Origin: Escherichia phage Ec_MI-02
Sequence record: OP856590.1
Direction: 5' to 3' (one strand)
Length of the DNA stretch: 64,000 nt
Shown: piece by piece, positions 1-64,000 of the stretch
Layout: each line of letters opens with the position of its first letter
Position numbering within the stretch: the stretch's first letter is position 1
The notes under the pieces: model-generated
What the model was told of the DNA's origin: nothing
Databases searched by the model: none
Seen by the model: only the letters and a program-made list of their open reading frames with translations
Translations under genes and position numbers: made by a program

Positions 1-696
1 TCTAGCTTCTTTTGCCAAATCATCATACATATTCTGTAGACGAGTAAGGTTATCACCAGTTAATTTTTTCTGGCGTTCAACGTTATCATTATATATTTTA
101 ATTTGTTGGATAATACTATCTTTTTTAACATCAAGCACTTGGTTTTGTGAATTTAATTCACGTATTAGTGCTTTATTAAGCTTATCCATTTCAGCTAATG
201 TTCCTACCTCGAGCAGGTCTTCCACAAGCTTTCTTCGTGCAGGGGTCGACAAACCCATGAAAGGGGTATACCCTGCTGTACCAAGGACAACAATCTGCTT
301 GAAACTGGCATATGACATTCCGATAAGCTGTTCAAATTCTGCTTGGAAATCTTTACTGCTGGCAGATTCATTAAGACGTGTACCGTTAACGGTGATTTCG
401 AAAACGTTTGGTTTTTGTCCTCTTTTGATATAGTACTTTTTCTCATCATATTCCATCCACAGTTCAACTAAAAGTTCTTTCTTATTTGTGCTGTTTATTA
501 ATTGACCTTTCTTTACATCACGAAATGGCTTGCCAAAAAGCCCAAATGTGATGGCTTCTAACATAGTAGACTTACCACCGCCATTTCGTCCAGTAATAAG
601 AGTTTTTTGAACCTTATCTAGTTGAATGTCAATAGGATTTCCACCTACTGACATTATATTTTGATACCTAACTCGGTTTAGTTTAAAATTCTTCAC
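1..696 (-). CDS. 46: Recombination endonuclease subunit gp46 (Rad50/SbcC-like ATPase), N-terminal part; gene runs off the window start
   Basis: Minus-strand translation gives (V)KNFKLNRVRYQNIMSVGGNPIDIQLDKVQKTLITGRNGGGKSTMLEAITFG with Walker A GRNGGGKST. Probable GTG start at 696 overlapping upstream stop (GTGA); internal ATG at 654. Lies downstream of gene 47 as in T4. Confidence 0.9.
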   Translation of the reverse strand, partial: MKNFKLNRVRYQNIMSVGGNPIDIQLDKVQKTLITGRNGGGKSTMLEAITFGLFGKPFRDVKKGQLINSTNKKELLVELWMEYDEKKYYIKRGQKPNVFEITVNGTRLNESASSKDFQAEFEQLIGMSYASFKQIVVLGTAGYTPFMGLSTPARRKLVEDLLEVGTLAEMDKLNKALIRELNSQNQVLDVKKDSIIQQIKIYNDNVERQKKLTGDNLTRLQNMYDDLAKEAR

Positions 697-956
697 AAAA
701 GATTCCTTTTAATGTATCTTTTAGACCATTCTATCATATCATCATAATCTAAAAAGTATTCATCAAATTCAGCCATGCAAACAACACCTTGTGCTGCTTT
801 TGATGTGATATAAATTATTCCAACATATCTAGAATCTTCTTCGGTGTAATCAATATTTGCTATGAATTCATCGTTAATGTCAAATGTCGAAAACTTCACA
901 GTATGCATCCTTAATACAAGATACAGCCATATCTTGTAATGATTTAGGTGTATCAT
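693..956 (-). CDS. Hypothetical small protein (T4 46.1 position)
   Basis: 87-aa ORF, ATG start, stop overlaps gene 46 start. Overlaps next ORF by 77 nt so the true start may be the internal ATG at 908. Confidence 0.45.
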   Translation of the reverse strand: MIHLNHYKIWLYLVLRMHTVKFSTFDINDEFIANIDYTEEDSRYVGIIYITSKAAQGVVCMAEFDEYFLDYDDMIEWSKRYIKRNLL

Positions 957-1143
957 TATCTAAAATGTTGAAGTTAAAAGATACAGCCCAGTCAGTGCAG
1001 ACCGTAACCTTTTTAATACAATTATCTTCAACCTCTAGCGGTTCAAACCAATATTCAATAATTTCTTTATGCCCAATATCATCTTTTACTTCGCATTCAA
1101 AATGCTGACTCATCATAACATTTTTAAATTCATCAAAAGTCAT
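880..1143 (-). CDS. Hypothetical small acidic protein (T4 46.2 position)
   Basis: 87-aa ORF between gene 47 and gene 46; start overlaps gene 47 stop. Confidence 0.5.
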   Translation of the reverse strand: MTFDEFKNVMMSQHFECEVKDDIGHKEIIEYWFEPLEVEDNCIKKVTVCTDWAVSFNFNILDNDTPKSLQDMAVSCIKDAYCEVFDI

Positions 1144-2159
1144 TGTGTTGCCTCTACATATAACTGATTTGCATATTGAATAAGTGCTTCGCGATCAGAA
1201 TCAGTGATGTCTGGAATTGCATTAATGTATTCTTCCATCAACGTCTGAAGAGATTGAACTTCAACTTCTTCACTATCATCTGACTCGACAGAGTTATCAA
1301 TCTTTGACACAACTCGTAATGAATGCACAACTTTTTCTAGTTCAGATTCGAACTTCGTTAGATTTTTGTCTACTTCAGTTACTATAACACGTACTGATAG
1401 ATTTGTAAAATCTTTATAGTCAATTTTTCCTTTAAATGGATAATGAATTCTACGATGCCAGGTAGTGTTGTTTGGAATAAATTCCATTCGTTCTGTTTCT
1501 GTATCAAACATCCAGAACCCACGAGGGTCATTCTCGTCACCTGCAGTTAGTGTCCATGGTGTCCCAATATATCTGACGTTAGCAGCCTCAGAAATAGTAT
1601 GGAAGTGACCAGACCACACCTCTTTATAAGTCTTAAGGAAATCAGGTTCAAGACCGTGAGATTTCATTCCTTTATAAAAATAAAATCCATTCAGCTCCCA
1701 GTGACCAACACAAAAAGAAGCAGATGAAGTTTTGATGTGTTCAAGAATTTCACCAGTATTTTCTTCACACATCCAAGGAATTAAATCAATCAAACATCCG
1801 TCAAAATCTACTGTAGTAGGCTTATCATATACTTTAACATTAGGGTATTTAGCCAAAAGCTCAGTAGAAGCATTTGGATGCATTACATTTTTGTAGTGGA
1901 GATCGTGATTTCCTACAATAGTATGTAATGTGATTCCAGCGTCATCAAGCATTTGAACTATTTCACGAGCAAACTCCATAGTTTTATGTGTGATTGCTTT
2001 TCGCACATCAAAAATATCACCATATTGAATCCATACAGTAATTCCATTTTTCTTAGAATATTCTATCGCTTGCTTAATTCCATCAATTTGAATACCGCGA
2101 ATCCACTCATCATCAGCTTTAACGCCTAAATGCCAATCACCCAAGTTTAGTATTTTCAT
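1140..2159 (-). CDS. 47: Recombination endonuclease subunit gp47 (Mre11/SbcD-like nuclease)
   Basis: 339 aa, ATG start; phosphoesterase motifs GDWHLG, GDIFD, GNHD, GHFH; same length as T4 gp47; adjacent to gene 46. Confidence 0.95.
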   Translation of the reverse strand: MKILNLGDWHLGVKADDEWIRGIQIDGIKQAIEYSKKNGITVWIQYGDIFDVRKAITHKTMEFAREIVQMLDDAGITLHTIVGNHDLHYKNVMHPNASTELLAKYPNVKVYDKPTTVDFDGCLIDLIPWMCEENTGEILEHIKTSSASFCVGHWELNGFYFYKGMKSHGLEPDFLKTYKEVWSGHFHTISEAANVRYIGTPWTLTAGDENDPRGFWMFDTETERMEFIPNNTTWHRRIHYPFKGKIDYKDFTNLSVRVIVTEVDKNLTKFESELEKVVHSLRVVSKIDNSVESDDSEEVEVQSLQTLMEEYINAIPDITDSDREALIQYANQLYVEATQ

Positions 2160-2760
2160 GGTGTCTTTTCCATCCCAATTTAGCTGCTTTTGAAACTAGT
2201 TCTTTAATTTTTCCTTTTGTCCATTCAGGACCAGGAGGTTCATGACATAACATTTGCTTAACTCCGTTATTATACCATTTTTTACCTTTATTATGTGATG
2301 AAGCTTTAAATTTATTTGACCTTCCTTTTACATAACCTTCTGGAATATAAGGTAAAAAGGCAGATTTTCCTGTTAATGGATCATGTGAATGTATATTTCC
2401 TTTACAATTATGAGAACCATATAATGGATGATTTTGTCCTTTATTATCTCTTCCAAATGAACCTTTTGGAGCAGCATATGACATATTAAAGAATAATGGA
2501 TTTTTAACTGCATCGTGCAATCGTTGATAATATAACTCGCATTTAATAGCTTCTTCACGCGTATCAAATTCAGCTAAAATGCATGAATCAAATAAATGAG
2601 GATTATCTGAAAGCTCTTTATTATAAATTTTCTTATACTTTTTAGATAAAACTGACCCATGATATCCAGCTAAATGCCTATCTAAAGATGTAGATCCAAT
2701 ATAAAAAGGAGGAAGTTTATCTCCACTATATATGGTTAAATAAGTTATATATTTTTTCAT
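2137..2760 (-). mobile_element. Free-standing GIY-YIG homing endonuclease (Seg-like)
   Basis: 207 aa; N-terminal YLTIYSGDKLPPFYIGSTS...R...E motif typical of GIY-YIG; C-terminal basic repeats NHPLYGSHNCKGN / NKGKKWYNNG resembling I-TevI/Seg DNA-binding modules; inserted between a-gt and 47. Confidence 0.7.
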
Positions 2761-2920
2761 ATATCAAGAACCGTCATTGAAATGCAAAATAAAATTATTG
2801 AAATAAATCCATCTGGAGTGCTAAAGAACCCAATCCAACATGCTCTAGTGAATAGATAAAATGCAAGAAAAAGTATCACATATCCAAGAAATATCATTAT
2901 ATCAAACTCCGTATAAAGCT

Positions 2921-2939
2921 AAAGGGCCGAAGCCCTTTA
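2921..2939 (-). terminator. UUCG-tetraloop stem-loop at the a-gt 3' end (possible terminator or RNA-stability hairpin)
   Basis: AAAGGGC-UUCG-GCCCUUU on the minus-strand transcript, overlapping the a-gt stop; no clean U-tract. Confidence 0.4.
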
Positions 2940-4139
2940 TTTTGTAATAATGTCAAACTGTTCTTTAAAGCAGAAGCTTGAATCTTGATGTTGATACAAA
3001 AATTCATACGCTTTTTCTCGCTCACGGTCATAAAGAGCTCGGTCAGATGACAGTTCTTTAATACGCTCGAATGTTGATTCCATATCATTTTCATCAAACC
3101 AAACGATACCGCTATCATGCGAAATTAGCGGAGTATTATCAACACGGAATTTTAAATTTTCGCCAGTAGATTTCCAAAATACCGGAATTGTTCCACATGC
3201 ACCAAGCTCGAGATGAGTATATTCTAAAGAACGTTGTAGATATTTTTTATCCAACTTACTCAACTGATAACCAAATCCGGATTTACTCATACGTTCAAGC
3301 ATTTCGCTATTTACATAACGGTCAAGAATTTGCGTTGGCAAATTAGGAGCAATTTTAATTTGGTCTACTTGATGAAGACGATAATATTCGTATGGAATTC
3401 CTTTTTCTTTAATAGGAATGAACGCAGGAGAACGTTCCAGACCTTCCATAATAGTACTTAGCCCAGCAGGTTTAAGATGTTTTTCGTGAAAATCAAACAT
3501 CTGATAAAAACCTTTCCATGTAGTCGTACGACCAATCCAACGGTTGACATTCATATTAATTTCAGAAACATCTTTCCAGTATGTTGATCGAACCTTCGCA
3601 ATATCCATAGGAGGCTGAAAGTTGTATACAGTCGGTGCTTCTTCAATATCATCAAACAGAGAAACTGTTTCTGGATACCATTCTTTCATCAAAACTTTAT
3701 TAAAATCGCCATTATCAGAATGGCTAAAAATAACATCAGCTCGACGAACAGTTTCTTCTAATCCCAAATTTCGGCGCAAAGAAAGAGAAGAATGGTCATG
3801 TTGATAAACTACAACACGAACCGAAGGTTTAATGTTATCAATAATTTTTTTATAGTTATTAATAGTGTCTTCTTCGACTGAAGTAGCAGGAACTGAATTG
3901 ATAATTAGAATATCACAATCATTTACCAGCTTAAGTGTTTTATCGTATTCTTTTGCCAATAAAACCGGAATTGAAAATGATTTATAATCATGCGCGCAAT
4001 TACGGGTAAATGATTTATCTTTAGCATAAACCAAAGTTACTTCATGACCATTTTTAATAAACCAATCACGTTGCTCGAGAGAAAATTTAGTTACGCCGCA
4101 ACCTTCAAGACCTCGAGCCATAAAAATGCATACTTTCAT
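2937..4139 (-). CDS. a-gt: DNA alpha-glucosyltransferase
   Basis: 400 aa, ATG start; sequence MKVCIFMARGLEGCGVTKFSLEQRDWFIKNGHEVTLVYAKDK...FDIITK matches T4 alpha-glucosyltransferase as I recall it; correct length and position. Confidence 0.95.
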   Translation of the reverse strand: MKVCIFMARGLEGCGVTKFSLEQRDWFIKNGHEVTLVYAKDKSFTRNCAHDYKSFSIPVLLAKEYDKTLKLVNDCDILIINSVPATSVEEDTINNYKKIIDNIKPSVRVVVYQHDHSSLSLRRNLGLEETVRRADVIFSHSDNGDFNKVLMKEWYPETVSLFDDIEEAPTVYNFQPPMDIAKVRSTYWKDVSEINMNVNRWIGRTTTWKGFYQMFDFHEKHLKPAGLSTIMEGLERSPAFIPIKEKGIPYEYYRLHQVDQIKIAPNLPTQILDRYVNSEMLERMSKSGFGYQLSKLDKKYLQRSLEYTHLELGACGTIPVFWKSTGENLKFRVDNTPLISHDSGIVWFDENDMESTFERIKELSSDRALYDREREKAYEFLYQHQDSSFCFKEQFDIITK

Positions 4140-4185
4140 TTAATATCCTCATTGTTTTGGTTTATTTTACCAAAAATTTATAAAG

Positions 4186-4205
4186 CAATATAGGAGCCGA
4201 AGCTC
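4186..4205 (-). terminator. UUCG-tetraloop stem-loop
   Basis: Perfect inverted repeat AGGAGC-(CGAA/UUCG)-GCUCCU immediately after the stop of the 4206..4379 ORF. Confidence 0.4.
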
Positions 4206-4379
4206 CTATCCGCATAATACACCATACAGAGGCTCATTAGAGCTTCTAAATTTTATACGCTTATATGTTATAGTTCCTTCTGCTTTAGCTTTATCATGAG
4301 ACTCTTTAAAGCGTCTCATCATTTCTACTTTAGAGGAACGAATTTTATTATAATCTATTTCAGAAGTCTGGGTGTTCAT
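4206..4379 (-). CDS. Hypothetical small basic protein (57 aa; below ORF-track cutoff)
   Basis: Manual translation MNTQTSEIDYNKIRSSKVEMMRRFKESHDKAKAEGTITYKRIKFRSSNEPLYGVLCG; stop sits in the UUCG hairpin; fills the gap upstream of a-gt. Confidence 0.35.
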   Translation of the reverse strand: MNTQTSEIDYNKIRSSKVEMMRRFKESHDKAKAEGTITYKRIKFRSSNEPLYGVLCG

Positions 4380-4382
4380 CTT

Positions 4383-4586
4383 TCACAGTTGCCACCATTT
4401 TTTGACTTGATAAGAATCAACCCACACTTTCATATTAGGGTCTGCTCTTACAATAGGAGGATTAACTTCTTTAATTGAACTATCGTGGTATTCTTTTTCA
4501 GAAATTTTCACACAAAGATGACCATTCAAAGATTCAGTAAATCCTGCATTAATTTTAAGACGCTTGAATTTTACGCGTGTAAGCAT
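4383..4586 (-). CDS. Hypothetical protein
   Basis: ORF track 4383..4589 begins with TTG; first ATG at 4586 gives 67 aa. Confidence 0.4.
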   Translation of the reverse strand: MLTRVKFKRLKINAGFTESLNGHLCVKISEKEYHDSSIKEVNPPIVRADPNMKVWVDSYQVKKWWQL

Positions 4587-4872
4587 CAATCATATCCTCA
4601 ATCTGCGATCTAGTAGTCTTCCAAAGAATACTAATGAGTTCATCGTTATATGGCTGTTTTAAAATATCCCGACTTTTCTTGATAGCATATTCGTATTGAG
4701 CGAAATTATTGTTTTCAGCTGCAATCTGAGCGTGCTTATAAAGACGATTCAGTTCGCGTTTGTTTTTAGACAATAACTTATTTGCTTTTCTTTCTGCTTC
4801 AAGACGGTTCTTTTCTTCAATAGAAGAAATAAGCTTTTCCACTTCATCATTAATTTCGGGTTTATCAGTCAT
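4555..4872 (-). CDS. Hypothetical protein, predicted helical/coiled coil
   Basis: 105-aa ORF with ATG start, charged heptad-like sequence. Confidence 0.55.
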   Translation of the reverse strand: MTDKPEINDEVEKLISSIEEKNRLEAERKANKLLSKNKRELNRLYKHAQIAAENNNFAQYEYAIKKSRDILKQPYNDELISILWKTTRSQIEDMIDAYTRKIQAS

Positions 4873-4873
4873 A

Positions 4874-5092
4874 TTATTTCTCTAATATAAAATAAAAATC
4901 ATCATCTGTTAAATGATACCGATAGTTTAATTCTACACCATTAGATTTAAAAGCGGTATCATACGGATTTTCTGGATCAATATCAATGTCAAGAGCTAAA
5001 ACTTCCCTGAGATACATTTTAAGTAAATAGGGAATAGCTTCAACTTCAGGTATTTCTTCCAAGAATCCGGAGAGGTTAATCGTTAGCCTCAT
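4874..5092 (-). CDS. Hypothetical acidic protein
   Basis: 72-aa ORF, ATG start, overlaps gene 55 stop by 17 nt. Confidence 0.5.
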
Positions 5093-5633
5093 ATAAAAAA
5101 TCCAAACTAGGAGAATCGTCTACAACACTTTTCTTTTCAGCCCCCGGTGTTCTATAGGTTGATTCTTCGTAATGCGTCATTTTATCGTAGATGTCTTGAA
5201 TAAAAGTTTCATCCACTAACGCAACCATATCGTCGTCACGACTGTCATAGACATTGTGAACGAAGTAACTGTATTTCTTTGCAACTTCCTTACGTTCTTT
5301 TTTAATACGTTGGACGAATGCATTAAAACAAGCTTGAGTTATATATGCATGTGGGTTTTTATATTTCGTTTCATCAAAATTATGAAGCCCCTTAATAGAA
5401 GCTTCTATACCATCTGCAATCATTTCTTGTTTCCAAGATTGGGTGTATCCTGAAAAGTTGAAACGTTTAGATAAGCCTTCTGCAATAAGCATAATGGCTA
5501 ATCCGATAGTATCATTCTGACGAACTACTTTATTTGGGTCTTTATTATTTGCTAATTCTGTTTTCCAATCAATAATAGCTTGTAAAAGCTCTTTATTGTT
5601 TACGTAATTATATTTAGGCTTAGTTTCTGACAT
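5076..5633 (-). CDS. 55: Late-transcription sigma factor gp55
   Basis: ORF track starts at GTG 5639; ATG at 5633 gives 185 aa [35 protein letters not shown]..., matching T4 gp55 length and sequence as recalled. Confidence 0.95.
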
Positions 5634-5711
5634 TTTCACCTCTTAGCTCAATTCATAGATCTATTATATCATAATATTTGAAGATCTATCTTAAAGCATA
5701 GAGGATATCAG

Positions 5712-5981
5712 TTATCTAAGTAAGCAGTATGCTTGGAACACTTTCTCCATCATCTTTTTAAATTCATGAATATCTATATAATGACTAGTTAAATCAGCAT
5801 GATATAAAAAATCTAAAAACTTTTCATGCGTGCTAACATATTCGCTTTCATTTAATTCAGAAACATGGCTTTCCCAATATCCAACACCAGTCTTATTTGG
5901 GAAAAATGAAATTTTCATATATTGATCAACATAGAAAATGCCATAATTTTCAATAGTAATAGAAATATTAATAAATTTCAT
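5712..5981 (-). CDS. Hypothetical protein
   Basis: 89-aa ORF, ATG start, stop/start overlap with the next gene. Confidence 0.5.
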   Translation of the reverse strand: MKFINISITIENYGIFYVDQYMKISFFPNKTGVGYWESHVSELNESEYVSTHEKFLDFLYHADLTSHYIDIHEFKKMMEKVFQAYCLLR

Positions 5982-6199
5982 GCATTCATCAACTTAGCCG
6001 CTTCAAGAGCTGCATCTAGTGAATCAAACTGGTCAACGTATTCAATCAACTCGCCATAATTAGCGTATAACCACCATTGGCTAAATTCATACTCAAGGAT
6101 GAATCCATTTCCTTCAATTTGAGTTAAGCCAATGCCATTTGTATTTACTTCATATCCGGCAAGACGCAAATCGTTAATAAGAGCTTCGTTCATATTCAT
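5978..6199 (-). CDS. Hypothetical acidic protein
   Basis: 73-aa ORF, ATG start, ATGA overlap with upstream gene. Confidence 0.5.
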   Translation of the reverse strand: MNMNEALINDLRLAGYEVNTNGIGLTQIEGNGFILEYEFSQWWLYANYGELIEYVDQFDSLDAALEAAKLMNA

Positions 6200-6522
6200 A
6201 CCTTAGCAATTTTCAGGTCAGCAAATTTTTTCTTGCGTTGATTTTTCATACGACGAATAGTTTTATCGGAAATTTCATGCTTTTGATAAGCTTTAGATTC
6301 TACACCAAAAGCTTTAACATCAAATTCTGACAAGATATATTGAACCAACAATTCACGGACAGTATTGCGCCCAATTTTCTGATCATTCTGTTTCATCGTC
6401 TGATGAAGCTCTTTTTCCCATTTATCCAAAATTTGAGGAGTTACAATATCGCCTTTTTCTAGCAAAGAAACTACTTTATCATATGCATAAGAATTGATGG
6501 CGTTTTTAATTTGAATAGTCAT
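6196..6522 (-). CDS. Hypothetical basic protein
   Basis: 108-aa ORF, ATG start; lysine/arginine-rich C-terminus. Confidence 0.55.
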   Translation of the reverse strand: MTIQIKNAINSYAYDKVVSLLEKGDIVTPQILDKWEKELHQTMKQNDQKIGRNTVRELLVQYILSEFDVKAFGVESKAYQKHEISDKTIRRMKNQRKKKFADLKIAKV

Positions 6523-6555
6523 ACATTATCCTCAATTACATTAAAATTTTATTAT

Positions 6556-6577
6556 CCAAAAAGGGCCGAAGCCCTTA
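6556..6577 (-). terminator. Rho-independent terminator (UUCG hairpin plus U-run)
   Basis: Minus-strand AAGGGC-UUCG-GCCCUU followed by UUUUGG; directly after the stop of the 6575..6775 ORF. Confidence 0.55.
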
Positions 6578-6775
6578 GCTAAACTTTTTGGCACCCTTCC
6601 AGCCTTCGTACATCATTGCGGCTGATATTAATATTGCTCCTGAGCAACTTGAATATTTGTGATTCCAAAACCAGTTTAGAAAAATTTCGTCATCAATACC
6701 TTGGGCTATCATATTTTCAAAGAACTGACGACGAGCTTCAGCAATTCGTTGCGATAATTTAGATTCAGGATTCAT
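6575..6775 (-). CDS. Hypothetical protein
   Basis: 66-aa ORF with ATG start. Confidence 0.45.
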   Translation of the reverse strand: MNPESKLSQRIAEARRQFFENMIAQGIDDEIFLNWFWNHKYSSCSGAILISAAMMYEGWKGAKKFS

Positions 6776-6907
6776 TTAAATTTTCCAGTTACCATTTTCA
6801 TCAATAAATTTAATCCAGTCATTTACTGACCACTTGGTCGTATCGCCCTTTGGAGCAACATTTAAAGTGTATAATCCTTGTTTAAAAAGCATGCGTTTGA
6901 TATTCAT
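6776..6907 (-). CDS. Hypothetical small protein
   Basis: ORF track 6776..6991 starts with TTG and overlaps the next gene; ATG at 6907 has a strong RBS (GAGGAAAAT-ATG) giving 43 aa. In-frame ATGs at 6988/6985 are alternative starts. Confidence 0.4.
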   Translation of the reverse strand: MNIKRMLFKQGLYTLNVAPKGDTTKWSVNDWIKFIDENGNWKI

Positions 6908-6914
6908 ATTTTCC

Positions 6915-7208
6915 TCAGCTGTAACGATAGCACTCGTTTGATTTGCGCTTAGCAACTCGTTGAGAAGTATTATAATCAAAATCATCATCAATGTAAACTG
7001 ATTTTTTCAACTTTCTTACTTCACCACGTAATTGGCGATTTAGCTCATCTTTAACTTCTGAGTCAATGCCTTTCATTCTACGCCATTTATCTGAGCGAAA
7101 AATGTTTTCAACCATATCTTTATGACTTACACCATCAGGAGCTTTACGCTTTCCGAAATAGTCATAATCACGAACTTTTAAGTCTTTACGACGATACGTT
7201 TTACCCAT
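6915..7208 (-). CDS. Hypothetical highly basic protein
   Basis: ORF track 6915..7247 starts with GTG; ATG at 7208 gives 97 aa MGKTYRRKDLKVRDYDYFGKRK..., overlapping the stop of the upstream small ORF. Confidence 0.5.
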   Translation of the reverse strand: MGKTYRRKDLKVRDYDYFGKRKAPDGVSHKDMVENIFRSDKWRRMKGIDSEVKDELNRQLRGEVRKLKKSVYIDDDFDYNTSQRVAKRKSNECYRYS

Positions 7209-7377
7209 GGAGTTTAATTTCCTTAGCAACTGAACTAAATACAACACGATCGCAAATCATCTGTTTATTCCATTTAAGTACAGTATAATGAACATCTAGA
7301 TCATCTACTGCTGTAACAATAACAATATGTCCGTTAACACGATAATACTGATCTCTTTTAATCTCTTTATCAACCAT
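7201..7377 (-). CDS. Hypothetical small protein (58 aa, below ORF-track cutoff)
   Basis: Manual translation MVDKEIKRDQYYRVNGHIVIVTAVDDLDVHYTVLKWNKQMICDRVVFSSVAKEIKLHG; downstream of early promoter at 7408..7437. Confidence 0.35.
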   Translation of the reverse strand: MVDKEIKRDQYYRVNGHIVIVTAVDDLDVHYTVLKWNKQMICDRVVFSSVAKEIKLHG

Positions 7378-7407
7378 ATCAAATCCTCAAAGGCAATTCA
7401 TATGTTA

Positions 7408-7437
7408 ATAATACCACAGTTTGAACTTCTTGTAAAC
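7408..7437 (-). promoter_or_regulatory. T4-type early promoter (sigma70-like)
   Basis: Minus strand GTTTACA-17 bp-TGG TATTAT with A-rich upstream region. Confidence 0.55.
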
Positions 7438-7510
7438 AACTTTGTGAAAATTATTTTAGGGAACGATAAGAAGGGAACGATAGCTTAGAATGGTAATATA
7501 CGGAATGTGA

Positions 7511-7532
7511 GAAAGAAAGGCCCAGAGGGCCC
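7511..7532 (-). terminator. Rho-independent terminator
   Basis: Minus-strand GGCCC-UCU-GGGCC stem-loop followed by UUUCUUUC, immediately downstream of the nrdH stop. Confidence 0.5.
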
Positions 7533-7535
7533 GTC

Positions 7536-7844
7536 TTAATCTTCTATGATATCTCTATCATATCCAAGTGAAATGAGAGTTTCTTTGAAGTGTTTAATAT
7601 TCTTTTGTCTAGAATCATTAATGAAAATGACTGGATAACGAATGTTAAGAGATGTGAATCCAGCGCGTTTAGCAAGAGATACAATCAGTGGACGATCATA
7701 CTCAATCTTACCATTATTTGTAAGAACTTTATAGAAAGTAAAAGGAGCATTGAGCTCCTTTAGAAGTTTTGTAACTGATTGACATCCAGGACAACGACCT
7801 ACTTCATCTGGAATTCCATAGACTTCAATCTTGTTCTGTTTCAC
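7536..7844 (-). CDS. nrdH: Glutaredoxin-like protein NrdH
   Basis: 102 aa with thioredoxin-fold CPGC redox motif; GTG start preceded by AAGGAA RBS; position between nrdG and gene 55. Confidence 0.8.
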   Translation of the reverse strand: MKQNKIEVYGIPDEVGRCPGCQSVTKLLKELNAPFTFYKVLTNNGKIEYDRPLIVSLAKRAGFTSLNIRYPVIFINDSRQKNIKHFKETLISLGYDRDIIED

Positions 7845-7846
7845 AA

Positions 7847-8059
7847 CTATTCCTTACTAAGAGCAGCATTCAGCTTATTAGTAATTTTATCCAGACGCTC
7901 ATTGAACTCACTAGAAGACAGTCCTTTTTCTGGAGAAATCAAACTAATCACGAAAAATATAGCAATAAAAGGAATAAGGAAAATAGCTCCAACTGCCATA
8001 AACAAAAAGAACGTTACAGTTGTAAGAAAATCAGCTAAACCTTTACGAAATTTATACAT
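7847..8059 (-). CDS. Small membrane protein
   Basis: 70 aa, ATG start, two hydrophobic helices (LTTVTFFLFMAVGAIFLIPFIAIFFVISLI). Confidence 0.5.
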   Translation of the reverse strand: MYKFRKGLADFLTTVTFFLFMAVGAIFLIPFIAIFFVISLISPEKGLSSSEFNERLDKITNKLNAALSKE

Positions 8060-8174
8060 ATTTTACCCTTAATTGATTAACCAAGCATTGATAAGCACTA
8101 AACTATATTGCGAATAAAATTCTGGACCAAAATGAAAAACCATATCATTTATAGTGTCCATAATATAATTCAAT

Positions 8175-8645
8175 TTAATCATGTTTCCACACCCCATCGG
8201 TATTTGACCAAAGTCGCTGATTATCTGATCCTCGCCACAACTTTTTGGTCGGAAGATTTTTCTCATACTTCCCATCAATAATAACATCAACATATTTAAG
8301 CATTTCTAGTTGTTTAATATCTTCAAATTTATATCCTGTCCACAACCAAATGCTTTTATTTGGATAAAGATTTTTTACTGTTTGAACAATGCAATGAATA
8401 ACATCTCGGTTATCAGGATAGAGAGGGTCTCCTCCAGTTATAGTTAATCCTTCTATATAATCATTATTCAAACATTTAATTAATTGTTCCAGCGTTTCAC
8501 CAGTGAATGGAACACCGTTTCTAGCATTCCATGTTGATTTATTATAACACCCTTCGCATTTATGCAAACAACCTGTAACGAAAAGAACAGTTCGGCACCC
8601 AGGACCATTAACAAAGCAACACGGATATATTCTGTCATAATTCAT
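8175..8645 (-). CDS. nrdG: Anaerobic ribonucleotide reductase activating protein (radical SAM)
   Basis: 156 aa; N-terminal MNYDRIYPCCFVNGPGCRTVLFVTGCLHKCEGCYN radical-SAM/Cys cluster; same length as T4 NrdG. Confidence 0.9.
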   Translation of the reverse strand: MNYDRIYPCCFVNGPGCRTVLFVTGCLHKCEGCYNKSTWNARNGVPFTGETLEQLIKCLNNDYIEGLTITGGDPLYPDNRDVIHCIVQTVKNLYPNKSIWLWTGYKFEDIKQLEMLKYVDVIIDGKYEKNLPTKKLWRGSDNQRLWSNTDGVWKHD

Positions 8646-9474
8646 TTATATATTTCCAATTATAGCCTTCAACACTTTTACGTTCGCCATTTAAACATTT
8701 TAAAATATTTCCTTTGCTAGAAATATTAAAATATTTTGCTGCGTCTGGTATATAATTAAATGTTTTTAAAAGAACACCATCTTTGTATGCGCCAAATAAA
8801 TTAAGAGTATATTTTTCTCGAAGACGCTGATGTTTCCTTTTCATAACCTCAGGATTTGCATACGCCAGCTTTAATGAATTTCTATGTTTTTCTTTTACTT
8901 CAGGTTTTTGCATTGCTAACTTAGTTAGCCTGGAAATTTTATTTCTAACTTTATCAGTTTTCATTGCATTTGACAAATTTAATAAAGTTTTATTTCTAAC
9001 TTCAGGTTTTTGCATTGCTAACTTAGTTAGTTCGCTATGTCTTTTTCTAAAATCGTCATCTTTCCATATATTTTTCGATAATTTTGACATAGAGCGGTGA
9101 AATAATTCCCTTTCTTTGGAATACAGTTTAAAAATTTCATCCAATTCATCAGTATTAAATCTATCAGTATTCGAGTTTATCATTCTATGAAAGGCATAAC
9201 ACATTTTACTATTACTTGTTTTAGCTAAATAGTAATGAGCCAATGCATGGTCATAATATGACAAATTAACAATATTCCATTTATCTGTTTTATATTCAGG
9301 AAATATAGATTTGGGAAGCACGTGATGTGCTTCCGTTTTCCCCTTTATTTTAGGATTATTATAATTTTTTATTATCAAATCAACATATGACAATAATAAA
9401 TCATTATTTTCTTCAAATATTAAAGTTAATTTATCATTCACAAAATCACAGGGATAAAATCTATCGTAATTCAT
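8635..9474 (-). mobile_element. HNH-family homing endonuclease (Mob-like), between nrdD and nrdG
   Basis: 279 aa; HNH core AHHVLPKSIFPEY...NIVNLSYYDHALAH; C-terminal duplicated motif LTKLAMQKPEV (x2) from a 35-bp direct DNA repeat; first 12 codons nearly identical to nrdG start. Confidence 0.8.
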
Positions 9475-11288
9475 TGGTGTTTAACCCTATGCATGATTTC
9501 TTTATTTTTTCCAAGATTAAATCCGCGTTCATTCGGATTTCCCAAATAACCACATGTTCTTCTTATTGTGTTCATCTTTTTAGGATCAGTTTCTCCACAA
9601 ATAGAACAAACAAACCCGTTTTCAGTAGGAGTCATTTCATGGGTACTTCCACACGTAAAACATTTATCTACTGGCATGTTAACACCAAAATAATCTAAAT
9701 GTTGTGCAGCATAATCCCATACAGCCTCAAGACCTTTTAGGTTATTTTTCATATCAGGAAGTTCAACATAAGAAATGTGACCACCTGTCGCAATGAAATG
9801 ATATGGTGCTTCGCGAGAAATCTTTTCAAACGGAGTGATATTTTCTTCTACTGAAACATGGAAACTGTTAGTGTACCATCCTTTATCAGTAACATCTTTT
9901 ACACTTCCATATTTTTCAGTATCAAGTTTACAGAAGCGATAACAAAGGTTTTCAGCAGGTGTAGAATACAAACTAAAAGCAAAACCGGTTCTTTCAGTCC
10001 ACTGCTTAAGACGAGCATTCATTTTAGTTAAAATTTCTTGTCCAATATCACGACCGACAAGAATATTCAATTCGTGAATACCAATGTATCCCAAAGACAC
10101 TGAACTTCTACCGTTTTTAAATAACTCAATTATATCATCATCGGGTTTAAGACGAACCCCGAATGCACCTTCTTGGTAAAGAATAGGAGCAACAGTCGCT
10201 TTAACTCCTTTTAAAGAATTAATTCTACACATCAAAGCTTCAAAGCATAAATCCATTCGCTCATTGAACAATTCGGCAAATTTTTGTTCATTGAACTGTG
10301 TTCCAATATAAGAATCTAACGCAATGCGAGGAAGATTCAGTGTTACAACACCAAGATTATTACGTCCATCAAGAATTTCATTACCAGTCGAATCTTTCCA
10401 TACGCTCAAGAAACTACGGCAACCCATTGGAGAAACAGGAATAGATGAACCGGTGATAGCTTTATTGTTCTTAGCTGAAATAATATCAGGATACATTCTT
10501 TTGCTTGCACATTCTAGAGCAAGCTGCTTAATATCATAGTTCGGATCGTCTTTATAAAGATTAACGCCTTCTTCAACAAACATAACAAGCTTAGGGAAAA
10601 TAGGAGTTATCCCATCGCGACCAAGACCTTTAATACGATTTTTCAGAATTGCTTTCTGAATCATTCGTTCAGTCCAGTCAGTTCCCGTACCAAATGTAAT
10701 TGTTACAAAAGGCGTTTGTCCGTTTGAACTAAAGAGAGTATTTACTTCATATTCATAAGCTTGGAATGCATCGTATACGTCTTTTTCTGTTTTAGATTGG
10801 GCATAATTCAACGCATCAGCGATTTGCCATTTTTCTGCGTCCTCAATATGTTTTGCATAGGTGCGTTTAACATAAGGAGAAAGTACTTTATCTACATTCG
10901 CAAAAGTCGTTCCACCGTATTGGTGAGAAGCAACCTGTGCAGTAATTTGTGCCATAATTGCAGTAGCGACGCCGATTGATTTAGGAGTTTCAATCTGCGC
11001 ATTACCGAGCTTAAATCCGTTCTCAAGCATTCCTTTTAAATCTACTAAACAGCAATTAGTAAATGGAAGAGCAGGGGAATAATCAATATCGTGGAAATGG
11101 ATAATTCCGCTTTCATGCGCTTTCATAATAAAAGACGGGACCATATTTTTGGCAATGTGTTTAGACACAATACCGGCCATAAGGTCCCGTTGAGTTGGAA
11201 AAACACGAGAATCTTTATTAGCATTCTCGTTCAAAAGGTCTTTATTAGTTTTATGAATCAATCCTTCAATTTCTTTTTCAATTGTCAT
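9471..11288 (-). CDS. nrdD: Anaerobic ribonucleoside-triphosphate reductase, uninterrupted (no intron)
   Basis: 605 aa continuous ORF, ATG start; C-terminal glycyl-radical region and Cys-rich tail (CFTCGSTHEMTPTENGFVCSICG...RRTCGYLG); position upstream of 49. Confidence 0.95.
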   Translation of the reverse strand: MTIEKEIEGLIHKTNKDLLNENANKDSRVFPTQRDLMAGIVSKHIAKNMVPSFIMKAHESGIIHFHDIDYSPALPFTNCCLVDLKGMLENGFKLGNAQIETPKSIGVATAIMAQITAQVASHQYGGTTFANVDKVLSPYVKRTYAKHIEDAEKWQIADALNYAQSKTEKDVYDAFQAYEYEVNTLFSSNGQTPFVTITFGTGTDWTERMIQKAILKNRIKGLGRDGITPIFPKLVMFVEEGVNLYKDDPNYDIKQLALECASKRMYPDIISAKNNKAITGSSIPVSPMGCRSFLSVWKDSTGNEILDGRNNLGVVTLNLPRIALDSYIGTQFNEQKFAELFNERMDLCFEALMCRINSLKGVKATVAPILYQEGAFGVRLKPDDDIIELFKNGRSSVSLGYIGIHELNILVGRDIGQEILTKMNARLKQWTERTGFAFSLYSTPAENLCYRFCKLDTEKYGSVKDVTDKGWYTNSFHVSVEENITPFEKISREAPYHFIATGGHISYVELPDMKNNLKGLEAVWDYAAQHLDYFGVNMPVDKCFTCGSTHEMTPTENGFVCSICGETDPKKMNTIRRTCGYLGNPNERGFNLGKNKEIMHRVKHQ

Positions 11289-11758
11289 TTTAAACTCTTT
11301 CTAAGCTGCTTCTTAAATGAAGCTATTAATTGTGTTTTAGTGTCAGATTCATTATATTCAAATCCTCTTTGAAGCATCTCAGCCATCATTTCCTCTTTTC
11401 CTAAACGAGAAAATTCCTTTGATTTATCTCCAACGAAGTTAGGGTGAATATTATTTTGGGTGTAATCGGATTTTAAATAAGTAAGTAAATTTTCTAACCA
11501 TTCAAGATAATCAACGCCTTGCCCCTTTAAGCCAGAACGATTAAATTTGTGTTTCATTTGACCTTCCGCTGCATTGCAGAGATTACAGAGCAATCCACGT
11601 ACCTTTCCTGCTTTTGGTCCATTTAATTCATGGTCATGGTCAAGGTGATTAGCTTGAACATCAGGATTTAGTTCTCGTTGGCAAATTAAGCATTTACCGT
11701 TTTGTGCGTTATAAAATTTCTGTTTTTCTTCTTTGTATAATTTGCCAGTCAATAACAT
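11285..11758 (-). CDS. 49: Endonuclease VII (Holliday junction resolvase)
   Basis: 157 aa; zinc-binding CLICQ...HLDHDHELNGPKAGKVRGLLCNLCN motif; matches T4 gp49 length and sequence as recalled. Confidence 0.95.
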   Translation of the reverse strand: MLLTGKLYKEEKQKFYNAQNGKCLICQRELNPDVQANHLDHDHELNGPKAGKVRGLLCNLCNAAEGQMKHKFNRSGLKGQGVDYLEWLENLLTYLKSDYTQNNIHPNFVGDKSKEFSRLGKEEMMAEMLQRGFEYNESDTKTQLIASFKKQLRKSLK

Positions 11759-11801
11759 AATAAAACCCTTACCTTGAATAGATAAGGGTATTTATTATTT
11801 T

Positions 11802-11977
11802 CAAGTATTGTAAAACATTCGATGCAATCGCTTATATTGCCGAATCATCTTTTTAGTAGGACGAGAATAAGTTCCTACACAAGTGGTCATATTAGAGTCG
11901 GTAGGACTTCCTTTAATAAAAAGTTTCCAAACCTTACCACCATTTAACTTTTCAGTATAAATTAATTCGGTTTTCAT
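11802..11977 (-). CDS. Hypothetical small protein (58 aa, below ORF-track cutoff)
   Basis: Manual translation MKTELIYTEKLNGGKVWKLFIKGSPTDSNMTTCVGTYSRPTKKMIRQYKRLHRMFYNT; start overlaps upstream stop (TAATG). Confidence 0.3.
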
Positions 11978-12423
11978 TAAAACGCTCGGTCAGAAAAAGA
12001 ATTTTGAGTTTCAAGCCATTCAATATATTCTGCCGCAGCTTGCATCAAATTTCCTTCATAACCATCGTTATTTTCTTGTGCAGCTAATTTAGCTAATGCA
12101 TATGAAATGCGTTCACCTTGAAAAGCGGCTTTAGGTTTATGAATAACTTGATCAACTCGTTCTACGACCTCTTCAATTTCGCCATTTTCTACTGATTCAG
12201 TATTCCATAAGCACCAATAGGCAGTTGGCTTATCGTAGATGTTAATAATCTTTCCACCAGAAAGTTCAATTTCAATAATTCCAGTATCAGGTTCTATATC
12301 ATCTTCACATTCTTTTACAAGTTCACGAACTTTAAAGACAGTACCTGCACCAAGTTCCGGCCAGTAATTACACAGCTCTTTATCAGCACGATTAATTTTA
12401 AACCACTTATCTACTGCAATCAT
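11977..12423 (-). CDS. Hypothetical acidic protein (T4 pin/49.x region)
   Basis: ORF track starts at TTG 12441; ATG at 12423 with GGAG RBS gives 148 aa. Identity with T4 Pin not verifiable from memory. Confidence 0.55.
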   Translation of the reverse strand: MIAVDKWFKINRADKELCNYWPELGAGTVFKVRELVKECEDDIEPDTGIIEIELSGGKIINIYDKPTAYWCLWNTESVENGEIEEVVERVDQVIHKPKAAFQGERISYALAKLAAQENNDGYEGNLMQAAAEYIEWLETQNSFSDRAF

Positions 12424-12546
12424 ATCCCATCTCCATATCAATTAAGTCGTTTATCGTTGGTTCATTATATACTGTTTCTTCATCAGTGTAAACCGGTTCT
12501 TCCGGCTCTGGCTCTACAGTTTCCCATCTAGCCGCCCACCAAGGTT

Positions 12547-12867
12547 TTATAGCGTAATCCATTCTCGTATTGTCTGAGTTACTACACGTTCATGGGGCTC
12601 GACTAGTTCAACAGTCGGAACTGCATAATACCAGTCAGAATGGTAAGAACCTGAGCGAGTTTCATTTACAGACACATGAACGTTATGTTTTGGACTAAAA
12701 TAAACACACTGACGATATTGGCATTTGCCATCTTGTACCCAATCTTCTATTTCGACAGGTTTAAGATAATCCGAAAAATCGAAATCATAATTTTCTGAAA
12801 ATCCATCATGGTCTTCGATGATTTCGCTCAGAACTGCATCAACATCTAATTTATTTTCAATATTCAT
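12547..12867 (-). CDS. Hypothetical acidic protein
   Basis: 106-aa ORF with ATG start. Confidence 0.55.
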   Translation of the reverse strand: MNIENKLDVDAVLSEIIEDHDGFSENYDFDFSDYLKPVEIEDWVQDGKCQYRQCVYFSPKHNVHVSVNETRSGSYHSDWYYAVPTVELVEPHERVVTQTIREWITL

Positions 12868-12877
12868 TTTTCACCAA

Positions 12878-13087
12878 TTAATTTCGCAATTTATTAAGTT
12901 CTTCATAATCAATCCAGGATTCTAGTCCTGATGGCAAATCAGATTCAATTTCCCAAAGAAGTTCTTCAATTTTCTGAAGACGATCTAGTTCTTCAGCTGG
13001 AATAGTAACCATTGATGGAGCTCTTGATACACTAATATCGTAAATCATATTTACCCCAGTTTGACCATACAATCGCCATATTTCCAT
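12878..13087 (-). CDS. Hypothetical small protein
   Basis: 69-aa ORF; overlaps upstream ORF by 37 nt, so alternative start ATG 13048 (56 aa) is possible. Confidence 0.45.
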   Translation of the reverse strand: MEIWRLYGQTGVNMIYDISVSRAPSMVTIPAEELDRLQKIEELLWEIESDLPSGLESWIDYEELNKLRN

Positions 13088-13266
13088 TTAGAAATAGACT
13101 TTTCACCATTAGAATAATAAACTTCGAGTTTAGCGCGGCCATTTTTAATTTGAATAACCTTTGCTGTCATCAAAGTTCCATATCCATAATAAACTGCAAC
13201 CTCATCACCTACATATACCGCGCTTCCGCGGTAGTCATGGATATAATCAGTTCTTTCGAGCATCAT
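13051..13266 (-). CDS. Hypothetical small protein
   Basis: 71-aa ORF, ATG start, start overlaps nrdC stop. Confidence 0.45.
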   Translation of the reverse strand: MMLERTDYIHDYRGSAVYVGDEVAVYYGYGTLMTAKVIQIKNGRAKLEVYYSNGEKSISKWKYGDCMVKLG

Positions 13267-13526
13267 TTAAAGTATTCCCGCAATTGATCAAATCCACCAA
13301 TATGACTTCCATCAGGAGCAAATACTTGTGGCATTGTCAAACCAATTTGAGTATCACGACCTAGTTTCGTCAGAAGCTCAGCGATTTTCTCATCATCAAA
13401 AACACCTTTTTCCGGCATAATATTGATAAATTCAAACGGCTGTTTCTTCACAGTCAAAAGACGTTTTGCATTATCGCAATACACACATTTGTGGATGTTG
13501 CTATCATAACCATATACTTTAAACAT
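13263..13526 (-). CDS. nrdC: Phage thioredoxin/glutaredoxin
   Basis: 87 aa MFKVYGYDSNIHKCVYCDNAKRLL... with CVYC active site; matches T4 NrdC as recalled. Confidence 0.95.
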   Translation of the reverse strand: MFKVYGYDSNIHKCVYCDNAKRLLTVKKQPFEFINIMPEKGVFDDEKIAELLTKLGRDTQIGLTMPQVFAPDGSHIGGFDQLREYFK

Positions 13527-13527
13527 A

Positions 13528-13770
13528 TTATTCCTTAATTCCTAGTACTTGTTTAAAAGTCTCGTCGTAATCAAGACTTTGGCCCGTTTGTTCTTTATGT
13601 TTGTATATAATATCACTTACTTCTGATAGCATATTTTTATATGAACGAGTTAAAGCAGATTTAAGCACGCTGTATCTATCAGGAAATTTACCATGTTCAT
13701 TATAATACGCTATTGCTAATTCACGGACTGCCTTTTCAGCAGTCTCCATATATTCTTTACGCTTTGTCAT
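13528..13770 (-). CDS. Hypothetical protein
   Basis: 80-aa ORF, ATG start, tightly packed after the upstream gene. Confidence 0.5.
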
Positions 13771-14074
13771 TTTCTTCTCGGTTAAATCGGTGTTTGCAAT
13801 GACGGCATTTATAACGAAGAATACTAGTCTGCCAATGAATTAATTGAACCTGTTCAGTACCGCATTCAGGGCAATTAGGAACGTTTTTAGAAGCCCTTTC
13901 GCGACGTTCAACCATAGCCATAATAGCATCCCATGCTGGAGGTTTAAAATCTAAATCGTCACAACCATGAATCTTTCCACGCATTTCCAGATCGTCTTCT
14001 TCACCAGCCATAATAATTTTAATTAGACTGGAATTACTTGAAGCTGCAATATCTTCTAATAAGCGCTTTTTCAT
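13757..14074 (-). CDS. Hypothetical zinc-ribbon protein
   Basis: 105 aa; C-terminal CPECG...(17 aa)...CRHCKH four-cysteine zinc-ribbon motif. Confidence 0.55.
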
Positions 14075-15000
14075 TTCAATACCTCAATAGCATTACGTAA
14101 ACCATTTGCTTTTGCATTAAGAGCTTTTAACAATTTGGTGTGTTCGGCAATCTGGGCTTCAACTTCAATTAAACGAGCATTGAGATATTCACGTTCTTCG
14201 CTCAGGTTATCAACCTTTTCTACTTTAGGTTCTTTTACAACTGGCTTATACGTATTAGGGTTCTTCAGTTTAATTAGAATGCGTGAGCTGTATAACATTG
14301 AACCATTATCTTCGGTTTCATCATACATTTCCACTACGTCCATAATTTTTAACATCATGCGAAGTTTATAAGACAACGAACGAATAGTTTTGTTGTGCTT
14401 ATTAATTTCTTTAGCTGTCATGGTGCCGAGATTACGTGAGTAATAATAAGGAACCTGGATATTAATTAATACTGATGAACCACCTGGCTTGTGTGTTACT
14501 TCATCAGCAATAACCCAATCCTTAACATGAACTGTATTTGTACGGTCATCGCCTGCGGTAAATAGTTTGCGAGCATGCTTAAAAAGCATATTCACTTGGG
14601 TATTGAATTGACAAGCAAATTTATCAGCAAATTTAGTTTCAGGAATGGTAGATAACCAATCAGCTAAATGGGTCTTTTTAACATCGTTAACAATAGTAAA
14701 TTCAACCAAATCGGTTATAGATGTCGCAGATTTAATGAAGCTCGGCTTCATAAAGTTTTTAATGTTATCGTGAGCTACAGTAGAAGATAACATACGAGAA
14801 CGTTTAAACCATTCAAGCAAATTGCCTAACGAATGAGAATAAGCGTTTTGAGTATCTTTACAGATATGATTTTCCTGGCCAACATATTGAAGGAAATCAC
14901 GAAGAATATTATTGATTACTGCTCTGTGTCCGATCTGATAATTACGGTGTTTAGTAATAAGACTGTCAAAATAATCAATATAATGTTTACGAGTTTTCAT
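14071..15000 (-). CDS. Hypothetical protein with C-terminal coiled coil
   Basis: 309 aa; C-terminal heptad segment [41 protein letters not shown]. Confidence 0.65.
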   Translation of the reverse strand: MKTRKHYIDYFDSLITKHRNYQIGHRAVINNILRDFLQYVGQENHICKDTQNAYSHSLGNLLEWFKRSRMLSSTVAHDNIKNFMKPSFIKSATSITDLVEFTIVNDVKKTHLADWLSTIPETKFADKFACQFNTQVNMLFKHARKLFTAGDDRTNTVHVKDWVIADEVTHKPGGSSVLINIQVPYYYSRNLGTMTAKEINKHNKTIRSLSYKLRMMLKIMDVVEMYDETEDNGSMLYSSRILIKLKNPNTYKPVVKEPKVEKVDNLSEEREYLNARLIEVEAQIAEHTKLLKALNAKANGLRNAIEVLK

Positions 15001-15052
15001 GTTCTTCTCACTTGGTTAATGATTTATACTCCGAGCCATCCTTGGCTTTAAA

Positions 15053-16054
15053 TTACTTAATTAATTGTAAAGCTTGTTCAAGACGATCCAGGCGATTAAC
15101 AGATTCTTCCCAAATCTTTTTAGCCTGCTCATATTCTTTCTGCGCTTTATTAGAAATTTCTAGAACTTCCTTATAAGCTTTTTCTAATGCAATAACTTCT
15201 GAACGAATTTCTACTGGTTCAGGTGAATCATCAAGATTATCCATTAGTTCCTCAAGGGTAGTTTCTTCTTTAGGAGTATTCACAATTTCATCACATTTTT
15301 GTTGGTAAATTTCTTTATCAGTCGGTGAGTACGCACACTTTACTTCACGGAGACTAACTACAATTTTATATCCTTCCCAACCGCATATATTCTTAAAAGG
15401 ATAAGTATGAATATTTTCTACTGTTTCCATACAAAGTAATGCAGTCTCTAATTGACGAGTTATATCGCTAGCAATTGAGAAAAATTTATTGATGTTCTTT
15501 TGATTAGCTTCTGGTGTAAAAAATTCATAATTCACAAAAATAGCTGCTTTATTTTTATCAAGTTCATATTCTTTTATGATAATCATATCAGAAGCCCAAG
15601 GATGAATTTGACGATAATCGCCATAGCATAATTTAGAAGCTGATTTTAGAATTTGCTTTTTGAAAAGTCTGAAATTACTAATCCAACGACGAGTAAAAAT
15701 ATTATCAGGATCTTCTTTAATATTACGATGATATGAATTAACATCACCGAACCAATTATATCCTACTACATCTTTAGTTCGTTTAATTTCTTTCCCAAAT
15801 TTACCGAGAATATCTTGATTAACTAAATATGAAAGAAGACGAGACCTTTTAAAGGTTTCCTTAATATCATCTTTATATTCGCGACTAGAAATTTTATGAA
15901 CTTCATGAATAAATTTGCTTGAAGAAACAATACTTGCATCAGTATTATTGAGCCACTGATTGATAATAGAAAGAACACTATTCTGACTAGACATAGGTTT
16001 AACTTTATCATCAATAACGCTATTGAATGATTTGATATATTCGTTACGAGTCAT
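15053..16054 (-). CDS. Hypothetical protein, coiled-coil C-terminus, paralog of 16112..17134
   Basis: ORF track starts at TTG 16105; ATG at 16054 with GGAG RBS gives 333 aa; shares a FRxxxKQILxSASxL block with the next gene. Confidence 0.7.
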   Translation of the reverse strand: MTRNEYIKSFNSVIDDKVKPMSSQNSVLSIINQWLNNTDASIVSSSKFIHEVHKISSREYKDDIKETFKRSRLLSYLVNQDILGKFGKEIKRTKDVVGYNWFGDVNSYHRNIKEDPDNIFTRRWISNFRLFKKQILKSASKLCYGDYRQIHPWASDMIIIKEYELDKNKAAIFVNYEFFTPEANQKNINKFFSIASDITRQLETALLCMETVENIHTYPFKNICGWEGYKIVVSLREVKCAYSPTDKEIYQQKCDEIVNTPKEETTLEELMDNLDDSPEPVEIRSEVIALEKAYKEVLEISNKAQKEYEQAKKIWEESVNRLDRLEQALQLIK

Positions 16055-16082
16055 ATTAATCTCCTCAGTAGAAAGTAAGAAC

Positions 16083-16112
16083 ATTATACCACATCCTTGT
16101 GGCAAAGTAAAC
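16083..16112 (-). promoter_or_regulatory. T4-type early promoter
   Basis: Minus strand GTTTACT-17 bp-TGG TATAAT, upstream of the ATG at 16054. Confidence 0.55.
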
Positions 16113-17134
16113 TAGTTCAGTGCATTTAGTGCATTGTTCAGTTTAGAACGTTGCTTTGTCAGATTTTGAACCCTTGACTGAGCTTGTTCTAACACCTTTT
16201 CAGCTTCTAGCACTTCATTGGTCGCTTTAACGAGTTCATCATCTACTGCCTTAAGAGACTTCTTAATCGCGTCAGCGTGCCATTTTTCTACAGGTTTAAA
16301 ATTTGAATTTTCAGTAGGAAGAAAACTCACTTTATTAAGTTTACATGCATCTATATTGCTTGAGCTATACATCCAAAATTTAGGATCGTTTGATGAGTAA
16401 TTGGATAAATTTAAGTTATCTTGCACTTCCTGCTTTTTCTCTTGCGGGATTTCGTCCTTTCTCAAAAAATCGTATTTAAATGAAACGATCATATCAAGTT
16501 CATATGTTGTTGTGTCTAATTTAAATCGCTCAAAACGAGGTAAAATCTTAGACTGAACAGCGGCAACAACATCCATATACTTAAATGCTTCTGTCAACTG
16601 CGATTTAAGGCATTCGCAAATTGAAAGAGAATTTTTTGTATTAGGTTTAAAGCTAATTCGCGCAGTTCTGTTATTTTCTTTTAATGGTCTTACTTCCATC
16701 TGAAGAGTATAACCATCAAATTTCAGGTTCTTTAAGTTAATGTCAGAACCTTTTAATCGACTAGCAGTCGACAAAATTTGCTTTAATTGTCTACGGAACA
16801 GAGCAATAAATCTCCATTCAATACGATAATGATTTGGATTGAAAAATCCAGATGATAAATCGACCTTACTTTGACCAACGCCTTGAACAAATAGAGGATT
16901 TTTATAATCAATAGTTTTACAGAAATCTGTGAGCTGCTCACGAGCAGTCATTTGTGTAATATACCCCGCTTTACTAAAATTACTCACCCATTCACTGCTA
17001 TTTAGATATTTAAAGTGATGAATAGCACGATTAACTTTATCAGGGTCTAAATTATTTTCACACAAAAATGTCATAACATTACGAGTATCGCTGGCAGTAC
17101 GAACCATATCTTCAATTTGAGAACGAGTTTTCAT
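16112..17134 (-). CDS. Hypothetical protein, coiled-coil C-terminus, paralog of 15053..16054
   Basis: 340 aa, ATG start; C-terminal heptads (EAEKVLEQAQSRVQNLTKQRSKLNNALNALN). Confidence 0.7.
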   Translation of the reverse strand: MKTRSQIEDMVRTASDTRNVMTFLCENNLDPDKVNRAIHHFKYLNSSEWVSNFSKAGYITQMTAREQLTDFCKTIDYKNPLFVQGVGQSKVDLSSGFFNPNHYRIEWRFIALFRRQLKQILSTASRLKGSDINLKNLKFDGYTLQMEVRPLKENNRTARISFKPNTKNSLSICECLKSQLTEAFKYMDVVAAVQSKILPRFERFKLDTTTYELDMIVSFKYDFLRKDEIPQEKKQEVQDNLNLSNYSSNDPKFWMYSSSNIDACKLNKVSFLPTENSNFKPVEKWHADAIKKSLKAVDDELVKATNEVLEAEKVLEQAQSRVQNLTKQRSKLNNALNALN

Positions 17135-17142
17135 GGTGTTCC

Positions 17143-18033
17143 TTAAGATTTAAGTAAATCAATAATTTTAATTAACTTTTCACGCTCAGATTTAGCTTTA
17201 CTACTCAATCCAGATAGTCTGAAAATTTCATCATCATATTGTTGAATGGAAATATTCAGCTCTTCAATCTGTTTATTAAAATAATCAATTTGTTCAGAAT
17301 GTTTTTCGTTACTACGAACTGGTACAGGTTTTGTAGGCAATTTAGTTGAACTGGATTCATCCGGGCGATAAATTAAAATACAACTTGAACCAATAGGGCA
17401 TTTTGCACCAGATGAATATTCTAATGTTCCAGCTTCTTTTAAAACTTCAAAAGCTAAACAGAGATGATGACCCATATTGACATAATCTGTAGAGTGAGCT
17501 CTGATGTAATAATCAATGCCACGAGTACTAAATTTAAAGCATTTAAGGTCTTCTGTATTATTGGTCTTAAAAATCATTTGTTTATCTAGACCTTTAGCTA
17601 ATCGAGCGCCTAATGCTAATAATCGTCGTTGATTTTCCCACAAATCCGCAATCATTTGATCGAATGATAATTTTGGCATTAGTCGACCATAAAGGTCATA
17701 TCCTTTATTATAATTACGAAGGATTTCACTCGCGTTAATACGAGACAATGCTCCAATTTTATTAAGGGCTTTCATAATGCGATTAGATAAACTCATTCCA
17801 GACCCATTTGTTCGCTGCAAATGTTTTTCTAATCCAAATCCAATATCAACTTTAAACTTATCTAAAATTTCTGCATGAACATCTCTGTCAATAACATTCA
17901 AATCCAAAGTTGGGTTAAATCTATGAAAAAATTTATCCGGCTCTCCACGGCGAAATACAGTCCATTCATTCATCATTTTTTTATTAACTAAAGATTTAAT
18001 TACTGCATTGACATTATTAATTACTACTGACAT
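17143..18033 (-). CDS. Hypothetical protein, coiled-coil C-terminus
   Basis: ORF track starts at TTG 18048; ATG at 18033 with GAGGAAAA RBS gives 296 aa. Confidence 0.65.
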   Translation of the reverse strand: MSVVINNVNAVIKSLVNKKMMNEWTVFRRGEPDKFFHRFNPTLDLNVIDRDVHAEILDKFKVDIGFGLEKHLQRTNGSGMSLSNRIMKALNKIGALSRINASEILRNYNKGYDLYGRLMPKLSFDQMIADLWENQRRLLALGARLAKGLDKQMIFKTNNTEDLKCFKFSTRGIDYYIRAHSTDYVNMGHHLCLAFEVLKEAGTLEYSSGAKCPIGSSCILIYRPDESSSTKLPTKPVPVRSNEKHSEQIDYFNKQIEELNISIQQYDDEIFRLSGLSSKAKSEREKLIKIIDLLKS

Positions 18034-18040
18034 ATTTTCC

Positions 18041-18442
18041 TCACTCAATTTTACTAATTACGCGAAATAAGATTGAACAGACTATATAAGTACCGCATAT
18101 AGACTGAACTAATGCCATTCCAAAGAACCAAATAATATTATCAAACCATGTCTGTTTTACGTCGAAAGGACGTAAACTTACAGTAATATTATCACCTTTT
18201 TCTATTGAAGAATACATCTCTGGGGAAATATATTCACTAAATCTATAACCGTCTTTGAGTTCATATACGGCAATAAACGATAAACTAGACCCTTTTCCTT
18301 GTGTTCCTGTAATGGTATTAACTACAGTAACATCATAATCTTTATAATGCATATAATCATTAATTGCGTAATAACCATATGCAATTACTACACATAAACA
18401 ACATATCAATAAATTCAATCTTTTAATTATCAACTGTTTCAT
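18041..18442 (-). CDS. Hypothetical membrane protein
   Basis: 133 aa, ATG start; hydrophobic N- and C-terminal segments. Confidence 0.6.
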   Translation of the reverse strand: MKQLIIKRLNLLICCLCVVIAYGYYAINDYMHYKDYDVTVVNTITGTQGKGSSLSFIAVYELKDGYRFSEYISPEMYSSIEKGDNITVSLRPFDVKQTWFDNIIWFFGMALVQSICGTYIVCSILFRVISKIE

Positions 18443-18497
18443 AATAATCTCAATTAAAAGGGCTTAGAACCATTATACCATCCTTGGTATAAAGCGG

Positions 18498-19025
18498 TTA
18501 TGCGAGTACCGTCTTTAACCGTTCTTCAAACTTCCGAAGAGTATTTTGGCGTTCAGCTCTTTGCTTTTTGTAAGTTTCAATACGCTCTGAAATGAGAGTG
18601 TATCGTTCATTTACTGATTCTTTCATAAAATCAGGAATTTGACGAGAAGCTTTAATCTCGTCAAATTTATCAATAACAGCTTGCTCTTCAGCAATTAAGT
18701 TATCATACATTAAAATATCTTTCTTGATGAACTCAATATCTTCTTGAGTTACACGAGATAATTTAGATGCTTTATCCTTTTTGTACTGTTCGTTAGTATC
18801 ACGAGACCAGTGTAATGTACGATTTTTATTCGTATTCTTATAAATTTCTACAATACCAATCTCATCAATAATAACGATCCAATTCCAACGGGATTTGTAA
18901 ATTTGTCCTCCATCAACAGTGATTTCACCTCCGATTGAGATGTCATTAAAGAACTTGCTTTGTGCTTCAGATTTAAATTTACCATCGTTGTAATTTACCA
19001 AGTTGAAAATATCTTTAGCGTTCAT
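18498..19025 (-). CDS. Hypothetical protein
   Basis: 175 aa, ATG start, downstream of the early promoter at 19054..19084. Confidence 0.65.
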   Translation of the reverse strand: MNAKDIFNLVNYNDGKFKSEAQSKFFNDISIGGEITVDGGQIYKSRWNWIVIIDEIGIVEIYKNTNKNRTLHWSRDTNEQYKKDKASKLSRVTQEDIEFIKKDILMYDNLIAEEQAVIDKFDEIKASRQIPDFMKESVNERYTLISERIETYKKQRAERQNTLRKFEERLKTVLA

Positions 19026-19053
19026 TTTCTGTTCCTCCGTAGTTGATAGTTGT

Positions 19054-19084
19054 ATAGTACCACAGAGGAACAGTCTTGTAAACC
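19054..19084 (-). promoter_or_regulatory. T4-type early promoter
   Basis: Minus strand GGTTTACA-17 bp-TGG TACTAT. Confidence 0.55.
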
Positions 19085-19085
19085 A

Positions 19086-19400
19086 CTAAAAGAAACTTCT
19101 TTCACAATTTTTTCCACTGAACCAGGCGCTCACTGCTTTCTTGGTCTCAGGAGCAGTGTTATCCATAAACCATTCAAAGGCAGCCTTTTTATGATTCTGG
19201 AGGGCTTCTCGGGCTTTAATCTGCTCACGGTCTATTAACACTAACATATGAGCCTTTCTTGTCACCATGGGCTTCTTATGATTTTTTGAATACTCCCAGT
19301 CATTTGTCCATCGCATTGTTGTTGCGAACTGAAATACTGCTTCTTTAATTTTAGTTTCGTAAATTTCACGAGCCTTTGAGTATAACATCACTACCTCCAT
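19086..19400 (-). CDS. Hypothetical protein
   Basis: 104-aa ORF with ATG start. Confidence 0.55.
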   Translation of the reverse strand: MEVVMLYSKAREIYETKIKEAVFQFATTMRWTNDWEYSKNHKKPMVTRKAHMLVLIDREQIKAREALQNHKKAAFEWFMDNTAPETKKAVSAWFSGKNCERSFF

Positions 19401-19489
19401 TCATCAGTTTAATTCTAGTCATCTTTTTAATGGCAGTCCATATAATCTATTTCTGAACTGCCTTTTTGTCATAGAAGTCCTCTTATGAA

Positions 19490-20458
19490 TTATTTCAAAA
19501 GAGTAACCTCAGCAATTTCTTCCCAACCGTTTTTGTCGGTCATAATAAAGTCAGCAAGATAAAGAGCAGTACGCAGTGAAACATTGCGTAAACGATTAAC
19601 ATTAACTTTCATCCATGATAATGCTTTATAAGTTTCTTCATCAGAAAGACCGCGCTTTTGCATCATGTCAGTTGAAAGAATAACATCTTCAACCCTGACC
19701 ATAATTTCTTCATTAGTGTGAACACCCAAATCTAAATAAACCGAGCGGGACACTAATGCTTGTAAATGTGGAGCAAGTTTAGTACCACGGTCTAATTCGC
19801 GGTCAATGTCAACGTTTGTGATAAAAACAATCGTTCCTTTAAATTCAAACTCACGCTCAATGCCTTTTTCTTCTAAGTAAGAAGACGCAGTGCTCCAGCA
19901 GACTTTACGGGTCTCTCCAGTGTCCAGAGCGGCTTTTAGAAGATTAAGAATGTCCATATCAGAGAAAACATCTACATCATCAATCAAAAGGACAGAATTC
20001 TCTTCACGATTATTCCAAAGCTGCTCATAAAGACCAATACCAGAGATTTTACCATTAATGCTTTTATATTCAATGTATCCAATATCATTTGCTTTATTTA
20101 AAGCTTTATCTAAAGAATACGTTTTACCAATACCTGCTGCGCCAGAGATAATTAATGAACGAATATTTCCGTTAATAATACCATTCGTCATCATTCCCAT
20201 AACATTAAATCTTTTATTAATGCGGGTTTTCATATCTTCATATGATTCTTTAACTTCTTCAACTTTTACACCATCATATGAAATATCTGATTTGTAAACC
20301 CAAACACCGCGACGTTTACCGTCAATTTCAACAAAAACTTTACCATCTCCTTGTGCATCTACCGGAGCATTATCTGGGAACCATTCGCCTAAGAGCTCAA
20401 AAGTTCCAGAGATTTCTTTACCGAAGTAGATACCCTTATTGATAGTTACAGTTTTCAT
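19490..20458 (-). CDS. P-loop ATPase (AAA-like) of unknown function
   Basis: Walker A GAAGIGKT and Walker B VLLIDDVD; ORF track starts at TTG 20470, ATG at 20458 with GGAGA RBS gives 322 aa. Confidence 0.8.
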   Translation of the reverse strand: MKTVTINKGIYFGKEISGTFELLGEWFPDNAPVDAQGDGKVFVEIDGKRRGVWVYKSDISYDGVKVEEVKESYEDMKTRINKRFNVMGMMTNGIINGNIRSLIISGAAGIGKTYSLDKALNKANDIGYIEYKSINGKISGIGLYEQLWNNREENSVLLIDDVDVFSDMDILNLLKAALDTGETRKVCWSTASSYLEEKGIEREFEFKGTIVFITNVDIDRELDRGTKLAPHLQALVSRSVYLDLGVHTNEEIMVRVEDVILSTDMMQKRGLSDEETYKALSWMKVNVNRLRNVSLRTALYLADFIMTDKNGWEEIAEVTLLK

Positions 20459-20492
20459 TTTATTCTCCAAATCCGTATCAGTTGATAGTTGT

Positions 20493-20523
20493 ATAGTACC
20501 ATAAAGCTTTATGCTTGTAAACC
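20493..20523 (-). promoter_or_regulatory. T4-type early promoter
   Basis: Minus strand GGTTTACA-17 bp-TGG TACTAT upstream of the ATPase gene. Confidence 0.55.
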
Positions 20524-20544
20524 GTTTTGTGAAAAAATTTTGAA

Positions 20545-20570
20545 ATAAAAAAGGGAGCCCGAAGGCTCCC
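20545..20570 (-). terminator. Rho-independent terminator
   Basis: Minus strand GGGAGCC-UUCG-GGCUCCC followed by UUUUUU, directly after the stop of the 20573..21586 gene. Confidence 0.7.
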
Positions 20571-20572
20571 TA

Positions 20573-21586
20573 TCATTTATAATAACTTCGATGGTTTTCA
20601 AGATAAACCCTCTCAAGGAAGTCATCCCAGAAACCCATGTCTACTTTTTGCTGCATACCGTTCTTAGAAGCTTCAATGGATGCTGCTTCTACTTGATCGA
20701 CCACATCTTCCAAAAACTCTTGAACAGTTTTAAATGGATGTTTACCCAACTTCACGTCGAGAATAAATGGAGCGTCTTGAAGTGGATAGACTAAGTCACC
20801 AGTTTTGTAAATTTCCAATAGTTGGAGTCCACCACGGCAAGCATGACTCAGAGCTTTCCAGTCAATGCCCTCATTCGCTTCAGCCTTACGAGCACGTTCG
20901 CCGTATTCAGCATCAAGTTTATTCAAAGACTGCTTAAGCTCAATAAGAGAAAGCGTTGTTTGATATTTACGACCCAACACAGTGTAGAACGTTTGTGGAC
21001 CTGTTTTCTCATGATTATGGAATACCCATTCACAGAATTCGTTCTCTGGAAGACGATGCTTAATATCTTCAACTTTAGTTCGACGCTGCTTAATGGAACC
21101 GTCTTCTTGGTAATCAACCCATTGCTCAGGGATTTGATTAACTACTTTCAACACATCACGTAATGCGGCCAAACGAGAACCCTTAACACCGTATTTAGAA
21201 GCTTGCTTGCGAACATATCCTAAGTAGGATTTCATGTTGGTCGTATAAAAACGAGAACGATTGTCTTGAATAAACTTCCATACATCAGGCAAATCAGATT
21301 TAACTACTAGTTCCGGTGGAGTGTGGAGCATATCCAATGCTACAGTTTCACCATCTGCTGCTAATTTAAAGAAATACTTAAGACTGTATAGTTCATGGTC
21401 AATATCATCTTTAGTGTTTTTAGATGATGTGTTGTTAGTGTTTTTACTCATATGCTCTTTAACATTTCCGATAAGAATATCGCGAGCACGAGGAACAAAG
21501 ATTTCTTTAAAATCTACATCAGATTCTGGAGTAGAAGTTCCATAAAGATGACTACCAAAATAGCTTTTCATTACTGTTTTCATCAT
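20573..21586 (-). CDS. Predicted nucleotidyltransferase (Pol-beta superfamily motif)
   Basis: 337 aa; N-terminal FGSHLYGTSTPESDVDF fits the G[SG]x9-13Dx[DE] minimal nucleotidyltransferase signature. Confidence 0.7.
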   Translation of the reverse strand: MMKTVMKSYFGSHLYGTSTPESDVDFKEIFVPRARDILIGNVKEHMSKNTNNTSSKNTKDDIDHELYSLKYFFKLAADGETVALDMLHTPPELVVKSDLPDVWKFIQDNRSRFYTTNMKSYLGYVRKQASKYGVKGSRLAALRDVLKVVNQIPEQWVDYQEDGSIKQRRTKVEDIKHRLPENEFCEWVFHNHEKTGPQTFYTVLGRKYQTTLSLIELKQSLNKLDAEYGERARKAEANEGIDWKALSHACRGGLQLLEIYKTGDLVYPLQDAPFILDVKLGKHPFKTVQEFLEDVVDQVEAASIEASKNGMQQKVDMGFWDDFLERVYLENHRSYYK

Positions 21587-22044
21587 TCAGCCTTATATTC
21601 AATAACAGGACATACTTTAGCTTTACGCGCTTTTAAAAATTCGACGATAATAGATTTCTTGGGTTGAATAGGAGGTAAACCTTTATACGCCCTATCAATA
21701 TTTTCTACATGTAAAGCATAATCCTTTTTCCATTTATAATCTTTATATTTTTCATGTAGTTGTGCAGGAATAACAAATGAACCAATAATAAGTAAAACAA
21801 GCAAAATGGCAAGTATAAATGCTGATGGAATAAGAGTCCATAAACTACCAAAAATAAGCCATTTCTGTATGATTTCTGCACAGATAATAGTTAGACCTGC
21901 GAGTATAGTACATCCGAAAAAAGAAACGAAAAATGTAGGGATAACAATAGACCAAAAATATGCACAAAGTGTCTTAGGTCGTTTCCATTCGTCGTTAAAC
22001 ATTTTGAATAATTTATAATGCCAAGAGTTTTCATTAATAATCAT
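21583..22044 (-). CDS. Hypothetical membrane protein
   Basis: 153 aa; three or four predicted transmembrane helices. Confidence 0.6.
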   Translation of the reverse strand: MIINENSWHYKLFKMFNDEWKRPKTLCAYFWSIVIPTFFVSFFGCTILAGLTIICAEIIQKWLIFGSLWTLIPSAFILAILLVLLIIGSFVIPAQLHEKYKDYKWKKDYALHVENIDRAYKGLPPIQPKKSIIVEFLKARKAKVCPVIEYKAE

Positions 22045-22046
22045 AA

Positions 22047-22568
22047 TTATCCTTTCATTGAAGGTGTAACAGTTGTTAAATACTTAATCATAGCTTCAGC
22101 TTCTGATTTTGATAATGAAATTTCTCCATTATTTTGACGAATAGAAATAAAATCCGGATGACGGTCACCACCAGCTTTTAAAACACACATATAAGTATCA
22201 GTTTCATCTTCAATATTTGAAATGATTGAAGCAGTTCCACATGAATGTGGTTTTTGATAAACTAATACAGCTTTTCTTCCACCGTTTGACTGTTCATAAA
22301 CTTTTAATACATCAAACAAATCACTTCTTTTATCAATAGCTAAGATGTTGTTTTCATCTTCAATATTAAATCCTTCGGATACTTCATAAAGTGTCACCCA
22401 TAAATCACCTATATCGATAGTAGCATTTCCTTTTCCACGACTTTCAAGAATGTGACAAATTTTCTTAATTTCATCATAACTCATTTTAATAATATCATCT
22501 CCTTGACTAAGGAAGATGTCATTTTTAAATTCAACGCGAATTAAACCACTTCCACTTGAAATAAACAT
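22047..22568 (-). CDS. Hypothetical protein, paralog of 22575..23129
   Basis: 173 aa; shares GFNIE and C-terminal EAxAxKxYLxxVxPxM blocks with the adjacent gene. Confidence 0.6.
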   Translation of the reverse strand: MFISSGSGLIRVEFKNDIFLSQGDDIIKMSYDEIKKICHILESRGKGNATIDIGDLWVTLYEVSEGFNIEDENNILAIDKRSDLFDVLKVYEQSNGGRKAVLVYQKPHSCGTASIISNIEDETDTYMCVLKAGGDRHPDFISIRQNNGEISLSKSEAEAMIKYLTTVTPSMKG

Positions 22569-22574
22569 ATTTCC

Positions 22575-23129
22575 TCACTTTGAAATCATAGTTGGAATGA
22601 CAGAATCAAGATAAGTCTTTAGCGCAATAGCTTCGTCTTTGGTAAATGTGACAATATGCGATCGAAAATCATCAATTTGACGAATAGTTAAGACATCTCC
22701 ATCTTCATAACATTTTGATACGTTTAAAACAGTTTCATCATTCTGATTGCAAGCGTTAGTAATAATAGCATTGCAATTTTTAAACCATTTTAAACTATGT
22801 TTTCTTTCATTAGAATAATAAAAATATTTAATCTTATCTATAAAACTGTCCCAATGAATAACTGATAGGCATATTGACTCGCTTTCAATATTAAATCCTG
22901 GGCATGAAGAATAAAAATGAATTTTATGCTCATCATTAATGCTTACAATTTTATCAGTATAAGGATTTTCAATTTGGGTTAAATGAATGATTTCACTAGG
23001 CGTAAAATACATCATATCATCTTCTTGCGTCAAACGATACATATTATTTACTTTTTCTATAGCTAATTCACCAAAAAGTGAACTAACTTCTAGTACTAAT
23101 CGTTTCATATTAATCCTTTTTATTGGCAT
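22575..23129 (-). CDS. Hypothetical protein, paralog of 22047..22568
   Basis: 184-aa ORF; start uncertain (ATG 23129 or ATG 23108 next to the upstream stop). Confidence 0.6.
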   Translation of the reverse strand: MPIKRINMKRLVLEVSSLFGELAIEKVNNMYRLTQEDDMMYFTPSEIIHLTQIENPYTDKIVSINDEHKIHFYSSCPGFNIESESICLSVIHWDSFIDKIKYFYYSNERKHSLKWFKNCNAIITNACNQNDETVLNVSKCYEDGDVLTIRQIDDFRSHIVTFTKDEAIALKTYLDSVIPTMISK

Positions 23130-23388
23130 GAATTTGTTTTAAAATTTTAGAGTATTCCTTTGTATCAGATTTACGCACAATCGATACACTATAAGGCATA
23201 CTATCGGTGTCTTTTATAAAACGTTCCAAATGACACTCTAACAAAATTTCTGGGTTATAAATCGTGTACATCAAATTACCTGTTGCTCCACGATATTGAC
23301 AGATTTCTACTGATTGAGCGTCATTCCACAATTTTGTTAAGACTAAATCACCTACTTCTAATTTCGGAAAGCTCACATTATTCACCAA
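23110..23388 (-). CDS. Hypothetical protein (start uncertain)
   Basis: 92-aa ORF from the track, but codon at 23388 is TTG with no clear RBS; first in-frame ATG is far downstream. Confidence 0.4.
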   Translation of the reverse strand: MVNNVSFPKLEVGDLVLTKLWNDAQSVEICQYRGATGNLMYTIYNPEILLECHLERFIKDTDSMPYSVSIVRKSDTKEYSKILKQIHANKKD

Positions 23389-23569
23389 TTAAAGTTTCAA
23401 TTAATTCTCTTAACTTAAAAGCTTGTTCACTTGTCATTACATACTCCTTTGAATAATATCAATAATATTGTTCACCAGATTATAAGTAAACATTGGGTAA
23501 TTATATTGAATCATCACATACACAACAAACAAAACTTTCATTCTCTTCTCCTTGGCAGTTGACAAGATT

Positions 23570-23600
23570 ACTATATCATAACCTTGCCAACTTGTAAACC
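23570..23600 (-). promoter_or_regulatory. T4-type early promoter
   Basis: Minus strand GGTTTACA-17 bp-TATAGT. Confidence 0.5.
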
Positions 23601-23601
23601 A

Positions 23602-23775
23602 TTAAATGACGTTTTCAATAAAATTCTGAAGCTTTGTGTGAGCATCAACCATAATTTTCATTTCTTCCTTTGCGAAAGCTGTACCTCTTTCTCGAGCAGA
23701 ATACTCATAGTCAGAAACTGCATTAGCATATTCTTCAATTAGCTTCATTAAAAACATCTGCTTTTCAGTTTTCAT
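23602..23775 (-). CDS. Hypothetical small protein (57 aa, below ORF-track cutoff)
   Basis: Manual translation MKTEKQMFLMKLIEEYANAVSDYEYSARERGTAFAKEEMKIMVDAHTKLQNFIENVI; start embedded in the end of the upstream gene. Confidence 0.35.
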   Translation of the reverse strand: MKTEKQMFLMKLIEEYANAVSDYEYSARERGTAFAKEEMKIMVDAHTKLQNFIENVI

Positions 23776-23959
23776 TATTCCACCTAATCATTTCAAGATA
23801 TTGAACTAACTTAGCTTTGGATTTATCCAAATCCTTTTTAGCTGCTTCTATACCATCATATGAATATCCTTCACAATGCTCAACTGCCAATTGGTATGAA
23901 TCTATTTCAATATCACGTGCTAATTTAATGATTTTTTCAAACTGTTCACGTGTTAGCAT
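23765..23959 (-). CDS. Small acidic protein, member of a three-gene MxTREQ family
   Basis: 64 aa MLTREQFEKIIKLARDIEIDSYQLAVEH...; similar N-terminus and length to 25978..26166 and 26163..26348. Confidence 0.5.
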   Translation of the reverse strand: MLTREQFEKIIKLARDIEIDSYQLAVEHCEGYSYDGIEAAKKDLDKSKAKLVQYLEMIRWNNEN

Positions 23960-23961
23960 AC

Positions 23962-24165
23962 TTAAACTCTCGTATTATGATCGATAATTTCATCAAGAAA
24001 CATATCTAAAGCTTCTACAGCATTATCAACTTTAGCTTCAAATTTTTCAATACCTTTATTTGCAATGCCTGACGAAAACCAGGCAAAGTCACTAAGTTCC
24101 TCATCTGCTTTGCGAATTAAAGCTACCAATTCTTTAATTTTATCTGCTTGTTCAATGCTAATCAT
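23962..24165 (-). CDS. Hypothetical small acidic protein
   Basis: ORF track 23962..24201 overlaps the upstream gene; ATG at 24165 overlaps the upstream stop (TAATG) and gives 67 aa. Confidence 0.45.
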   Translation of the reverse strand: MISIEQADKIKELVALIRKADEELSDFAWFSSGIANKGIEKFEAKVDNAVEALDMFLDEIIDHNTRV

Positions 24166-24353
24166 TATTCCACCACATATGAAAGAGAGAATATTGCACA
24201 CGCCATGTGAGTTGCAGCTTCATCACACATATCATAACGTTTCTTAAGAAGTTCTACAAGTTCTTCACTAGTAACTTCATCCATGTCGACGAAAAAATCA
24301 CCATTAATGATGACGTAGATATTTCCTTCTTGATTGAGTGCTTCAATTTTCAT
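24165..24353 (-). CDS. Hypothetical small acidic protein
   Basis: ORF track 24165..24503 runs through a promoter; ATG at 24353 with AAAGAGGAA RBS gives 62 aa [21 protein letters not shown]... Confidence 0.5.
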
Positions 24354-24379
24354 GATGTTCTCCTCTTTATCCGATAGTT

Positions 24380-24410
24380 GTATAGTATCACAGCTCAAAT
24401 GGAAAGTAAA
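24380..24410 (-). promoter_or_regulatory. T4-type early promoter
   Basis: Minus strand GTTTACT-17 bp-TGA TACTAT, about 25 nt upstream of the ATG at 24353. Confidence 0.55.
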
Positions 24411-24450
24411 CCGGTAAAATGAAAAAAGGACTCCCCGAAGGAGACTAATG

Positions 24451-24837
24451 TTATTCGAGGGAAAGAAGATATTTGCTCTGGTAAAACATCCCAGTAATAT
24501 CATCTATCGTGCTTTGAATGGCTGGAGGCATTTCTTTATAAATGCTGTTAGATTGGTCTAGTATGCGATCAATCATTTTAATTGTGTCGGTAGGAAGTTT
24601 ACTGGCATCTGGAATAGAAGGCGTGTATTTTCTACCAGAATACCCTAAATATTGCTCACCAAATTTATCAATCAAATCTGGCAACTCAGAGAAAATAAAA
24701 TCGTATGCTTTGTGTCTAGCATAACTTTTAGTTTCAAAATGTGCAGAATGAAAATAAGCTTGTGCAGCCATTAATAAACCTAAGTATTCATCTGCCTTTG
24801 AAGGTTTTCCACTTTGTGAAAAGTCGCTGAATTTCAT
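24451..24837 (-). CDS. Hypothetical protein
   Basis: 128-aa ORF, ATG start; followed by a short CC-UUCG-GG hairpin and a U7 run (24421..24448). Confidence 0.6.
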
Positions 24838-25127
24838 TCAGTCTCCAATTTAATGTTCATAATTCTAGCGTATGATTGTGCCATCTCCGCGCCTCGCTCT
24901 ATACATTCAAAATCGGAAGAGCACGGGTCATTTTTATAAGTCGTTCGCATAAAACTATAGAACTGTTCAGATGATTCTACGCTTTTATTTTCAAAAAGCA
25001 TATAAACATGTCTAATACCAGATTCCATAAATTTATCAAAATGAGGATCGACATTCGCTTCAATCGGTGGAGATAAAACAAACGCTAATCCTAGCATGGC
25101 AAATAGTGCCGTTGCTTTTAAGGCCAT
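24834..25127 (-). CDS. Small secreted/periplasmic protein (signal peptide)
   Basis: 97 aa; N-terminal MALKATALFAMLGLAFVLSPPIEA signal-peptide-like segment; strong RBS AGGAGG; three cysteines in the mature part. Confidence 0.6.
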   Translation of the reverse strand: MALKATALFAMLGLAFVLSPPIEANVDPHFDKFMESGIRHVYMLFENKSVESSEQFYSFMRTTYKNDPCSSDFECIERGAEMAQSYARIMNIKLETE

Positions 25128-25139
25128 AAAGGCCTCCTA

Positions 25140-25352
25140 TCATTTTTGTCCTGTATTTACTTTATGCCGATGCACGGCCTTAACTTTATCAAGGTATTTT
25201 TCAAAATTTCGCAATCTAGTATAGTCTGCCGGAGATTGGTTGAGTGATACTTCTCGACGCAAAGCTGAAATGATATTTCCAACTTCCCTACGAATTTCAT
25301 CTAATTGAAGAACAGTAAGATTGCGAAGTTGCTTTTCAGTTAATTGTAGCAT
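25140..25352 (-). CDS. Hypothetical small basic protein
   Basis: 70-aa ORF, ATG start, immediately downstream of tk. Confidence 0.5.
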
Positions 25353-25394
25353 ATATACCCCTTTAGTTAGATAAACCTATTTATAACTTTTGCA

Positions 25395-25976
25395 CTAACC
25401 GAGCTTTTTAGTTAATTCATTCCAGTGTTTTCTACACAAAGAAACATAAATTTCATCACCAATACAGATTTGATTACCTTCTTTAACTGGTGTTCCATCT
25501 TCCATTAATCGAGCTGTCATAATCGCTTTTTTACCACAATGACAAACTGCTTTTAGTTCAATAAGTTTATCTGCAATCGCCAAAAGTTCTTTAGAACCTT
25601 CAAATAATTTTCCAGCGAAATCAGTCCTTAGACCATAAGCCATAACAGGAACATTATATGTATCAACAATTCGGCTTAATTGATGCACCTGTTCAGTTTT
25701 TAAAAACTGGGCTTCATCTACAAATACACAATGAATATCTTTTTGTGCTTCTGCCCATTTATAGAACTCAAAAATATCCATATCATCCGTAATAATATTC
25801 GCTTCCTGTTTAATTCCAATGCGAGAAACGACTTCACAGACAGAATCGCGAGTATCAATAGCAGGCTTAAGAACTAATACACCCATTCCGCGTTCTTTAT
25901 AATTGTGTGCAGCAGTCAAAAGAGAAGCAGATTTTCCAGCATTCATTGCTGCATAAGTAAAAATTAAACTCGCCAT
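25395..25976 (-). CDS. tk: Thymidine kinase
   Basis: 193 aa; P-loop MNAGKS; C-terminal zinc-binding cysteines (CHCGKK...CRKH); matches T4 Tk length and N-terminus as recalled. Confidence 0.95.
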   Translation of the reverse strand: MASLIFTYAAMNAGKSASLLTAAHNYKERGMGVLVLKPAIDTRDSVCEVVSRIGIKQEANIITDDMDIFEFYKWAEAQKDIHCVFVDEAQFLKTEQVHQLSRIVDTYNVPVMAYGLRTDFAGKLFEGSKELLAIADKLIELKAVCHCGKKAIMTARLMEDGTPVKEGNQICIGDEIYVSLCRKHWNELTKKLG

Positions 25977-25977
25977 C

Positions 25978-26166
25978 TTAGTCCTTAGTTAAATTTTCTA
26001 AATATGTTTCTAAATCATTTTCAGCTTTATCGATAGATTTTACTAATTCGTAATATGTTTTGGCATCTCCGTATTCAGAAGATATTTCAAAAGACAAATC
26101 CTTTTCTAAACTAATAATTTCACCAACTAAAAATAATATTTCGTTCTTTTGTTCGCGAGTAATCAT
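25978..26166 (-). CDS. Small acidic protein, MxTREQ family member
   Basis: 62 aa MITREQKNEILFLVGEIISLEKDL..., ATG start. Confidence 0.5.
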   Translation of the reverse strand: MITREQKNEILFLVGEIISLEKDLSFEISSEYGDAKTYYELVKSIDKAENDLETYLENLTKD

Positions 26167-26348
26167 AAGGAATTTATATAATTAATAAGTTCTTGTTCTT
26201 TATCGTCGAAATCTTTACACAGTTCTTCGTATTCGTCGGTATTAAAAGGACCGCATTCATCACAAACTTTTTCCAATTCGCTATTTTTATCCATAACTTC
26301 GTGAATAAGAGAAAATAGTCTGTCTTTTTGTTCTTTGCTTAGGCTCAC
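26163..26348 (-). CDS. Small acidic protein, related to the MxTREQ family
   Basis: 61 aa (M)SLSKEQKDRLFSLIHEV...; GTG start overlapping the upstream stop (GTGA). Confidence 0.45.
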   Translation of the reverse strand: MSLSKEQKDRLFSLIHEVMDKNSELEKVCDECGPFNTDEYEELCKDFDDKEQELINYINSL

Positions 26349-26521
26349 AGTATGTCAATCCCCAAAAGTTTTAAAATGACTCGTTTCTGATTCATAACCG
26401 CTACGATTGAATGACCGTTGGGGTCTTTTTGACCTGATCCAATTATAAATCCTTTTTGCGCAGAAAGTTCAATCAAAACATCAAGTTCACGTAATAATTG
26501 ATATTTTAGATCATCGTTCAT
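26345..26521 (-). CDS. Hypothetical small protein (58 aa, below ORF-track cutoff)
   Basis: Manual translation MNDDLKYQLLRELDVLIELSAQKGFIIGSGQKDPNGHSIVAVMNQKRVILKLLGIDIL; ATGA overlap with upstream stop and GTGA overlap with downstream start. Confidence 0.4.
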   Translation of the reverse strand: MNDDLKYQLLRELDVLIELSAQKGFIIGSGQKDPNGHSIVAVMNQKRVILKLLGIDIL

Positions 26522-26730
26522 TTTGGTTTACCTTCTTTAACGAAATCAGGATAAGGATAAAATCCTGAATAAAATCCTTCACCTTTATGATTGATGCATC
26601 CTTTATTAGAACAATAGCACCAATAATCGAAATCACAAGCCATTTCATCATTACATAAAGCAAAAACAACCGGCCATTCACACTTTTCGCAGTGGGCATT
26701 TTTAAGAATACTAGTTTGGCTCATAACCAT
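26518..26730 (-). CDS. Small cysteine-rich protein (possible zinc-binding)
   Basis: ORF track starts at TTG 26745; ATG at 26730 gives 70 aa with nine cysteines (CEKCEW...CNDEMACDFDYWCYCSNKGC). Confidence 0.5.
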   Translation of the reverse strand: MVMSQTSILKNAHCEKCEWPVVFALCNDEMACDFDYWCYCSNKGCINHKGEGFYSGFYPYPDFVKEGKPK

Positions 26731-26933
26731 GTAACCTTTAAGCAATATTCTTCTACATGTTGTTTACGACCTTTCTTATCAATAAAGGTATATTCAACGA
26801 ATGTTCCAATATAGTCTTTATCTACATCATGTGGACTATTAATTGGGCATTTAGTACGGCAAATGCGTTCCCATTGACGAATAATTTCCACTTTGTTTTT
26901 AGGATCAAACGGATGCGGGTAATGTACTTTCAT
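26721..26933 (-). CDS. Hypothetical small protein
   Basis: 70 aa, ATG start with GGTGG RBS. Confidence 0.5.
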   Translation of the reverse strand: MKVHYPHPFDPKNKVEIIRQWERICRTKCPINSPHDVDKDYIGTFVEYTFIDKKGRKQHVEEYCLKVTWL

Positions 26934-27384
26934 AATCCACCACTATTAAATCAATATCAGGAGTAAACATGTCAATTAATTTAGAAACCTTATCCCAATC
27001 ACCACCAGCAATACCGCAACCTATGCGTGGAATGTAAATTACTGGTTTAAACAAAAGGGTTTCTGCCTGTAGATTTAATTCTATCATGCAATTTACTAAA
27101 GCACCATAATCAAGATTAGGACCCGGTTCGTATTGCGTATACAAATTATAGCACATACTAAATCCTGTAGGATTATGTTTAAAAACAATAGACATATCGC
27201 CTAATTTATCACGAGAACCGTACTCGGTAGTGGTTTTATCTATTTCTAAAATTTTGGGATAGGCTCTTGCTAATTGACCCGCTACGCCAGAGCCCATTGT
27301 GTGGAAGCAATTGCACCCGTGCGCAATAATATTACCTTGAAGAAATAGGGCGACAATATCGCCCTTGATATATTTTACAATCAT
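26905..27384 (-). CDS. Macro domain protein (TARG1/OARD1/DarG-like ADP-ribose hydrolase fold)
   Basis: 159 aa; KGDIVALFLQGNIIAHGCNCFHTMGSGVAGQLARAYP and IPRIGCGIAGGDWDKV align by eye with the TARG1/C6orf130 macro-domain blocks (KGDLF...AHCIS...MGAGIA and PRIGCGLDRLQWE). Confidence 0.7.
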   Translation of the reverse strand: MIVKYIKGDIVALFLQGNIIAHGCNCFHTMGSGVAGQLARAYPKILEIDKTTTEYGSRDKLGDMSIVFKHNPTGFSMCYNLYTQYEPGPNLDYGALVNCMIELNLQAETLLFKPVIYIPRIGCGIAGGDWDKVSKLIDMFTPDIDLIVVDYESTLPASV

Positions 27385-27728
27385 CTAGTACTCAATCCTC
27401 GATTATAAGAATCTACTAAACGGTCAACCATTGAATGACAAGCGGCTTTATCTTTCTCCTCCGCAACTGAACATTCTAAGGTATTCCACTTTTTAGCATA
27501 TCGCTTTAACAATGTATCATTTTTGTATCTGCTTGATTTATCTCTTTCTCCGTCTTTATATGCATATATTAATTTCTGTGCAAATTCAGCTTGGCATGCT
27601 TTATTTTTCCCGCAATAATCCGCGGCAGTACGATTTACATACTCTCTAATTTCAGTATATGATGTATCTGCTGATGCAGAAGCAGAAAATGAAATTAATC
27701 CTATACATAAAACCAAAATTTTAGTCAT
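27381..27728 (-). CDS. Small secreted/periplasmic protein (signal peptide; T4 vs position)
   Basis: 115 aa; N-terminal MTKILVLCIGLISFSASASA signal peptide; four cysteines in mature part. Confidence 0.6.
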   Translation of the reverse strand: MTKILVLCIGLISFSASASADTSYTEIREYVNRTAADYCGKNKACQAEFAQKLIYAYKDGERDKSSRYKNDTLLKRYAKKWNTLECSVAEEKDKAACHSMVDRLVDSYNRGLSTR

Positions 27729-28266
27729 TTACTATTTCCAAAAGTTTATTATTTTTAAGGTAATTAGCCTTTTCTAGGACTTCAGAAGCATATTTAGAAC
27801 CTGCTTTAACATTCCATCCCGAATTATAAGAGGATATTGCTTTTCTTATATCGCCCTTATGTATATTTAACCAATAAGAAAGTTCAATGTACGCCCAGGA
27901 AGCTGAATTGGACCGTTTATTCAACATTCTTTTTATTTCAGCATCGGTCATATTATAACCAAGTTCCTTAACTCTTGCTCGCATGGTCGGCAAATAATTT
28001 TGGAACATTCCATAGGCATGATGCTTTGGTTTAGATTTTAAATTAACTCCGGCAGAGCTTTCTTGCCATAAAATAGCAGCCATTATATGACCCAATCCGC
28101 TCTTGTGGATATTTTTGTGTGTTTTATATTTTCCATCCTTAGAAAATTGTTCCCCGAATTGATATGCGTAACGCATGTTATCGAGTTGGACATTACTGAA
28201 AGTATGCTCGGAGCTATGTGCCATCATTGAAATGGCCAATAGACCAGCGAGTAGTGCTTTTCTCAT
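27721..28266 (-). CDS. Periplasmic lytic transglycosylase-like protein (SLT motifs)
   Basis: 181 aa; signal peptide MRKALLAGLLAISMMAHS; SLT-type motifs ILWQESS (catalytic Glu-Ser), GMFQ and SYNSG. Confidence 0.65.
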   Translation of the reverse strand: MRKALLAGLLAISMMAHSSEHTFSNVQLDNMRYAYQFGEQFSKDGKYKTHKNIHKSGLGHIMAAILWQESSAGVNLKSKPKHHAYGMFQNYLPTMRARVKELGYNMTDAEIKRMLNKRSNSASWAYIELSYWLNIHKGDIRKAISSYNSGWNVKAGSKYASEVLEKANYLKNNKLLEIVND

Positions 28267-28273
28267 GCTTACC

Positions 28274-28735
28274 TCATTGAGTTTTAATTACTGCTTTAGA
28301 AGCCTTTCCTGGTAAACGACGACTGTTGATAATTGCCATCCTGCATTGAAGCGACGGGTCTTTGAACTTTGCATTAGGTTTACAAACTGTAAATCCAAGC
28401 CAAAGATTTCCATCTGTGATTTCTAAACGCCCAGGACGATATTCAACCCCATCAATAAAATCCTCGTCAATGTCAGGACGCGGAGGCATACTCAGGAATT
28501 CATTAACTTCTAAAACATGGTCTTTTATTTTGTGGAATAATTCAAAAACATATGTCTCATCAATCTCCCGTTGAATTGCACGATCAAGAAGATGCTGAGA
28601 ATATTTTAGATGAAACGATGAGACCCCTGCTGCTTTTGATGCCTCACGAATCTCATTGTTAATTTGACGAAACTCCGACTCAAAGTGACGACGAAGCTTA
28701 TTTCGACGGATAAAAACTTCTGTGTTGATAGTCAT
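28274..28735 (-). CDS. regB: Site-specific endoribonuclease RegB
   Basis: 153 aa MTINTEVFIRRNKLRRHFESEFRQINNEIREASKAAG...; matches T4 RegB length and sequence as recalled. Confidence 0.9.
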   Translation of the reverse strand: MTINTEVFIRRNKLRRHFESEFRQINNEIREASKAAGVSSFHLKYSQHLLDRAIQREIDETYVFELFHKIKDHVLEVNEFLSMPPRPDIDEDFIDGVEYRPGRLEITDGNLWLGFTVCKPNAKFKDPSLQCRMAIINSRRLPGKASKAVIKTQ

Positions 28736-28762
28736 GTTATTCTCCTCTTAACTGATAGAAAA

Positions 28763-28792
28763 ATTATACCACAGTCAAGAGGAAAAGTAAAC
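28763..28792 (-). promoter_or_regulatory. T4-type early promoter upstream of regB
   Basis: Minus strand GTTTACT-17 bp-TGG TATAAT, about 25 nt upstream of the regB ATG. Confidence 0.6.
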
Positions 28793-28794
28793 AG

Positions 28795-29073
28795 TTATTC
28801 TTTAAATCTAATCAATTTATTCATAGACTTTGAAACTTCTGCACGGACCTCATGCAGGTTTTTAAGCTGTTCAAGACGTTGCTCATAGTAAGCAATTTCA
28901 TCTTCTTCAAGACAGTCCTGTGAATCTTCTTTAAGATAACGCGCATAGTCCTGGAAAGCTTTACGGACTACTTCTTGGAAGTCATCAAGACTTTGAATTT
29001 TCTTAGGAGCAACAGATACACGACGAGGGGCAGTATAATACTCATAACCAAACCCTGCGCTTAATTGAGCCAT
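28795..29073 (-). CDS. Hypothetical protein (T4 vs.3 position)
   Basis: ORF track starts at GTG 29115; ATG at 29073 with GAGGAAAA RBS overlaps the upstream stop (TAATG) and gives 92 aa. Confidence 0.55.
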
Positions 29074-29339
29074 TAATATTTTTCCTCTGGTTGGAACACA
29101 GCACGACAAGCCCACATACTGGCTTCTTTGAGTTTCGTTTTAGCAATAGTTAACTGATCGAGGCTTTCAGCATAATTCTTCGCGAATTCACAGTCTTCAC
29201 AATTATCTAGTGCTTCCCAAAATTCATCGTATAAAGCGTCAAAGATAAGTCCTAAACGAACTTCAGCATCTTTGATAGCATTCACTTTACCGATTTTCTC
29301 TTCAGTATGTGGCTTATAACCTTTAATATCTTCAATCAT
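29073..29339 (-). CDS. Putative Acb2-like cyclic-oligonucleotide sponge (T4 vs.4 position)
   Basis: ORF track starts at TTG 29375; ATG at 29339 with GAGGA RBS gives 88 aa [52 protein letters not shown]... Assignment is by synteny with regB and the GrcA-like vs.6 gene. Confidence 0.55.
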
Positions 29340-29553
29340 ATTTGACTTCCTCACCAGTACATAAATCATATTCAACTAAACGAATAGGTTCATGAATGCC
29401 ATATCCTTGAACAGAAATTTCTGTCGTAGGATAAATTCCATCAATATCACCCATGGTCCATGCTTCATTAAATTGCTGTTCGCCTGAATTACTAAACCAC
29501 TCGGCGAAAGCATTTAACACATCTTTAGAACCTTCAATAATTATCTTTGCCAT
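29332..29553 (-). CDS. Hypothetical small acidic protein (vs.5 position)
   Basis: 73-aa ORF, ATG start overlapping upstream stop (TAATG). Confidence 0.55.
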   Translation of the reverse strand: MAKIIIEGSKDVLNAFAEWFSNSGEQQFNEAWTMGDIDGIYPTTEISVQGYGIHEPIRLVEYDLCTGEEVKYD

Positions 29554-29915
29554 TACAAGCTCTCAGTAAAGGTACGAGCGATAACGTCGCGCTGCTGTTC
29601 CGGAGTCAGAGAGTTAAAGCGAACTGCATAACCGGATACACGGATGGTCAGCTGCGGATATTTTTCCGGATGCTTAACTGCATCTTCCAGAGTTTCACGA
29701 CGCAGAACGTTAACGTTCAGGTGTTGACCACCTTCAATTTTAACTGTAGGATGTGATTCAATTTCAATTTCACGGGTGTGCAAACCGTAGAAAATTTCTG
29801 GGTCTACAAAAGAGTCCTCTTTAAAGGTTTTAGAAACAATAATTCGTGCTTGAATACCATCTTCAAAATAAATAGTACCTTTATGTGTGCCTTCAAGAAT
29901 TTGATATGCTTTCAT
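29553..29915 (-). CDS. Autonomous glycyl-radical cofactor (GrcA/YfiD-like; T4 Y06I/vs.6)
   Basis: 120 aa; C-terminal 57 residues [59 protein letters not shown] carry the glycyl-radical signature RVSGYAVRF and match E. coli GrcA as recalled. Confidence 0.85.
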
Positions 29916-29921
29916 ATAACC

Positions 29922-30251
29922 TCAATTAGAAAATAAATTTATCCAAGACTGTTCTTTAATTAAAAATGGCTCAGAATCATATGCCATTAAACTTTGGGTG
30001 ATTAGTCCTTTAAAAGGTCCATCAATAAATTCCATGGTAAAATATGGAATTTTATTCATTAATCTTGCATTAGGAGCAGTACACAAAACTCTGCATCCTT
30101 TGAATACACCTTTTTGTAATTTGTATTGCTTAGGATAAAATTCGCTCAAGACATTATTATTTGCCAAAATTTCAAAATGATTCACCAATTTATTTTTAAT
30201 AGTTTTTGGCGAAAAATAAAGATATTCGAAAAGCTGTGTGTCTGTCATCAT
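29922..30251 (-). CDS. Hypothetical protein (vs.7 position)
   Basis: ORF track 29922..30302; ATG pair at 30251/30248 overlaps the upstream stop (ATGATGA), giving about 109 aa; start choice uncertain. Confidence 0.5.
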   Translation of the reverse strand: MMTDTQLFEYLYFSPKTIKNKLVNHFEILANNNVLSEFYPKQYKLQKGVFKGCRVLCTAPNARLMNKIPYFTMEFIDGPFKGLITQSLMAYDSEPFLIKEQSWINLFSN

Positions 30252-30835
30252 TGCATTCCGATCACAAAAAATTGAGGACGAGTAATACCACCGGTGCAAC
30301 ATTTACTATTGCAACAGTATTGTACAGTTTCAATATGAATATCGTAAATTTTATCCATATCGGGAGATTTAACAGGCTCATCGATTATATACAAAATCCG
30401 CGAAAGCGATAAACCTCTGAACTTGCTGCCTCTATTACCGATAAAACTACGGACAGAATCAGTAAATAAACGAAAACGTATATCATCACTAGAATAACGA
30501 GAAAATTCTTTTTTAATGTGGCCTGCAGAAATTTTAGCGTAAGCTGAAGTATTAGAAAGAACAATAACTGTTCCACCGTCATACAGCCAATTAGCAGCAA
30601 AGTTAGTCACAGCAGTTGATTTACCAGATTGGCGTCCACCATCTAGTCGAAGTGTACAATATTGTTTAAGCAAGTCTTCAAATGGTGGAATATAATCGTT
30701 TTTACAAATTTCTTCTACTCTAGCATCAGAATGGTGTGTAAAAGCATTCATCAGGGATAGATAAGGACCAGTTAAAAATGTTCTCATTTTATTCTCTCTA
30801 AATTTGGGCCATTCCATGGCGCATGAATTGTCCAT
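30248..30835 (-). CDS. Small P-loop NTPase of unknown function (vs.8 position)
   Basis: Up to 195 aa; Walker A LDGGRQSGKSTA and Walker B-like ILYIIDEP; start uncertain (ATGs at 30835, 30817, 30787). Confidence 0.6.
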   Translation of the reverse strand: MDNSCAMEWPKFRENKMRTFLTGPYLSLMNAFTHHSDARVEEICKNDYIPPFEDLLKQYCTLRLDGGRQSGKSTAVTNFAANWLYDGGTVIVLSNTSAYAKISAGHIKKEFSRYSSDDIRFRLFTDSVRSFIGNRGSKFRGLSLSRILYIIDEPVKSPDMDKIYDIHIETVQYCCNSKCCTGGITRPQFFVIGMQ

Positions 30836-30940
30836 TTCTGTATTTACCCATTACCGCACTTGGGCTCGACCTTATTACAGGTTGGCGGGAATCCCTCATA
30901 GAATCATGAGGTCCAGCTTGTTCCCATATTTCTTATTTGC

Positions 30941-31414
30941 TTATTTGAATGATTTGACGTACTGAATAGAGCCTTTGCTATTCACGAAAGCGATTTTACC
31001 ATTTTTGTTATACATGGTAGCAGTACGCTGATAACCATAAGTTTGTTTACCAGATTGATAACCAACTAATGCGAAATTATCTTCACCCATTTTATTCTGC
31101 TTAGCGCGGATACGTTCATGACCGTGTGCCATAAGAACCTTAGCGTCGCCAGTTGCAATGGATCTACGAGTTTTTTCATCTTCAACTGTATTAACAAAAT
31201 CGTCAAATGAATCAAATTTAGCATGAGATTTATTATACAGTTTTCCATCTACTGCATAATTATATCCCTGTACATCCATCTCAACTTCTGTACCATCATC
31301 CAATACAGCAGTGATTTTTTGACCTTTTTTAAATTTCAAAAGATCAGTAAAAGATTCAGCGATAATTTGAGAATTAATAGCTGCTTCAGTGATAAATTCT
31401 TGATATGTTTTCAT
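30941..31414 (-). CDS. Internal-protein-like head protein with capsid targeting sequence
   Basis: 157 aa; N-terminus MKTYQEFITEA is nearly identical to the T4 IPIII capsid targeting sequence (MKTYQEFIAE-A, a prohead protease site); basic lysine-rich body. Confidence 0.65.
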   Translation of the reverse strand: MKTYQEFITEAAINSQIIAESFTDLLKFKKGQKITAVLDDGTEVEMDVQGYNYAVDGKLYNKSHAKFDSFDDFVNTVEDEKTRRSIATGDAKVLMAHGHERIRAKQNKMGEDNFALVGYQSGKQTYGYQRTATMYNKNGKIAFVNSKGSIQYVKSFK

Positions 31415-31423
31415 GTGTTTCCT

Positions 31424-31840
31424 TTAAATGTAAATAGTTTTACCGTAGTATTTATACCAGTATGGCTTCATTAAAATTTTTTCATCGAGTCGTTGTTGAC
31501 TCAACTTAATAGCTGATTTGCATGGATTATAATCATTTTTCCATTCTGCTGGAATATCGCTGATGTCAGGAACTTCAGTATCTTTTATACTAAACCCACG
31601 TTTTAAGCATTCCGTTATAATGTCTGATTGACGCTTTCGCAAAAATTCTAACTTATCGTAAAAGAACGTGACATGACCAGAACCTAAAATAAACTCGGAA
31701 GATATTTTAAAATCTTTAACCCGCTTACCATTTGCAACATGTTTACGAACTATACCAAAAACACGCGGCAGTTCACGGTATTCTGCGATTAAATGTTGAT
31801 CAGCAAGTTCAGATACTAAAGTCAAATTAATACGAGTCAT
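31424..31840 (-). CDS. denV: Endonuclease V (pyrimidine-dimer DNA glycosylase)
   Basis: 138 aa [29 protein letters not shown]...; matches T4 DenV length and sequence as recalled. Confidence 0.95.
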
Positions 31841-31865
31841 TTTATCCCTCCAAGTAACTGTTAAT

Positions 31866-31895
31866 ATACTATCACAATTCTAGGAGAAAGTAAAC
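31866..31895 (-). promoter_or_regulatory. T4-type early promoter upstream of denV
   Basis: Minus strand GTTTACT-17 bp-TGA TAGTAT, followed by GGAGGG RBS and the denV ATG. Confidence 0.55.
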
Positions 31896-31899
31896 AACT

Positions 31900-32430
<531 letters not shown>

Positions 32431-32886
32431 TTAAAAGAGGCTGTTCATTATTCGGTAAAGTGAAGGGCCCATCACATATTGCCACTGAGTACGAGGAATA
32501 AGAGCAAAAGCATCCATCTCTGGAATCATAACGCCATCTTTATTTTCAAAATAAGACTCGCAATGGCAATTTCTAAACATCTCATGCTCTACTGGAATCG
32601 TATAATAAAATAACTGTAAGTCTTTATTACTAGAATATTTAAATACACCTAGGTCTTCTAGAAGGTCTGGATTATAATTGCTAAAGCCAGTCTCTTCTGA
32701 GCATTCTCTTCGTGCTGCATCTAGTGCGCTTAAATCAGAACTTTCTACACGGCCCTTTGGAATATCCCAGCGATGTGCCATCATTCCAGGTTTACGAGAA
32801 CCAGTAACTCGTCCCATAAATAAATCTTTATCTTCTGTCATAAAGATAATACCAGCTGATAATGTTTTCATTTTAATTTCCTGCAT
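32431..32886 (-). CDS. nudE: Nudix hydrolase
   Basis: 151 aa; Nudix box GRVESSDLSALDAARRECSEETGF (Gx5Ex7REUxEExGU); position next to e as T4 e.1. Confidence 0.9.
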   Translation of the reverse strand: MQEIKMKTLSAGIIFMTEDKDLFMGRVTGSRKPGMMAHRWDIPKGRVESSDLSALDAARRECSEETGFSNYNPDLLEDLGVFKYSSNKDLQLFYYTIPVEHEMFRNCHCESYFENKDGVMIPEMDAFALIPRTQWQYVMGPSLYRIMNSLF

Positions 32887-33356
32887 TCAGTGATAAAATT
32901 ATTTAAATTTTGAGCATATTTCTTTTCATCAAAAATCTTTTGCTGCCTACGTAACCGCCATGGCATTTCAATGAACACGCACCATATTCCTGATATTACT
33001 GCTGTTATAAAAATATTAACAAGCAGAGTAAAAAGAGCCCAATCTCCTATTCTATCCATTGGATTTTTTCCAAAGAAATAAAATACGAATGATGACACAG
33101 GAAGACTAATGATATACCATAAAAGCATATTCTTGCCTGTAAACCAATCAGCGTTCGTTAACTTAGCACGACCGTTTTGAATACATACGAACTTATCATC
33201 TGTTACAGTAGATGGCTTAGCTGCTTGATATCCCATTCTAAACTCCCTAATTAATCGTTTCTTTGTATCTTCAGAACAGCCGCTCCAGTCAACTCTATCA
33301 ACTGAAATGCCATCGTCCCCATCATCTAAATCATACCAGCGAGTTTTTAAAATCAT
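32868..33356 (-). CDS. Membrane protein, member of a three-gene tandem family
   Basis: 162 aa; two transmembrane helices; C-terminal tail ...NNFITECRKLK. Confidence 0.6.
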   Translation of the reverse strand: MILKTRWYDLDDGDDGISVDRVDWSGCSEDTKKRLIREFRMGYQAAKPSTVTDDKFVCIQNGRAKLTNADWFTGKNMLLWYIISLPVSSFVFYFFGKNPMDRIGDWALFTLLVNIFITAVISGIWCVFIEMPWRLRRQQKIFDEKKYAQNLNNFITECRKLK

Positions 33357-33727
33357 TTGATTTTCCTACAATCACTCACAAACTCTTTCATTGATTCATT
33401 TTCAATATAAGACATGTAGTTATTATATTCTTTTAATTGTATTTTGTAATCCTTTTTTCTTTGCCAATTTATTTTAAAATTATCATAATGAAAATATAAA
33501 ATAATACCAAAGAATGAAAATAATGAAATTACTATAGTATAATGAAGTTCGCTCCAAACTTCTATTATATCTACTATACCGCTGACATTACTGCGGATGT
33601 TTAAAATAAAACAGTCAATTAACAATCCAATAAGACTACCCGCAAGAGCTGCAGCCAACGCCACAGCAAGAATTAATAGTGCCTCAGGAAACGAATATTT
33701 GACTTTATTTAGTTTTGGCTTTTGCAT
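33353..33727 (-). CDS. Membrane protein, member of a three-gene tandem family
   Basis: 124 aa; two transmembrane helices; C-terminal tail ...EFVSDCRKIK. Confidence 0.6.
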   Translation of the reverse strand: MQKPKLNKVKYSFPEALLILAVALAAALAGSLIGLLIDCFILNIRSNVSGIVDIIEVWSELHYTIVISLFSFFGIILYFHYDNFKINWQRKKDYKIQLKEYNNYMSYIENESMKEFVSDCRKIK

Positions 33728-34101
33728 CGTGATTCCTTAACAAATTTCATAATTTCATCAAATTCATACGCAGCAAGTTTAAGCTGATGTTCTTTTTTAA
33801 TCTTTTTGCACCGGGCTTTCCAATCACGTACACGTTTACGATAGTGTCTTCCTTGATACCAGTATCCTACCCAATTCACAGGTACTAATAAAAGCGGAAC
33901 TACCAATGGAAGAATTAGTGTTGCTCCAAATATTACACCAGATTCAATATCAGTCATAACGTCTATAACCATTCCAGCAATTAGCAAAATCACAAATGAT
34001 ACAGCTACCACAGGACCTATTAATACATCAGTAGGAATTAGCTGACGCTTTGGTTCATACTTCACAGGTTTACTTGGAAGGTATAGTGATGGCTTTGACA
34101 T
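33709..34101 (-). CDS. Membrane protein, member of a three-gene tandem family
   Basis: ORF track starts at TTG 34122; ATG at 34101 gives 130 aa; two transmembrane helices; tail ...KFVKESRCKSQN. Confidence 0.55.
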   Translation of the reverse strand: MSKPSLYLPSKPVKYEPKRQLIPTDVLIGPVVAVSFVILLIAGMVIDVMTDIESGVIFGATLILPLVVPLLLVPVNWVGYWYQGRHYRKRVRDWKARCKKIKKEHQLKLAAYEFDEIMKFVKESRCKSQN

Positions 34102-34684
34102 ATTCTCTACATTCCTTAACAAATTTTTCTAATAATAAATCGCTTTCAAAATTGGGATTTTCTACGAATTTATCAAAAAGATCATCAACAATAGTTAAGA
34201 TATTCTTTTTACTAAGAATACGCTTATTTTCATATTTTGTTTCAGAATCAACTATAAGAGTAAAGAAATATTTCTTTCCCTGAAATTTTACCGTAGTATC
34301 AATATAGAACAAATTTGACTTTTGTAAATTACGTTTAAACCATGCATCACTTAAACTATAAACGCCAAGATAATCATAATCGTCGTTTAAATAACAAACC
34401 GTCCATTCAGGAGAAATGAAATCAGTAAATTCAACATCAAAATCACACGTCAATGAATGAATTGATTCAATACTGTTAATGAGTATTCCAGGACGTATTA
34501 AAGACTTTTTACCTCTAGAAAATCTTCCGGAAAGGCTTTCATCAGTTTCGTATGAAGACCCCCAATAGTAATTACGTCCTTCTGCCATGCGTTTAAGAGC
34601 ATTTAGTAATTGGTCTGGAACATCAACCTGTCTTTGGAACTCTTCAAACATTGAATTGAAATCACTTTGCATTTTCATTTTCAT
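34070..34684 (-). CDS. Hypothetical protein
   Basis: 204-aa ORF with ATG start. Confidence 0.6.
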   Translation of the reverse strand: MKMKMQSDFNSMFEEFQRQVDVPDQLLNALKRMAEGRNYYWGSSYETDESLSGRFSRGKKSLIRPGILINSIESIHSLTCDFDVEFTDFISPEWTVCYLNDDYDYLGVYSLSDAWFKRNLQKSNLFYIDTTVKFQGKKYFFTLIVDSETKYENKRILSKKNILTIVDDLFDKFVENPNFESDLLLEKFVKECREYVKAITIPSK

Positions 34685-34703
34685 TCCTATTTACTCCAAG
34701 TAT

Positions 34704-34721
34704 AAGGGGCCGAAGCCCCTT
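34704..34721 (-). terminator. UUCG-tetraloop stem-loop (possible terminator or stability element)
   Basis: Minus strand AAGGGGC-UUCG-GCCCCUU directly after the stop of 34726..35319; no U-tract. Confidence 0.4.
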
Positions 34722-34725
34722 ATCA

Positions 34726-35319
34726 TTATTTCAGAGAATTAATGTATTCCTGAACATCGGCAGAGGTAGTTTCAACCCCAGAAATATTACCGTTAAAGGT
34801 TTCAACTCGAGCAAGGGTATCTTCAATATCAACCTTAGTCAGTGCTGCAATTTCAACTACATCATCGGCAGTACTAATTCCAAGGGCATTTGCTGCACGA
34901 GTTTCACGGATATATTCCAATTTAACTGCAAGTTCTTGGCGAGCATCATCTAACTCAACTACTTTCTTGGCGATTTCAATTCGCATTTCAGCATAACCGT
35001 CAGCCTTAGTAGTCAACTGCTCAGCTGTTCGACGATATAGTAAACCGAGTTTAGCATGCATTGTTACATCTTGACCTTCGGAAAGAAGTTTACGAATTTC
35101 ACGCTCTTTTGATTCGGCCTGTCGATTCTTTTCGACAATAAGTTCACGAATACGTTTTTCTTCATTAATAGATTTAACAGAAGCAGTTTTTAGATCTTTA
35201 ATTTTATCAAGCAGTTTTGCTGCTGCAGCAGTATACTGTTCTTCAACAGATAGATTTTTAGCCATAGCAGAACCAAGTTTAGTGCGAATAAACTCAACAA
35301 TTTTCTTCAGTGTGTTCAT
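34726..35319 (-). CDS. Coiled-coil protein (possibly PspA/IM30-like)
   Basis: 197 aa, ATG with AAGGAAA RBS; long amphipathic helical stretches; weak eye-level resemblance to the PspA region ALLKEREDLARAALIEKQ. Confidence 0.6.
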
Positions 35320-35360
35320 AGTATTTCCTTAGGTTGATTAAAAATAAAATCTGTGGAAAA

Positions 35361-35390
35361 ATTATATCATACTATTTAAGAGATGTAAAC
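35361..35390 (-). promoter_or_regulatory. T4-type early promoter
   Basis: Minus strand GTTTACA-17 bp-TGA TATAAT, inside the 3' end of the upstream gene. Confidence 0.55.
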
Positions 35391-35892
35391 TATTTTTAAT
35401 TTTACAAATTCGTTCAGCTTCTTCAACGGCGGCGGCGATAATGCTTTTAGCTATAGGAGTACTAATACTAGTAGCTTTTACACTTAACACGATTTCTTTA
35501 TCTTTACTAGGCCAACCCCATGATTTTTCACCATGAGTGCCTTTAATTACAGCAGACACCTCAAGTGAGCATCCACTGTCACATGTTTTTACATTAACAA
35601 CCCAAGGGTCACTTTTCTCAACCGATTTCTCAGCCGGTTTATCCCAGTAAATATTAAGAATACGTGGGACATCAAATTTAGCAGGGCAAATCTTAACTGT
35701 AAGACCTTCGCTTTCTAGCCAATTAATAAGAGGGCGTTCATACATGCGGCGATGTGGGCTTTGGACTCGACAAGCCTTGTGCCCATTGCTTGCGGCTTCA
35801 CTAAGCTGTTCTAATACCTGTTTTTGCATTATTGATAAGATATCATCAAAAGATTTTTCGGAAGTTTCATTCAGTTCGGTATAAAGAGACAT
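35362..35892 (-). CDS. Hypothetical protein
   Basis: ORF track starts at TTG 35907; ATG at 35892 with GAGGAAAA RBS gives 176 aa. Confidence 0.6.
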   Translation of the reverse strand: MSLYTELNETSEKSFDDILSIMQKQVLEQLSEAASNGHKACRVQSPHRRMYERPLINWLESEGLTVKICPAKFDVPRILNIYWDKPAEKSVEKSDPWVVNVKTCDSGCSLEVSAVIKGTHGEKSWGWPSKDKEIVLSVKATSISTPIAKSIIAAAVEEAERICKIKNSLHLLNSMI

Positions 35893-35948
35893 AACGGTTT
35901 TCCTCAAATTGTAGGCTCATAATATCTCAATCATGAGCCTATGTAAAC

Positions 35949-36212
35949 TTATTTCATATTATTGAAATATTCTTCTGCGATTTCGTCGTTATCGTGGTAA
36001 ACTTTAGAAGACAGTTTAACATAACCTTCTGCTGTGAACATGTTAATCACAACCTTTACAGTATACCACTGTCCGTCTTCATTACCCATTACTGCGTAAG
36101 TTTCAAACATCGGATGGTCAGGACCGATAACTTTAATATCATTCACTGTACGACCGAAATCTTCTGAAACACATTTCATAAAGAAGTTGAACAGTTCGCC
36201 GTAATTATCCAT
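35949..36212 (-). CDS. Hypothetical protein
   Basis: ORF track 35949..36266 runs into a promoter; ATG at 36212 with GGAGA RBS gives 88 aa MDNYGELFNFFMKCVSEDFGR... Confidence 0.55.
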   Translation of the reverse strand: MDNYGELFNFFMKCVSEDFGRTVNDIKVIGPDHPMFETYAVMGNEDGQWYTVKVVINMFTAEGYVKLSSKVYHDNDEIAEEYFNNMK

Positions 36213-36256
36213 TTCATTCTCCAAGTTGTTTTTCTGTATCAGTAGTTGATAGTTGT

Positions 36257-36286
36257 ATAGTACCATGGAAGAACAGGGATGTAAAT
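36257..36286 (-). promoter_or_regulatory. T4-type early promoter
   Basis: Minus strand TTTACA-17 bp-TGG TACTAT. Confidence 0.5.
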
Positions 36287-36420
36287 AGTTTTGTGAAAAA
36301 ATTTTTAAAAAGTTTTAGGGAATTCTAGGGAAGGGAGGGGCAATTAAAAGGTAGGATAATATATTATAAAGGGTATAAACTAAATGATGCCTAGAGAGGC
36401 CAAGAAAGGCCTAGATACCA

Positions 36421-36444
36421 AAAACCCCAACCTTTTGGTCGGGG
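36421..36444 (-). terminator. Rho-independent terminator
   Basis: Minus strand CCCCGACC-AAAA-GGUUGGGG followed by UUUU, just after the stop of the 36454..36927 gene. Confidence 0.6.
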
Positions 36445-36453
36445 CTAAGAATG

Positions 36454-36927
36454 TTATTTGATTTGTTTAGCAGACCAAATGCGGTCTTTAATAATTTTTT
36501 GGATGTCTTCAACATACTCAAGAGAGTGAACATGCGGATTATCTTTGAAACTATAAGCACGGGCTAGCTTTTGGCCTTCGGTTTTGATTACTAAAAGCTC
36601 TTTAAGGATAGCTTCATATTTAGAGATAATTCCTTTAACGATATTTTTTTCTTGTGCAGCTTTAGGATCTGCTTTAGGAGCAGGTTTACCCGAAGCCTTT
36701 GCAAAAGCAGCGCCAGTAGCAACTAAACTTTTCCAGGCCATACTAACTGCATTTCCCGTAAATCCTTCTGCTTTCATGTCGCGAGCAAATTGGAATCGTG
36801 ATTCGTCAGAAGCATCTTTATAGGAATATTTACCCGCTGCAATGGCTGCTTTTGCGACAGCTTGAATTTCGGTGCTAGATGCTTCATTTAACACCGCTTC
36901 ATTTAAAAATTGAGCATATGATTTCAT
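36454..36927 (-). CDS. Internal-protein-like head protein with capsid targeting sequence
   Basis: 157 aa; N-terminus MKSYAQFLNEA fits the T4 internal-protein targeting motif (MK[ST]Y.[EQ]F[IL].EA); alanine/lysine-rich; TATAAATA late promoter upstream. Confidence 0.6.
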   Translation of the reverse strand: MKSYAQFLNEAVLNEASSTEIQAVAKAAIAAGKYSYKDASDESRFQFARDMKAEGFTGNAVSMAWKSLVATGAAFAKASGKPAPKADPKAAQEKNIVKGIISKYEAILKELLVIKTEGQKLARAYSFKDNPHVHSLEYVEDIQKIIKDRIWSAKQIK

Positions 36928-36967
36928 CTTATTTCCTGTTTTAATTCGTGGATTTAATATACTACTA

Positions 36968-36975
36968 TATTTATA
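36968..36975 (-). promoter_or_regulatory. Late promoter
   Basis: TATAAATA on the minus strand (plus TATTTATA) about 35 nt upstream of the ATG at 36927. Confidence 0.55.
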
Positions 36976-36977
36976 CT

Positions 36978-37004
36978 AAAAAGCCCCAACCTTTCGGTCG
37001 GGGC
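36978..37004 (-). terminator. Rho-independent terminator closing the tRNA/stable-RNA cluster
   Basis: Minus strand GCCCCGACC-GAAA-GGUUGGGGC followed by UUUUU. Confidence 0.65.
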
Positions 37005-37049
37005 TAAGCCTTGCGGTAACCTTGTCGGGGTTCCACCTGCTAAGGCAAG

Positions 37050-37320
37050 TGTTTGTACGAAACGCCGGGATTCGAACCCGGTTATTAAGCAGTTGACGCT
37101 ACTCAATATTTTTAAAAGGCCATATCTCGACCATATCCGAACGTTCCGTCAAAAACGCTACTCGGCTTACGGCAAAGATATTTCCTCGAATCGATAATTC
37201 TGCGCGCCGTTTCAGCTGTGATGTAAGGGGACATTAACAGATCGTAAAGATTTGATAATGTCAGTCCTTACTCAGGGAACATCAGTCCGACGACTTACCG
37301 GTAGCGACCCGGTTTCTTGT
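37050..37320 (-). ncRNA. Putative stable small RNA(s), position analogous to T4 RNA species 1 and 2
   Basis: About 270 nt with no ORF between tRNA-Arg and the terminator; contains a tRNA-like T-arm (CCGGGTTCGAATCCCGG) but no complete cloverleaf that I could fold. Confidence 0.35.
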
Positions 37321-37321
37321 T

Positions 37322-37397
37322 TGGTCGAGGCAGTAGGGATCGAACCTACGACCTAGGACTTAGAAGGTCCTTGCTCTTCCTTCTGAGCTATGCCTCG
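37322..37397 (-). tRNA. tRNA-Arg (anticodon UCU)
   Basis: Hand-folded 76 nt: acceptor CGAGGCA/UGCCUCG, D-arm GCUC..GAGC, anticodon loop CUUCUAA, T-arm GUAGG-UUCGAUC-CCUAC, encoded CCA. Confidence 0.8.
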
Positions 37398-37401
37398 TAT
37401 T

Positions 37402-37476
37402 TGGCGGACGTGATAGGATTCGAACCTATAACCAATCGCTTAACAGGCGATCGCTCTGCCATTGAGCTACACATCC
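37402..37476 (-). tRNA. tRNA-Asn (anticodon GUU)
   Basis: Hand-folded 75 nt: acceptor GGAUGUG/CACGUCC, anticodon stem AUCGC/GCGAU, loop CUGUUAA, T-arm AUAGG-UUCGAAU-CCUAU, encoded CCA. Confidence 0.7.
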
Positions 37477-37480
37477 AAAT

Positions 37481-37567
37481 TGGTGGGGAGTGATGGAGTC
37501 GAACCACCCGAGTCGCAATGACAATGGATTTACAGTCCACACCGCTACCTCTACGGGATAACTCCCC
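37481..37567 (-). tRNA. tRNA-Tyr (anticodon GUA), long variable arm
   Basis: Hand-folded 87 nt: acceptor GGGGAGU/ACUCCCC, anticodon stem GUGGA/UCCAU, loop CUGUAAA, long variable arm, T-loop UUCGACU, encoded CCA. Confidence 0.7.
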
Positions 37568-37579
37568 TAATTCTTAATT

Positions 37580-37654
37580 TGGTGGCCCTGGGTGGAATTG
37601 AACCACCATCTGGCGATTATGAGTCGCTTGCTTGAACCTTCCAGCTACAGGGCC
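37580..37654 (-). tRNA. tRNA with CAU anticodon (Ile-lysidine type or Met)
   Basis: Hand-folded 75 nt: acceptor GGCCCUG/CAGGGCC, anticodon loop CUCAUAA, T-arm GGUGG-UUCAAUU-CCACC, CCA; D-arm somewhat irregular. Confidence 0.6.
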
Positions 37655-37662
37655 AAATTTTC

Positions 37663-38145
37663 TTATTTTATGTAATATTTATTTAAAAACTTTCTAGCTT
37701 GAGTATGGCTAACATTTATAGCGTTTGCATAATTTTTAATAAAACCTCGTTCATCCATATTAAAATTTTCTAATATTTTTAATCGTCTAGTTATCTCATC
37801 TTGACTTAAGGTACTTGCATTATTTTTAGAAATTTTTTCTAAGGACTGTGCCGAGTGTTTTCGACCATTAAAATTAAAATTTTTAGATTTTGGAGGAAAT
37901 CTAGCATTTAATCTCGCATCTTTTGTATTTTGATTATTAGTTGCGCAATATATGTTATTTAATGAATATGGTCCTTTATCGCCGAAACGGCACATGCAGT
38001 ATTCATGACCCTTTCTTCCGCGCTTATCATAATTTCCCGTTGATTTCCACCAATGCAGCCATTCATCAAAAGTTAAATTCCATTCAATGTTTCTACGTAT
38101 AGCAGAATTCCGCTGAGAAATATATTTTGCATAATCTTCTTTCAT
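37663..38145 (-). CDS. Hypothetical protein inside the tRNA cluster, possible HNH(HNN)-type endonuclease
   Basis: ORF track starts at GTG 38148; ATG at 38145 gives 160 aa; segment GHEYCMCRFGDKGPYSLNNIYCATNNQN resembles an H-N-N nuclease core; same position as segB in T4. Confidence 0.45.
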   Translation of the reverse strand: MKEDYAKYISQRNSAIRRNIEWNLTFDEWLHWWKSTGNYDKRGRKGHEYCMCRFGDKGPYSLNNIYCATNNQNTKDARLNARFPPKSKNFNFNGRKHSAQSLEKISKNNASTLSQDEITRRLKILENFNMDERGFIKNYANAINVSHTQARKFLNKYYIK

Positions 38146-38192
38146 CACAAATTTCTCTACTTATTCAATACACTGAGCTAAATCAGCAAAAC

Positions 38193-38282
38193 TGGCGGAG
38201 GCGATAGGATTTGAACCTATGAGTCGCCGGAGCGACTGCCGGTTTTCAAGACCGGTGCATTAAACCACTCTGCCACGCCTCC
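38193..38282 (-). tRNA. tRNA-Ser (anticodon UGA), long variable arm
   Basis: Hand-folded 90 nt: acceptor GGAGGCG/CGCCUCC, anticodon stem CCGGU/ACCGG, loop CUUGAAA, long variable arm, T-loop UUCAAAU, CCA. Confidence 0.8.
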
Positions 38283-38284
38283 AG

Positions 38285-38358
38285 TCTCCGCGGCAGGATT
38301 TGAACCTGCGACATTCTGCTCCCAAAGCAGACGCTCTACCAAACTGAGCTACACGGAG
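38285..38358 (-). tRNA. tRNA-Pro (anticodon UGG)
   Basis: Hand-folded 74 nt: acceptor CUCCGUG/CGCGGAG, anticodon loop UUUGGGA, T-arm GCAGG-UUCAAAU-CCUGC; no CCA; 2 nt from tRNA-Ser as in the T4 Pro-Ser dimer. Confidence 0.8.
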
Positions 38359-38368
38359 TAAATTAAAT

Positions 38369-38442
<74 letters not shown>

Positions 38443-38447
38443 AAATT

Positions 38448-38534
38448 TGGTGCGAGAAGTGGGACTCGAACCCACAAGGAAATCATTCCGCAGCATTTTA
38501 AGTGCTGTGCCTTTACCAATTTGACCATTCTCGC
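38448..38534 (-). tRNA. tRNA-Leu (anticodon UAA), long variable arm
   Basis: Hand-folded 87 nt: acceptor GCGAGAA/UUCUCGC, anticodon stem CAGCA/UGCUG, loop CUUAAAA, long variable arm, T-loop UUCGAGU, CCA. Confidence 0.8.
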
Positions 38535-38535
38535 G

Positions 38536-38608
38536 CTGGGAATAAAGGACTCGAACCTTTGCATCCTGGAATCAAAATCCAGTGCCTTACCAACTTGGCT
38601 AATTCCCA
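38536..38608 (-). tRNA. tRNA-Gln (anticodon UUG)
   Basis: Hand-folded 73 nt: acceptor UGGGAAU/AUUCCCA, anticodon stem CUGGA/UCCAG, loop UUUUGAU, T-loop UUCGAGU; no CCA; abuts tRNA-Leu as in the T4 Gln-Leu dimer. Confidence 0.8.
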
Positions 38609-38677
38609 ATTATTAACAAAGGCTCTTAAGCAAGAACCCTTGATGATAGAGGGTATTAATCAGTGCGATATGAGTTA

Positions 38678-38704
38678 ATAATAACAAATAATTCTTAAAG
38701 CATA
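38678..38704 (-). promoter_or_regulatory. Possible MotA-dependent middle promoter upstream of the tRNA cluster
   Basis: Minus strand ATGCTTTAA (MotA-box-like TGCTTTA) followed 12 nt later by TATTAT; spacing slightly shorter than consensus. Confidence 0.3.
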
Positions 38705-38705
38705 T

Positions 38706-38993
38706 TTACCATTTATGATAATACATATTTACGATGCATTCAAGACCCAAAGGATTCTTGAAAATATCATATTCAAGAGGACCTTTTTCTGTTTCGATAA
38801 AGAAATCAAAATTTACTGTATTAAATTTACGGTCTTCCTTCACTAATTTAACTTGTGAAGATGAACGGTCAATGTAAACCTTTTCAACTTCAAAATATGT
38901 TAAAATACCATAATCATCAATCAAAGCTTTAGCCGCGTCTTGATCGTATTTATATCCATTTTCAATGGATGATACTTTAGCATAAAGAATCAT
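38706..38993 (-). CDS. Hypothetical protein
   Basis: 95-aa ORF with ATG start, immediately upstream of the tRNA cluster. Confidence 0.55.
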   Translation of the reverse strand: MILYAKVSSIENGYKYDQDAAKALIDDYGILTYFEVEKVYIDRSSSQVKLVKEDRKFNTVNFDFFIETEKGPLEYDIFKNPLGLECIVNMYYHKW

Positions 38994-38995
38994 TA

Positions 38996-39376
38996 TCAGC
39001 CTTCATCAACAATAGTGTGAGTATTGGCATTTACAATTTGCCACCAATCAAAGCGATTAGAACCATAATCTGGTTTGTTTTCATTTTCTTTGATAATGTC
39101 ACGGAGTTCATCTTCAGTGGCGGCTTTCGCGATTAAATCAGCATATCCACCACGAGGATAATAATTATCACCTGCAAAAAGTAAAAAGTTTGGTTTAATG
39201 TTATTGAACTCTTCAAGAGTAATAACTTTTCCTGACGGTTGAACAATCTCTACATATTTATATCCCAATTTTTGAGCAGCATCTACTGCTTTAAGCAAAG
39301 TATCATGAGCCCATCCAATTTGACAACCTGGCTTTTCAGATGGATTAGCCTGATAATCCGCATACACTTTGTACAT
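38996..39376 (-). CDS. Hypothetical protein
   Basis: ORF track 38996..39415; ATG at 39376 with GGTGA RBS, adjacent to the upstream stop, gives 126 aa. Confidence 0.55.
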   Translation of the reverse strand: MYKVYADYQANPSEKPGCQIGWAHDTLLKAVDAAQKLGYKYVEIVQPSGKVITLEEFNNIKPNFLLFAGDNYYPRGGYADLIAKAATEDELRDIIKENENKPDYGSNRFDWWQIVNANTHTIVDEG

Positions 39377-39377
39377 T

Positions 39378-39563
39378 CTATTCACCTTTAGAAATTTTAT
39401 CCATAACGATAGCAATTAAACCAATTAAAAATGCTACTACAAGTGAAAAAACATTTTCTGCTGTAGTCAATAATCCGCATATAAATCCAACAAACATTGA
39501 AAAACTAAAAGCAGAAGCAGAAATTGCAATAGCAACATTTCGAATTAATTCACAGCGTTTCAT
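39378..39563 (-). CDS. Small membrane protein
   Basis: 61 aa, ATG start, two hydrophobic helices; downstream of early promoter 39593..39622. Confidence 0.5.
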   Translation of the reverse strand: MKRCELIRNVAIAISASAFSFSMFVGFICGLLTTAENVFSLVVAFLIGLIAIVMDKISKGE

Positions 39564-39592
39564 TTTATTCTCCTCAGTAGTTGATAGGGTAA

Positions 39593-39622
39593 TAGTATCA
39601 CAACTAAAACCCTATGTAAACA
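39593..39622 (-). promoter_or_regulatory. T4-type early promoter
   Basis: Minus strand GTTTACA-17 bp-TGA TACTAT. Confidence 0.55.
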
Positions 39623-39633
39623 ACTTTGTGAAA

Positions 39634-39891
39634 TTATTTTAAATCTTCTAATCGTTTCTTCATCTTAGAACCATTTTTAGCAATTTCTCCTGCATCTGAG
39701 CATAATGCTAAAAGTGCTTTAACTTTAGTTTGGTCTCCTTTAAAAGATGAAGGATCGACTGCAGCAGCAAGTTCTTTAATACGAGAGAAAAGACGCTCAG
39801 CTTCAGCTAAAGCCATTCCAAGCTTTACTTCCATACCATGAGAAGATTCAGTAATAGTAGTTTTTGTAGCAAACTCTTTGAAAGTTTTCAT
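39634..39891 (-). CDS. Internal-protein-like small head protein (ipI position)
   Basis: 85 aa; N-terminus MKTFKEFATK resembles the internal-protein capsid targeting sequence; lies next to 57B where ipI sits in T4. Confidence 0.5.
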   Translation of the reverse strand: MKTFKEFATKTTITESSHGMEVKLGMALAEAERLFSRIKELAAAVDPSSFKGDQTKVKALLALCSDAGEIAKNGSKMKKRLEDLK

Positions 39892-39921
39892 TTTATTTTC
39901 CTAATTAATTTTGATGAGATA

Positions 39922-39951
39922 ATAGTATCACTACCTCATCAGCATGTAAAC
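39922..39951 (-). promoter_or_regulatory. T4-type early promoter
   Basis: Minus strand GTTTACA-17 bp-TGA TACTAT, about 30 nt upstream of the ATG at 39891. Confidence 0.55.
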
Positions 39952-39963
39952 AACTTTGTGAAA

Positions 39964-40660
<697 letters not shown>

Positions 40661-40661
<1 letters not shown>

Positions 40662-41386
40662 TATAGTACCTTTAGTGTATTTTTAATTTTAGAAAAAAGT
40701 TCTTCAAGAGAACCATCGTTTGTAATTACTAAATCGCCATCACGAATTGGCAATCCAGCTTCTGTAATATGTGTATCATTGGATTTTTGACCAGGACGAA
40801 CTACATGAATTACTGTAGCACCCATCGCCCTAGCCGCATCCATTTCATGATCTTGACGAGTATCAGGAACGATATAATAATCATAACCTGAGTTAAATTT
40901 ATCAAGATAATCTAAAGCAAATAATTTTACCCAATACATGCGGTCGAAGTTATTAACAATCAAATCCGTACCTAGGGCTTGCATCAGACGACGGACTGAC
41001 CATTGATCTTCAATATTATTTATAACGTCAATAATCTTGTTAAATGCTACGGAATTAACTGATTCTTGTCCTTCGTCATCAAAAACAAACACGCCTTTAA
41101 TTGGGCTTTTACTATTAAGATAGCAAAATGCTTGTTCCATAATCGTAATTACTTCTAATTTAGTCAGATTTAAATTAGTCTCACGATCATAGTCAATTCC
41201 TTCAAACTCTTTACGAGTTAAGCAAGGATAGTCAGTGTTTGCTGCAAATACGCCCCATGCATAAGCCAATGCATCTTTAATAGGACCAGCAAGTTGATAT
41301 TTAGCTGCAGAATAATTATTCATGATAAAATCTGCAGTAGTATCTTTTCCACTACGCTTTACACCACTTAAAAAGATTAGTTTCAT
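40661..41386 (-). CDS. 1: Deoxynucleoside monophosphate kinase
   Basis: 241 aa MKLIFLSGVKRSGKDTTADFIMNNY... with P-loop GVKRSGKDT; matches T4 gp1 length. Confidence 0.95.
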
Positions 41387-41435
41387 ATGTTTCTCCTCAA
41401 ATTTAGTTAAGATTATAACACATGAAACTGAAGCA

Positions 41436-41966
41436 TTAAACTTCTGCTATAATTTTGCCATCTTTTTCTACTTGAAAATACGTATAAGGAATCGTTGCTG
41501 TGCATACTAAAGCTGGGTCTGAATCTTCCGTGTAGCTAAATTCTACTTCAGACAGGTCAGAAACCCAGGGCTTATAAAAATTTATTGACATCACGATTTC
41601 AGTTTTACTATTATCTAAAATGTAAAGCGTAATGTATTCAGGACCTGTTTTTTGGGCAGTATTTTCGCCTGTAAGATAGTTACTAGTTCCTAGCATCCAT
41701 TCATACATTCCTATCCACGACTTAAGCTCTTCATCAACTATAAATCTCACGATGAGTGGATCGTACTCAAATGTAACTCCTGGACGCTGTGCTCGGCCTA
41801 GTCCAAACGGCCCAGTCACGGTATCAGTAACAGGTATTCTAATTCCTGGAATAGGAACTGACTGAGCATTTAAAGTAAAAGCAGATGTAGTATTACTATG
41901 TGGTATTGATACTACAAAGTTAGTTGTATTTGCTTGGTTAAAAATTTGTTGCAGTGCTTGCGACAT
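41436..41966 (-). CDS. 3: Tail tube terminator/completion protein gp3
   Basis: ORF track starts at TTG 42047; ATG at 41966 with GAGGA RBS gives 176 aa (MSQALQQIFNQ...), the T4 gp3 length. Confidence 0.9.
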   Translation of the reverse strand: MSQALQQIFNQANTTNFVVSIPHSNTTSAFTLNAQSVPIPGIRIPVTDTVTGPFGLGRAQRPGVTFEYDPLIVRFIVDEELKSWIGMYEWMLGTSNYLTGENTAQKTGPEYITLYILDNSKTEIVMSINFYKPWVSDLSEVEFSYTEDSDPALVCTATIPYTYFQVEKDGKIIAEV

Positions 41967-42072
41967 ATATTCCTCATAATGCTTTATAAATGTTGGTGGT
42001 ATAATGGGTCTAAGTCCCTTCCATTCAATTCCAATTAGAACAAACAATAGAAAAGAATGGAAGATAATAGAA

Positions 42073-42897
42073 TTAGATATTTGACCAGACTTTGTTTGCA
42101 GAGAAACGTTTTCCTTTTGAAACGAACTGCTGAAGTGGCATTAACACAACGTTCGCCCAGTCTTTCGGGGCGATTTCAACAAGGCTACCCATGATATTAC
42201 CGGGTATATATGCCTTAATCATTTGATCTGCACCCCTAAATCCTTTCACTTGACTCCAATCAATTTTTAATTTCGTTTTATTAGTAATAGTAGGTGTATT
42301 TGAATATTGCTTTAAAAGCTCTTCTAGAAATTGCTGACGAGCTTTAGGTGGAATATAGTGCAAGTTCAATCCGTACATTAAATTATGTTTACCTAAACCA
42401 AGGTAAATTATCAAAGGAAATTTATCCCAGTAAGGAAGAGTTTCCTTGTGTTTAGCATCATAAGCAAAAGCATATATTCGTCCCGGCTGCGGGCGAACAA
42501 CTTTATGTCCTTTTACTTGCTTAATAGTTTCAGCAAACCACTTTCTGGTTTTATTATTAATTGCTGCACCTTCATTACGAATTTTATCACGCAATGTTTG
42601 CCTGAATGAATTTATCATAAGCAGTTGTCTTTCTTGCTTATTGAGTTTATTCATTGGTTTTGATTCAAGCTTTTGAATCTTTTCGGCTGTTTTAATTCCT
42701 GAAGCATATTTTGACATTGCCGAAGTAAACGTAGAGTATTTGATTCCTCTTTCTTCAGCAAATTGCTTTCCTGTCATTCCTTTTGCTTTGGCCTTTTTAT
42801 ATTCAAGACCTATCTGAATCCATTTCTTTTCGTTTAATGATTGCTTAACCTTTGGAACTTGGGGAGTGCTTTCATTAATTATTTGAAAAATAGCCAT
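42073..42897 (-). CDS. 2: DNA end protector protein gp2
   Basis: 274 aa, ATG start; length and position match T4 gp2. Confidence 0.9.
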
Positions 42898-43349
42898 TAT
42901 GCCCCCTTAAAGCCAAGAGCTCGTAATCCATCTTCTGTTAGAATTCTAAATTTTATTCCACGCTTTTCAGCTAAAGCTTGCGCTGCTTTCCATTTGTCAG
43001 TATTAACGGAATATGTATAAATTTCATTCATAAATCTTTTCTTCGCTGCAGTTGTTAGATGTGCTGGTTTAACTGGTGGTTGTGTTTCTTTTTTAGGTTT
43101 TATTTCAATAAAAAATTCTTGTCCAGAAGAATCTTTCATCCAAATATCCATGAAGTATCTACGTTTTTTCCCTTCTGCATTACAAAAATAAGGAATTACT
43201 GCTGTTTCACTACCCCATGCAATAATTTCTGGATTTTTATCTAACCATTCAAAAAAGAATTTTTCCCAATTTGATCTATACGTAATTTTTTTAGGGTCAC
43301 CTCTATATTTTGATATATTTTTAGGAACCCATTTTCCAGAATATGCCAT
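42897..43349 (-). CDS. 4: Head completion protein gp4
   Basis: 150 aa, ATG start; length and position match T4 gp4; minus-strand late promoter upstream. Confidence 0.9.
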
Positions 43350-43360
43350 TGGATTCTCCT

Positions 43361-43383
43361 TATAAATAGATAATATATTTATA
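43361..43383. promoter_or_regulatory. Divergent late promoter pair (gene 53 on plus, gene 4 on minus)
   Basis: Plus-strand TATAAATA at 43361..43368 and minus-strand TATAAATA (plus TATTTATA) at 43376..43383 in the 47-bp gap between the divergent genes 4 and 53. Confidence 0.6.
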
Positions 43384-43396
43384 AACAGGAGGGCCC

Positions 43397-43987
43397 ATGC
43401 TCTTTACATTTTTTGATCCGATTGAATATGCGGCCAAAACGGTGAATAAAAACGCGCCGACTATTCCTATGACAGATATTTTTAGAAACTATAAAGACTA
43501 TTTCAAACGTGCTCTTGCGGGATACCGCTTACGTACTTATTATATTAAAGGTTCACCACGCCCGGAAGAATTAGCAAATGCTATATATGGAAATCCGCAG
43601 CTGTATTGGGTTTTATTGATGTGTAATGATAATTATGATCCGTATTATGGATGGATTACTTCGCAAGAAGCTGCTTATCAAGCATCTATACAAAAATACA
43701 AAAACGTAGGTGGAGACCAAATAGTATATCATGTGAATGAAAACGGTGAAAAATTTTATAATTTAGTATCATATGATGATAATCCATATGTTTGGTATGA
43801 TAAAGGCGATAAAGCTAGAAAATATCCTCAATATGAAGGAGCACTTGCTGCGGTCGATACGTATGAAGCTGCTGTTCTTGAAAATGAAAAACTTCGTCAA
43901 ATAAAAATAATAGCAAAATCAGACATCAATTCATTTATGAACGACCTTATACGTATAATGGAGAAATCTTATGGAAATGATAAGTAA
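43397..43987 (+). CDS. 53: Baseplate wedge protein gp53
   Basis: 196 aa, GGAGG RBS; length and position match T4 gp53; 17-nt overlap with gene 5. Confidence 0.9.
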   Translation: MLFTFFDPIEYAAKTVNKNAPTIPMTDIFRNYKDYFKRALAGYRLRTYYIKGSPRPEELANAIYGNPQLYWVLLMCNDNYDPYYGWITSQEAAYQASIQKYKNVGGDQIVYHVNENGEKFYNLVSYDDNPYVWYDKGDKARKYPQYEGALAAVDTYEAAVLENEKLRQIKIIAKSDINSFMNDLIRIMEKSYGNDK

Positions 43988-45698
43988 TAACCTTAATTGG
44001 TTTGTTGGTGTTGTTGAAGATAGAATGGACCCATTAAAATTAGGTCGTGTTCGTGTTCGTGTGGTTGGTCTGCATCCACCTCAAAGAGCACAAGGCGACG
44101 TAATGGGTATTCCAACTGATAAATTACCATGGATGTCAGTTATTCAACCTATAACTTCTGCAGCAATGTCTGGAATTGGAGGCTCCGTTACTGGTCCAGT
44201 AGAAGGAACTAGAGTCTATGGTCATTTTTTAGACAAATGGAAAACTAACGGAATTGTCCTTGGCACGTATGGTGGAATAGTTCGCGAAAAGCCTAATAGA
44301 CTCGAAGGATTTTCTGATCCGACTGGACAGTATCCTAGACGTCTAGGAAATGATACTAATGTATTAAACCAAGGCGGAGAAGTAGGATATGATTCGTCTT
44401 CTAATATTATCCAAGATAGTAATCTAGACACTGCGATAAATCCAGATGATAGACCGCTATCAGAGATTCCAACTGATGATAATCCAAATATGTCAATGGC
44501 TGAAATGCTTCGCCGTGATGAAGGATTAAGACTAAAAGTTTATTGGGATACTGAAGGATATCCGACAATTGGCATTGGTCATTTTATCATGAAGCAGCCA
44601 GTTCGTGATATGACTCAAATTAATAAAGTTTTATCAAAACAAGTTGGTCGTGAAATTACCGGAAATCCAGGTTCTATTACAATGGAAGAAGCGGTAACTT
44701 TATTTGAACGTGATTTGGCTGATATGCAACGTGACATTAAATCACATTCTAAAGTTGGCCCAGTTTGGCAAGCAGTTAATCGTTCTCGTCAAATGGCATT
44801 AGAAAATATGGCATTTCAGATGGGTGTTGGCGGTGTAGCTAAATTTAACACAATGTTAACTGCTATGTTAGCCGGAGATTGGGAAAAAGCATATAAAGCT
44901 GGTCGTGATTCATTGTGGTATCAACAAACAAAAGGCCGTGCATCTCGTGTTACCATGATTATTCTTACAGGTAATTTGGAATCATACGGTATTGAAGTGA
45001 AAACACCGGCTAGGTCTTTGTCAGCAATGGCTGCTACTGTAGCAAAGTCTTCTGACCCAGCTGATCCTCCTATTCCGAATGATTCGAGAATTTTATTTAA
45101 AGAACCTGTTTCTTCATATAAAGGCGAATATCCGTATGTTCACACAATGGAAACTGAAAGCGGTCATATTCAGGAATTTGATGATACCCCTGGGCAAGAA
45201 CGATATAGATTAGTTCATCCGACTGGAACGTATGAGGAAGTATCACCGTCAGGAAGAAGAACAAGAAAAACTGTTGATAATTTGTATGATATAACAAATG
45301 CTGATGGTAATTTTTTGGTAGCCGGCGATAAAAAGACTAACGTCGGTGGATCAGAAATTTATTACAACATGGATAATCGTCTCCACCAAATAGATGGAAG
45401 CAATACAATATTTGTGCGTGGCGATGAAACTAAGACGGTTGAAGGTAATGGAACTATCCTAGTTAAAGGTAATGTTACTATTGTAGTTGAAGGTAATGCT
45501 GACATTACAGTTAAAGGAGATGCTACCACTTTAGTTGAAGGAAATCAGACTAATACAGTAAATGGAAATCTTTCTTGGAAAGTTGCTGGGACAGTTGATT
45601 GGGACGTTGGTGGTGATTGGACAGAAAAAATGGCATCTATGAGTTCTATTTCATCTGGTCAATACACAATTGATGGATCGAGGATTGACATTGGCTAA
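43971..45698 (+). CDS. 5: Baseplate central spike/hub with tail lysozyme gp5
   Basis: 575 aa MEMISNNLNWFVGVVEDRMDPLKLGRVRVRV...; internal lysozyme domain; C-terminal beta-helix VxGxxxxx repeats. Confidence 0.95.
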   Translation: MEMISNNLNWFVGVVEDRMDPLKLGRVRVRVVGLHPPQRAQGDVMGIPTDKLPWMSVIQPITSAAMSGIGGSVTGPVEGTRVYGHFLDKWKTNGIVLGTYGGIVREKPNRLEGFSDPTGQYPRRLGNDTNVLNQGGEVGYDSSSNIIQDSNLDTAINPDDRPLSEIPTDDNPNMSMAEMLRRDEGLRLKVYWDTEGYPTIGIGHFIMKQPVRDMTQINKVLSKQVGREITGNPGSITMEEAVTLFERDLADMQRDIKSHSKVGPVWQAVNRSRQMALENMAFQMGVGGVAKFNTMLTAMLAGDWEKAYKAGRDSLWYQQTKGRASRVTMIILTGNLESYGIEVKTPARSLSAMAATVAKSSDPADPPIPNDSRILFKEPVSSYKGEYPYVHTMETESGHIQEFDDTPGQERYRLVHPTGTYEEVSPSGRRTRKTVDNLYDITNADGNFLVAGDKKTNVGGSEIYYNMDNRLHQIDGSNTIFVRGDETKTVEGNGTILVKGNVTIVVEGNADITVKGDATTLVEGNQTNTVNGNLSWKVAGTVDWDVGGDWTEKMASMSSISSGQYTIDGSRIDIG

Positions 45699-45732
45699 TA
45701 TACTTCCAATGAGCGCTGATTTAGGAGAATCC

Positions 45733-46227
45733 ATGGAAGGTTCTTCTATCGACGTCACCTTTACCGCTCAATTAGAAACAGGTGAAACGTTAGTATCTAT
45801 AAATATAACTAGTTACGAAGAAACTCCTGGGGTTTTAGTAGAAGAAAATCGTTTATATGGAACGTATGAATCTGTGTTTGGATTTGGAAATGATGCGTTG
45901 AAATATCGTTTAGATAATGAATTTAAAACTGCTGCTTCATGGGAAGACCTTCCAACTGATTCTAATACCCAATTGTATTTATGGAAAGCTCCTCAGAACC
46001 TCCAGAAGACATTCACTTACGAAGTAACATTAATATATGACTACCAAGAACAAAGTGAATCTGGAGGTTCTGGTAGTAATTCTAAGTCATCTTCTGATAC
46101 TACTGAACCAACTAATCCTCCAGCTCCAATAAGAAAAACTCTTGTTAAAAATTATACAAAAACTATAGTTGGAAATTGGAGTCGTTGGGCTAATAAATTG
46201 AGAAGCTACGTGTATGAGAGGCCATAA
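45733..46227 (+). CDS. 5.1: Baseplate-associated protein gp5.1
   Basis: ORF track 45670..46227 begins with TTG inside gene 5; ATG at 45733 with GGAG RBS gives 164 aa; ATGs at 45673 and 45709 are alternatives. Confidence 0.7.
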   Translation: MEGSSIDVTFTAQLETGETLVSINITSYEETPGVLVEENRLYGTYESVFGFGNDALKYRLDNEFKTAASWEDLPTDSNTQLYLWKAPQNLQKTFTYEVTLIYDYQEQSESGGSGSNSKSSSDTTEPTNPPAPIRKTLVKNYTKTIVGNWSRWANKLRSYVYERP

Positions 46228-46521
46228 ATGTCAGGATTAAGTTACGATAAGTGTGTTACTGCCGGCCATGAAGCATGGCCTCCAACAGTTGTGAATGCTA
46301 CACAAAGTAAAGTATTCACTGGAGGAATTGCTGTTCTCGTAGCAGACGATCCAATTACAGAACATACAGAAATTAAAAAGCCATATGAAACACATGGCGG
46401 AGTGACACAACCTAGAACTTCTAAGGTATATGTCACTGGAAAGAAAGCTGTTCAAATGGCTGATCCAATATCATGTGGTGATACTGTGGCTCAGGCATCA
46501 TCTAAAGTATTCATTAAATAG
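46228..46521 (+). CDS. 5.4: PAAR-repeat spike tip protein gp5.4
   Basis: 97 aa; conserved PAAR-like core with cysteine/histidine metal ligands; lies between 5.1 and 6. Confidence 0.85.
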
Positions 46522-46529
46522 GATTTAAA

Positions 46530-48512
46530 ATGGCAAATACCCCTGTAAATTATCAATTAACAAGAACAGCAAATGCTATTCCCGAGATATTCGTCGGGGG
46601 TACATTTGCTGAAATAAAACAAAACCTCATTGAATGGCTTAATGGCCAAAATGAATTTTTGGATTATGATTTTGAAGGCTCAAGATTAAACGTTCTGTGC
46701 GACCTTTTGGCTTATAATACATTATACATTCAGCAGTTTGGTAATGCTGCCTTGTACGAAAGCTTTATGCGTACTGCTAATTTGCGTAGTTCAGTAGTTC
46801 AAGCTGCACAAGATAATGGATATTTACCTACTTCAAAATCAGCTGCTCAAACTGAAATTATGCTAACTTGTACAGACGCATTGAATAGAAATTACATTAC
46901 TATTCCTCGTGGTACTCGCTTTTTAGCATATGCAAAAGATACTTCCGTTAATCCTTACAACTTTGTATCTACCGAAGATGTTATTGCTATTCGCGATAAA
47001 AATAACCAATATTTTCCGCGTTTAAAATTAGCCCAGGGACGTATAGTAAGAACTGAAATCATTTACGATAAATTAACACCTATTATCATTTATGACAAAA
47101 ATATAGATAGAAACCAAGTTAAACTATACGTTGATGGAGCAGAATGGATTAACTGGACAAGAAAGTCAATGGTTCATGCTGGTTCTACATCGACAATTTA
47201 CTACATGCGTGAAACTATTGATGGAAATACTGAGTTTTATTTTGGTGAAGGTGAGATTTCTGTTAATGCGGCAGAAGGAGCATTGACTGCTAATTATATT
47301 GGAGGTCTTAAACCTACTCAGAACTCTACGATTGTTATTGAGTACATCAGTACTAACGGTGCGGATGCGAATGGCGCAGTCGGATTTTCATATGCAGATA
47401 CATTAACAAATATAACTGTCATCAATATTAATGAAAATCCAAACGATGACCCAGATTTTGTTGGGGCAGATGGCGGCGGCGATCCAGAAGATATTGAACG
47501 TATTCGCGAATTGGGTACTATTAAACGTGAAACCCAGCAACGCTGTGTAACTGCGACTGACTATGATACATTCGTTTCAGAGAGATTTGGTTCTATTATT
47601 CAAGCAGTTCAGACGTTCACTGATTCTACTAAACCTGGTTATGCATTTATTGCTGCTAAACCTAAATCAGGTCTGTATTTAACTACTGTACAGCGCGAAG
47701 ATATTAAAAATTATCTCAAAGACTATAATTTAGCTCCTATTACGCCATCAATTATTTCTCCTAATTATCTTTTTATTAAGACTAATTTAAAAGTCACATA
47801 TGCTTTAAATAAGCTGCAAGAATCAGAACAGTGGCTCGAAGGTCAAATAATTGATAAAATTGATCGTTATTATACCGAAGATGTAGAAATTTTTAACTCA
47901 TCTTTCGCTAAATCTAAGATGTTGACATATGTAGATGATGCAGATCATTCTATCATTGGCTCATCCGCGACTATTCAAATTGTTCGTGAAGTACAAAACT
48001 TCTATAAAACGCCTGAAGCAGGTATTAAATACAATAATCAAATAAAAGATCGTTCTATGGAATCTAATACGTTTTCATTTAATTCTGGACGAAAGGTTGT
48101 AAATCCTGATACTGGTTTAGAAGAAGATGTATTATATGACGTTCGCATAGTATCAACAGACCGAGATTCTAAAGGAATTGGTAAAGTTATTATTGGTCCA
48201 TTTGCTTCTGGCGATGTTACAGAAAATGAAAACATTCAGCCATATTCAGGCAACGATTTTAACAAATTAGCAAATTCTGATGGACGCGACAAATACTATG
48301 TTATCGGTGAAATAAATTATCCAGCTGATGTGATTTATTGGAATATCGCTAAAATTAATTTAACATCCGAAAAATTTGAAGTTCAGACTATTGAATTATA
48401 TTCTGACCCAACCGATGATGTTATCTTTACTCGCGATGGTTCACTGATTGTATTTGAAAATGACTTACGTCCACAATACTTAACTATCGATTTGGAGCCT
48501 ATATCACAATGA
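46530..48512 (+). CDS. 6: Baseplate wedge protein gp6
   Basis: 660 aa, same as T4 gp6; correct position. Confidence 0.93.
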   Translation: MANTPVNYQLTRTANAIPEIFVGGTFAEIKQNLIEWLNGQNEFLDYDFEGSRLNVLCDLLAYNTLYIQQFGNAALYESFMRTANLRSSVVQAAQDNGYLPTSKSAAQTEIMLTCTDALNRNYITIPRGTRFLAYAKDTSVNPYNFVSTEDVIAIRDKNNQYFPRLKLAQGRIVRTEIIYDKLTPIIIYDKNIDRNQVKLYVDGAEWINWTRKSMVHAGSTSTIYYMRETIDGNTEFYFGEGEISVNAAEGALTANYIGGLKPTQNSTIVIEYISTNGADANGAVGFSYADTLTNITVININENPNDDPDFVGADGGGDPEDIERIRELGTIKRETQQRCVTATDYDTFVSERFGSIIQAVQTFTDSTKPGYAFIAAKPKSGLYLTTVQREDIKNYLKDYNLAPITPSIISPNYLFIKTNLKVTYALNKLQESEQWLEGQIIDKIDRYYTEDVEIFNSSFAKSKMLTYVDDADHSIIGSSATIQIVREVQNFYKTPEAGIKYNNQIKDRSMESNTFSFNSGRKVVNPDTGLEEDVLYDVRIVSTDRDSKGIGKVIIGPFASGDVTENENIQPYSGNDFNKLANSDGRDKYYVIGEINYPADVIYWNIAKINLTSEKFEVQTIELYSDPTDDVIFTRDGSLIVFENDLRPQYLTIDLEPISQ

Positions 48513-51500
48513 CAGTAAAAGCACCTTCAGTCACTAGTCTCAGAATTTCCAAGTTATCCGCAAATCAGGTGCAAGTACGCTGGGATGACGTTGGTGCTAA
48601 TTTCTACTATTTTGTAGAAATCGCTGAGACAAAAACAGACTCGGGGGAAAATCTCCCGAGTGATCAATACCGTTGGATTAACTTAGGATATACTGCAAAT
48701 AACAGTTTCTTTTTTGATGATGCTGACCCATTGACATCATATGTTATTAGAGTAGCTACAGCTGCACAAGATTTTGAGCAGTCTGATTGGATTTATACAG
48801 AAGAGTTTGAAACTTTTGCTACAAATGCTTATACATTTCAAAACATGATTGAAATGCAATTAGCCAATAAATTCATTCAGGAAAAATTTACTCTTAATAA
48901 TTCTAACTATGTTAATTTTAATAATGACACTATAATGGCTGCATTGATGAATGAATCGTTCCAATTCAGCCCATCATACGTTGATGTTTCATCAATAAGT
49001 AATTTTATTATTGGTGAAAATGAGTATCATGAAATACAAGGTTCTATTCAGCAAGTATGTAAGGATATTAACCGAGTTTATTTGATGGAATCAGAAGGGA
49101 TTTTATATCTTTTTGAGCGCTATCAGCCTGTAGTTAAAGTATCCAATGATAAAGGACAAACCTGGAAAGCTGTAAAGCTCTTCAATGACCGCGTAGGATA
49201 TCCTTTATCTAAGACGGTATATTACCAATCTGCGAACACAACATACGTTCTAGGATACGACAAGATTTTCTATGGCCGCAAATCTACTGATGTCAGATGG
49301 TCAGCTGACGATGTCAGATTTAGTTCGCAGGATATAACATTCGCTAAACTTGGCGACCAATTACATTTAGGATTTGATGTAGAAATTTTTGCCACTTACG
49401 CGACTTTACCAGCGAATGTATATCGCATTGCAGAAGCTATTACTTGCACCGATGATTACATTTACGTTGTTGCCAGAGACAAAGTTAGATACATAAAAAC
49501 GAGTAATGCACCTATAGATTCTGATCCATTATCTCCAACATATTCGGAAAGGCTTTTTGAACCTGATACAATGACTATAACCGGAAATCCTAAAGCAGTA
49601 TGCTATAAAATGGATTCTATTGGTGATAAAGTTTTTGCTCTTATTATCGGTGAAGTTGAAACATTAAATGCTAATCCTAGAACATCAAAAATAATTGATT
49701 CTGCTGATAAAGGAATATATGTTTTAAATCACGACACAAAAACATGGAAAAGAGTTTTTGGCAACACTGAAGAAGAAAGAAGACGTATTCAACCAGGGTA
49801 TGCGAATATGTCAACTGATGGTAAATTAGTTTCTCTATCTTCGAGTAATTTTAAATTTTTAAATGATAACGTTGTTAATGACCCCGAAACTGCAGCAAAA
49901 TACCAGTTAATCGGTGCTGTTAAATATGAATTTCCTCGTGAATGGCTAGCCGATAAGCATTATCATATGATGGCATTTATAGCAGATGAAAAGTCTGATT
50001 GGGAAACTTTTACGCCTCAGCCGATGAAATACTATGCAGAACCATTCTTTAACTGGTCTAAAAAATCTAACACACGGTGTTGGATAAACAACTCTGATAG
50101 AGCTGTAGTAGTTTATGCTGATTTAAAATACACCAAAGTTATTGAAAATTTTCCAGAAACATCTCCAGATAGATTAGTTCATGAATACTGGGATGACGGC
50201 GATTGCACTATAGTAATGCCAAATGTTAAATTCACTGGATTTAAAAAATATGCATCTGGGATGCTTTTCTATAAATCCTCCGGCGAAATAATTTCTTACT
50301 ATGATTTTAACTATCGTGTTAGAGACACTGTCGAAATTATTTGGAAGCCAACTGGAGTATTTTTAAAAGCATTTTTACAAAACCAAGAGCATGAAACTCC
50401 TTGGTCGCCTGAAGAAGAGCATGGATTAGCTGACCCTGATTTAAGACCATTGATTGGCACAATGATGCCTGATTCTTATTTGTTACAGGATTCGAATTTT
50501 GAGGCATTTTGCGAAGCATATATTCAATATCTTTCTGATGGATATGGAACTCAGTATAACAATTTACGAAATTTAATTCGTAACAAATATCCGCGAGAAG
50601 AGCATGCGTGGGAGTATTTGTGGTCAGAGATATATAAAAGAAACATTTATTTAAATGCTGACAAACGTGATGCCGTTGCAAGATTTTTCGAATCACGCAG
50701 CTATGATTTTTATTCTACTAAAGGAATTGAAGCATCATACAAATTTCTTTTTAAAGTTCTTTATAATGAAGAAGTTGAAATTGAAATTGAATCTGGGGCT
50801 GGTACTGAATATGATATAATCGTTCAATCTGATTCTTTGACTGAAGACTTAGTAGGACAAACGATTTATACAGCTACAGGAAGATGTAATGTTACTTATA
50901 TAGAAAGAAGCTATTCTAATGGTAAATTGCAATGGACCGTAACTATTCATAATCTTTTAGGAAGATTAATTGCCGGTCAAGAAGTTAAAGCAGAAAGACT
51001 TCCGAGTTTTGAAGGCGAAATTATTCGTGGGGTTAAAGGAAAGGATTTGCTTCAAAATAATATAGACTATATTAATAGAAGTCGATCATATTATGTAATG
51101 AAAATTAAATCCAATTTACCTTCTTCTCGCTGGAAATCTGACGTTATTCGTTTTGTTCATCCAGTAGGATTTGGATTTATAGCAATTACCCTTTTAACTA
51201 TGTTTATTAATGTTGGCTTAACTCTTAAACACACAGAGACTATAATTAATAAATACAAAAACTATAAATGGGATTCTGGATTGCCTACTGAATATGCTGA
51301 TAGAGTAGCTAAATTGACTCCGACTGGTGAAATTGAGCATGATTCGGTAACAGGCGAAGCAATTTATGAACCTGGCCCAATGGCTGGTGTAGAATATCCT
51401 CTTCCTGATGACTATAATGCTGAAAATAACAATTCAATATTTCAAGGTCAATTGCCGTCTGAACGACGCAAATTAATGAGTCCTCTATTTGACGCATCTG

Positions 51501-51607
51501 GAACAACATTTGCACAATTTAGAGATTTAGTTAATAAACGTCTAAAAGATAATATAGGAAATCCAAGAGACCCTGAAAATCCAACACAGGTTAAAATAGA
51601 TGAATGA
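48509..51607 (+). CDS. 7: Baseplate wedge protein gp7
   Basis: 1032 aa, same as T4 gp7; ATGA overlap with gene 6. Confidence 0.93.
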   Translation: MTVKAPSVTSLRISKLSANQVQVRWDDVGANFYYFVEIAETKTDSGENLPSDQYRWINLGYTANNSFFFDDADPLTSYVIRVATAAQDFEQSDWIYTEEFETFATNAYTFQNMIEMQLANKFIQEKFTLNNSNYVNFNNDTIMAALMNESFQFSPSYVDVSSISNFIIGENEYHEIQGSIQQVCKDINRVYLMESEGILYLFERYQPVVKVSNDKGQTWKAVKLFNDRVGYPLSKTVYYQSANTTYVLGYDKIFYGRKSTDVRWSADDVRFSSQDITFAKLGDQLHLGFDVEIFATYATLPANVYRIAEAITCTDDYIYVVARDKVRYIKTSNAPIDSDPLSPTYSERLFEPDTMTITGNPKAVCYKMDSIGDKVFALIIGEVETLNANPRTSKIIDSADKGIYVLNHDTKTWKRVFGNTEEERRRIQPGYANMSTDGKLVSLSSSNFKFLNDNVVNDPETAAKYQLIGAVKYEFPREWLADKHYHMMAFIADEKSDWETFTPQPMKYYAEPFFNWSKKSNTRCWINNSDRAVVVYADLKYTKVIENFPETSPDRLVHEYWDDGDCTIVMPNVKFTGFKKYASGMLFYKSSGEIISYYDFNYRVRDTVEIIWKPTGVFLKAFLQNQEHETPWSPEEEHGLADPDLRPLIGTMMPDSYLLQDSNFEAFCEAYIQYLSDGYGTQYNNLRNLIRNKYPREEHAWEYLWSEIYKRNIYLNADKRDAVARFFESRSYDFYSTKGIEASYKFLFKVLYNEEVEIEIESGAGTEYDIIVQSDSLTEDLVGQTIYTATGRCNVTYIERSYSNGKLQWTVTIHNLLGRLIAGQEVKAERLPSFEGEIIRGVKGKDLLQNNIDYINRSRSYYVMKIKSNLPSSRWKSDVIRFVHPVGFGFIAITLLTMFINVGLTLKHTETIINKYKNYKWDSGLPTEYADRVAKLTPTGEIEHDSVTGEAIYEPGPMAGVEYPLPDDYNAENNNSIFQGQLPSERRKLMSPLFDASGTTFAQFRDLVNKRLKDNIGNPRDPENPTQVKIDE

Positions 51608-52604
51608 TTCAAGTGTTATCTATCGTGCGATAGTTACTTCAAAATTTAGAACAGAAAAAATGTTGAATTTTTATAATTCAATTGGAAGTGGTCCGGATAA
51701 AAACACTATCTTTATCACATTTGGAAGATCAGAACCGTGGTCATCAAATGAAAATGAGGTGGGCTTTGCTCCACCTTATCCAACTGATTCTGTATTGGGT
51801 GTAACTGACATGTGGACTCATATGATGGGAACTGTAAAGGTTCTTCCATCTATGCTTGATGCAGTTATTCCTCGTAGAGATTGGGGAGATACTAGATATC
51901 CGGATCCATACACATTTAGAATTAACGATATTGTAGTGTGTAACTCAGCTCCTTACAATGCTACTGAATCAGGCGCAGGCTGGTTAGTATATCGTTGTTT
52001 AGATGTTCCTGATACCGGAACGTGTTCAATAGCATCTTTAACTAATAAGGATGAATGCCTTAAGTTAGGTGGAAAATGGACTCCTTCTGTTAGGTCAATG
52101 ACTCCTCCTGAAGGTCGAGGAGACGCTGAAGGAACAATCGAACCCGGCGACGGTTATGTTTGGGAATATCTTTTTGAGATTCCGCCTGATGTATCTATAA
52201 ATAGATGCACGAATGAATATATCGTAGTTCCTTGGCCTGAGGAATTAAAAGAAGACCCGGCTAGATGGGGGTATGAAGATAATCTCACTTGGCAACAAGA
52301 TGATTTTGGATTAATTTACCGTGTTAAGGCAAATACTATCCGTTTTAAAGCATATTTAGATTCAGTTTACTTTCCTGATGCTGCATTACCGGGAAATAAA
52401 GGATTTAGACAAATATCAATAATCACCAATCCTCTTGAAGCTAAAGTTCATCCAAATGACCCAAACGTTAAAGCTGAAAAGGATTATTATGATCCGGAAG
52501 ATTTAATGAGGCATTCGGGCGAAATGATTTATATGGAAAATAGGCCACCTATTATCATGGCAATGGATCAAACAGAAGAAATCAATATTCTGTTTACATT
52601 TTAA
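51600..52604 (+). CDS. 8: Baseplate wedge protein gp8
   Basis: 334 aa MNDSSVIYRAIVTSKFRTEKML...; matches T4 gp8 as recalled. Confidence 0.93.
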   Translation: MNDSSVIYRAIVTSKFRTEKMLNFYNSIGSGPDKNTIFITFGRSEPWSSNENEVGFAPPYPTDSVLGVTDMWTHMMGTVKVLPSMLDAVIPRRDWGDTRYPDPYTFRINDIVVCNSAPYNATESGAGWLVYRCLDVPDTGTCSIASLTNKDECLKLGGKWTPSVRSMTPPEGRGDAEGTIEPGDGYVWEYLFEIPPDVSINRCTNEYIVVPWPEELKEDPARWGYEDNLTWQQDDFGLIYRVKANTIRFKAYLDSVYFPDAALPGNKGFRQISIITNPLEAKVHPNDPNVKAEKDYYDPEDLMRHSGEMIYMENRPPIIMAMDQTEEINILFTF

Positions 52605-52609
52605 ATTAA

Positions 52610-52632
52610 GGGAGCCCATGGGCTCCCTTTTT
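52610..52632 (+). terminator. Rho-independent terminator after gene 8
   Basis: GGGAGCC-CAUG-GGCUCCC followed by UUUUU. Confidence 0.7.
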
Positions 52633-52635
52633 CTT

Positions 52636-52643
52636 TATAAATA
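52636..52643 (+). promoter_or_regulatory. Late promoter for gene 9
   Basis: Exact TATAAATA 25 nt upstream of the gene 9 ATG. Confidence 0.65.
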
Positions 52644-52667
52644 CTATAAACTCATAAGGAAACCGCT

Positions 52668-53534
52668 ATGTTCATTCAAGAACCAAAGAAATTGATTGAT
52701 ACCGGCGAAATTGGTAACGCTTCTACTGGTGATATCTTATTCGACGGTGGTAATAAAATTAATAGTGATTTTAACGCAATTTATAATGCGTTTGGCGATC
52801 AACGTAAAATGGCAGTAGCAAATGGCACTGGAGCAGATGGCCAAATTATTCATGCTACTGGATATTATCAAAAACACTCTATTGCAGAGTACGCAACTCC
52901 AGTAAAAGTTGGCACTAGGCATGATATTGATACCTCTACTGTAGGTGTTAAAGTTATCATTGAAAGAGGCGAACTTGGTGACTGCGTTGAATTTATTAAC
53001 TCAAATGGATCTATATCAGTTACTAATCCTTTAACGATTCAAGCGATTGATTCAATAAAAGGTGTTTCAGGTAATTTAGTAGTAACTAGTCCATATAGTA
53101 AAGTAACTTTACGCTGTATTTCATCTGATAATTCTACGTCTGTTTGGAATTATTCTATTGAAAGTATGTTTGGACAAAAGGAATCACCAGCTGAAGGTAC
53201 ATGGAATATTTCTACATCCGGGTCAGTTGATATTCCACTATTTCATCGTACTGAATACAATATGGCTAAATTGCTAGTTACATGCCAATCGGTAGATGGA
53301 AGAAAAATTAAAACAGCAGAAATAAATATTCTTGTAGATACCGTTAATTCAAAGGTCATTTCTTCTGAATATGCTGTCATGCGGGTCGGCAATGAAACTG
53401 AAGAAGATGAAATCGCTAATATTGCATTTAGTATTAAAGAAAATTATGTAACAGCGACTGTAAGTTCTTCTACTGTTGGCATGAGAGCAGCAGTTAAAGT
53501 TATCGCTACGCAGAAAATCGGGGTGGCTCAATAA
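52668..53534 (+). CDS. 9: Baseplate wedge protein gp9 (long tail fiber socket)
   Basis: 288 aa, same as T4 gp9; correct position. Confidence 0.93.
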   Translation: MFIQEPKKLIDTGEIGNASTGDILFDGGNKINSDFNAIYNAFGDQRKMAVANGTGADGQIIHATGYYQKHSIAEYATPVKVGTRHDIDTSTVGVKVIIERGELGDCVEFINSNGSISVTNPLTIQAIDSIKGVSGNLVVTSPYSKVTLRCISSDNSTSVWNYSIESMFGQKESPAEGTWNISTSGSVDIPLFHRTEYNMAKLLVTCQSVDGRKIKTAEINILVDTVNSKVISSEYAVMRVGNETEEDEIANIAFSIKENYVTATVSSSTVGMRAAVKVIATQKIGVAQ

Positions 53535-55339
53535 TGAAACAAAATATTAATATCGGTAATGTTGTAGATGATGGTACCGGTGACTACCTGCGTAAAGGTG
53601 GTATAAAAATAAATGAAAACTTTGATGAGCTTTATTATGAACTCGGTGATGGTGATGTTCCATATTCAGCCGGTGCCTGGAAAACTTATAACGCTTCATC
53701 TGGGCAAACACTAACGGCAGAATGGGGAAAATCATACGCTATTAATACTTCGTCTGGGAGAGTAACACTACAACTTCCTAAAGGAACTGTTAATGATTAT
53801 AATAAAGTAATTAGAGCCAGGGATGTATTTGCAACATGGAACATTAATCCAGTTACACTAGTAGCTGCTTCTGGCGATACAATTAAAGGGTCGTCATCAT
53901 CGGTTGAAATTAATATTCAATTTAGTGATTTGGAGCTAGTTTATTGTGCTCCAGGACGTTGGGAATATGTCAAAAATAAGCAAATTGACAAAATTACCAG
54001 TTCAGACATTAGTAATGTAGCTCGTAAAGAATTTTTAGTTGAAGTTCAAGGACAAACTGACTTTTTAGATATTTTCCATGGAACTAGTTATAATGTCAAT
54101 AACATCAGAGTAAAACATCGTGGTAACGAATTGTATTACGGCGATGTATTTAGCGAAAACAGTGACTTTGGCTCTCCGGGCGAAAATGAAGGCGAATTAG
54201 TTCCTCTTGATGGATTTAATATTCGATTAAGACAGCCTTGTAATATTGGTGATACTGTTCAAATTGAAACATTTATGGATGGTGTATCACAATGGAGAAG
54301 TTCATATACAAGACGCCAAATAAAAGTACTAGATTCAAAACTAACATCAAAAACTTCTTTAGAAGGAAGCATTTATGTTACTGATTTATCGGCGATGAAA
54401 TCAATTCCATTCTCCGCATTTGGATTAATTCCTGGCGAACCCATTAATCCTAATTCTCTTGAGGTTCGTTTTAATGGAATTTTACAGCAGCAGGCTGGAA
54501 CAGCTGGATATCCTCTGTTTTTGTGCGAAGGCGCTAATTCAGATACGCAAGAAGGATGTATATCTCTTGGTGGCGAATGGAAAGAATCAAACACCGATTA
54601 TTCTATAGAATATGAAGACGGAAAACCTATCAGTCTTTTATTTGATAGAAAATTTGAATCCGGTGACATTATCGTTATAACATGGTTCAATAACGATTTA
54701 GGAACTCTTTTAGAAAAAGATGACATCATTGAATTGACTGATGACCGTTATGTTAGTAAAGGATCATCTACTGAAGTTACTGGTGATGTGGCCTTAACAG
54801 ATTTTGATAAAATCGGTTGGCCAAATGTTGAAAAAGTTGATTCTTATACTAGAACGTATAATTCAATATCATCTATTTTCGACAGCATTTATCCTGTTGG
54901 TTCAATTTATGAAAATGCTATAAACCCAAATAATCCGGTGACTTATATGGGATTTGGTTCATGGAAATTATTTGGTAAAGGACAAGTTTTAGTAGGATGG
55001 AATGATGATGTTACGGATCCAAACTTTGCTTTAAACAATAATGATTTAGATTCTAGCGGAAATCCTTCACATACGGCAGGTGGAACGGTTGGAACAACAT
55101 CAGTAACGCTTGAAAACGCGAATCTTCCTGCGACTAAAACTGATGAAAGGGTTTTAGTCGAAGACGAAAATGGGTCAGTTATTATTGGAGGTTGTCAATA
55201 TGACCCAGATGAAACTGGTCCTATATATACAAAATATCGTGAAGACTATGCAACAACAAACTCTTCACATACTCCTCCTGCTAATATTAGTAATATTCAA
55301 CCGTCTATTACTGTATATCGTTGGATAAGGATTGCATAA
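53534..55339 (+). CDS. 10: Baseplate wedge protein gp10
   Basis: 601 aa (T4 gp10 is 602); stop overlaps gene 11 start (TAATG). Confidence 0.93.
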
Positions 55340-55998
55340 TGAGTTTACTTAATAATAAAGCGGGAGTCATTTCCCGCTTAGCAGATTTTCTCGGTTTTAG
55401 AACTAAGAAAAATGATATTTCGGTTATGAATAATCAACCGGTAGGCGCTGTAACAATATCACAAATAGCAAAAGGTTTTTATGACCCAAATGTCGAATCA
55501 GCTATTAATGATGTTAGAAATATGGCAGAGCAACAGGTTGGAGCTGTATTAGTTAATATAAGCGGCGTATCTCCTACTGGCGTGCAACAAACAGACTATT
55601 GGTCATTTGAAGGAACTGTTACTGATACTTCAGCCAAACCAGGTGACCCAGTTATTGTTAACATGTTTGGTATTCCAGTTAAAGCTACTAATGGAATGAC
55701 TTCAATCGAATTCACGAGTGCCGTTAGAACAGCTCTACAGGAAATGGTTGCAAAATTTATTGCAATTGATTCATTTGAAGACCATCCTACCATAGGAAAT
55801 AAAATACAAGTTAAGTATTTAGATAACCAAGAACATATCTTAGAACAATACTCTGATAAAGGAATTACTTTCAAACAAGAAATAATTTCTCCTTCTAAAC
55901 CTGGGTATGGAACTTGGCAATTATTAGGTGCGCAAACTGTTACGCTAGATAGTCACACACAACCTACAGTATTTTATTATTTTGAGAGAATAGCATGA
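55339..55998 (+). CDS. 11: Baseplate wedge protein gp11 (short tail fiber attachment)
   Basis: ORF track starts at TTG 55321; ATG at 55339 gives 219 aa [20 protein letters not shown]..., the T4 gp11 length. Confidence 0.93.
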
Positions 55999-57545
55999 GT
56001 AACAATACATATCAGCACGTATCAAATGAATCAAAATATGTTAAATTCGATCCAGTAGGATCGAATTTTCCTGACACTGTCACGACAGTGCAGTCTGCAT
56101 TATCAAAAATAAGTAATATTGGCGTAAATGGTATTCCTGATGCAACTATGGAAGTTAAAGGAATAGCAATGATTGCGTCAGAGCAAGAGGTTTTAGATGG
56201 AACTAATAATTCTAAAATCGTTACACCGGCTACATTAGCAACAAGATTATTGTATCCAAATGCTACTGAAACTAAATATGGTTTAACGCGCTATTCAACA
56301 AATGAAGAAACTTTAGAAGGCTCAGATAATAATTCGTCGATAACTCCACAAAAATTGAAATACCATACTGACGATGTATTCCAAAACAGGTATTCATCTG
56401 AATCATCAAATGGAGTTATTAAAATATCATCTACACCTGCGGCTTTGGCTGGTGTAGATGATACTACGGCAATGACTCCATTAAAAACCCAAAAACTTGC
56501 AATAAAATTAATTTCACAAATAGCTCCTTCAGAAGACACAGCATCAGAATCTGTTAGAGGTGTAGTTCAGTTATCAACTGTCGCTCAAACTCGCCAAGGA
56601 ACTCTTCGCGAAGGATATGCAATTTCCCCATATACCTTTATGAATTCTGTTGCAACACAAGAATATAAGGGTGTTATACGTTTAGGAACGCAGTCGGAAA
56701 TTAACAGTAATTTGGGAGATGTTGCAGTAACAGGCGAAACATTAAATGGTCGAGGAGCTACTGGTTCTATGCGCGGTGTAGTAAAATTAACGACGCAAGC
56801 CGGTATTGCCCCCGAGGGTGATGGCTCTGGAGCATTAGCATGGAACGCAGATGTAATTAATACACGCGGTGGACAAACTATTAATGGTTCTTTAAATTTA
56901 GACCATCTTACAGCAAATGGAATTTGGTCGCGCGGTGGTATGTGGAAAAATGGCGATCAACCTGTTGCCACTGAAAGATATGCGTCCGAAAGGGTTCCAG
57001 TTGGAACTATTATGATGTTTGCGGGTGATTCAGCACCTCCTGGTTGGATTATGTGCCACGGTGGAACAGTGTCAGGAGATCAATATCCTGATTATAGAAA
57101 CACAGTTGGAACAAGATTTGGTGGTGATTGGAATAACCCTGGCATTCCTGATATGCGAGGTCTTTTCGTCAGAGGAGCTGGCACGGGCGGTCATATTTTA
57201 AATCAACGAGGACAAGATGGCTATGGGAAGGATAGACTTGGCGTAGGATGTGACGGAATGCATGTTGGCGGTGTTCAAGCACAACAAATGTCATACCATA
57301 AACATGCTGGTGGCTGGGGAGAATACCAAAGACATGAAGCTCCATTTGGCGCGTCCGTTTATCAAGGATATCTTGGAACTAGAAAATATGCCGACTGGGA
57401 TAACGCTTCATACTTCACTAATGATGGATTTGAATTAGGTGGACCGAGAGATGCCCTTGGTACACTTAATCGTGAAGGATTAATTGGTTATGAAACTAGA
57501 CCATGGAATATATCATTAAACTATATTATTAAAATTCATTACTAA
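55995..57545 (+). CDS. 12: Short tail fiber protein gp12
   Basis: 516 aa (T4 gp12 is 527); N-terminal [20 protein letters not shown] and repetitive middle region; C-terminal receptor-binding domain. Confidence 0.92.
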
Positions 57546-57554
57546 GGATTACAA

Positions 57555-59012
57555 ATGATTGAATTAAAAGAGTTACCTTTTGTTGATAGCGTTCCTGGCG
57601 AAGGTCAGGAACGTATTTCATGGATTAAAAATGGTGAAGAAATATTAGGAGCTAGTACTAAGTATGGAAACGATGGGTCAATGAATAGACCAACTGTTTC
57701 CGTGTTTAAAAACGTCGAGGTTCTCGACGAAAATGTAGGAATTCTTAAAACTGCCATTGAAACATCTCAGGAAGATATTAAAACTATTCAAGGCATTTTA
57801 GATGTATCAGGAGATATAGAAGCGCTATCACAGATCAGCGTTAATAAAAATGACATATCAAATTTAAAAACGCTCACAAGTGAACATACTGATATATTAA
57901 ATGGTACAAATACTACGGTTGATAATATTCTTTCTGATATTGGTCCATTTAATTCGCAAGCAAATTCAGTTTATAGAACGATTAGAAATGATTTGCTGTG
58001 GATTAAAAGGGAACTAGGACAATATGCTGGACAAGATATTAATGGTCTTCCTGTTGTAGGAAATAGCAGCACGGGGATGAAGCACCGTATCATTAATAAT
58101 ACAGATGCTATAACTTCCCAAGGAATACGTCTAAGTGATTTGGAAGAAAAATTTATTGAATCTGATGTAGGTTCGCTTACAATCGAAGTAGGAAATCTTA
58201 GACAGGAATTAGGACAAAGACCGCCTTCATTTAGTGAAAGTATATATTCACGTGTGCATAATTTAGATCAATCACAAATTAATCTTAATTCCGAAATTAA
58301 ATCTATCAAAACTTCTATTGGATATCCAGGAAATACTTCAATAATCACAGATGTTAACACTAATACACGAGAAATTTCAGCTTTAACTGATGAGCTAAAT
58401 AAAAGCGGAGGTGTTAAACAGCGATTAACTGTCATTGAAACATCAATTGGCTCAGATGATATTCCTTCTAGTATTAAAGGTAAAATTAAAGATAATACAA
58501 CATCTATTGAGTTTTTAAATGGAATTGTTGGTGAAAACACTTCATCTGGACTACGAGCAAACGTTTCGTGGTTAAACCAAATTGTTGGAACTGATTCTAG
58601 CGGTGGACAACCTTCTCCTCCTGGGTCTCTTTTAAATAGAGTTTCAACAGTTGAAACTTCCGTTAATAGACTGAATAATGATGTTCAAAACTTGCAAGTT
58701 GAAATTGGTAATAACAATTCCGGAATTAAAGGACAGGTTGTAACATTAAATAAATTAGTAAATGGAACAAATCCAAATGGTTCAACTGTCGAAGAACGTG
58801 GATTAACTAATTCAATAAAAGCTAATGAAACTAACATTTCTTCTATTAATCAAGAAATGCGTAGTATTAAAAGTAATGTATCTTCATTACAGGCGGATGT
58901 TCAGACTTTACAGGAAGCAGGTTATATTCCTGAAGCTCCAAAAGATGGTCAAGCTTACGTTCGTAAAGACGGCGAATGGGTATTACTTTCTACCTTTTTA
59001 TCACCAGCATAA
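57555..59012 (+). CDS. wac: Fibritin (whisker antigen control protein)
   Basis: 485 aa (T4 is 487); long coiled-coil repeats; C-terminal foldon [27 protein letters not shown]. Confidence 0.95.
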
Positions 59013-59015
59013 CAT

Positions 59016-59031
59016 GGGGCCGCAAGGCCCC
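59016..59031 (+). terminator. GNRA stem-loop after wac (possible terminator)
   Basis: GGGGCC-GCAA-GGCCCC four nt after the wac stop; followed by AAAGGAUUUUU rather than an immediate U-tract. Confidence 0.45.
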
Positions 59032-59044
59032 AAAGGATTTTTAA

Positions 59045-60744
<1,700 letters not shown>

Positions 60745-60746
<2 letters not shown>

Positions 60747-60760
60747 TAAATACTATAAAC
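60745..60760 (+). promoter_or_regulatory. Probable late promoter for gene 15 (imperfect box)
   Basis: AATAAATACTATAAAC, the same 16-mer context as the gene 9 promoter (TATAAATACTATAAAC) but with one mismatch in the TATAAATA box. Confidence 0.4.
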
Positions 60761-60787
60761 TAATTAAAGCCCAGATTAGGAGAAATC

Positions 60788-63925
<3,138 letters not shown>

Positions 63926-63957
63926 ATATATTAAAGCATATTAAAGAGGATTAAAAA

Positions 63958-64000
63958 TGACTTTATTATCTCCGGGCATTGAGCTCAAAGAAACTACGGT
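63958..64000 (+). CDS. 18: Tail sheath protein gp18, first 14 codons only
   Basis: ATG at 63958 preceded by AAAGAGGA RBS; MTLLSPGIELKETT matches the T4 gp18 N-terminus as recalled; runs off the window. Confidence 0.8.

Follow-up and report, generated by a model that had tools for sequence, protein, structure and literature searches.

The nrdD-nrdG junction of Escherichia phage Ec_MI-02 (OP856590.1), a Tequatrovirus, raises the question of how an endonuclease gene can be accommodated in an operon whose genes overlap, and of which of the two similar gene starts that accompany it is the original one. In the window analysed here, that is, the whole stretch of 64,000 nucleotides, an endonuclease ORF of 279 aa with an ATG start (8635-9474) lies between nrdD (9471-11288), encoding the 605-aa large subunit of the anaerobic ribonucleotide reductase as judged from the ORF list and from the annotation of homologous phages, and nrdG (8175-8645), encoding the 156-aa activase of this enzyme, all three on the minus strand. 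The reading frames are interlocked. At the upstream end the nrdD stop codon TGA and the endonuclease ATG share the sequence ATGA (9471-9474), while at the downstream end an overlap of 11 nt (8635-8645) contains the endonuclease stop codon TGA (8635-8637) and the nrdG ATG (8643-8645), the same 11-nt overlap being found between mobC and nrdG in phage T4. As the first-pass annotation had stated, nrdG is left intact downstream, with Pfam matches to Fer4_12 (E=3.6e-48) and Radical_SAM (E=1.3e-7). An Rfam search of 8000-11400 returned no RNA family or group I intron, so that nrdD is without a group I intron, and a scan for promoters and terminators gave a result no better than shuffled sequence. Neither locus nor gene is new, the former being the mobC locus of T4 and the latter the gene labelled mobC in phage PST, and the annotation 'mobC/homing endonuclease' is present in about 32 GenBank phages.

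What kind of protein does this ORF encode? Judged by its sequence, it is a free-standing homing endonuclease of the HNH class and represents, at the mobC locus of T4, a second type that is distantly related to MobC itself; in this respect the initial identification of an HNH-type free-standing endonuclease ORF between nrdD and nrdG is borne out by the PHROG matches, by the homology to T4 MobC and by the absence of an intron. The PHROG profiles phrog_655 'homing endonuclease' and phrog_12434 'HNH endonuclease' are matched at E=1.1e-36 and E=9e-15, respectively, T4 MobC itself matching phrog_655 at 4e-43. The homology to T4 MobC is distant and covers only the HNH core and some 10 residues at the C-terminal end, the BLASTP match (E=1e-7) comprising 38% identity over 60 aa of the core. 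This core (residues 45-84, GKTEAHHVLPKS...WNIVNLSYYDHALAHYYL; 9223-9342, minus strand) is a predicted beta-beta-alpha unit and aligns with the T4 MobC motif ELHHIIPRS...NLVFLTYKAHYTAHH. Residues H50, H51, N67, H76 and H80 are invariant in both alignments made (A1 and A2), and the catalytic and metal-binding H/N/H positions are kept in eight homologues, some of which share only 34-38% identity with the query. Consistent with this assignment, the AF2 model places strands at 47-51 and 68-72 and a helix at 73-84, with pLDDT values of 82-94 for 10-residue blocks over the core.

The search for HNH and NUMOD profiles proposed at the outset gave a divided result, recovering endonuclease families in PHROG but no Pfam or NCBIfam HNH model and only sub-threshold NUMOD matches. 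One homologue matches PF01844 at only E=0.01, and neither fold searches nor sequence and profile searches against the PDB yielded a significant nuclease match for the endonuclease. The C-terminal module (residues 235-272; 8659-8772, minus strand) is a putative DNA-binding unit resembling NUMOD1 and the NUMOD of I-HmuI, scoring 21.1 bits with PF22083 (cut-off 27) and 17.4 with PF07453 (cut-off 22.8). Five members of alignment A1 do match, at best with E=1.9e-7 for PF22083 and 6.2e-7 for NUMOD1 (PF07453), such that the resemblance to NUMOD modules is probably real, albeit by way of the alignment members rather than of the protein's own sequence. The middle region contains an internal tandem duplication (8887-9073, minus strand) of a 34-aa helical, NUMOD3-like unit; the endonuclease itself has no Pfam match to NUMOD3, and one distant homologue matches at E=5e-5. 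The duplication encodes LTKLAMQKPEV twice, and here the repeat reported at first is confirmed but not its length of 35 bp, the exact runs being of 32 nt (8897-8928 and 8999-9030), embedded in a longer unit of 85 nt with 73% identity and a period of 102 nt (34 aa). In the natural variant P0003 exactly one 34-aa unit is missing.

The beginning of the ORF resembles the beginning of nrdG. The terminal repeat extends over 9435-9475 and 8606-8646 with a spacing of 829 nt, equal to the length of the insert, and, counted from the ATG, 30 of 39 nt (77%; 31/40) and 11 of the 13 amino acids (MNYDRFYPCDFVN versus MNYDRIYPCCFVN) are identical, in keeping with the similarity of the two starts noticed earlier. 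When the region was shuffled 200 times with a first-order Markov model (mean 25.8, sd 1.0), the best count was likewise 30/39, and what marks the repeat as non-random is its occurrence in frame at the two neighbouring starts, together with the comparative data presented below, and not this count alone. Endonuclease and nrdG form the sole pair of neighbouring ORFs in the window with 5' ends matching at 27 or more of 39 positions; other neighbouring pairs with common 5' or 3' ends were found neither in the window nor in T4 1-48 kb, and since this part of T4 includes segF, segA and mobB, start capture is not a general trait of T4 endonucleases. The duplicated start also misleads annotation: in UTI-K1 the endonuclease is named 'activating protein', and the Mexia record places the nrdG start erroneously at an internal ATG.

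The full insert is present in 21 of 807 matching phage records, or in 31 when Jiaodavirus is added, and the junction is uninterrupted in 776 records, corresponding to a low carrier frequency of about 3-4%. In the alignment the empty sites lack exactly 829 bp, and we designate this stretch (8607-9435, minus strand), which comprises the body of the endonuclease from codon 14 and a replacement for the 5' end of nrdG, as the mobile cassette. Its length is 829 bp in six Tequatrovirus carriers and 826 bp in five Jiaodavirus carriers, the BF15 copy being frameshifted at 830 bp. IMG/VR contains no copies of the endonuclease, and the matches there are nrdG starts of empty sites, which were used as controls. 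The comparison of the junction with T4 and other relatives, suggested together with the first reading of the locus, reveals an uninterrupted ATGA in genomes without the element, identical to that in the window but with its ATG serving as the nrdG start; a duplicated nrdG-like start in relatives without the ORF would have spoken against the first reading, yet pSs-1 and 10 IMG/VR Tequatrovirus contigs carry a single copy, so that the reading withstands this check.

Which of the two starts is the original is indicated by their relation to the host lineage. The upstream copy (9436-9474, minus strand), forming codons 1-13 of the endonuclease, agrees at 33-37 of 39 nt with the beginning of nrdG in 10 Tequatrovirus genomes whose site is empty, and the corresponding 39 nt of the Jiaodavirus carriers (MNFDRIYPSDFVN) agree at 38-39 positions with nrdG of empty Jiaodavirus genomes (L031 and L040). 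All 12 carriers, from both genera, have an upstream copy of the type of their own lineage (MNYDRFYPCDFVN in Tequatrovirus) and the same downstream MNYDRIYPCCFVN start, which is followed by lineage-type nrdG; in the window, nrdG beyond nt 39 shares 88-100% nucleotide identity with that of empty-site Tequatrovirus. The downstream copy (8607-8645, minus strand), borne by the cassette as nrdG codons 1-13 and termed here the CC allele (ATA at codon 6 and TGY-TGC at codons 9-10), matches resident alleles at only 28-31 of 39 nt and differs at 8-11 positions from all of them. It is 90% identical between the window and Jiaodavirus, the rest of nrdG being about 50-82% identical. On these comparisons the first 39 nt of the endonuclease gene are the original resident nrdG start, and the present nrdG start is the one imported with the element, the reverse of the direction proposed in the first-pass annotation, in which the ORF had copied the start of nrdG. 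Since the upstream copy is the resident start, the ATGA overlap, correctly reported as present, was inherited from the resident junction, as in the empty sites, and not recreated by the insertion. Likewise, the element resides not between the genes but inside nrdG, in frame and after about codon 13 (±3 codons), there being no intergenic gap for a cassette because nrdD and nrdG overlap. As both copies end in TTTGTKAAT, the placement of the boundaries is free within a stretch of up to 9 nt. In the carriers, the resident nrdG sequence is broken after codon 13, the rebuilt junction is the CC allele, and no intact empty-site copy is found. The captured nrdG ATG is the sole in-frame ATG upstream of the HNH motif, and the paralogues P0004 and P0005, which occupy other loci, have unrelated N-termini, their homology to the endonuclease starting only at about residue 14-15. 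Nor is the layout the fresh footprint that it was initially taken for. It is old, being common to two genera whose endonuclease genes have diverged to a dS of 0.9 with a dN/dS of 0.07, and T4 mobC is alike.

Formally, the two repeat copies leave the insertion point ambiguous, and one could argue that the endonuclease was inserted exactly at the nrdD/nrdG ATGA, bringing or creating its own nrdG-like start and leaving the downstream start as the untouched original. This model differs from that of an insertion within nrdG only by a circular permutation of the repeat and accounts for an ORF that does begin like nrdG at the ATGA overlap, but we consider it distinctly unlikely, given that the upstream copy agrees with the host lineage in both genera (33-37/39 in Tequatrovirus, 38-39/39 in Jiaodavirus) and that the downstream copy is the one unlike every resident allele and common across genera. 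Moreover, in Jiaodavirus an additional gene separates nrdD from nrdG, so that the upstream neighbour is a different one, and still the endonuclease begins with Jiaodavirus nrdG codons. Later recombination with empty-site phages could be an alternative source of the lineage-type upstream copy. Direct repeats that flank an insert and are spaced by its length also call to mind a target-site duplication, arising anew with every insertion through replication slippage or an event resembling transposition. We rejected this explanation, which is improbable in the extreme, because the two copies differ in an allele-specific manner: the same 9 of 39 positions distinguish them in all carriers, the downstream copy being conserved across genera and the upstream copy specific for the lineage; in addition there is no transposase and there are no terminal inverted repeats.

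A different kind of objection accepts the architecture as described but holds the protein to be a relic, whether degenerate or domesticated (as a DNA-binding regulator, for instance), that is retained because nrdG translation has come to depend on it, with CC as a linked polymorphism of the donor. Cleavage by T4 MobC has never been demonstrated (PMC2988022), no curated HNH profile is matched, carriers are rare, the BF15 copy is frameshifted, the CC allele occurs without the endonuclease in ESh24, and the stop/start overlap would tie expression of nrdG to an intact upstream ORF; all this would be compatible with a relic. Nevertheless, we judge this to be rather unlikely, since the catalytic H/N/H residues are invariant among homologues with only 36-38% identity to the query, dN/dS relative to the Jiaodavirus copy is 0.07 (at dS 0.9) over the whole ORF including the HNH part, and the cassette occurs in two genera with precise, identical boundaries. 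The T4-type mobC, being 100% identical between T4 and a Klebsiella phage, similarly argues for recent transfer.

We therefore return to a mobile element with a captured start, and favour as the likely overall explanation a MobC-family HNH homing endonuclease whose cassette entered the 5' end of nrdG by intron-less homing, appropriating the resident start and supplying a recoded replacement. As the sequence comparison shows, the endonuclease owes its start codon, the 12 codons that follow and the ATGA link with nrdD to the resident nrdG. The 3' end of the cassette provides a new nrdG 5' end, consisting of a leader of ~25 nt and 13 recoded codons (I6, C10), and with the endonuclease stop codon placed 8 nt inside this replacement 5' end a complete nrdG is restored. 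The 11-nt overlap probably provides termination-reinitiation coupling, by which nrdG would be translated after the endonuclease. In the homing reaction itself, cleavage of HEG-less nrdG presumably takes place near codons 10-14, whereupon repair from the carrier genome would copy the cassette into the cut recipient. The recipient would retain its own DNA as far as the break from either side, and this would explain the lineage-specific character of the upstream copy and of nrdG beyond codon 13. The recoded CC copy would keep the downstream junction from being restored to a form that can be cut. Because of the extra Jiaodavirus gene there is no upstream homology between the genera, and for transfer between genera with different upstream genes the captured 39 nt would constitute the only left-hand homology.

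The distribution of the CC allele bears on its supposed role. It is found in 12 of 12 carriers and also in the SegH phages RB3 and T6, the T6 and PST alleles agreeing at 39 of 39 nt although that of T6 lies beside the unrelated GIY-YIG endonuclease SegH. It is absent from all 29 HEG-free nrdG genes of IMG/VR, every one of which has D10; the CC-allele pattern had 0 matches in IMG/VR, and the lone metagenome match to it is a SegH phage. Its occurrence without any endonuclease is limited to one unverified record, ESh24. Since the SegH phages carry the same allele, it is probably resistant to cleavage. Conversely, given its presence both with SegH and, in ESh24, without an endonuclease, it could be a hitch-hiking polymorphism and not an immunity allele. 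More tentatively, and with somewhat less than even confidence, we envisage start capture combined with a recoded surrogate 5' end as a distinct and reusable route into operons of overlapping genes by way of the downstream ORF, in which the captured codons would simultaneously be the start, the coupling signal and the sole left-hand homology arm between genera, and CC (D10C) would be an immunity allele common to the HNH MobC-type and GIY-YIG SegH endonucleases competing for nrdG.

How does this element compare with known systems? The activity of T4 MobC (NP_049689) is given as 'ND' and its target as 'unknown' (PMC2988022). T4 MobC occupies the same locus, its gene likewise overlapping the nrdD stop as ATGA and the nrdG start by 11 nt, belongs to PHROG family 655 and shares with the protein of the window the homologous HNH core and the C-terminal ending GY.WKY..EL*. 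Start capture can also be discerned, as MNYDRIY in T4 and MNFDRIY in Wolf_ER13, each tracking the host nrdG at codon 3, with an identical, synonymously recoded nrdG start downstream in both. However, T4 MobC has 210 aa and not 279, its identity of 38% extends over ~60 aa only and its middle region differs, the duplicated 34-aa helical units belonging to the window protein. Furthermore, the captured segment comprises 13 intact codons here but is degenerate in T4 mobC (seven codons and remnants), and the recoding of the replacement start is non-synonymous here (D10C) but synonymous there.

The source for SegH is reportedly Sandegren et al. 2005. SegH is a free-standing homing endonuclease of the GIY-YIG family, found at the mobC locus of RB3 and T6 (PMC2988022). 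It is inserted at the same nrdD-nrdG junction and flanked by the same CC allele, begins with codons of the resident sequence (ATGCATAGG, M-H-R of nrdD) and brings recoded ends of the flanking genes with it. Its catalytic family is unrelated; SegH and the window endonuclease show no significant protein similarity, leaving the notion of a common DNA-binding domain unsupported. Moreover, SegH is positioned ahead of the nrdG ATG, overlapping it as ATGA, and recodes the nrdD 3' end, whereas the window element lies inside nrdG and leaves the nrdD 3' end untouched.

Intron-less homing of free-standing phage endonucleases has been described for SegF, SegG and MobE (PMC2988022). Like these, the window element is a promoter-less cassette in an existing operon with overlapping neighbouring ORFs, is sporadic among close relatives, is linked to variants in the flanking sequence and involves a ribonucleotide reductase gene as target. 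SegF, SegG and MobE are, however, portrayed as intergenic elements that cleave an adjacent gene, in many cases some distance away (PMC2988022), while the window element lies within its target ORF, is fused in frame to the start of the latter and supplies a surrogate 5' end. Endonuclease insertions inside genes are exemplified by MobE in nrdA of the Aeromonas phage Aeh1 and by MobA in T4 gene 39/60 (PMC3045599, bioRxiv 10.1101/2022.08.31.505936), again HNH Mob-type endonucleases placed in coding sequence, where accessory sequence maintains the function of the host gene. There the host gene is split into two polypeptides, whereas here it remains whole by virtue of the duplicated, recoded 5' end, the orphan of 13 codons now serving as the N-terminus of the endonuclease. 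In mitochondria, free-standing endonuclease ORFs such as that in Allomyces atp6 are fused in frame to a host gene that is restored by a foreign copy of its displaced end. The displaced end is there the 3' one, the setting is that of eukaryotic organelles and the endonucleases are of other families, and the resemblance serves as a lead only.

Taken by itself, a selfish nuclease gene that borrows 13 codons of a host gene is an unsurprising variation on the known phage homing endonucleases. Nevertheless, it adds an uncharacterised second type of MobC endonuclease to a hotspot that is classic for T-even phages, and the comparison fixes the boundaries of the element within 9 nt and predicts a cut at nrdG codons ~10-14 with the CC allele being resistant, such that the question of the target of MobC-type enzymes becomes addressable by a simple cleavage assay. 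More broadly, there is clear sequence evidence that such cassettes cross the boundaries of phage genera, from Tequatrovirus to Jiaodavirus, with a few codons of one-sided homology.

The window is a segment of a Tequatrovirus (T4-like) genome, whose minus strand carries, in order, gp49 endonuclease VII, nrdD (9471-11288; 605 aa), an ORF of 279 aa (8635-9474), nrdG (8175-8645), 55.8, nrdH and, farther on, gp55. The ATG of the ORF overlaps the nrdD stop within an ATGA (9471-9474), and its own stop falls 8 nt within nrdG, producing an 11-nt overlap. As the first-pass annotation had recognised, the nrdG start is duplicated in the ORF: the first 39 nt of the two are identical at 30 positions, 11 of 13 residues match and, in a scan of the whole window, this was the sole pair of neighbouring ORFs with such a common start. 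Taken alone, 30/39 is no higher than the best value among 200 shuffles (mean 25.8, sd 1.0), and the repeat is accepted as real because of the comparative data on resident and imported copies. A search of 8000-11400 for RNA families, group I introns included, found none, and the endonuclease gene is therefore free-standing. The window nrdD is intron-less, while PST, SA20RB and 235Ecol030PP, which have the same endonuclease, carry an nrdD group I intron with I-TevII, such that endonuclease and intron assort independently.

Comparison with relatives reverses the direction of duplication initially assumed, namely that the insertion had copied the nrdG start: it is the upstream copy (ORF codons 1-13) that is lineage-specific, and the downstream copy, at the head of the present nrdG, that is common to two genera. 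In the Tequatrovirus carriers (the window and six others) the upstream copy encodes MNYDRFYPCDFVN, and its 39 nt match the nrdG start of ten Tequatrovirus genomes with an empty site, that is, a junction without the endonuclease gene, at 33-37 of 39 positions, against just 29-31/39 for the downstream start, MNYDRIYPCCFVN. In five Jiaodavirus carriers the endonuclease begins MNFDRIYPSDFVN, whose coding 39 nt agree at 38-39 positions with the nrdG start in Jiaodavirus contigs that have an empty site, and nrdG again begins MNYDRIYPCCFVN. The nrdG genes of the window and of the Jiaodavirus carriers share 90% identity over their first 39 nt and 50-82% over the remainder, carrier nrdG being lineage-typical beyond codon 13. 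The recoded nrdG start (hereafter the CC allele) has C10, which occurs in 0/29 endonuclease-free nrdG genes of IMG/VR, all 29 having D10, and the CC pattern had no occurrence in IMG/VR. Paralogues at other loci, one of them near gene 46/47 of T6, resemble the endonuclease only from about residue 14-15, their N-termini being unrelated. Relatives lacking the ORF, a comparison proposed at the outset, have a single nrdG-start copy at empty sites that lack exactly 829 bp, the repeat spacing. From the comparisons of both copies it follows that the inserted DNA (8607-9435, minus strand) comprises the endonuclease body from codon 14 and a replacement nrdG 5' end. The insertion lies inside nrdG, after codon 13, and its boundaries can move by up to 9 nt owing to the TTTGTKAAT at the end of either copy. 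The endonuclease start codon and the ATGA overlap are resident sequence that was inherited, not recreated by insertion. Comparison thus shows where the cassette begins and ends, that it is fused in frame to the resident start and that the recoded nrdG start was imported.

The ORF occupies the mobC locus of T4, where mobC (210 aa) has the same position and both overlaps, and the gene is already annotated in databases, a 97%-identical ORF of Yersinia phage PST being named 'mobC homing endonuclease'. The family phrog_655 'homing endonuclease' is matched by the 279-aa protein at 1.1e-36 and by T4 MobC at 4e-43, and an alignment of the two proteins across the HNH core has 38% identity (E=1e-7). The H-H...N...H residues are invariant across homologues, some with just 34-38% identity to the query, and fall on a beta-beta-alpha unit when residues 1-120 are modelled by AlphaFold (pLDDT 85). 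In the suggested HNH/NUMOD profile search, the curated Pfam and NCBIfam HNH models did not match the protein, its C-terminal NUMOD-type matches were below threshold, and fold and PDB searches gave no significant match. We classify the element as a MobC-type free-standing HNH homing endonuclease gene of the nrdD-nrdG hotspot, with a putative catalytic role, in agreement with the kind of element first proposed. A 2010 review gives MobC activity as 'ND' and its target as 'unknown' (PMC2988022), and a literature search found no published experiments on the 279-aa endonuclease. Annotation seems to be misled by the duplicated start: the endonuclease of UTI-K1 (1503-2339) is labelled 'RNR class III activating protein', and the nrdG of Mexia (2407-2799) has been given an internal start codon (ATG) that lies 78 nt downstream.

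T4 mobC has the same design. T4 MobC starts MNYDRIY, followed by a degenerate remnant (SN-LVNS vs PCDFVNG), whereas in Klebsiella phage Wolf_ER13 (1182-1814), with a mobC body 100% identical to T4 nt 42,926-43,516 between Jiaodavirus-type flanks, it starts MNFDRIY, tracking the host nrdG at codon 3; both phages have an identical, synonymously recoded downstream nrdG start (CCA TGC GAT TTC GTT AAC). This identity, together with at least 99% identity in all 32 records with T4-type mobC, points to very recent inter-genus transfer. T4 nrdG itself (NC_000866 42446-42916) is mosaic: over nt 39-340 its identity is 88-100% with nrdG of Klebsiella Jiaodavirus and only 50-90% with that of other Tequatrovirus, and nt 340-471 are Tequatrovirus-like, which looks like a co-conversion tract of about 300 nt adjoining mobC.

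The HNH element shares the CC allele with phages that carry the GIY-YIG endonuclease SegH (RB3, T6 and one metagenome contig), T6 and PST being identical at 39/39 positions and 98-100% across the whole nrdG. There segH lies directly upstream of the nrdG ATG, its first codons, ATGCATAGG, being the M-H-R of the resident nrdD (RB3 AY262138, 1440-2365; T6); in both phages nrdD is recoded over its final ~60 nt (VVPWNLGKMKEMVKRVKHA versus NERGFNLGKNKEIMHRVKHQ, each followed by the stop). Shigella phage ESh24 (ON528734, UNVERIFIED; 660-790) combines the CC allele with a junction that is uninterrupted, perhaps a resistant empty site that arose by endonuclease loss or recombination, perhaps an assembly artefact.

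Among the 807 phage records that match the region, 21 have the full insert, and the total rises to 31 when about 10 records of Klebsiella Jiaodavirus, whose copy is 85% identical, are added; the junction is uninterrupted in 776, and segH is found in about 80-120. The Tequatrovirus and Jiaodavirus endonucleases differ by dS 0.90 and dN 0.062 (dN/dS 0.07), values that speak against the fresh footprint originally envisaged and for an old layout and a protein under purifying selection. Comparison likewise shows conserved catalytic residues, such selection and a cassette in two genera; overall, the initial observation is confirmed and its interpretation partly supported. In Escherichia phage BF15 (1726-2567) the reading frame shifts by +1 within an A-run past codon ~36, and GenBank has a shortened ORF; either this copy is decaying or the sequence contains an error. 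The internal repeat reported as 35 bp is present, its exact run being 32 nt (8897-8928 and 8999-9030) inside a duplicated unit of 102 nt (34 aa). A natural variant of 242 aa (P0003, Logan assembly) lacks exactly one 34-aa unit when compared with window 8897-9030, which fits recombination between the two 32-nt copies; repeat-mediated in-frame deletion of this kind is known from other phage endonucleases (PMC10448857). A 284-aa paralogue with its own N-terminus and an HNH core 74% identical in nucleotides (P0005; T6, AP018814, 2369-3223) lies between 46.1 and gene 46 (SbcC-like) in T2, T6, RB51 and many others, mostly as 'hypothetical'.

As a mechanism we propose that the enzyme would cut nrdG lacking the endonuclease gene near codons 10-14, the recipient's sequence being left in place on either side as far as the break, so that the flanks would be lineage-specific. 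The CC copy would prevent rebuilding of a cleavable site and would probably resist SegH too, and nrdG would be translated by reinitiation past the endonuclease stop. The captured 39 nt would be the only left-hand homology between the genera because of an extra gene between Jiaodavirus nrdD and nrdG; this gene (3298-3531), a 77-aa ORF overlapping both neighbours and not in Tequatrovirus, is annotated as MazG-like in one record. We found no mention in the accessible literature of this start-capture/surrogate-end layout or of an allele common with SegH; both extend existing homing models, rather than overturning them.

What the first reader, a model, noticed from the sequence alone, without database searches (positions are those of the whole stretch)
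26905..27384. Phage-encoded TARG1/DarG-like macro domain: candidate counter-defence against ADP-ribosylation
The 159-aa product carries the two hallmark blocks of the TARG1/OARD1 macro-domain family (KGDIV...AHGCNCFHTMGSGVAGQLA and IPRIGCGIAGGDWDKV), the same fold the DarG antitoxin uses to remove ADP-ribose from DNA. DarT-type toxins defend against phage by ADP-ribosylating phage DNA. A compact phage macro domain expressed from the early gene block is therefore a plausible DarG mimic, or a hydrolase of other ADP-ribose-based signals or protein marks. I do not recall a macro domain protein being characterised in T4.
Basis: partly seen in the sequence, partly recalled or inferred. Interest (0 to 1): 0.75.

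Follow-up and report, generated by a model that had tools for sequence, protein, structure and literature searches.

The report
T4-type phage anti-DarT macrodomain (Tk.4/AdfM)

Summary

The window is a Tequatrovirus, 99.5% identical to Shigella phage pSs-1. The gene sits between vs and tk.3, which is the tk.4 slot of T4.

A Nov-2025 bioRxiv preprint (HIDEN-SEQ) found T4 tk.4 to be the only gene needed to grow on a DarTG2 host and named it adfM. A 2026 Cell Reports paper showed that a PhiKZ macrodomain removes thymidine-ADP-ribose from DNA.

Three points are added here:
1. The TARG1/DarG catalytic Lys (and the TARG1 Asp) are absent. An invariant Gln84 (120/120 homologues) takes the Lys position, as in Streptomyces SCO6735, a proven Lys-independent thymidine-ADPr DNA hydrolase.
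2. It is not a DarG. It has no C-terminal domain and no darT neighbour. It is also a different subclass from PhiKZ AdfM.
3. This allele is only 58% identical to T4's, with dS about 1.7, inside about 97%-identical flanks. That pattern indicates a swapped cassette. This allele itself is untested.

Interest is low to moderate.

The parts
26905..27384 (-). tk.4/adfM-type macrodomain gene, 159 aa
   Evidence: ORF. Pfam Macro above its gathering score. AF2 pLDDT 94.6. 58% identity, E=8e-71 to T4 Tk.4.
27397..27400 (-). GAGG Shine-Dalgarno-like element upstream of the ATG
   Evidence: Read from the sequence. The same element is annotated as a potential rRNA binding site for ORF 60.5 in T4 record X04567.
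27381..27384 (-). ATGA overlap of the vs stop codon with the macro start codon (translational coupling)
   Evidence: ORF coordinates. The same junction occurs in T4, Dhakavirus VR5 and a Klebsiella T4-like phage; in Mosigvirus Bas47 the annotated overlap with vs is 8 nt.
27280..27321 (-). Loop 1: H22-G-C-N25-C-F-H-T-M-G-S-G-V-A35 (substrate-binding loop; Asn25 matches DarG Asn22 and SCO6735 Asn27; His22 matches SCO6735 His24)
   Evidence: Translation. H22 and N25 present in 118/118 homologues. hhalign against DarG. Residue roles from PMC9411070.
27133..27147 (-). N80-L-Y-T-Q84 motif; Gln84 occupies the position of the catalytic Lys of TARG1 (K84) and DarG (K80)
   Evidence: Translation. HMM alignment to TARG1, MAFFT, hhalign to DarG at 99.2% probability. 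Q84 present in 120/120 homologues.
26995..27030 (-). Phosphate-binding loop P119-R-I-G-C-G-I-A-G-G-D-W130; Ala126 is at the position of TARG1 Asp125
   Evidence: Translation. Aligns with SCO6735 LPRIGCGLAGGTW and Bt_1257 MPRIGCGLAGGKW and with TARG1 PRIGCGLDRLQW.
26905..26933 (-). 29-nt overlap of the macro 3' end with the tk.3 start. It encodes a low-confidence tail (ESTLPASV) that T4 Tk.4 lacks
   Evidence: ORF coordinates. DNA alignment with T4 shows a 13-nt gap at the junction. pLDDT is below 50 for residues 157-159.
26890..27348 (-). Divergent cassette relative to T4 (about 58% DNA identity) between near-identical flanks
   Evidence: Sliding identity and per-gene identity. dS 1.70 for the macro gene, 0.17 for vs and 0.59 for tk.3.
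27381..27728 (-). vs (valyl-tRNA synthetase modifier), upstream neighbour, 100% aa identity to T4
26721..26933 (-). tk.3 homologue (DUF7202), downstream neighbour

Best explanation
The gene is the tk.4/adfM orthologue of a pSs-1-like Tequatrovirus. It encodes a stand-alone ALC1-like (TARG1/DarG/SCO6735 class) macrodomain made from the same-strand vs-tk.4-tk.3 block.

Proposed mechanism: when a host DarT2 toxin ADP-ribosylates thymidines in single-stranded phage DNA and so blocks replication, the enzyme binds the ADP-ribose in its cleft (loop 1 HGCNC...MGSG and the phosphate loop PRIGCGIAGGDW). It then hydrolyses the thymine-ribose bond, restoring the base.

The chemistry is probably not the Lys (or Lys/Asp) route of TARG1 and DarG. 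It is more likely the Lys-independent route described for SCO6735. In that route Gln84, held in place by Asn25, positions the distal ribose and the transition state, and a water held by the backbone after His22 starts the cleavage.

Shown here: the domain, fold, class, active-site residues, synteny and allelic replacement. Shown elsewhere: the T4 orthologue is needed against DarTG2, and SCO6735 (Gln type) cleaves T-ADPr DNA. Inferred: this allele has the same activity and uses this chemistry.
For: - Orthology: same slot between vs and tk.3, ATGA-coupled to vs, 58% identity, E=8e-71 to T4 Tk.4. The synteny is kept in Dhakavirus, Mosigvirus and Klebsiella T4-like phages.
- Genetics of the orthologue: T4 tk.4 was the single hit on DarTG2 and the knockout was sensitised. 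T4 lacking adfA and adfN was still DarTG2-resistant, so another factor was expected.
- Active site: Gln84 120/120, Asn25 and His22 118/118, Gly122/Gly124 119/120. This matches the SCO6735 residues whose mutation kills or cripples T-ADPr hydrolysis (Q85A, N27S, G128E); H24Y also lost activity, but through disrupted structure, so it is uninformative. SCO6735 also rescues cells from DarT toxicity.
- The acidic pI of 5.0 is not an objection: the PhiKZ-type AdfM, which de-ADP-ribosylates DNA in vitro, has pI 5.05.
Against: - No experiment exists on this allele, and 42% of residues differ from the tested T4 protein. The differences include 4 positions in the phosphate loop (GCGIAGGDW here, GAGIGKGNW in T4).
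- The T4 evidence is a preprint. It is genetic only; neither hydrolase activity nor a catalytic mutant was reported.
- The family lacks the long Lys-bearing 'mobile loop' that SCO6735 uses to hold DNA.
- The catalytic Lys required in DarG, TARG1 and PhiKZ AdfM is missing.
- I could not inspect the model's coordinates, so residue equivalence rests on sequence and profile alignments.
Confidence: 0.7

Rival explanations
1. Protection works mainly by binding and blocking the DarT2 toxin, or by shielding ADP-ribosylated DNA, rather than by hydrolysis. On this reading the allelic diversity tracks different DarT2 variants.
For: Catalytically dead SCO6735 Q85A still inhibits DarT in vitro, more strongly than DarG K80A or TARG1 K84A. 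The T4 study did not test a catalytic mutant. The locus is strongly polymorphic inside conserved flanks.
Against: All ADP-ribose-binding and catalytic-type residues are invariant over 120 homologues down to about 40% identity. This argues that enzymatic function is under selection. dN/dS of about 0.23 shows no sign of diversifying selection overall. The protein has no DarG-like C-terminal toxin-binding domain.
Confidence: 0.1
2. It is a general ADP-ribose 'eraser' whose main substrate is not DarT2-modified DNA. Candidates are uracil-ADPr on RNA, Glu/Asp-linked protein ADP-ribosylation (from the host or from T4's own Alt/ModA/ModB system), O-acetyl-ADP-ribose, or ADP-ribose-derived immune signals.
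For: SCO6735 also removes protein (PARP1 E988Q) ADPr and U-ADPr from RNA, as do TARG1 and DarG. The family is present in 2767 phage records of many hosts, far more than the 286 with a DarG-type macrodomain. In some Vibrio phages the gene lies next to a ribose-phosphate pyrophosphokinase-like gene. Stand-alone bacterial homologues have no darT neighbour.
Against: In T4 the only phenotype found so far is DarTG2 sensitivity, and the gene is dispensable on plain K-12. A laboratory T4 mutant clone carries a broken copy. Alt, ModA and ModB modify arginine, which ALC1-like macrodomains are not known to cleave (my own knowledge, not tested here).
Confidence: 0.12
3. It is an ADP-ribose-1''-phosphate phosphatase (Poa1p-like), as the database label 'phosphatase' implies. 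On this reading it clears a by-product of RNA 2'-phosphate removal.
Against: The label comes from domain naming, not from an assay. Poa1p does not align over the NLYTQ region in the sequence search, and from my recalled Poa1p sequence (not checked against a tool) it has Ser at the Gln84 position. No Tpt1-type 2'-phosphotransferase pathway is known to be needed by T4 (my own knowledge). The phosphatase reading does not explain the DarTG2 phenotype.
Confidence: 0.05

Closest known systems
T4 Tk.4 = AdfM (anti-DarT factor Macrodomain), bioRxiv 10.1101/2025.11.20.689424
   Same: Same genomic slot (vs / tk.4 / tk.3) and the same ATGA coupling to vs. Same length class (155 vs 159 aa), 58% identity. 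All family-invariant residues are shared, including H22, N25, N80, Y82, Q84, G122, G124 and W130.
   Different: 42% of residues differ and synonymous sites are saturated (dS 1.7), while the flanks are 90-97% identical, so this is a replaced allele. The phosphate loop is GCGIAGGDW here and GAGIGKGNW in T4. This allele carries an extra 8-residue tail from a 29-nt overlap with tk.3. It has not been tested experimentally.
Streptomyces coelicolor SCO6735 and Bacteroides Bt_1257 (Gln-type subclass of ALC1-like macrodomains; PDB 5E3B, 2FG1/2AFC)
   Different: The 'mobile loop' after the Gln is 5-6 residues shorter here (QYEPGPNLDY vs QHGIYKDSKGLPPIRY) and lacks the DNA-holding Lys89/Lys93. The window protein is acidic (pI 5.0), whereas Bt_1257 has pI 8.7. 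The context is a phage early-region gene rather than a DNA-damage-inducible bacterial gene.
DarG (DarG2) antitoxin macrodomain (Thermus aquaticus 5M31/5M3E, M. tuberculosis 5M3I)
   Different: Catalytic Lys80 is replaced by Gln84. There is no C-terminal DarT-binding domain (159 aa; the NCBIfam DarG model scores 28.9 bits against a cut-off of 250). There is no adjacent darT gene.
PhiKZ gp104 AdfM (chimallivirus DarG2-like antitoxin; Cell Rep 2026, PMC13309987)
   Same: Phage-encoded single macrodomain of about 160 aa, acidic, used against DarTG2, and given the same name AdfM.
   Different: PhiKZ AdfM is the Lys type (N23 and K78 in an FPTK motif) and is close to DarG. It shares only a weak local BLAST match with the window protein (27% over 33 aa, E=0.001). 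DarG-type macrodomains occur in 286 phage records, the Tk.4 type in 2767. The two 'AdfM' proteins are separate recruitments from different subclasses.
Human TARG1/OARD1 (PDB 4J5Q/R/S)
   Same: Top Foldseek match (E about 1e-9, TM 0.8). It shares the KGD start, the AH..MG.G loop and the PRIGCG loop, and it also cleaves T-ADPr DNA.
   Different: The Lys84/Asp125 catalytic dyad is Gln84/Ala126 here. Identity is about 20%.

Membership tests
Macro domain superfamily (Pfam PF01661) | Profile match above the curated gathering score | tested here: met
   33.8 bits against a cut-off of 22, E=3.7e-8, covering residues 22-136
Macro domain superfamily (Pfam PF01661) | Three-layer alpha/beta/alpha macro fold | tested here: met
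ALC1-like / TARG1-like macrodomain class | Closest sequence and structural relatives are TARG1, DarG, Poa1p and SCO6735/Bt_1257 rather than MacroD, viral or PARG types | tested here: met
TARG1 (OARD1) proper | Catalytic Lys84/Asp125 dyad | tested here: not met
   Gln84 and Ala126 are at the aligned positions.
DarG antitoxin (DarTG2) | Catalytic Lys80 in the F-P-T-K motif | tested here: not met
   NLYTQ aligns with NFPTK, so Gln84 aligns with Lys80 (hhalign 99.2%; MAFFT).
DarG antitoxin (DarTG2) | Active-site Asn22 | tested here: met
   Asn25 aligns with it and is invariant.
DarG antitoxin (DarTG2) | C-terminal DarT-binding domain, protein of about 340-350 aa | tested here: not met
   The protein is 159 aa. 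The NCBIfam DarG equivalog scores 28.9 bits against a cut-off of 250 and matches only profile positions 2-142 of 338. Compare a real DarG of 352 aa.
DarG antitoxin (DarTG2) | Adjacent darT (DUF4433) toxin gene | tested here: not met
   The neighbours are vs and tk.3.
SCO6735/Bt_1257 Gln-type subclass | Gln at the catalytic-Lys position, fixed by the loop-1 Asn | tested here: met
   Q84 in 120/120 and N25 in 118/118 homologues. Equivalence to SCO6735 Gln85/Asn27 follows from the paper's structure-based alignment with Bt_1257, TARG1 and DarG and from my alignments.
SCO6735/Bt_1257 Gln-type subclass | Phosphate-binding loop PRIGCGLAGGxW | tested here: met
   IPRIGCGIAGGDW aligns with LPRIGCGLAGGTW (SCO6735) and MPRIGCGLAGGKW (Bt_1257).
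SCO6735/Bt_1257 Gln-type subclass | Mobile loop five residues longer than in DarG/TARG1, carrying Lys89/Lys93 | tested here: not met
   Bt_1257 has a 6-residue insertion relative to the Tk.4 family profile. The window loop is QYEPGPNLDY with no Lys.
SCO6735/Bt_1257 Gln-type subclass | Hydrolysis of thymidine-linked ADP-ribose on ssDNA | not testable with these tools
   Needs a biochemical assay.
AdfM of T4 (Tk.4 type) | Orthologous position between vs and tk.3 in a Tevenvirinae genome, with significant full-length homology | tested here: met
AdfM of T4 (Tk.4 type) | Required for growth on a DarTG2-expressing host | not testable with these tools
   Shown only for the T4 allele.
AdfM of PhiKZ (gp104 type) | DarG-like sequence with N23 and K78 | tested here: not met
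   A PhiKZ-like homologue has VNVVGVMG and FPTK. It gives only a 33-aa weak BLAST match to the window protein.
Poa1p ADP-ribose-1''-phosphate phosphatase | Poa1p active-site residues (His23, Ser30 and Phe152 were the ones mutated in PDB entries) | tested here: inconclusive
   His22 aligns with His23 in a shared HxCNC motif. The central region does not align by sequence, and the other residues were not mapped. The PDB entry titles are listed.

The most novel reading that the evidence does not exclude
The tk.4/adfM slot may be an allelic battleground. At least four deeply diverged alleles circulate among T-even phages inside near-identical flanks: window type, T4 type, Mosigvirus type and Dhakavirus type. 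On this reading the alleles differ in which ADP-ribosyl marks or DarT variants they neutralise, for example T-ADPr DNA versus U-ADPr RNA, or direct toxin binding. The Gln-type, short-loop Tk.4 family would then be a third, phage-adapted catalytic solution, distinct from both DarG (Lys) and SCO6735 (Gln plus a long Lys loop).
Probability: 0.15. Interest if true: 0.55.

Novelty: new member of a known kind. Interest (0 to 1): 0.3.

Why it matters
DarTG systems are widespread anti-phage defences, and T-even phages are the main model and therapy-candidate phages of enterobacteria. Knowing that a given phage carries a functional adfM allele helps predict its host range on DarTG2-positive strains.

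The practical value of this finding is limited, because the function of the T4 orthologue is already published. What remains useful is the observation that the T4-type AdfM family lacks the catalytic lysine and resembles SCO6735. This tells biochemists which mutants to make (Q84, N25) and warns against assuming DarG chemistry. The cassette-like polymorphism also suggests allele-swap experiments on specificity.

Tried and rejected
- Filing it as a DarG 'mimic' or orphan antitoxin. Rejected as membership: no Lys80, no C-terminal domain, no darT neighbour, and the score is far below the NCBIfam DarG cut-off. Bacterial relatives are stand-alone genes, e.g. in Pelagimonas with no darT nearby.
- Equating it with PhiKZ AdfM. 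Rejected: different subclass.
- The 'phosphatase' annotation. Traced to A1pp/Poa1p domain naming with no assay behind it, so ranked low.
- Promoter scan of 25300-30500. There was no enrichment over shuffles (20 found, 20.8 expected) and no convincing - strand promoter directly upstream of the gene. The best - strand hit is upstream of regB at 28763-28791. The 'early expression' claim was therefore not tested here.
- The low pI as an argument against DNA binding. Dropped, because the biochemically active PhiKZ-type AdfM is equally acidic.
- A literature search for 'AdfM' alone was swamped by journal DOIs.
- I could not read model coordinates, so no 3D check of residues around Gln84 was possible.
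- The internal hairpin read as a terminator. Folding z-scores were only -1.2 to -2.3, so it is left as an observation.

Full report
**What is there**

The window is a Tequatrovirus genome segment. The stretch 25000-29500 is 99.5% identical to Shigella phage pSs-1 and 95-98% identical to hundreds of T4-like phages.

On the - strand lies a tight same-strand gene block: regB, vs.1, vs, the ORF in question, a tk.3 homologue, two small ORFs, tk.2, tk.1 and tk. The ORF at 26905..27384 starts with an ATG that overlaps the vs stop codon (ATGA). A GAGG lies 12 nt upstream.

In T4 the gene between vs and tk.3 is tk.4, which is 155 aa and annotated 'phosphatase; contains A1pp phosphatase motif'. The two proteins align end to end at 58% identity, E=8e-71. 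The vs-tk.4 junction is also kept in Dhakavirus VR5, Mosigvirus Bas47 and a Klebsiella T4-like phage.

**Is it a macro domain of the TARG1/DarG kind?**

Yes, on several lines of evidence:
- Pfam Macro scores 33.8 bits against a cut-off of 22.
- A 57-sequence family alignment gave an AlphaFold2 model with mean pLDDT 94.6 and pTM 0.89. Only the last three residues are disordered.
- Foldseek against the PDB puts TARG1 first (E about 1e-9, TM 0.8), followed by Poa1p, Bt_1257 and the DarG macrodomains of Thermus and Mycobacterium.
- A profile of the family hits only this class in the PDB: Bt_1257 6e-20, TARG1 5e-17, SCO6735 5e-16, Poa1p 3e-14, Mtb DarG 1.5e-11, Taq DarG 1e-9.
- The DarG models are the best hits in the PADLOC and NCBIfam libraries, though far below the DarG equivalog cut-off (28.9 bits against 250).

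**What is already known about it**

The A1pp/macro domain of tk.4 orthologues was noted in 2006 (PMC1524935).

[quoted passage not shown] It showed that a clean knockout sensitises T4, noted structural similarity to Mtb DarG, and named the gene adfM. Enzymatic removal of ADP-ribose from DNA was proposed but not assayed.

Independently, a 2026 Cell Reports paper named a PhiKZ macrodomain (gp104) AdfM. [quoted passage not shown]

**What this analysis adds: the active site**

I recovered real DarG sequences from the PDB alignments of a plasmid DarG that sits next to a DUF4433 darT gene. I then aligned them with the family.

- DarG K80 lies in the motif N-F-P-T-K and TARG1 K84 in Y-L-I-T-K. The window protein has N-L-Y-T-Q at that position.
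- This equivalence comes out of three methods: the HMM alignment to TARG1, MAFFT and a profile-profile alignment to five DarG-type macrodomains (99.2% probability).
- TARG1 Asp125 corresponds to Ala126.
- Gln84 is present in 120 of 120 homologues examined, as are Asn80 and Tyr82. His22 and Asn25 are present in 118 of 118.
- T4 Tk.4 has the same residues.

This is the arrangement described for Streptomyces SCO6735 and Bacteroides Bt_1257. In SCO6735, Gln85 is the structural equivalent of the catalytic lysine, and Q85A abolishes activity. N27S nearly abolishes activity, because Asn27 locks the Gln rotamer. The enzyme cleaves thymidine-ADPr DNA faster than DarG or TARG1, rescues E. coli and Streptomyces from DarT, and is proposed to use a backbone-held water instead of acid-base residues (PMC9411070).

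The phosphate loop is nearly the same: IPRIGCGIAGGDW here, LPRIGCGLAGGTW in SCO6735 and MPRIGCGLAGGKW in Bt_1257.

One defining feature of that subclass is not met. Its 'mobile loop' after the Gln is 5-6 residues longer and carries the DNA-binding Lys89/Lys93, whereas the Tk.4 family has a short loop, like DarG and TARG1. The Tk.4 family is thus Gln-type in chemistry but short-looped. It is a different subclass from PhiKZ AdfM, which is Lys-type (FPTK) and shares only a weak 33-residue BLAST match with the window protein. In the phage database the Tk.4 type occurs in 2767 records and the DarG type in 286.

**What this analysis adds: the allele**

Against T4, vs is 96.8% identical in DNA and 100% in protein. 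The first roughly 37 nt of the macro gene are identical. The body of the gene then falls to about 58% DNA identity, and identity recovers to over 90% about 45 nt into tk.3.

Synonymous divergence (dS) is saturated in the macro gene at 1.70, with dN 0.39. It is 0.17 in vs and 0.59 in tk.3. This is the signature of a cassette replaced by recombination from a distant lineage, not of divergence in place. dN/dS of about 0.23 indicates a protein still under purifying selection.

Allele counts in the phage database:
- Window-type allele (>=90% identity): 312 records.
- About 60-80% relatives: 98 records, including Dhakavirus VR5.
- T4-type (>=95%): 221 records.
- Roughly 84%-to-T4 type found in Mosigvirus: 159 records.

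At the 3' junction this allele lacks T4's ATGA stop/start arrangement. It reads 29 nt into tk.3, adding a disordered tail.

**Mechanism and confidence**

The best explanation (confidence about 0.7) is that the protein removes DarT2-type ADP-ribose from thymidines in phage single-stranded DNA by an SCO6735-like, lysine-independent mechanism, and so protects replication.

- Shown here: the domain, class, active-site make-up, orthology and allelic replacement.
- Shown by others: the DarTG2 phenotype of the T4 orthologue, and the chemistry of a Gln-type relative.
- Inferred: the activity and specificity of this allele.

The rivals are protection by toxin binding rather than hydrolysis, a broader or different ADP-ribose substrate (RNA uracil, protein Glu/Asp, small molecules), and the annotated ADP-ribose-1''-phosphatase role. 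None is excluded, but each has less support.

**Verdict**

The finding is real and correctly interpreted, but it is a divergent member of a family whose function was published in 2025-2026. The residual interest lies in the missing catalytic lysine, which the preprint's text, as far as I searched it, does not mention, and in the cassette polymorphism.

Noticed in passing
window 27347-27365 (- strand), codons 7-13 of the macro gene: There is a GC-rich hairpin, AGGGCGAUAUUGUCGCCCU (8-bp stem, 3-nt loop), followed by a U-rich run; the scan flagged it as terminator-like. It is conserved at the nucleotide level in both Tequatrovirus alleles, Dhakavirus VR5 (with a loop change only) and Mosigvirus Bas47, but is lost in a Klebsiella T4-like phage. 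Its 3' end coincides with the point where window/T4 identity breaks down. Folding z-scores are modest (-1.2 to -2.3). Its function is unknown: it could be an attenuator, an mRNA stabiliser or a recombination boundary.
   Followed up: partly
window 26345-26745 (- strand): Two small ORFs lie between tk.3 and tk.2 and are absent from T4 at this place. One is a Cys-rich 70-75 aa protein matching Pfam PF23895 'Phage zinc binding domain' (E=3e-29). The other is a 58-aa protein of phrog_3452 with unknown function. This is another sign that the region is mosaic.
   Followed up: partly
window 26721-26933 (- strand): The tk.3 homologue is a DUF7202 protein (Pfam E=1e-37). Its first 29 nt are read in another frame as the tail of the macro gene. 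The first roughly 45 nt of tk.3 are also more diverged from T4 than the rest of the gene.
   Followed up: partly
L013 (OL964745.1, 'Mutant Escherichia phage T4 clone T4_7t1'), locus 331-706: In this laboratory T4 mutant clone, tk.4 is annotated as two fragments, so it is disrupted. This fits with the gene being dispensable without DarTG2.
   Followed up: no
H48 and H104 (Vibrio phages Quinn and VF16): In some Vibrio phages the Tk.4-type macrodomain gene lies next to a gene annotated as ribose-phosphate pyrophosphokinase. This could link the family to ADP-ribose/NAD salvage rather than DNA repair in those phages.
   Followed up: no
H73-H85 (Bacillus and cyanobacterial plasmids): Distant homologues on plasmids are annotated 'SLOG family protein', and one E. 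coli plasmid (CP057073) carries a 39%-identical unannotated copy. I did not examine their contexts.
   Followed up: no
window 28763-28791 (- strand): This is the best sigma-70-like promoter match on the gene's strand (TTTACT-17-TATAAT with an upstream TG). It lies just upstream of regB, so it may drive the regB-vs.1-vs-macro block. The scan as a whole was not enriched over shuffles.
   Followed up: no

Follow-up and report, generated by a model that had tools for sequence, protein, structure and literature searches.

A gene in the regB-denV region of Escherichia phage Ec_MI-02 corresponds to acb2 (vs.4) of phage T4

A short gene between regB and denV in Escherichia phage Ec_MI-02 raises the question of whether it encodes the cyclic-dinucleotide sponge Acb2 or only occupies the map position of the T4 gene for this protein, vs.4. 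The gene was analysed in the context of the window, i.e. the whole stretch of 64,000 nucleotides from sequence record OP856590.1, and the relevant features are collected in Table 1. Judged by its sequence, the window is that of a Tequatrovirus. A 1.3-kb stretch around vs.4 shares 99.5% identity with Shigella phage pSs-1, the closest relative, and with several ESh phages, and the identity of this stretch to hundreds of Tequatrovirus genomes lies in a band of 95-99%. Over 4.2 kb around vs.4 the window is colinear with T4 and 91.7% identical to it.

Table 1. Features of the window around vs.4 and their comparison with T4
Feature	Position	Strand	Amino acid comparison with T4	Evidence
vs.4 / acb2 CDS, cyclic-dinucleotide sponge	29073..29339	-	100%	ORF; PDB 7UQ2; T4 NC_000866 vs.4 63078..63344; Pfam PF24729; phrog_717
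Shine-Dalgarno GAGGA of vs.4	29348..29352	-		sequence read directly; 8 nt upstream of ATG, within the 3' end of vs.5
vs.5, 73 aa, upstream neighbour	29332..29553	-	frameshifted in T4	phrog_1986 end to end
vs.3, 92 aa, downstream neighbour	28795..29073	-	97.8%	PDB 9wiw_A
regB endoribonuclease, synteny anchor	28274..28735	-	99.3%	Pfam REGB_T4, 230 bits
vs.6, GrcA-like glycyl-radical cofactor, synteny anchor	29553..29915	-	96.7%	Pfam Gly_radical, 67.1 bits
vs			100%	
vs.1			99.4%	
vs.7			98.2%	
vs.8	30248..30899	-	78.1%	
denV	31424..31840	-	77.5%	
Macro-domain protein, Tk.4 position	26905..27384	-	56.6%	Pfam Macro, 33.8 bits; phrog_335 'phosphatase'
57B / acb1, second anti-CBASS gene of the phage	39964..40419	-	99.3% (151/152 aligned)	PDB 7T26 'Acb1', E 4.1e-62
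Internal-protein gene	30941..31414	-		DUF7412; phrog_3155
Internal-protein gene	39634..39891	-		phrog_3499

Gene call and identity of the 88-residue product

The open reading frame comprises 267 nt including the stop codon, with an ATG at 29339..29337 and a TAA at 29075..29073, and its product of 88 residues is acidic (pI 4.66, 19 D+E versus 12 K+R, 10.2 kDa). The coordinates, the length and the acidic character given in the original prediction were thus borne out. The 25 nt upstream of the ATG were found to be the same as in T4 by direct comparison. The list of open reading frames also holds a form of 100 aa at 29073..29375, and if translation began at its TTG start at 29375 the true product would be a longer protein with different properties. 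However, the 36 additional nucleotides fall inside vs.5, where they are read in another frame, whereas the ATG at 29339 is preceded by GAGGA at 8 nt; residues 1-88 are what the T4 annotation gives and what the crystallised, functional construct contained, and the 88-aa form already covers the Pfam and PHROG profiles fully. The TTG-start reading was dropped on these grounds and we regard it as extremely improbable. The analysis below refers to the form of 88 residues that starts at the ATG.

When PDB sequences were searched with phmmer, this product was identical at 88/88 residues to the entry 7UQ2, 'Vs.4' (E 1.9e-57), and the same complete identity was found to vs.4 of the T4 reference (NC_000866/AF158101) and to ORF 62.5 of X04567. 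In the T4 reference genome vs.4 is annotated with equal length and is flanked by regB, vs.3, vs.5 and vs.6 (GrcA). The gene order given in the original prediction (regB, vs.3, vs.4, vs.5 and the GrcA-like vs.6) was right and colinear with T4. The prediction had placed the gene in the T4 vs.4 slot, had called its product Acb2-like and had named an alignment with T4 Vs.4/Acb2 as the way to check this; the alignment gave identity over all 88 residues, and the assignment was therefore correct but understated.

At the nucleotide level the gene differs from T4 at 12 positions (95.5% identity). All of these lie at positions divisible by three, i.e. 12/12 at third codon positions, and are therefore synonymous. 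Given the unchanged amino acid sequence together with exclusively synonymous differences, this indicated a real gene under strong purifying selection rather than a chance reading frame. The family profiles agreed with the pairwise comparison: Pfam Acb2_Tad1_hairpin (PF24729) was matched over its full length (profile 1-58/58) with 71.4 bits against a cut-off of 27, and phrog_717 with 113.6 bits (E 2.3e-32). PHROG 717 is the family by which Jenson et al. gathered Vs.4 homologues (PMC10097602). In a tblastn search the protein was found in 1235 phage records, 121 of them at 99% identity or above, a group that includes T4, the T4 sequence X04567 from 1986 (ORF 62.5) and Yersinia phage fPS-90.

The functional residues published for T4 Vs.4 (PMC10097602) are all kept in the product: Y8, H11, T12, K23, L29, F33, L60, A66, A73, S74, A77, R79 and F82. 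These include the residues of the cyclic-dinucleotide pocket (Y8, H11, K23, R79 and F82, in T4 numbering) and those of the hexamer interface (L29, F33, A66, A73 and A77). The family profile, the homology to the founding member, the pocket and the interface, which define the Acb2 family at the sequence level, were consequently all present in the product. Relative to T4 Vs.4/Acb2 (7UQ2) the amino acid sequence, length, start context, flanking genes, ligand residues and interface residues are the same, and the differences are the synonymous nucleotide changes and the form of vs.5, which in T4 has 58 aa and stops 36 nt short of vs.4 whereas here it has 73 aa and overlaps it by 8 nt. The intact, overlapping vs.5 is the sole local difference from T4 near vs.4, and in sequence, length, context and neighbours there is no departure from T4 that would hint at a new property of vs.4. 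That we are dealing with the acb2 gene (vs.4 in T4) of a T4-type phage, a Tequatrovirus, we regard as practically certain, and the sequence holds no argument to the contrary.

The name is still rare in the databases. In pSs-1 the corresponding copy (gp134) is annotated as 'hypothetical protein', as it is in nearly all phage records among the matches listed, and NCBIfam holds no model for Acb2, Acb1, Vs.3 or Vs.5. The Ec_O157kw record already names its vs.4 homologue 'anti-CBASS protein 2'. The gap in NCBIfam and the label in pSs-1 are annotation lag and not counter-evidence.

Ligand binding and specificity

Since the sequences are identical, the properties measured for the T4 protein can be set beside the gene directly. 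Vs.4 was reported to bind 3'3'-cGAMP with a Kd of about 31 nM, and its 2.0 Å structure is a hexamer with three cGAMP molecules, one per pocket at the contact of two protomers; the bases are held by stacking with Y8 and F82, polar contacts come from Y8, H11, K23 and R79, and L29, A66, A73 and A77 form the hexamer interface (Jenson et al. 2023, PMC10097602). Mutation of pocket or interface residues abolished the inhibition of CapV, and knockout of vs.4 in T4 reduced the titre about 50-fold on cells with a Cap2-mutant CBASS (PMC10097602). Cao et al. obtained a Kd of about 84 nM for T4 Acb2 and 3'3'-cGAMP (PMC10312549). The hexamer and its function as a sponge are documented for the identical sequence by crystallography, AUC, ITC and CapV assays (PMC10097602; PMC10312549).

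By analogy with this literature, the helical-hairpin protein of 10.2 kDa would assemble in Ec_MI-02 into a homohexamer with three pockets, each between two protomers, and each pocket would clamp one cyclic dinucleotide, with Y8 and F82 engaged in pi-stacking and H11, K23 and R79 providing polar contacts. Holding 3'3'-cGAMP with a Kd of about 30-80 nM, the hexamer would keep the CBASS messenger from its effector, the phospholipase CapV, which when starved of cGAMP would not set off abortive infection. The signal would be sequestered and not degraded, and the protein would soak up immune cyclic dinucleotides as a stoichiometric sponge. The other anti-CBASS protein of the phage, Acb1 (T4 57B; 7T26), has the same purpose, the removal of CBASS cyclic-nucleotide signals, but it is an unrelated protein that works as an enzyme and cleaves the signals instead of soaking them up (PMC10312549; bioRxiv paper).

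The specificity of Acb2 proteins varies within the family. PaMx33 Acb2 (8H2J and 8IXZ; Huiting et al. 2023 as cited in PMC10312549) is described there as having the same family membership and fold, with a hexamer that acts as a sponge by holding three cyclic dinucleotides, and its identity to the vs.4 product is about 24% (PMC10312549). In our phmmer search these two entries were the weaker PDB matches (E about 0.03), with Y11/K26 of PaMx33 aligned to Y8/K23. Both PaMx33 and JBD67 Acb2 also bind cA3 (PMC10312549), and binding of 3'cADPR with inhibition of type I Thoeris is known from ten homologues, Acb2_43 among them. From this variation it could be argued that the Ec_MI-02 protein has the Acb2 fold but mainly targets another natural signal, e.g. 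3'cADPR of Thoeris or a cyclic trinucleotide. Against this, the product is identical to T4 Acb2, for which binding of several cyclic dinucleotides was measured and neither cA3 nor cAAG was bound (PMC10312549), and it keeps the pocket residues Y8, K23 and F82. The cyclic trinucleotides are bound in PaMx33 Acb2 by a second pocket that involves R67 and T74, whereas T4-type Acb2 has D61 and T68 at these positions, an unkinked helix and no cA3 binding (PMC10312549). In the vs.4 product D61 likewise replaces R67, with T68 corresponding to T74, so the feature that marks the PaMx33/JBD67 type was not found and the product lies outside the Acb2 subgroup with additional binding of cyclic trinucleotides. 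The D61R mutant of T4 Acb2 did not regain cA3 binding (PMC10312549). Acb2_43 is distinguished by extra N- and C-terminal beta strands. A main target other than cyclic dinucleotides is thus very unlikely, and the sponge for cyclic dinucleotides is the reading that we retain.

Neighbouring genes and expression

The three genes vs.5, vs.4 and vs.3 are packed head to tail. The TGA stop of vs.5, which ends at 29332, overlaps the start of vs.4 by 8 nt (ATGATTGA), and the stop of vs.4 and the ATG of vs.3 (29073) have one base in common (TAATG). Given these overlapping starts and stops, the three genes are probably translationally coupled, and vs.4 would be carried on a polycistronic message with vs.5 and vs.3. 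A promoter and terminator scan of positions 28200..32600 returned 18 sigma-70-like sites versus 17.3 expected from shuffled sequences, i.e. no enrichment, and the sole notable promoter-like site (TTTACT-17-TATAAT with TG, 28791..28763) lies a short distance ahead of regB. The scan gives no ground for claiming a promoter of vs.4 itself. Since the scan stayed at the level of shuffled sequence, the transcription unit of vs.4 was deduced solely from the gene overlaps and the colinearity with T4. An Rfam scan of the whole window at gathering thresholds returned only tRNAs, none of them in or near vs.4. For this phage we infer that acb2 is expressed early and plays the same part in the phage's own host.

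The neighbours of vs.4 were also compared with T4 individually. The vs.5 product matches phrog_1986 over its full length, and the shorter vs.5 of the T4 reference (L001 5382..5558) has a deletion of 1 nt after codon 17 that shifts the frame. Given this single-base deletion relative to the 73-aa form, the T4 reference annotation of vs.5 looks frameshifted (or mis-sequenced); it is because vs.5 is intact here that it overlaps vs.4.

The 92-aa Vs.3, which has no known function in the T4 annotation, matches a PDB entry of 109 aa deposited as 'Endoribonuclease' (9wiw_A, E 4.9e-38), and a literature search on vs.3 with regB found nothing. This 92-aa neighbour had itself been the first guess for Acb2, based on a Y...KK pattern, and was rejected: it is Vs.3 and matches 9wiw, and the gene under study matches 7UQ2. 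Vs.5 and Vs.3 might be further counter-defence factors, with vs.5-vs.4-vs.3 forming a compact co-expressed anti-immunity module and not a lone sponge gene; the support for such a module is solely adjacency, and we put it forward as a tentative and rather doubtful suggestion.

Companion genes and differences from the T4 map

The original prediction had further listed Acb1, a macro-domain protein and internal-protein genes within about 13 kb of early region as signs of an anti-defence island. All of these companions, including two internal-protein genes, were found, and they span 13.5 kb from 26905 to 40419. Both internal-protein genes encode the N-terminus MKT[YF][QK]EF that is also present in T4 IPI, IPII and IPIII. 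The acb1 gene is located 10.6 kb from vs.4 and is not contiguous with it, and over 25 genes whose role is unrelated or unknown lie between the companions, among them regB, vs, vs.1, GrcA, denV, lysozyme e, nudE, e.2-e.8 and nine tRNAs. As far as can be read from gene order, this layout is the ordinary T4 map, and 'anti-defence island' is a loose label that gives a description and not a finding.

Several of the genes along this stretch differ from T4 more than their neighbours do. The identity of the macro-domain protein to Tk.4 is low although the next gene, vs, is unchanged; its match to the DarG DNA ADP-ribosyl glycohydrolase is weak and far below threshold (28.9 bits versus a cut-off of 250). 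Between the positions of tk.2 and tk.3, about 370 bp that are not in T4 (26347..26720) contain two small reading frames without a known function, one of 58 aa (phrog_3452) and a Cys-rich one of about 70-75 aa (phrog_2306). Compared with T4, vs.8 is disrupted at its 5' end: the N-terminus of the T4 protein (MRDSRQPVIRSS...) is encoded by a reading frame of its own (33 aa, 30798..30899), and the main reading frame, starting at 30835, encodes 195 aa. This 195-aa product contains the P-loop-like sequence GGRQSGKST and weakly matches the ATPase region of the terminase large subunit (phrog_2, E 3.6e-6).

The identity of denV to T4 is 74% in DNA, and its protein identity stands against 97.0% for the adjoining lysozyme gene e, a difference that pointed to a mosaic replacement of denV alone. 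The internal-protein loci at 30941..31414 and 31424..32394 (both on the minus strand) are rearranged relative to T4. An internal protein of 157 aa (DUF7412/phrog_3155) is encoded between denV and vs.8, and ipII and ipIII are absent between denV and e, the T4 ipII and ipIII genes matching over just 47-60 nt around the shared N-terminal targeting sequence. The same internal-protein layout is present in Shigella phage pSs-1. T4 IPI is a known anti-restriction internal protein; the ipI slot beside acb1 holds instead a different internal head protein of 85 aa (phrog_3499) with the N-terminus MKTFKEFATKTT. Nine tRNA matches were found at 37325..38608 (minus strand) versus eight tRNA genes in T4, and the blastn map of the window shows nothing that corresponds to the segB homing-endonuclease region of T4.

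Publications of 2023-2025 on the identical protein already describe the acb2 gene, its structure, its ligand and its biological role. The T4 protein was further shown to bind 2',3'-c-di-AMP (Kd about 62 nM) and to be both required and sufficient for triggering the OptSE (Panoptes) defence, and 14/15 T4 escapers of Panoptes carried loss-of-function mutations in acb2 (PMC12657218). The sponge would therefore come at a cost for the phage, given that hosts with Panoptes (OptSE) would detect it as Acb2 soaks up the decoy 2',3'-c-di-AMP. The practical value of the result is in annotation, as the gene can safely be named acb2. This identity predicts that the phage would resist CBASS systems with low cGAMP output and would be sensed by Panoptes.

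Follow-up and report, generated by a model that had tools for sequence, protein, structure and literature searches.

Evidence that the glycyl-radical domain of the phage gene vs.6 was replaced by host grcA DNA in Escherichia phage Ec_MI-02 and, separately, in Klebsiella phages

The T4-type phage gene vs.6 encodes a small glycyl-radical protein. In Escherichia phage Ec_MI-02, the C-terminal half of this protein is that of the E. coli cofactor GrcA (YfiD), and the N-terminal half is not. How did one half of a phage gene come to be so close to a host gene, where did the other half come from, and which enzyme would the product serve? We addressed these questions in a stretch of 64,000 nucleotides of Ec_MI-02 (OP856590.1), referred to here as the window. 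The window is from a Tequatrovirus.

We found that the gene is the ortholog of T4 vs.6 (Table 1). The two are near-identical (97.5% in DNA; 117/120 residues in protein) and occupy the same place between vs.7 and vs.5 in the vs-denV region. The gene is 100% identical to the copy in Shigella phage pSs-1. By the T4 annotation, its flanking genes are Vs.7 and Vs.4. The TAA stop codon of vs.6 shares bases with the ATG of the next gene, vs.5 (TAATG). Promoter and terminator scans around vs.6 gave counts no higher than those in shuffled sequence.

A first-pass annotation, made from the letters alone, had called the product a GrcA-like glycyl-radical protein, and the Pfam Gly_radical and GrcA matches agree. 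Pfam Gly_radical (PF01228) covers residues 60-101 of the 120-residue protein (E = 2.3e-18; 67.1 bits, cutoff 22.2). The GrcA/YfiD model TIGR04365 (IPR011140) covers residues 20-120 at 154.7 bits, which is under its curated cutoff of 170 because the N-terminal half has diverged. The protein matches the GrcA structure PDB 6OWR (E = 1.7e-41), and its residues 55-120 align to residues 694-759 of pyruvate formate-lyase (PFL) with ~80% identity (E = 1.4e-26). It is a small standalone protein with a C-terminal Gly_radical domain, the RVSGYAV motif and a homologous N-terminal half (below), as in the GrcA/YfiD family. The RefSeq name for T4 vs.6 (NP_049730) is "autonomous glycyl radical cofactor GrcA". 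We describe no new kind of system here, as gene, protein family and biochemical activity are already known.

Table 1. Positions of vs.6, its parts and nearby features in the 64,000-nt window
Feature	Position	Strand	Description	Basis
vs.6 / Y06I-type CDS	29553..29915	(-)	120 aa + stop, ATG start	ORF listing
Shine-Dalgarno GAGG	29920..29923	(-)	8 nt 5' of ATG; shares bases with vs.7 stop codon	
Phage-lineage 5' half	29738..29915	(-)	gene nt 1-178, residues 1-59; AT-rich, GC3 0.18	
5' recombination junction interval	29727..29739	(-)	gene nt 177-189; K-I-E-G-G-Q codons	maximum chi-square
Host-derived tract	29563..29737	(-)	175 nt; codons for GrcA residues ~67-125; GC3 ~0.44	
Glycyl-radical motif RVSGYAVRF	29616..29642	(-)	residues 92-100	translation
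Radical glycine G95 codon	29631-29633	(-)	equivalent to GrcA G102 / PflB G734	alignment numbering
Phage-specific CDS 3' end	29553..29562	(-)	last 10 nt; 2 synonymous mismatches to E. coli, and stop	
Endonuclease V (denV) ORF	31424-31840			by-eye reading of ORF listing
vs.1-like ORF	27721-28266			by-eye reading of ORF listing

We found that the 3' half of vs.6 is E. coli grcA almost nucleotide for nucleotide. E. coli grcA matched gene nt 179-363 in all 5426 complete genomes (183/185 among the matches listed). Pairwise alignment gave a perfect run of 175 nt, with 0 differences at any codon position, third positions included; both mismatches lay within the last 10 nt of the gene and were synonymous, and similarity stopped at the stop codon. 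The 3' junction of the tract thus lies just 5' of the last 10 nt of the CDS. Neither the search of the 5426 genomes nor the pairwise alignment detected DNA similarity to E. coli grcA in the upstream 178 nt of vs.6. When the whole window was compared with the E. coli genomes by megablast, the tract was the only region common to all 5426. In protein, residues 61-120 are identical to GrcA 68-127; these 60 residues are slightly more than the C-terminal 57 noticed in the first-pass annotation. A tract at least 95% identical to that of the window was found in 642 phage records.

The change from phage-like to host-like sequence is abrupt. We did a triplet breakpoint analysis with the window, vs.6 of Enterobacter phage CC31 (as a proxy for the phage lineage) and E. 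coli grcA (as the donor). The ratio of phage-like to host-like informative sites was 61:8 upstream of nt 177 and 1:36 downstream of nt 189 (Fisher p = 2e-19). T4 vs.6 has the same breakpoint interval. Base composition changes with it: GC3 in the window vs.6 is 0.18 in the N-terminal half and 0.44 in the tract, and the corresponding halves of E. coli grcA are at 0.42 and 0.43. Uniform divergence along the gene would have spoken against the host-derived C-terminal block that the first-pass annotation had proposed; both the DNA alignment and the breakpoint analysis show a sharp block instead.

Could the tract be similar without any recent transfer, through extreme purifying selection on a near-invariant radical domain? 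High conservation of the C-terminal protein sequence was seen in all phages and bacteria examined, and the 12 variants seen in the tract among phages are all at third codon positions, as such selection would give. However, the comparison of synonymous sites refutes this explanation, and we give it a negligible probability. Synonymous sites are identical too, over all 175 nt. We compared the tract with 81 bacterial grcA loci of other species: a second Escherichia species matched at 179/183 positions and the next-closest others at about 167-170/183. E. coli grcA itself differs from those other species at 13 positions or more, and in other Enterobacteriaceae whose block is identical in protein, the DNA matches at only 164-170/183. 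CC31-type phages, with nearly the same protein domain, have only 75-80% DNA identity and a GC3 of 0.21-0.30. Because there are no differences even at third positions, and the next species are much lower, the identity of the tract is far beyond what chance or purifying selection would produce. The direction of transfer was from host to phage, because the tract has host GC3 and nests within the species-level diversity of the host gene, and because the bacterial genes are colinear across the Enterobacteriaceae.

Some relatives retain the native state of vs.6. Enterobacter phage CC31 and other Karamviruses have an orthologous 120-residue vs.6 at the same locus with the same type of N-terminal half (72-76% DNA identity to the window; 73% for CC31). 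Their C block is AT-rich, has its own substitutions (LTKETLEDAVQH...KEM), and at 75-80% DNA identity is no closer than that to any bacterial grcA. The CC31-type Karamviruses represent the gene before conversion. RB43 and T5, which are E. coli phages, also keep blocks that are not host-like, so not every E. coli phage with a GrcA-like gene has been converted.

We found that the N-terminal half of vs.6 is a diverged GrcA N-terminal half. The first-pass annotation had judged these 60 residues to be unrelated to GrcA, and this did not hold. Using hhalign, we aligned two profiles of N-terminal halves, each cut off before EGGQH; one was made from 33 distinct phage halves and the other from 66 distinct halves of bacterial GrcA. 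The profiles matched with a probability of 98.3% (E = 2.2e-14) over 59 columns with 29% identity, and had in common the elements ARxIVSK / ARCxxAK, ED and RE. The BLASTP alignment with GrcA already reaches residue 22 of the vs.6 protein. The N-terminal half alone matched none of the NCBIfam models; its homology was seen only by profile-profile comparison. The same two-part architecture is present in T4-like phages of Enterobacter, Klebsiella, Citrobacter, Cronobacter, Providencia and Aeromonas, and also in T5, T5-like phages and jumbo Yersinia phages. By sequence comparison, the N-terminal half is orthologous across the T4-like, T5-like and jumbo phages.

These results bear on whether a captured 3' fragment of host grcA was fused to an unrelated phage ORF. 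Such a fusion would account for the absence of DNA similarity upstream of nt 178 and for the failure of the N-terminal half alone to match an NCBIfam model. However, the homology of the N-terminal halves over 59 columns argues against it, as do CC31, RB43, T5, 44RR and jumbo phage fHe-Yen9-04, which have C blocks that are not host-like and are already two-part. We therefore regard a fusion as highly improbable. The N-terminal homology and the wide distribution of the two-part architecture indicate that vs.6 is an old phage homolog of grcA.

Several more distant GrcA-like genes differ in their C blocks. T5-like Demerecviridae have a 122-residue GrcA-like gene product that begins MKAYQ, as in the T4-like phages, with a C block ~72-75% identical to host grcA. 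Three Klebsiella Slopekvirus-like phages (L087, L109 and L110) have a block with the Klebsiella/Salmonella-type sequence LLDAVEH, although its DNA reaches only ~84% identity with any host allele; a conversion that is older and has since eroded could explain this, as could convergence under adaptation to the host. In the 354-kb jumbo Yersinia phage fHe-Yen9-04 (L092, 1-828), the GrcA-like C block has a GC3 of 0.11.

The tract is far less diverged between genera of E. coli phages than the DNA around it. Between the window and Mosigviruses, divergence was 30-34% in the 400-nt flanks, 11-12% in the N-terminal half, 0-2.9% in the tract and 30% in the last 10 nt. Differences at third positions numbered 13/59 in the N-terminal half and 0/57 in the tract (p = 1e-4). 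The N-terminal half is under purifying selection, because it is far less diverged than the flanks and its differences are mostly at third positions. The variants in the last 10 nt (gene nt 354-360) are common to phages, with 10-30% divergence between phages there compared to 0-3% in the tract. These divergences indicate that the replacement of the tract in E. coli phages is younger than the split between Tequatrovirus and Mosigvirus. The private variants of the tract were evenly divided (6 toward A/T and 6 toward G/C), so they gave no signal of amelioration toward A/T by which the event could be dated. In Tequatroviruses whose listed host is Yersinia or Serratia, the allele is that of E. coli and not that of the listed host. 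We also considered EC.W14-2 (116 kb), which resembled a T5-like phage and has a 100% E. coli tract; this would have added a third independent event, in another family, but the record is an incomplete Tequatrovirus, and we rejected it.

The tract could have come to be in both genera by more than one route. It might have been captured once from the host and then spread between Tequatrovirus and Mosigvirus by recombination among phages, with no continuing exchange with the host. The 5' junction interval is identical in both genera, T-even genomes are mosaics, and phage APCEc01 has private variants in its tract that are in 0/5426 E. coli genomes. Because they are absent from all of these genomes, the APCEc01 variants arose in the phage lineage, and at least some divergence within phages thus followed capture. 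On the other hand, no phage tract is closer to the tracts of other phages than it is to E. coli, the differences from E. coli are mostly singletons, and the 3' end is unlike between T4 (an exact run of 176 nt to E. coli) and the others (173 nt). An independent tract derived from K. pneumoniae, described next, indicates that the process recurs. We consider a single capture unlikely, if well within reason. For the E. coli phages, one capture followed by spread among phages and repeated conversion by the host would both fit the present data.

We found that Klebsiella phages carry a second tract that matches their own host. The Jiaodaviruses phiA85, KP13MC5-5, TU02 and an IMG/VR sequence (L119) have the same mosaic, with a 5' junction at nt 180-186 (p ~1e-14 to 1e-16). 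The first 100 nt of their C block are 98-99/100 identical to K. pneumoniae grcA, with the next-best species at 91-93, and the L119 block matches K. pneumoniae grcA at 157/158 positions over the first 158 nt. The Jiaodavirus proteins have the Klebsiella-type residues L77 and E81. At the 21 sites in the tract where grcA differs between E. coli and K. pneumoniae, the E. coli phages were E. coli-like at 21/21, the Jiaodaviruses were K. pneumoniae-like at 16-19/21, and CC31, RB43 and Lychee were mixed. The K. pneumoniae grcA used here is from PLSDB entry CP125156.1, a 5.37-Mb chromosome labelled as a plasmid, and this gene is absent from the 80 other loci. (The grcA of K. aerogenes NCTC10006, PLSDB LR134122.1, has a frameshift that is probably a sequencing error.) The N-terminal halves of phiA85 and KP13MC5-5 have 0/180 differences and their C blocks have 12/183; even in close relatives, therefore, the history of one half is not that of the other. 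Since the block in these Klebsiella phages is of the K. pneumoniae type, host-matched replacement took place at least twice.

The function of vs.6 can be proposed from what is known of its homologs. Oxygen cleaves PFL at G734 (PMC8683613), and T4 Y06I reconstitutes the cleaved enzyme (Wagner et al. 2001, as summarised in PMC8683613); E. coli YfiD and T4 Y06I are the only validated PFL spare parts (same sources). In YfiD, residues 61-127 are a duplicate of the PFL C-terminus with the same fold as PFL 693-759, and PFL-AE installs the radical on them. Residues 1-60 of YfiD are disordered; catalysis does not need them, but binding to cleaved PFL and efficient activation do (PMC8683613). We found that the tract (residues ~60-118) corresponds almost exactly to the structured domain, and the phage-specific part to the disordered recognition half.

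By its 97.5% identity to the T4 gene, we infer that the Ec_MI-02 vs.6 protein works as T4 Y06I does. Once oxygen has cleaved host PFL at the radical glycine G734, the small vs.6 protein would bind the cleaved enzyme and its C-terminal domain would stand in for PFL residues ~693-759. The host activase PflA would then put a glycyl radical on G95, and PFL activity would be restored. T4-type phages shut off host gene expression, so a phage-encoded copy might be of benefit: by analogy with T4, it would keep PFL, and with it anaerobic or microaerobic pyruvate metabolism, going in the infected cell.

The first-pass annotation had gone further and suggested that the protein may rescue oxygen-damaged glycyl-radical enzymes, pointing to nrdD and nrdG in the phage. 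Both genes are present (nrdD, 9471-11288; nrdG, 8175-8645; both on the minus strand). The suggestion stands for PFL, by analogy with T4 Y06I (PMC8683613), and does not extend to NrdD. The best BLASTP match of the vs.6 protein to NrdD of the window (605 residues) had an E value of 2.6 and lay off the radical domain. Rescue of NrdD therefore seems unlikely: the protein lacks similarity to the radical domain of the phage NrdD, and its own domain is the host grcA allele. We considered more broadly that vs.6 could be a spare part for NrdD or another glycyl-radical enzyme, activated by the phage NrdG. Besides the presence of nrdD and nrdG, there are weak hints in this direction: in fHe-Yen9-04 the homolog (g132) lies two genes downstream of nrdD (g130), which encodes the large subunit of class III ribonucleotide reductase, and a role in nucleotide metabolism was speculated on by Nolan et al. 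2006 (PMC1524935), before phage genomics had taken up the role of GrcA. It has also been called conceivable that other glycyl-radical enzymes have spare parts (PMC8683613). However, a domain that is identical to that of host GrcA, 80% identical to PFL 694-759 and without a match in the phage's own NrdD is not what this would predict, and the tract follows the host grcA allele, which indicates a host partner (PflB / PflA). We think there is very little chance that NrdD or another such enzyme is the target, and we favor PFL.

The nrdD region has two other features. The gene is one uninterrupted ORF of 605 residues. T4 nrdD carries a group I intron, and Ec_MI-02 therefore appears to lack the nrdD intron. 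Between nrdD and nrdG is an ORF of 279 residues (8635-9474, minus strand) with a weak NUMOD-like homing-endonuclease domain (21.1 bits, below the Pfam gathering score of 27).

Based on these results, we suggest, with a probability of about 0.85, that vs.6/Y06I, an old phage homolog of grcA, is a spare part for cleaved PFL, and that its radical domain has been exchanged at least twice, each time for that of the matching host. The ancestral vs.6 was AT-rich. In the E. coli phages of Tequatrovirus and Mosigvirus, homologous recombination (gene conversion) has put the E. coli grcA allele in place of the whole stretch that was still host-like, which starts at the EGGQH codons and ends ~10 nt short of the stop codon. 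In the Klebsiella Jiaodaviruses, the equivalent tract comes from K. pneumoniae grcA. We propose more tentatively, at somewhat less than even odds, that the radical domain of this gene, in a strictly virulent phage, evolves in concert with host grcA, and that repeated conversion keeps the spare part matched to PflB and PflA while the N-terminal half remains phage-specific. The pattern suggests that a match to the host is required of the structured radical domain, whereas the disordered N-terminal half can diverge freely, which bears on how spare-part proteins recognise damaged PFL.

The vs.6 locus shows, as a clean case from nature, host DNA that has replaced homologous sequence in a T4-type genome. 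A 175-nt host patch, the only one of its kind in 64 kb, is common to two genera with 30%-diverged flanks and has a parallel in Klebsiella phages, and is for these reasons worth keeping in view. If concerted evolution is the correct explanation, the locus would be a rare, datable and tractable case of DNA flow from host to T4-type phage despite degradation of host DNA and hmC modification. A 2010 review of T4-related genomes found few clues to the route of lateral transfer and its agents unclear, and does not mention vs.6 (PMC2993671). In the literature that we searched, we found no description of the DNA mosaic of vs.6 or of recurrent host-matched conversion; older key papers may have noted the DNA identity.

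Other parts of the window also have matches in bacterial or plasmid DNA. A T4-type cluster of 9 tRNA genes lies at 37322-38608. The tRNA-Asn/tRNA-Tyr segment (37416-37570) is 84-89% identical to ~230 non-mobilizable E. coli plasmids of 90-110 kb that have no annotation there; the plasmid sequences are probably tRNA genes of phage-plasmids. Three pieces between ~30845 and 37655 are present at 96.8% identity in E. coli plasmid CP057073.1 (137 kb, from cattle faeces), where they are annotated "hypothetical protein"; they may be a T4-like fragment in the plasmid or an assembly artefact. An intergenic segment of 52 nt (20504-20555) is 96% identical to sequence in one E. coli chromosome (strain BE104) and in a K. 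pneumoniae plasmid. It is predicted to contain a strong sigma-70-type promoter-like sequence on the minus strand and adjoins a GC hairpin with a T-run; its sole Rfam match, to L20_leader, is weak and below the gathering score.

Comparison with known systems places vs.6 of Ec_MI-02 closest to T4 Vs.6/Y06I. The two are the same gene in the same vs.7-vs.5 position with the same E. coli-identical tract, and differ at three residues of the N-terminal half (T47A, S54P and H55Q; window residue first) and at 2 synonymous sites among the last 10 nt. E. coli GrcA/YfiD (P68066) is likewise a small standalone, two-part protein, with a homologous N-terminal half and an identical C-terminal 60 residues and radical glycine. 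In contrast to GrcA, however, the N-terminal half of the window protein is only ~29% identical and is 7 residues shorter, the 5' half of the gene is AT-rich, and the gene lies in a phage operon. The radical domain of PflB (residues 693-759; PDB 2PFL / 1H16) is the piece that is lost or displaced after cleavage by oxygen, and vs.6 is its counterpart; unlike that domain, vs.6 is free-standing and not part of an 85-kDa enzyme, and its DNA is nearer to grcA (99%) than to pflB (~81%). The vs.6 of CC31 and other Karamviruses differs in that its C block is phage-native, whereas that of the window is derived from E. coli. The Jiaodavirus genes have the same mosaic and the same 5' junction at the EGGQH codons, with K. 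pneumoniae and not E. coli as the donor.

Follow-up and report, generated by a model that had tools for sequence, protein, structure and literature searches.

The gene downstream of denV in Escherichia phage Ec_MI-02 is ip4, a T-even internal-protein gene with the marks of an exchangeable cassette

The open reading frame at 30941..31414 (minus strand) of the window, the 64,000-nucleotide stretch of phage DNA analyzed here, is ip4 (ipIV), a T-even internal-protein gene that has already been named and annotated in RefSeq. The frame comprises 157 codons and a stop, and its product, the 157-residue precursor of an internal virion protein, begins MKTYQEFITEAAINSQ (MKTYQEFITEA). The precursor matches the Pfam family PF24183 (DUF7412) over its full length, with residues 1–157 on profile positions 1–158, at 319.4 bits (E 5.7e-96) against a curated cut-off of 27 bits; a second full-length match, to PHROG 3155 (“internal virion protein”), has E 6e-102. 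By tblastn the amino acid sequence is 100% identical to ipIV of T2, ipIV of Yersinia phage PST and Ip4 of RB32, and 99.4% identical to Ip4 of RB51, while the sole match in the BFVD structure library is Ip4 of phage K3 (UniProt Q38388) at 99% identity. All of these are the same protein as that in the window, at 99–100% identity over 157 residues and in the same locus, and these matches bear out the original prediction of an internal-protein-like gene. By megablast the region is 99.9% identical to Shigella phage pSs-1 (NC_025829, Tequatrovirus); a sequence search of the PDB with Ip4 returned nothing meaningful. The identification itself is no discovery, since the gene has been named, annotated in RefSeq and taken through one functional screen; ip4 and the genes numbered onwards from it were reportedly named by Repoila et al. 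in 1994. What is added here are the exact cassette junctions as read from alignments, a second conserved site of cleavage type at residue 20 of Ip4, a predicted late-promoter motif apparently created by a synonymous codon of denV, and a confident model of what is predicted to be an orphan fold.

How widely is this protein distributed? A tblastn search with Ip4 returned 470 phage records, 290 of which match at 99% identity or higher. The match is full length in 468 of the 470, which include phages of Escherichia, Shigella, Klebsiella, Salmonella, Yersinia and Serratia; the two other records match over part of the protein only. A second Ip4 group at 60–72% identity occurs in T4-like phages of Klebsiella, Salmonella, Raoultella and Serratia. 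With 470 records, as compared with 261 for the mature sequence of T4 IPIII and 198 for that of IPII, Ip4 is the commonest known occupant of the locus between e and vs.8. The family is small: among the 1.8 billion proteins searched, its members fall into 14–16 clusters when grouped at 90% identity and reduce to 5 representatives at 50%. Comparison of ip4 with its Klebsiella phage orthologue gives a dN/dS of ~0.12, and on this basis the gene is under purifying selection. One homologue, P0014 of Klebsiella phage vB_Kpn_AM_K5 (184 residues), carries a 21-residue insertion and an unrelated C-terminus (alignment columns 135–185) and is probably a frameshifted or disrupted copy of Ip4.

The genes surrounding ip4 read, on the minus strand, e (31900-32394), denV (31424..31840; endonuclease V; Pfam Pyr_excise, PHROG 1183), ip4, a vs.8 homologue (30248..30835; PHROG 1488) and vs.7, such that ip4 starts 9 nt past the denV stop codon, with 486 nt separating it from e on the upstream side. 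The T4 arrangement is e, ipIII, ipII, denV, vs.8. The location downstream of denV, which the original prediction had set against an expected place between denV and e, is therefore correctly described relative to T4, but it is the ordinary one for T2-like genomes. The layout of the window is repeated in RB51 (e-denV-Ip4-vs.8), and the same e-to-vs.8 locus is used in T2, where denV is absent and ipIV directly follows e, and in Klebsiella Jiaodavirus phages such as 311F, which read e-Ip4-ipII. In Bas37 the locus reads e-denV-vs.8 and holds no ip gene. The locus occupied by ip4 is one of two variable ip loci, the other extending from 57B to the tRNA genes. As a separate observation, the vs.8 homologue contains a P-loop-like GGRQSGKST and shows weak similarity to the ATPase at the N-terminus of large terminases (PHROG 2, E 3.6e-6; Pfam Terminase_6N, E 0.025), and the labels “large terminase subunit” and “RegB domain protein” that vs.8 bears in some GenBank records are probably mis-annotations.

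Comparison with T4 at the DNA level (blastn) delimits the inserted segment. Identity is 94.6% in e and 91.7% on the vs.8 side. For denV, the alignment at 31431..31844 (minus strand) gives 73.8% identity to T4 denV between flanks of 92–95%, and on this comparison the denV of the window is a mosaic allele. Homology to T4 stops at the denV stop codon and resumes at position 30929, 12 nt beyond the ip4 stop, and this position corresponds to the base directly after the T4 denV stop. No counterpart of the ip4 body was found in T4 by blastn.

At the upstream end of the cassette, leader and targeting-sequence DNA at 31383..31442 (minus strand; blastn and leader alignment) is common to different ip genes. 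These 60 nt (31442..31383), which hold the ribosome-binding site and the targeting sequence, share 91.7% of positions with the T4 ipII 5′ end (E 1e-19), and 47 nt of the same segment share 91.5% with that of T4 ipIII. Because the identity extends to the DNA, the N-terminal likeness of Ip4 to IPII and IPIII represents homology rather than chance, and because the segment is ~92% identical to the T4 ipII leader it is a probable recombination junction. The leader alignment also places T2 ipIV behind a leader of T4 ipIII type, so that T2 differs from the window both in lacking denV and in the leader that precedes ip4, whereas pSs-1 ip4 stands behind an ipII-like leader that additionally supplies the last codons of denV and its stop. 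Taken together, the configurations of the locus and the shared leader point to cassette behavior in which ip4 is exchanged by recombination through leader and signal DNA, in agreement with the general description of T-even ip loci (PMC3012670, PMC12373910).

How would such a cassette be expressed? A pattern search places TATAAATA, an exact match to the T4-type late promoter motif, at 31449..31456 (minus strand), in the 3′-terminal part of denV and 34 nt before the ip4 ATG. T4 denV reads TACAAATA at the same codons, and the difference is a synonymous TAC/TAT tyrosine codon; through this single change, the denV of the window appears to carry within its coding sequence a promoter for the cassette that follows it. 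The motif also occurs just upstream of e, at 32408-32415 and 32421-32428. Across the window, TATAAATA was found 14 times as compared with 11.1 expected, which is no significant enrichment, and for this reason it is by its position only that the motif argues for late transcription of ip4. Exact TATAAATA is absent directly upstream of ip4 in T2 and in the Klebsiella phages, where ip4 probably relies on the promoters of e. For translation, a Shine-Dalgarno region, AAGGAAA at 31418..31424 (minus strand), overlaps the denV stop codon TAA (31424-31426), and the segment TTTAAAGGAAACA-ATG is common to pSs-1 ip4, T2 ipIV, T4 ipII and T4 ipIII. A scan for sigma-70 promoters returned sites no more frequently than in shuffled sequence. 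The 105-nt spacer between ip4 and vs.8 (30836..30940) contains a 7-bp hairpin, CCUCAUG...CAUGAGG, and T4 has a near-identical hairpin sequence directly after denV; the folding energy of the spacer is ordinary (z −0.18) and no terminator-like site was detected in it.

The N-terminus of the precursor has the features of a capsid targeting sequence. Residues 1–10 (31385..31414, minus strand), MKTYQEFITE, are identical at 9 of 10 positions to the MKTYQEFIAE of T4 IPII and IPIII and end in a site of gp21 type, I-T-E↓A. The likeness to the IPIII targeting sequence that was originally proposed is therefore confirmed, with the addition that IPII shares the same N-terminus. The following residues 11–20 (31355..31384, minus strand), AAINSQIIAE, form a linker, assigned from conservation and low pLDDT, that ends in a second site of the form [I/L/M]-x-E↓[S/A], namely I-A-E↓S. 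The close members of the Ip4 family all keep M1, K2, F7 and E10. Both E10 and E20 are invariant in the 13 close members and nearly invariant in 15 members that include those at 34–36% identity, and across the family the residue two positions before each glutamate is I, L or M, with the exception of P0015 (N-D-K at the E20 site). A motif scan of the whole of Ip4 finds [LI]xE at residues 10 and 20 only. The distant members at 34–36% identity keep signal-like N-termini such as MNFEQFLNE↓S, and one of them is encoded on a distant T4-like contig between gene 1/57B and vs/rI, the syntenic variable region. In T4 IPI, cleavage occurs behind residue 19, at an I-T-E↓A motif that is visible in the sequence. 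The T4 IPII and IPIII precursors are annotated in GenBank X04567 from AA −10 to the mature protein. A prohead-protease cleavage site, the lack of which was to count against the original prediction, is thus present as the conserved I-T-E↓A, predicted here from sequence. With regard to the protease itself, the pSs-1 record places the head maturation protease, scaffold proteins and major head protein at 104.6–108.4 kb, outside the window, and copies of the protease with at least 99% identity to that of pSs-1 are present in 497 phage records.

The predicted mature domain comprises residues 21–157 (30944..31354, minus strand), with a mass of 15.5 kDa and 22 lysine and arginine residues. Its pI of 9.28 compares with 9.0–9.65 for T4 IPI*, IPII* and IPIII*. 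AlphaFold2 prediction of Ip4 from a 15-sequence alignment gave a mean pLDDT of 83.8 and a pTM of 0.78; with the 13 close homologues alone the pLDDT was 50.7, and the addition of three members at 34–36% identity raised it to 83.8. Residues 1–20 are of low confidence and predicted to be disordered, with pLDDT below 50 at residues 10–18. From about residue 21 the model is confident except for the loop at 121–130 (mean pLDDT 58), and beyond residue 30 the mean pLDDT is at least 90 in most blocks of 10 residues. Comparison of the model with solved structures revealed no known structural relative, and the fold offers no functional clue; the weak matches obtained are to small SH3/Sm/L19-like β-barrels, and internal proteins are absent among the best solved-structure matches. 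Among His, Asp, Glu, Cys and Ser, no clearly catalytic residue is invariant across the 15 family members, which fits a binding protein and proves nothing.

Does this domain resemble the body of any other internal protein? By BLASTP the similarity between Ip4 and T4 IPIII stops at about residue 13, and beyond this point the alignment with IPII is at chance level only (31% over 77 residues with gaps), so that comparison with IPII and IPIII yields a common N-terminus and no similarity of the bodies. A tblastn search of the window with mature T4 IPI*, IPII* and IPIII* found no homologue anywhere in it. The statement that the body of Ip4 is unlike those of the other two targeting-sequence proteins of the window also holds, since Ip4 shows no similarity to the 157-residue targeting-sequence ORF at 36454..36927 and the three targeting-sequence ORFs of the window belong to three different PHROG families.

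Ip4 can be set beside several proteins of known activity. T4 IPII and IPIII, which are injected and inhibit GmrSD-ECOR21 and GmrSD-ECOR17, are like Ip4 in their nearly identical targeting sequence, in the DNA of the leader and ribosome-binding site, in their locus, in their basic mature protein and in the I-x-E↓A site. They are unlike Ip4 in that the mature domains are unrelated in sequence and that Ip4 has the second conserved site at residue 20. T4 IPI* (Ip1) inhibits the GmrSD of E. coli CT596 and provides the model for the proposed behavior of Ip4 with respect to signal, cleavage by gp21, a small compact basic protein and injection (PMC3012670), whereas it differs in being encoded at the other ip locus beside 57B, in its signal (MKTFKEF...), in its 76 mature residues and in its unrelated sequence. 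Bas37_0260 is, like Ip4, an accessory protein with a targeting sequence encoded in a variable ip locus; unlike Ip4 it has 77 residues and lies in the ipI locus, and Bas37 itself has no ip4, so that the HIDEN-SEQ transposon data on Bas37 carry no information about Ip4. According to its authors, Bas37_0260 has no homology to T4 IPI, IPII or IPIII past the signal, and it inhibits McrBC (bioRxiv 10.1101/2025.11.20.689424), which shows that targeting-sequence proteins can act on type IV enzymes other than GmrSD.

These precedents bear directly on what Ip4 might do in the cell. Ip1, Ip2 and Ip3 each inhibit a different GmrSD variant (PMC12373910), and every targeting-sequence protein with a known target, that is Ip1, Ip2, Ip3 and Bas37_0260, inhibits a type IV restriction enzyme. 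IPIII is active from the cytoplasm without its signal (bioRxiv 10.1101/2022.04.14.488369). By analogy, an anti-restriction role for Ip4 is plausible. When ip4-10 were expressed against active GmrSD variants, no reproducible inhibition was obtained (PMC12373910, Supplementary Fig. 9), and T2, which carries ip4, is restricted by the GmrSD of ECOR21 and of ECOR17 (PMC12373910). The original remark that some internal proteins inhibit restriction systems is therefore accurate for Ip1–3 and Bas37_0260, but for Ip4 the published test gave no GmrSD target.

From the motifs described above and the behavior of T4 IPI–III, we hypothesize the following life history. Transcription of the gene would be late and would proceed from TATAAATA in the last part of denV, from the late promoters of e with read-through into ip4, or from both. 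Guided by its 10-residue targeting sequence, the precursor would enter the scaffolding core inside the prohead, and the prohead protease, a homologue of gp21, would cleave it at the I-T-E↓A site (E10) and probably at the I-A-E↓S site (E20) too. The basic, compact domain of ~15.5 kDa would stay in the head with the DNA and be injected with it at the next infection. Internal proteins enter the cell alongside the DNA, ahead of any phage gene expression, and once there Ip4 would most likely bind and block a host defense directed at modified DNA as it enters; the analogy with Ip1–3 and Bas37_0260 suggests a type IV restriction enzyme. The cassette itself would be swapped with ipII and ipIII by recombination through the conserved leader and targeting DNA. 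We consider this account, taken as a whole from late transcription and packaging to anti-defense activity and cassette exchange, to be probable, and packing of Ip4 into the head and its injection with the DNA by T2-like phages to be most likely. A narrower proposal is put forward tentatively, namely that Ip4 is an injected inhibitor, of orphan fold, directed at a defense outside the tested GmrSD variants, whether another type IV enzyme or another early-acting form of immunity. If true, this would widen the targets of T-even internal proteins and would account for the predominance of Ip4 among the proteins encoded between e and vs.8.

An alternative hypothesis is that Ip4 is packaged and injected yet has no specific host target, and instead serves as a basic DNA-associated filler or counter-ion that aids condensation, packaging or ejection. 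The charge of the mature protein (pI 9.28, 22 K+R) would suit this function, and the β-barrels of SH3/Sm/L19 type that its model weakly matches are folds that often bind nucleic acids. The lysines of internal proteins contact DNA phosphates according to a review of the T4 head (PMC3012670), and the outcome of the published GmrSD test would be as expected for a protein of this kind. We nonetheless regard such a role as an unlikely, minority alternative. A different possibility is that the signal is vestigial, and that Ip4 is left unpackaged and does its work in the cytoplasm of the infected cell like an ordinary phage protein. The literature searched provided no virion proteomics for Ip4, the shallow virion proteome of SH7, the only one located for an Ip4-carrying phage, lists 13 structural proteins that do not include it (PMC5238451), and ip4 lies within a same-strand run of early and middle genes from which read-through transcription is possible. 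Against a vestigial signal, the targeting sequence and both cleavage-type motifs are conserved throughout the family, including most members at 34–36% identity, the DNA encoding the signal is still 92% identical to that of T4 ipII/ipIII, and the late promoter motif is rightly placed. Moreover, even foreign proteins, GFP among them, are reported to enter the head when given the T4 targeting sequence (PMC3012670), and the loss of packaging in Ip4 is accordingly judged very improbable. Finally, the label “hypothetical protein” in many GenBank records, and nothing else, might suggest a chance open frame or a decaying pseudogene. This reading is already refuted by conservation, given full-length matches in 468 of 470 records and the dN/dS of ~0.12, as well as by the confident fold prediction, and we assign it virtually no weight.

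For the preferred reading of Ip4 as a packaged and injected protein, the predicted mature boundary (A11 or S21), the structural model and the short list of invariant residues make experiments easy to design, and Ip4 is a well-defined candidate for phage-therapy and host-range work.

Another gene of the window deserves mention in this context. The ORF at 36454..36927 (minus strand), also of 157 residues, begins MKSYAQFLNE↓AVLNE↓ASS; this N-terminus resembles a targeting sequence and holds two L-x-E sites, and the product of the ORF has a pI of 9.46. Its ATG is preceded, at a distance of 41 nt, by an exact TATAAATA (36975..36968). The product belongs to PHROG 2280 (“unknown function”) and occurs in 511 phage records, 40 of which were sampled; in all 40 it is labeled “hypothetical protein” or carries no annotation. 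By these features it looks like an unannotated internal protein that would be packaged in the head and injected.
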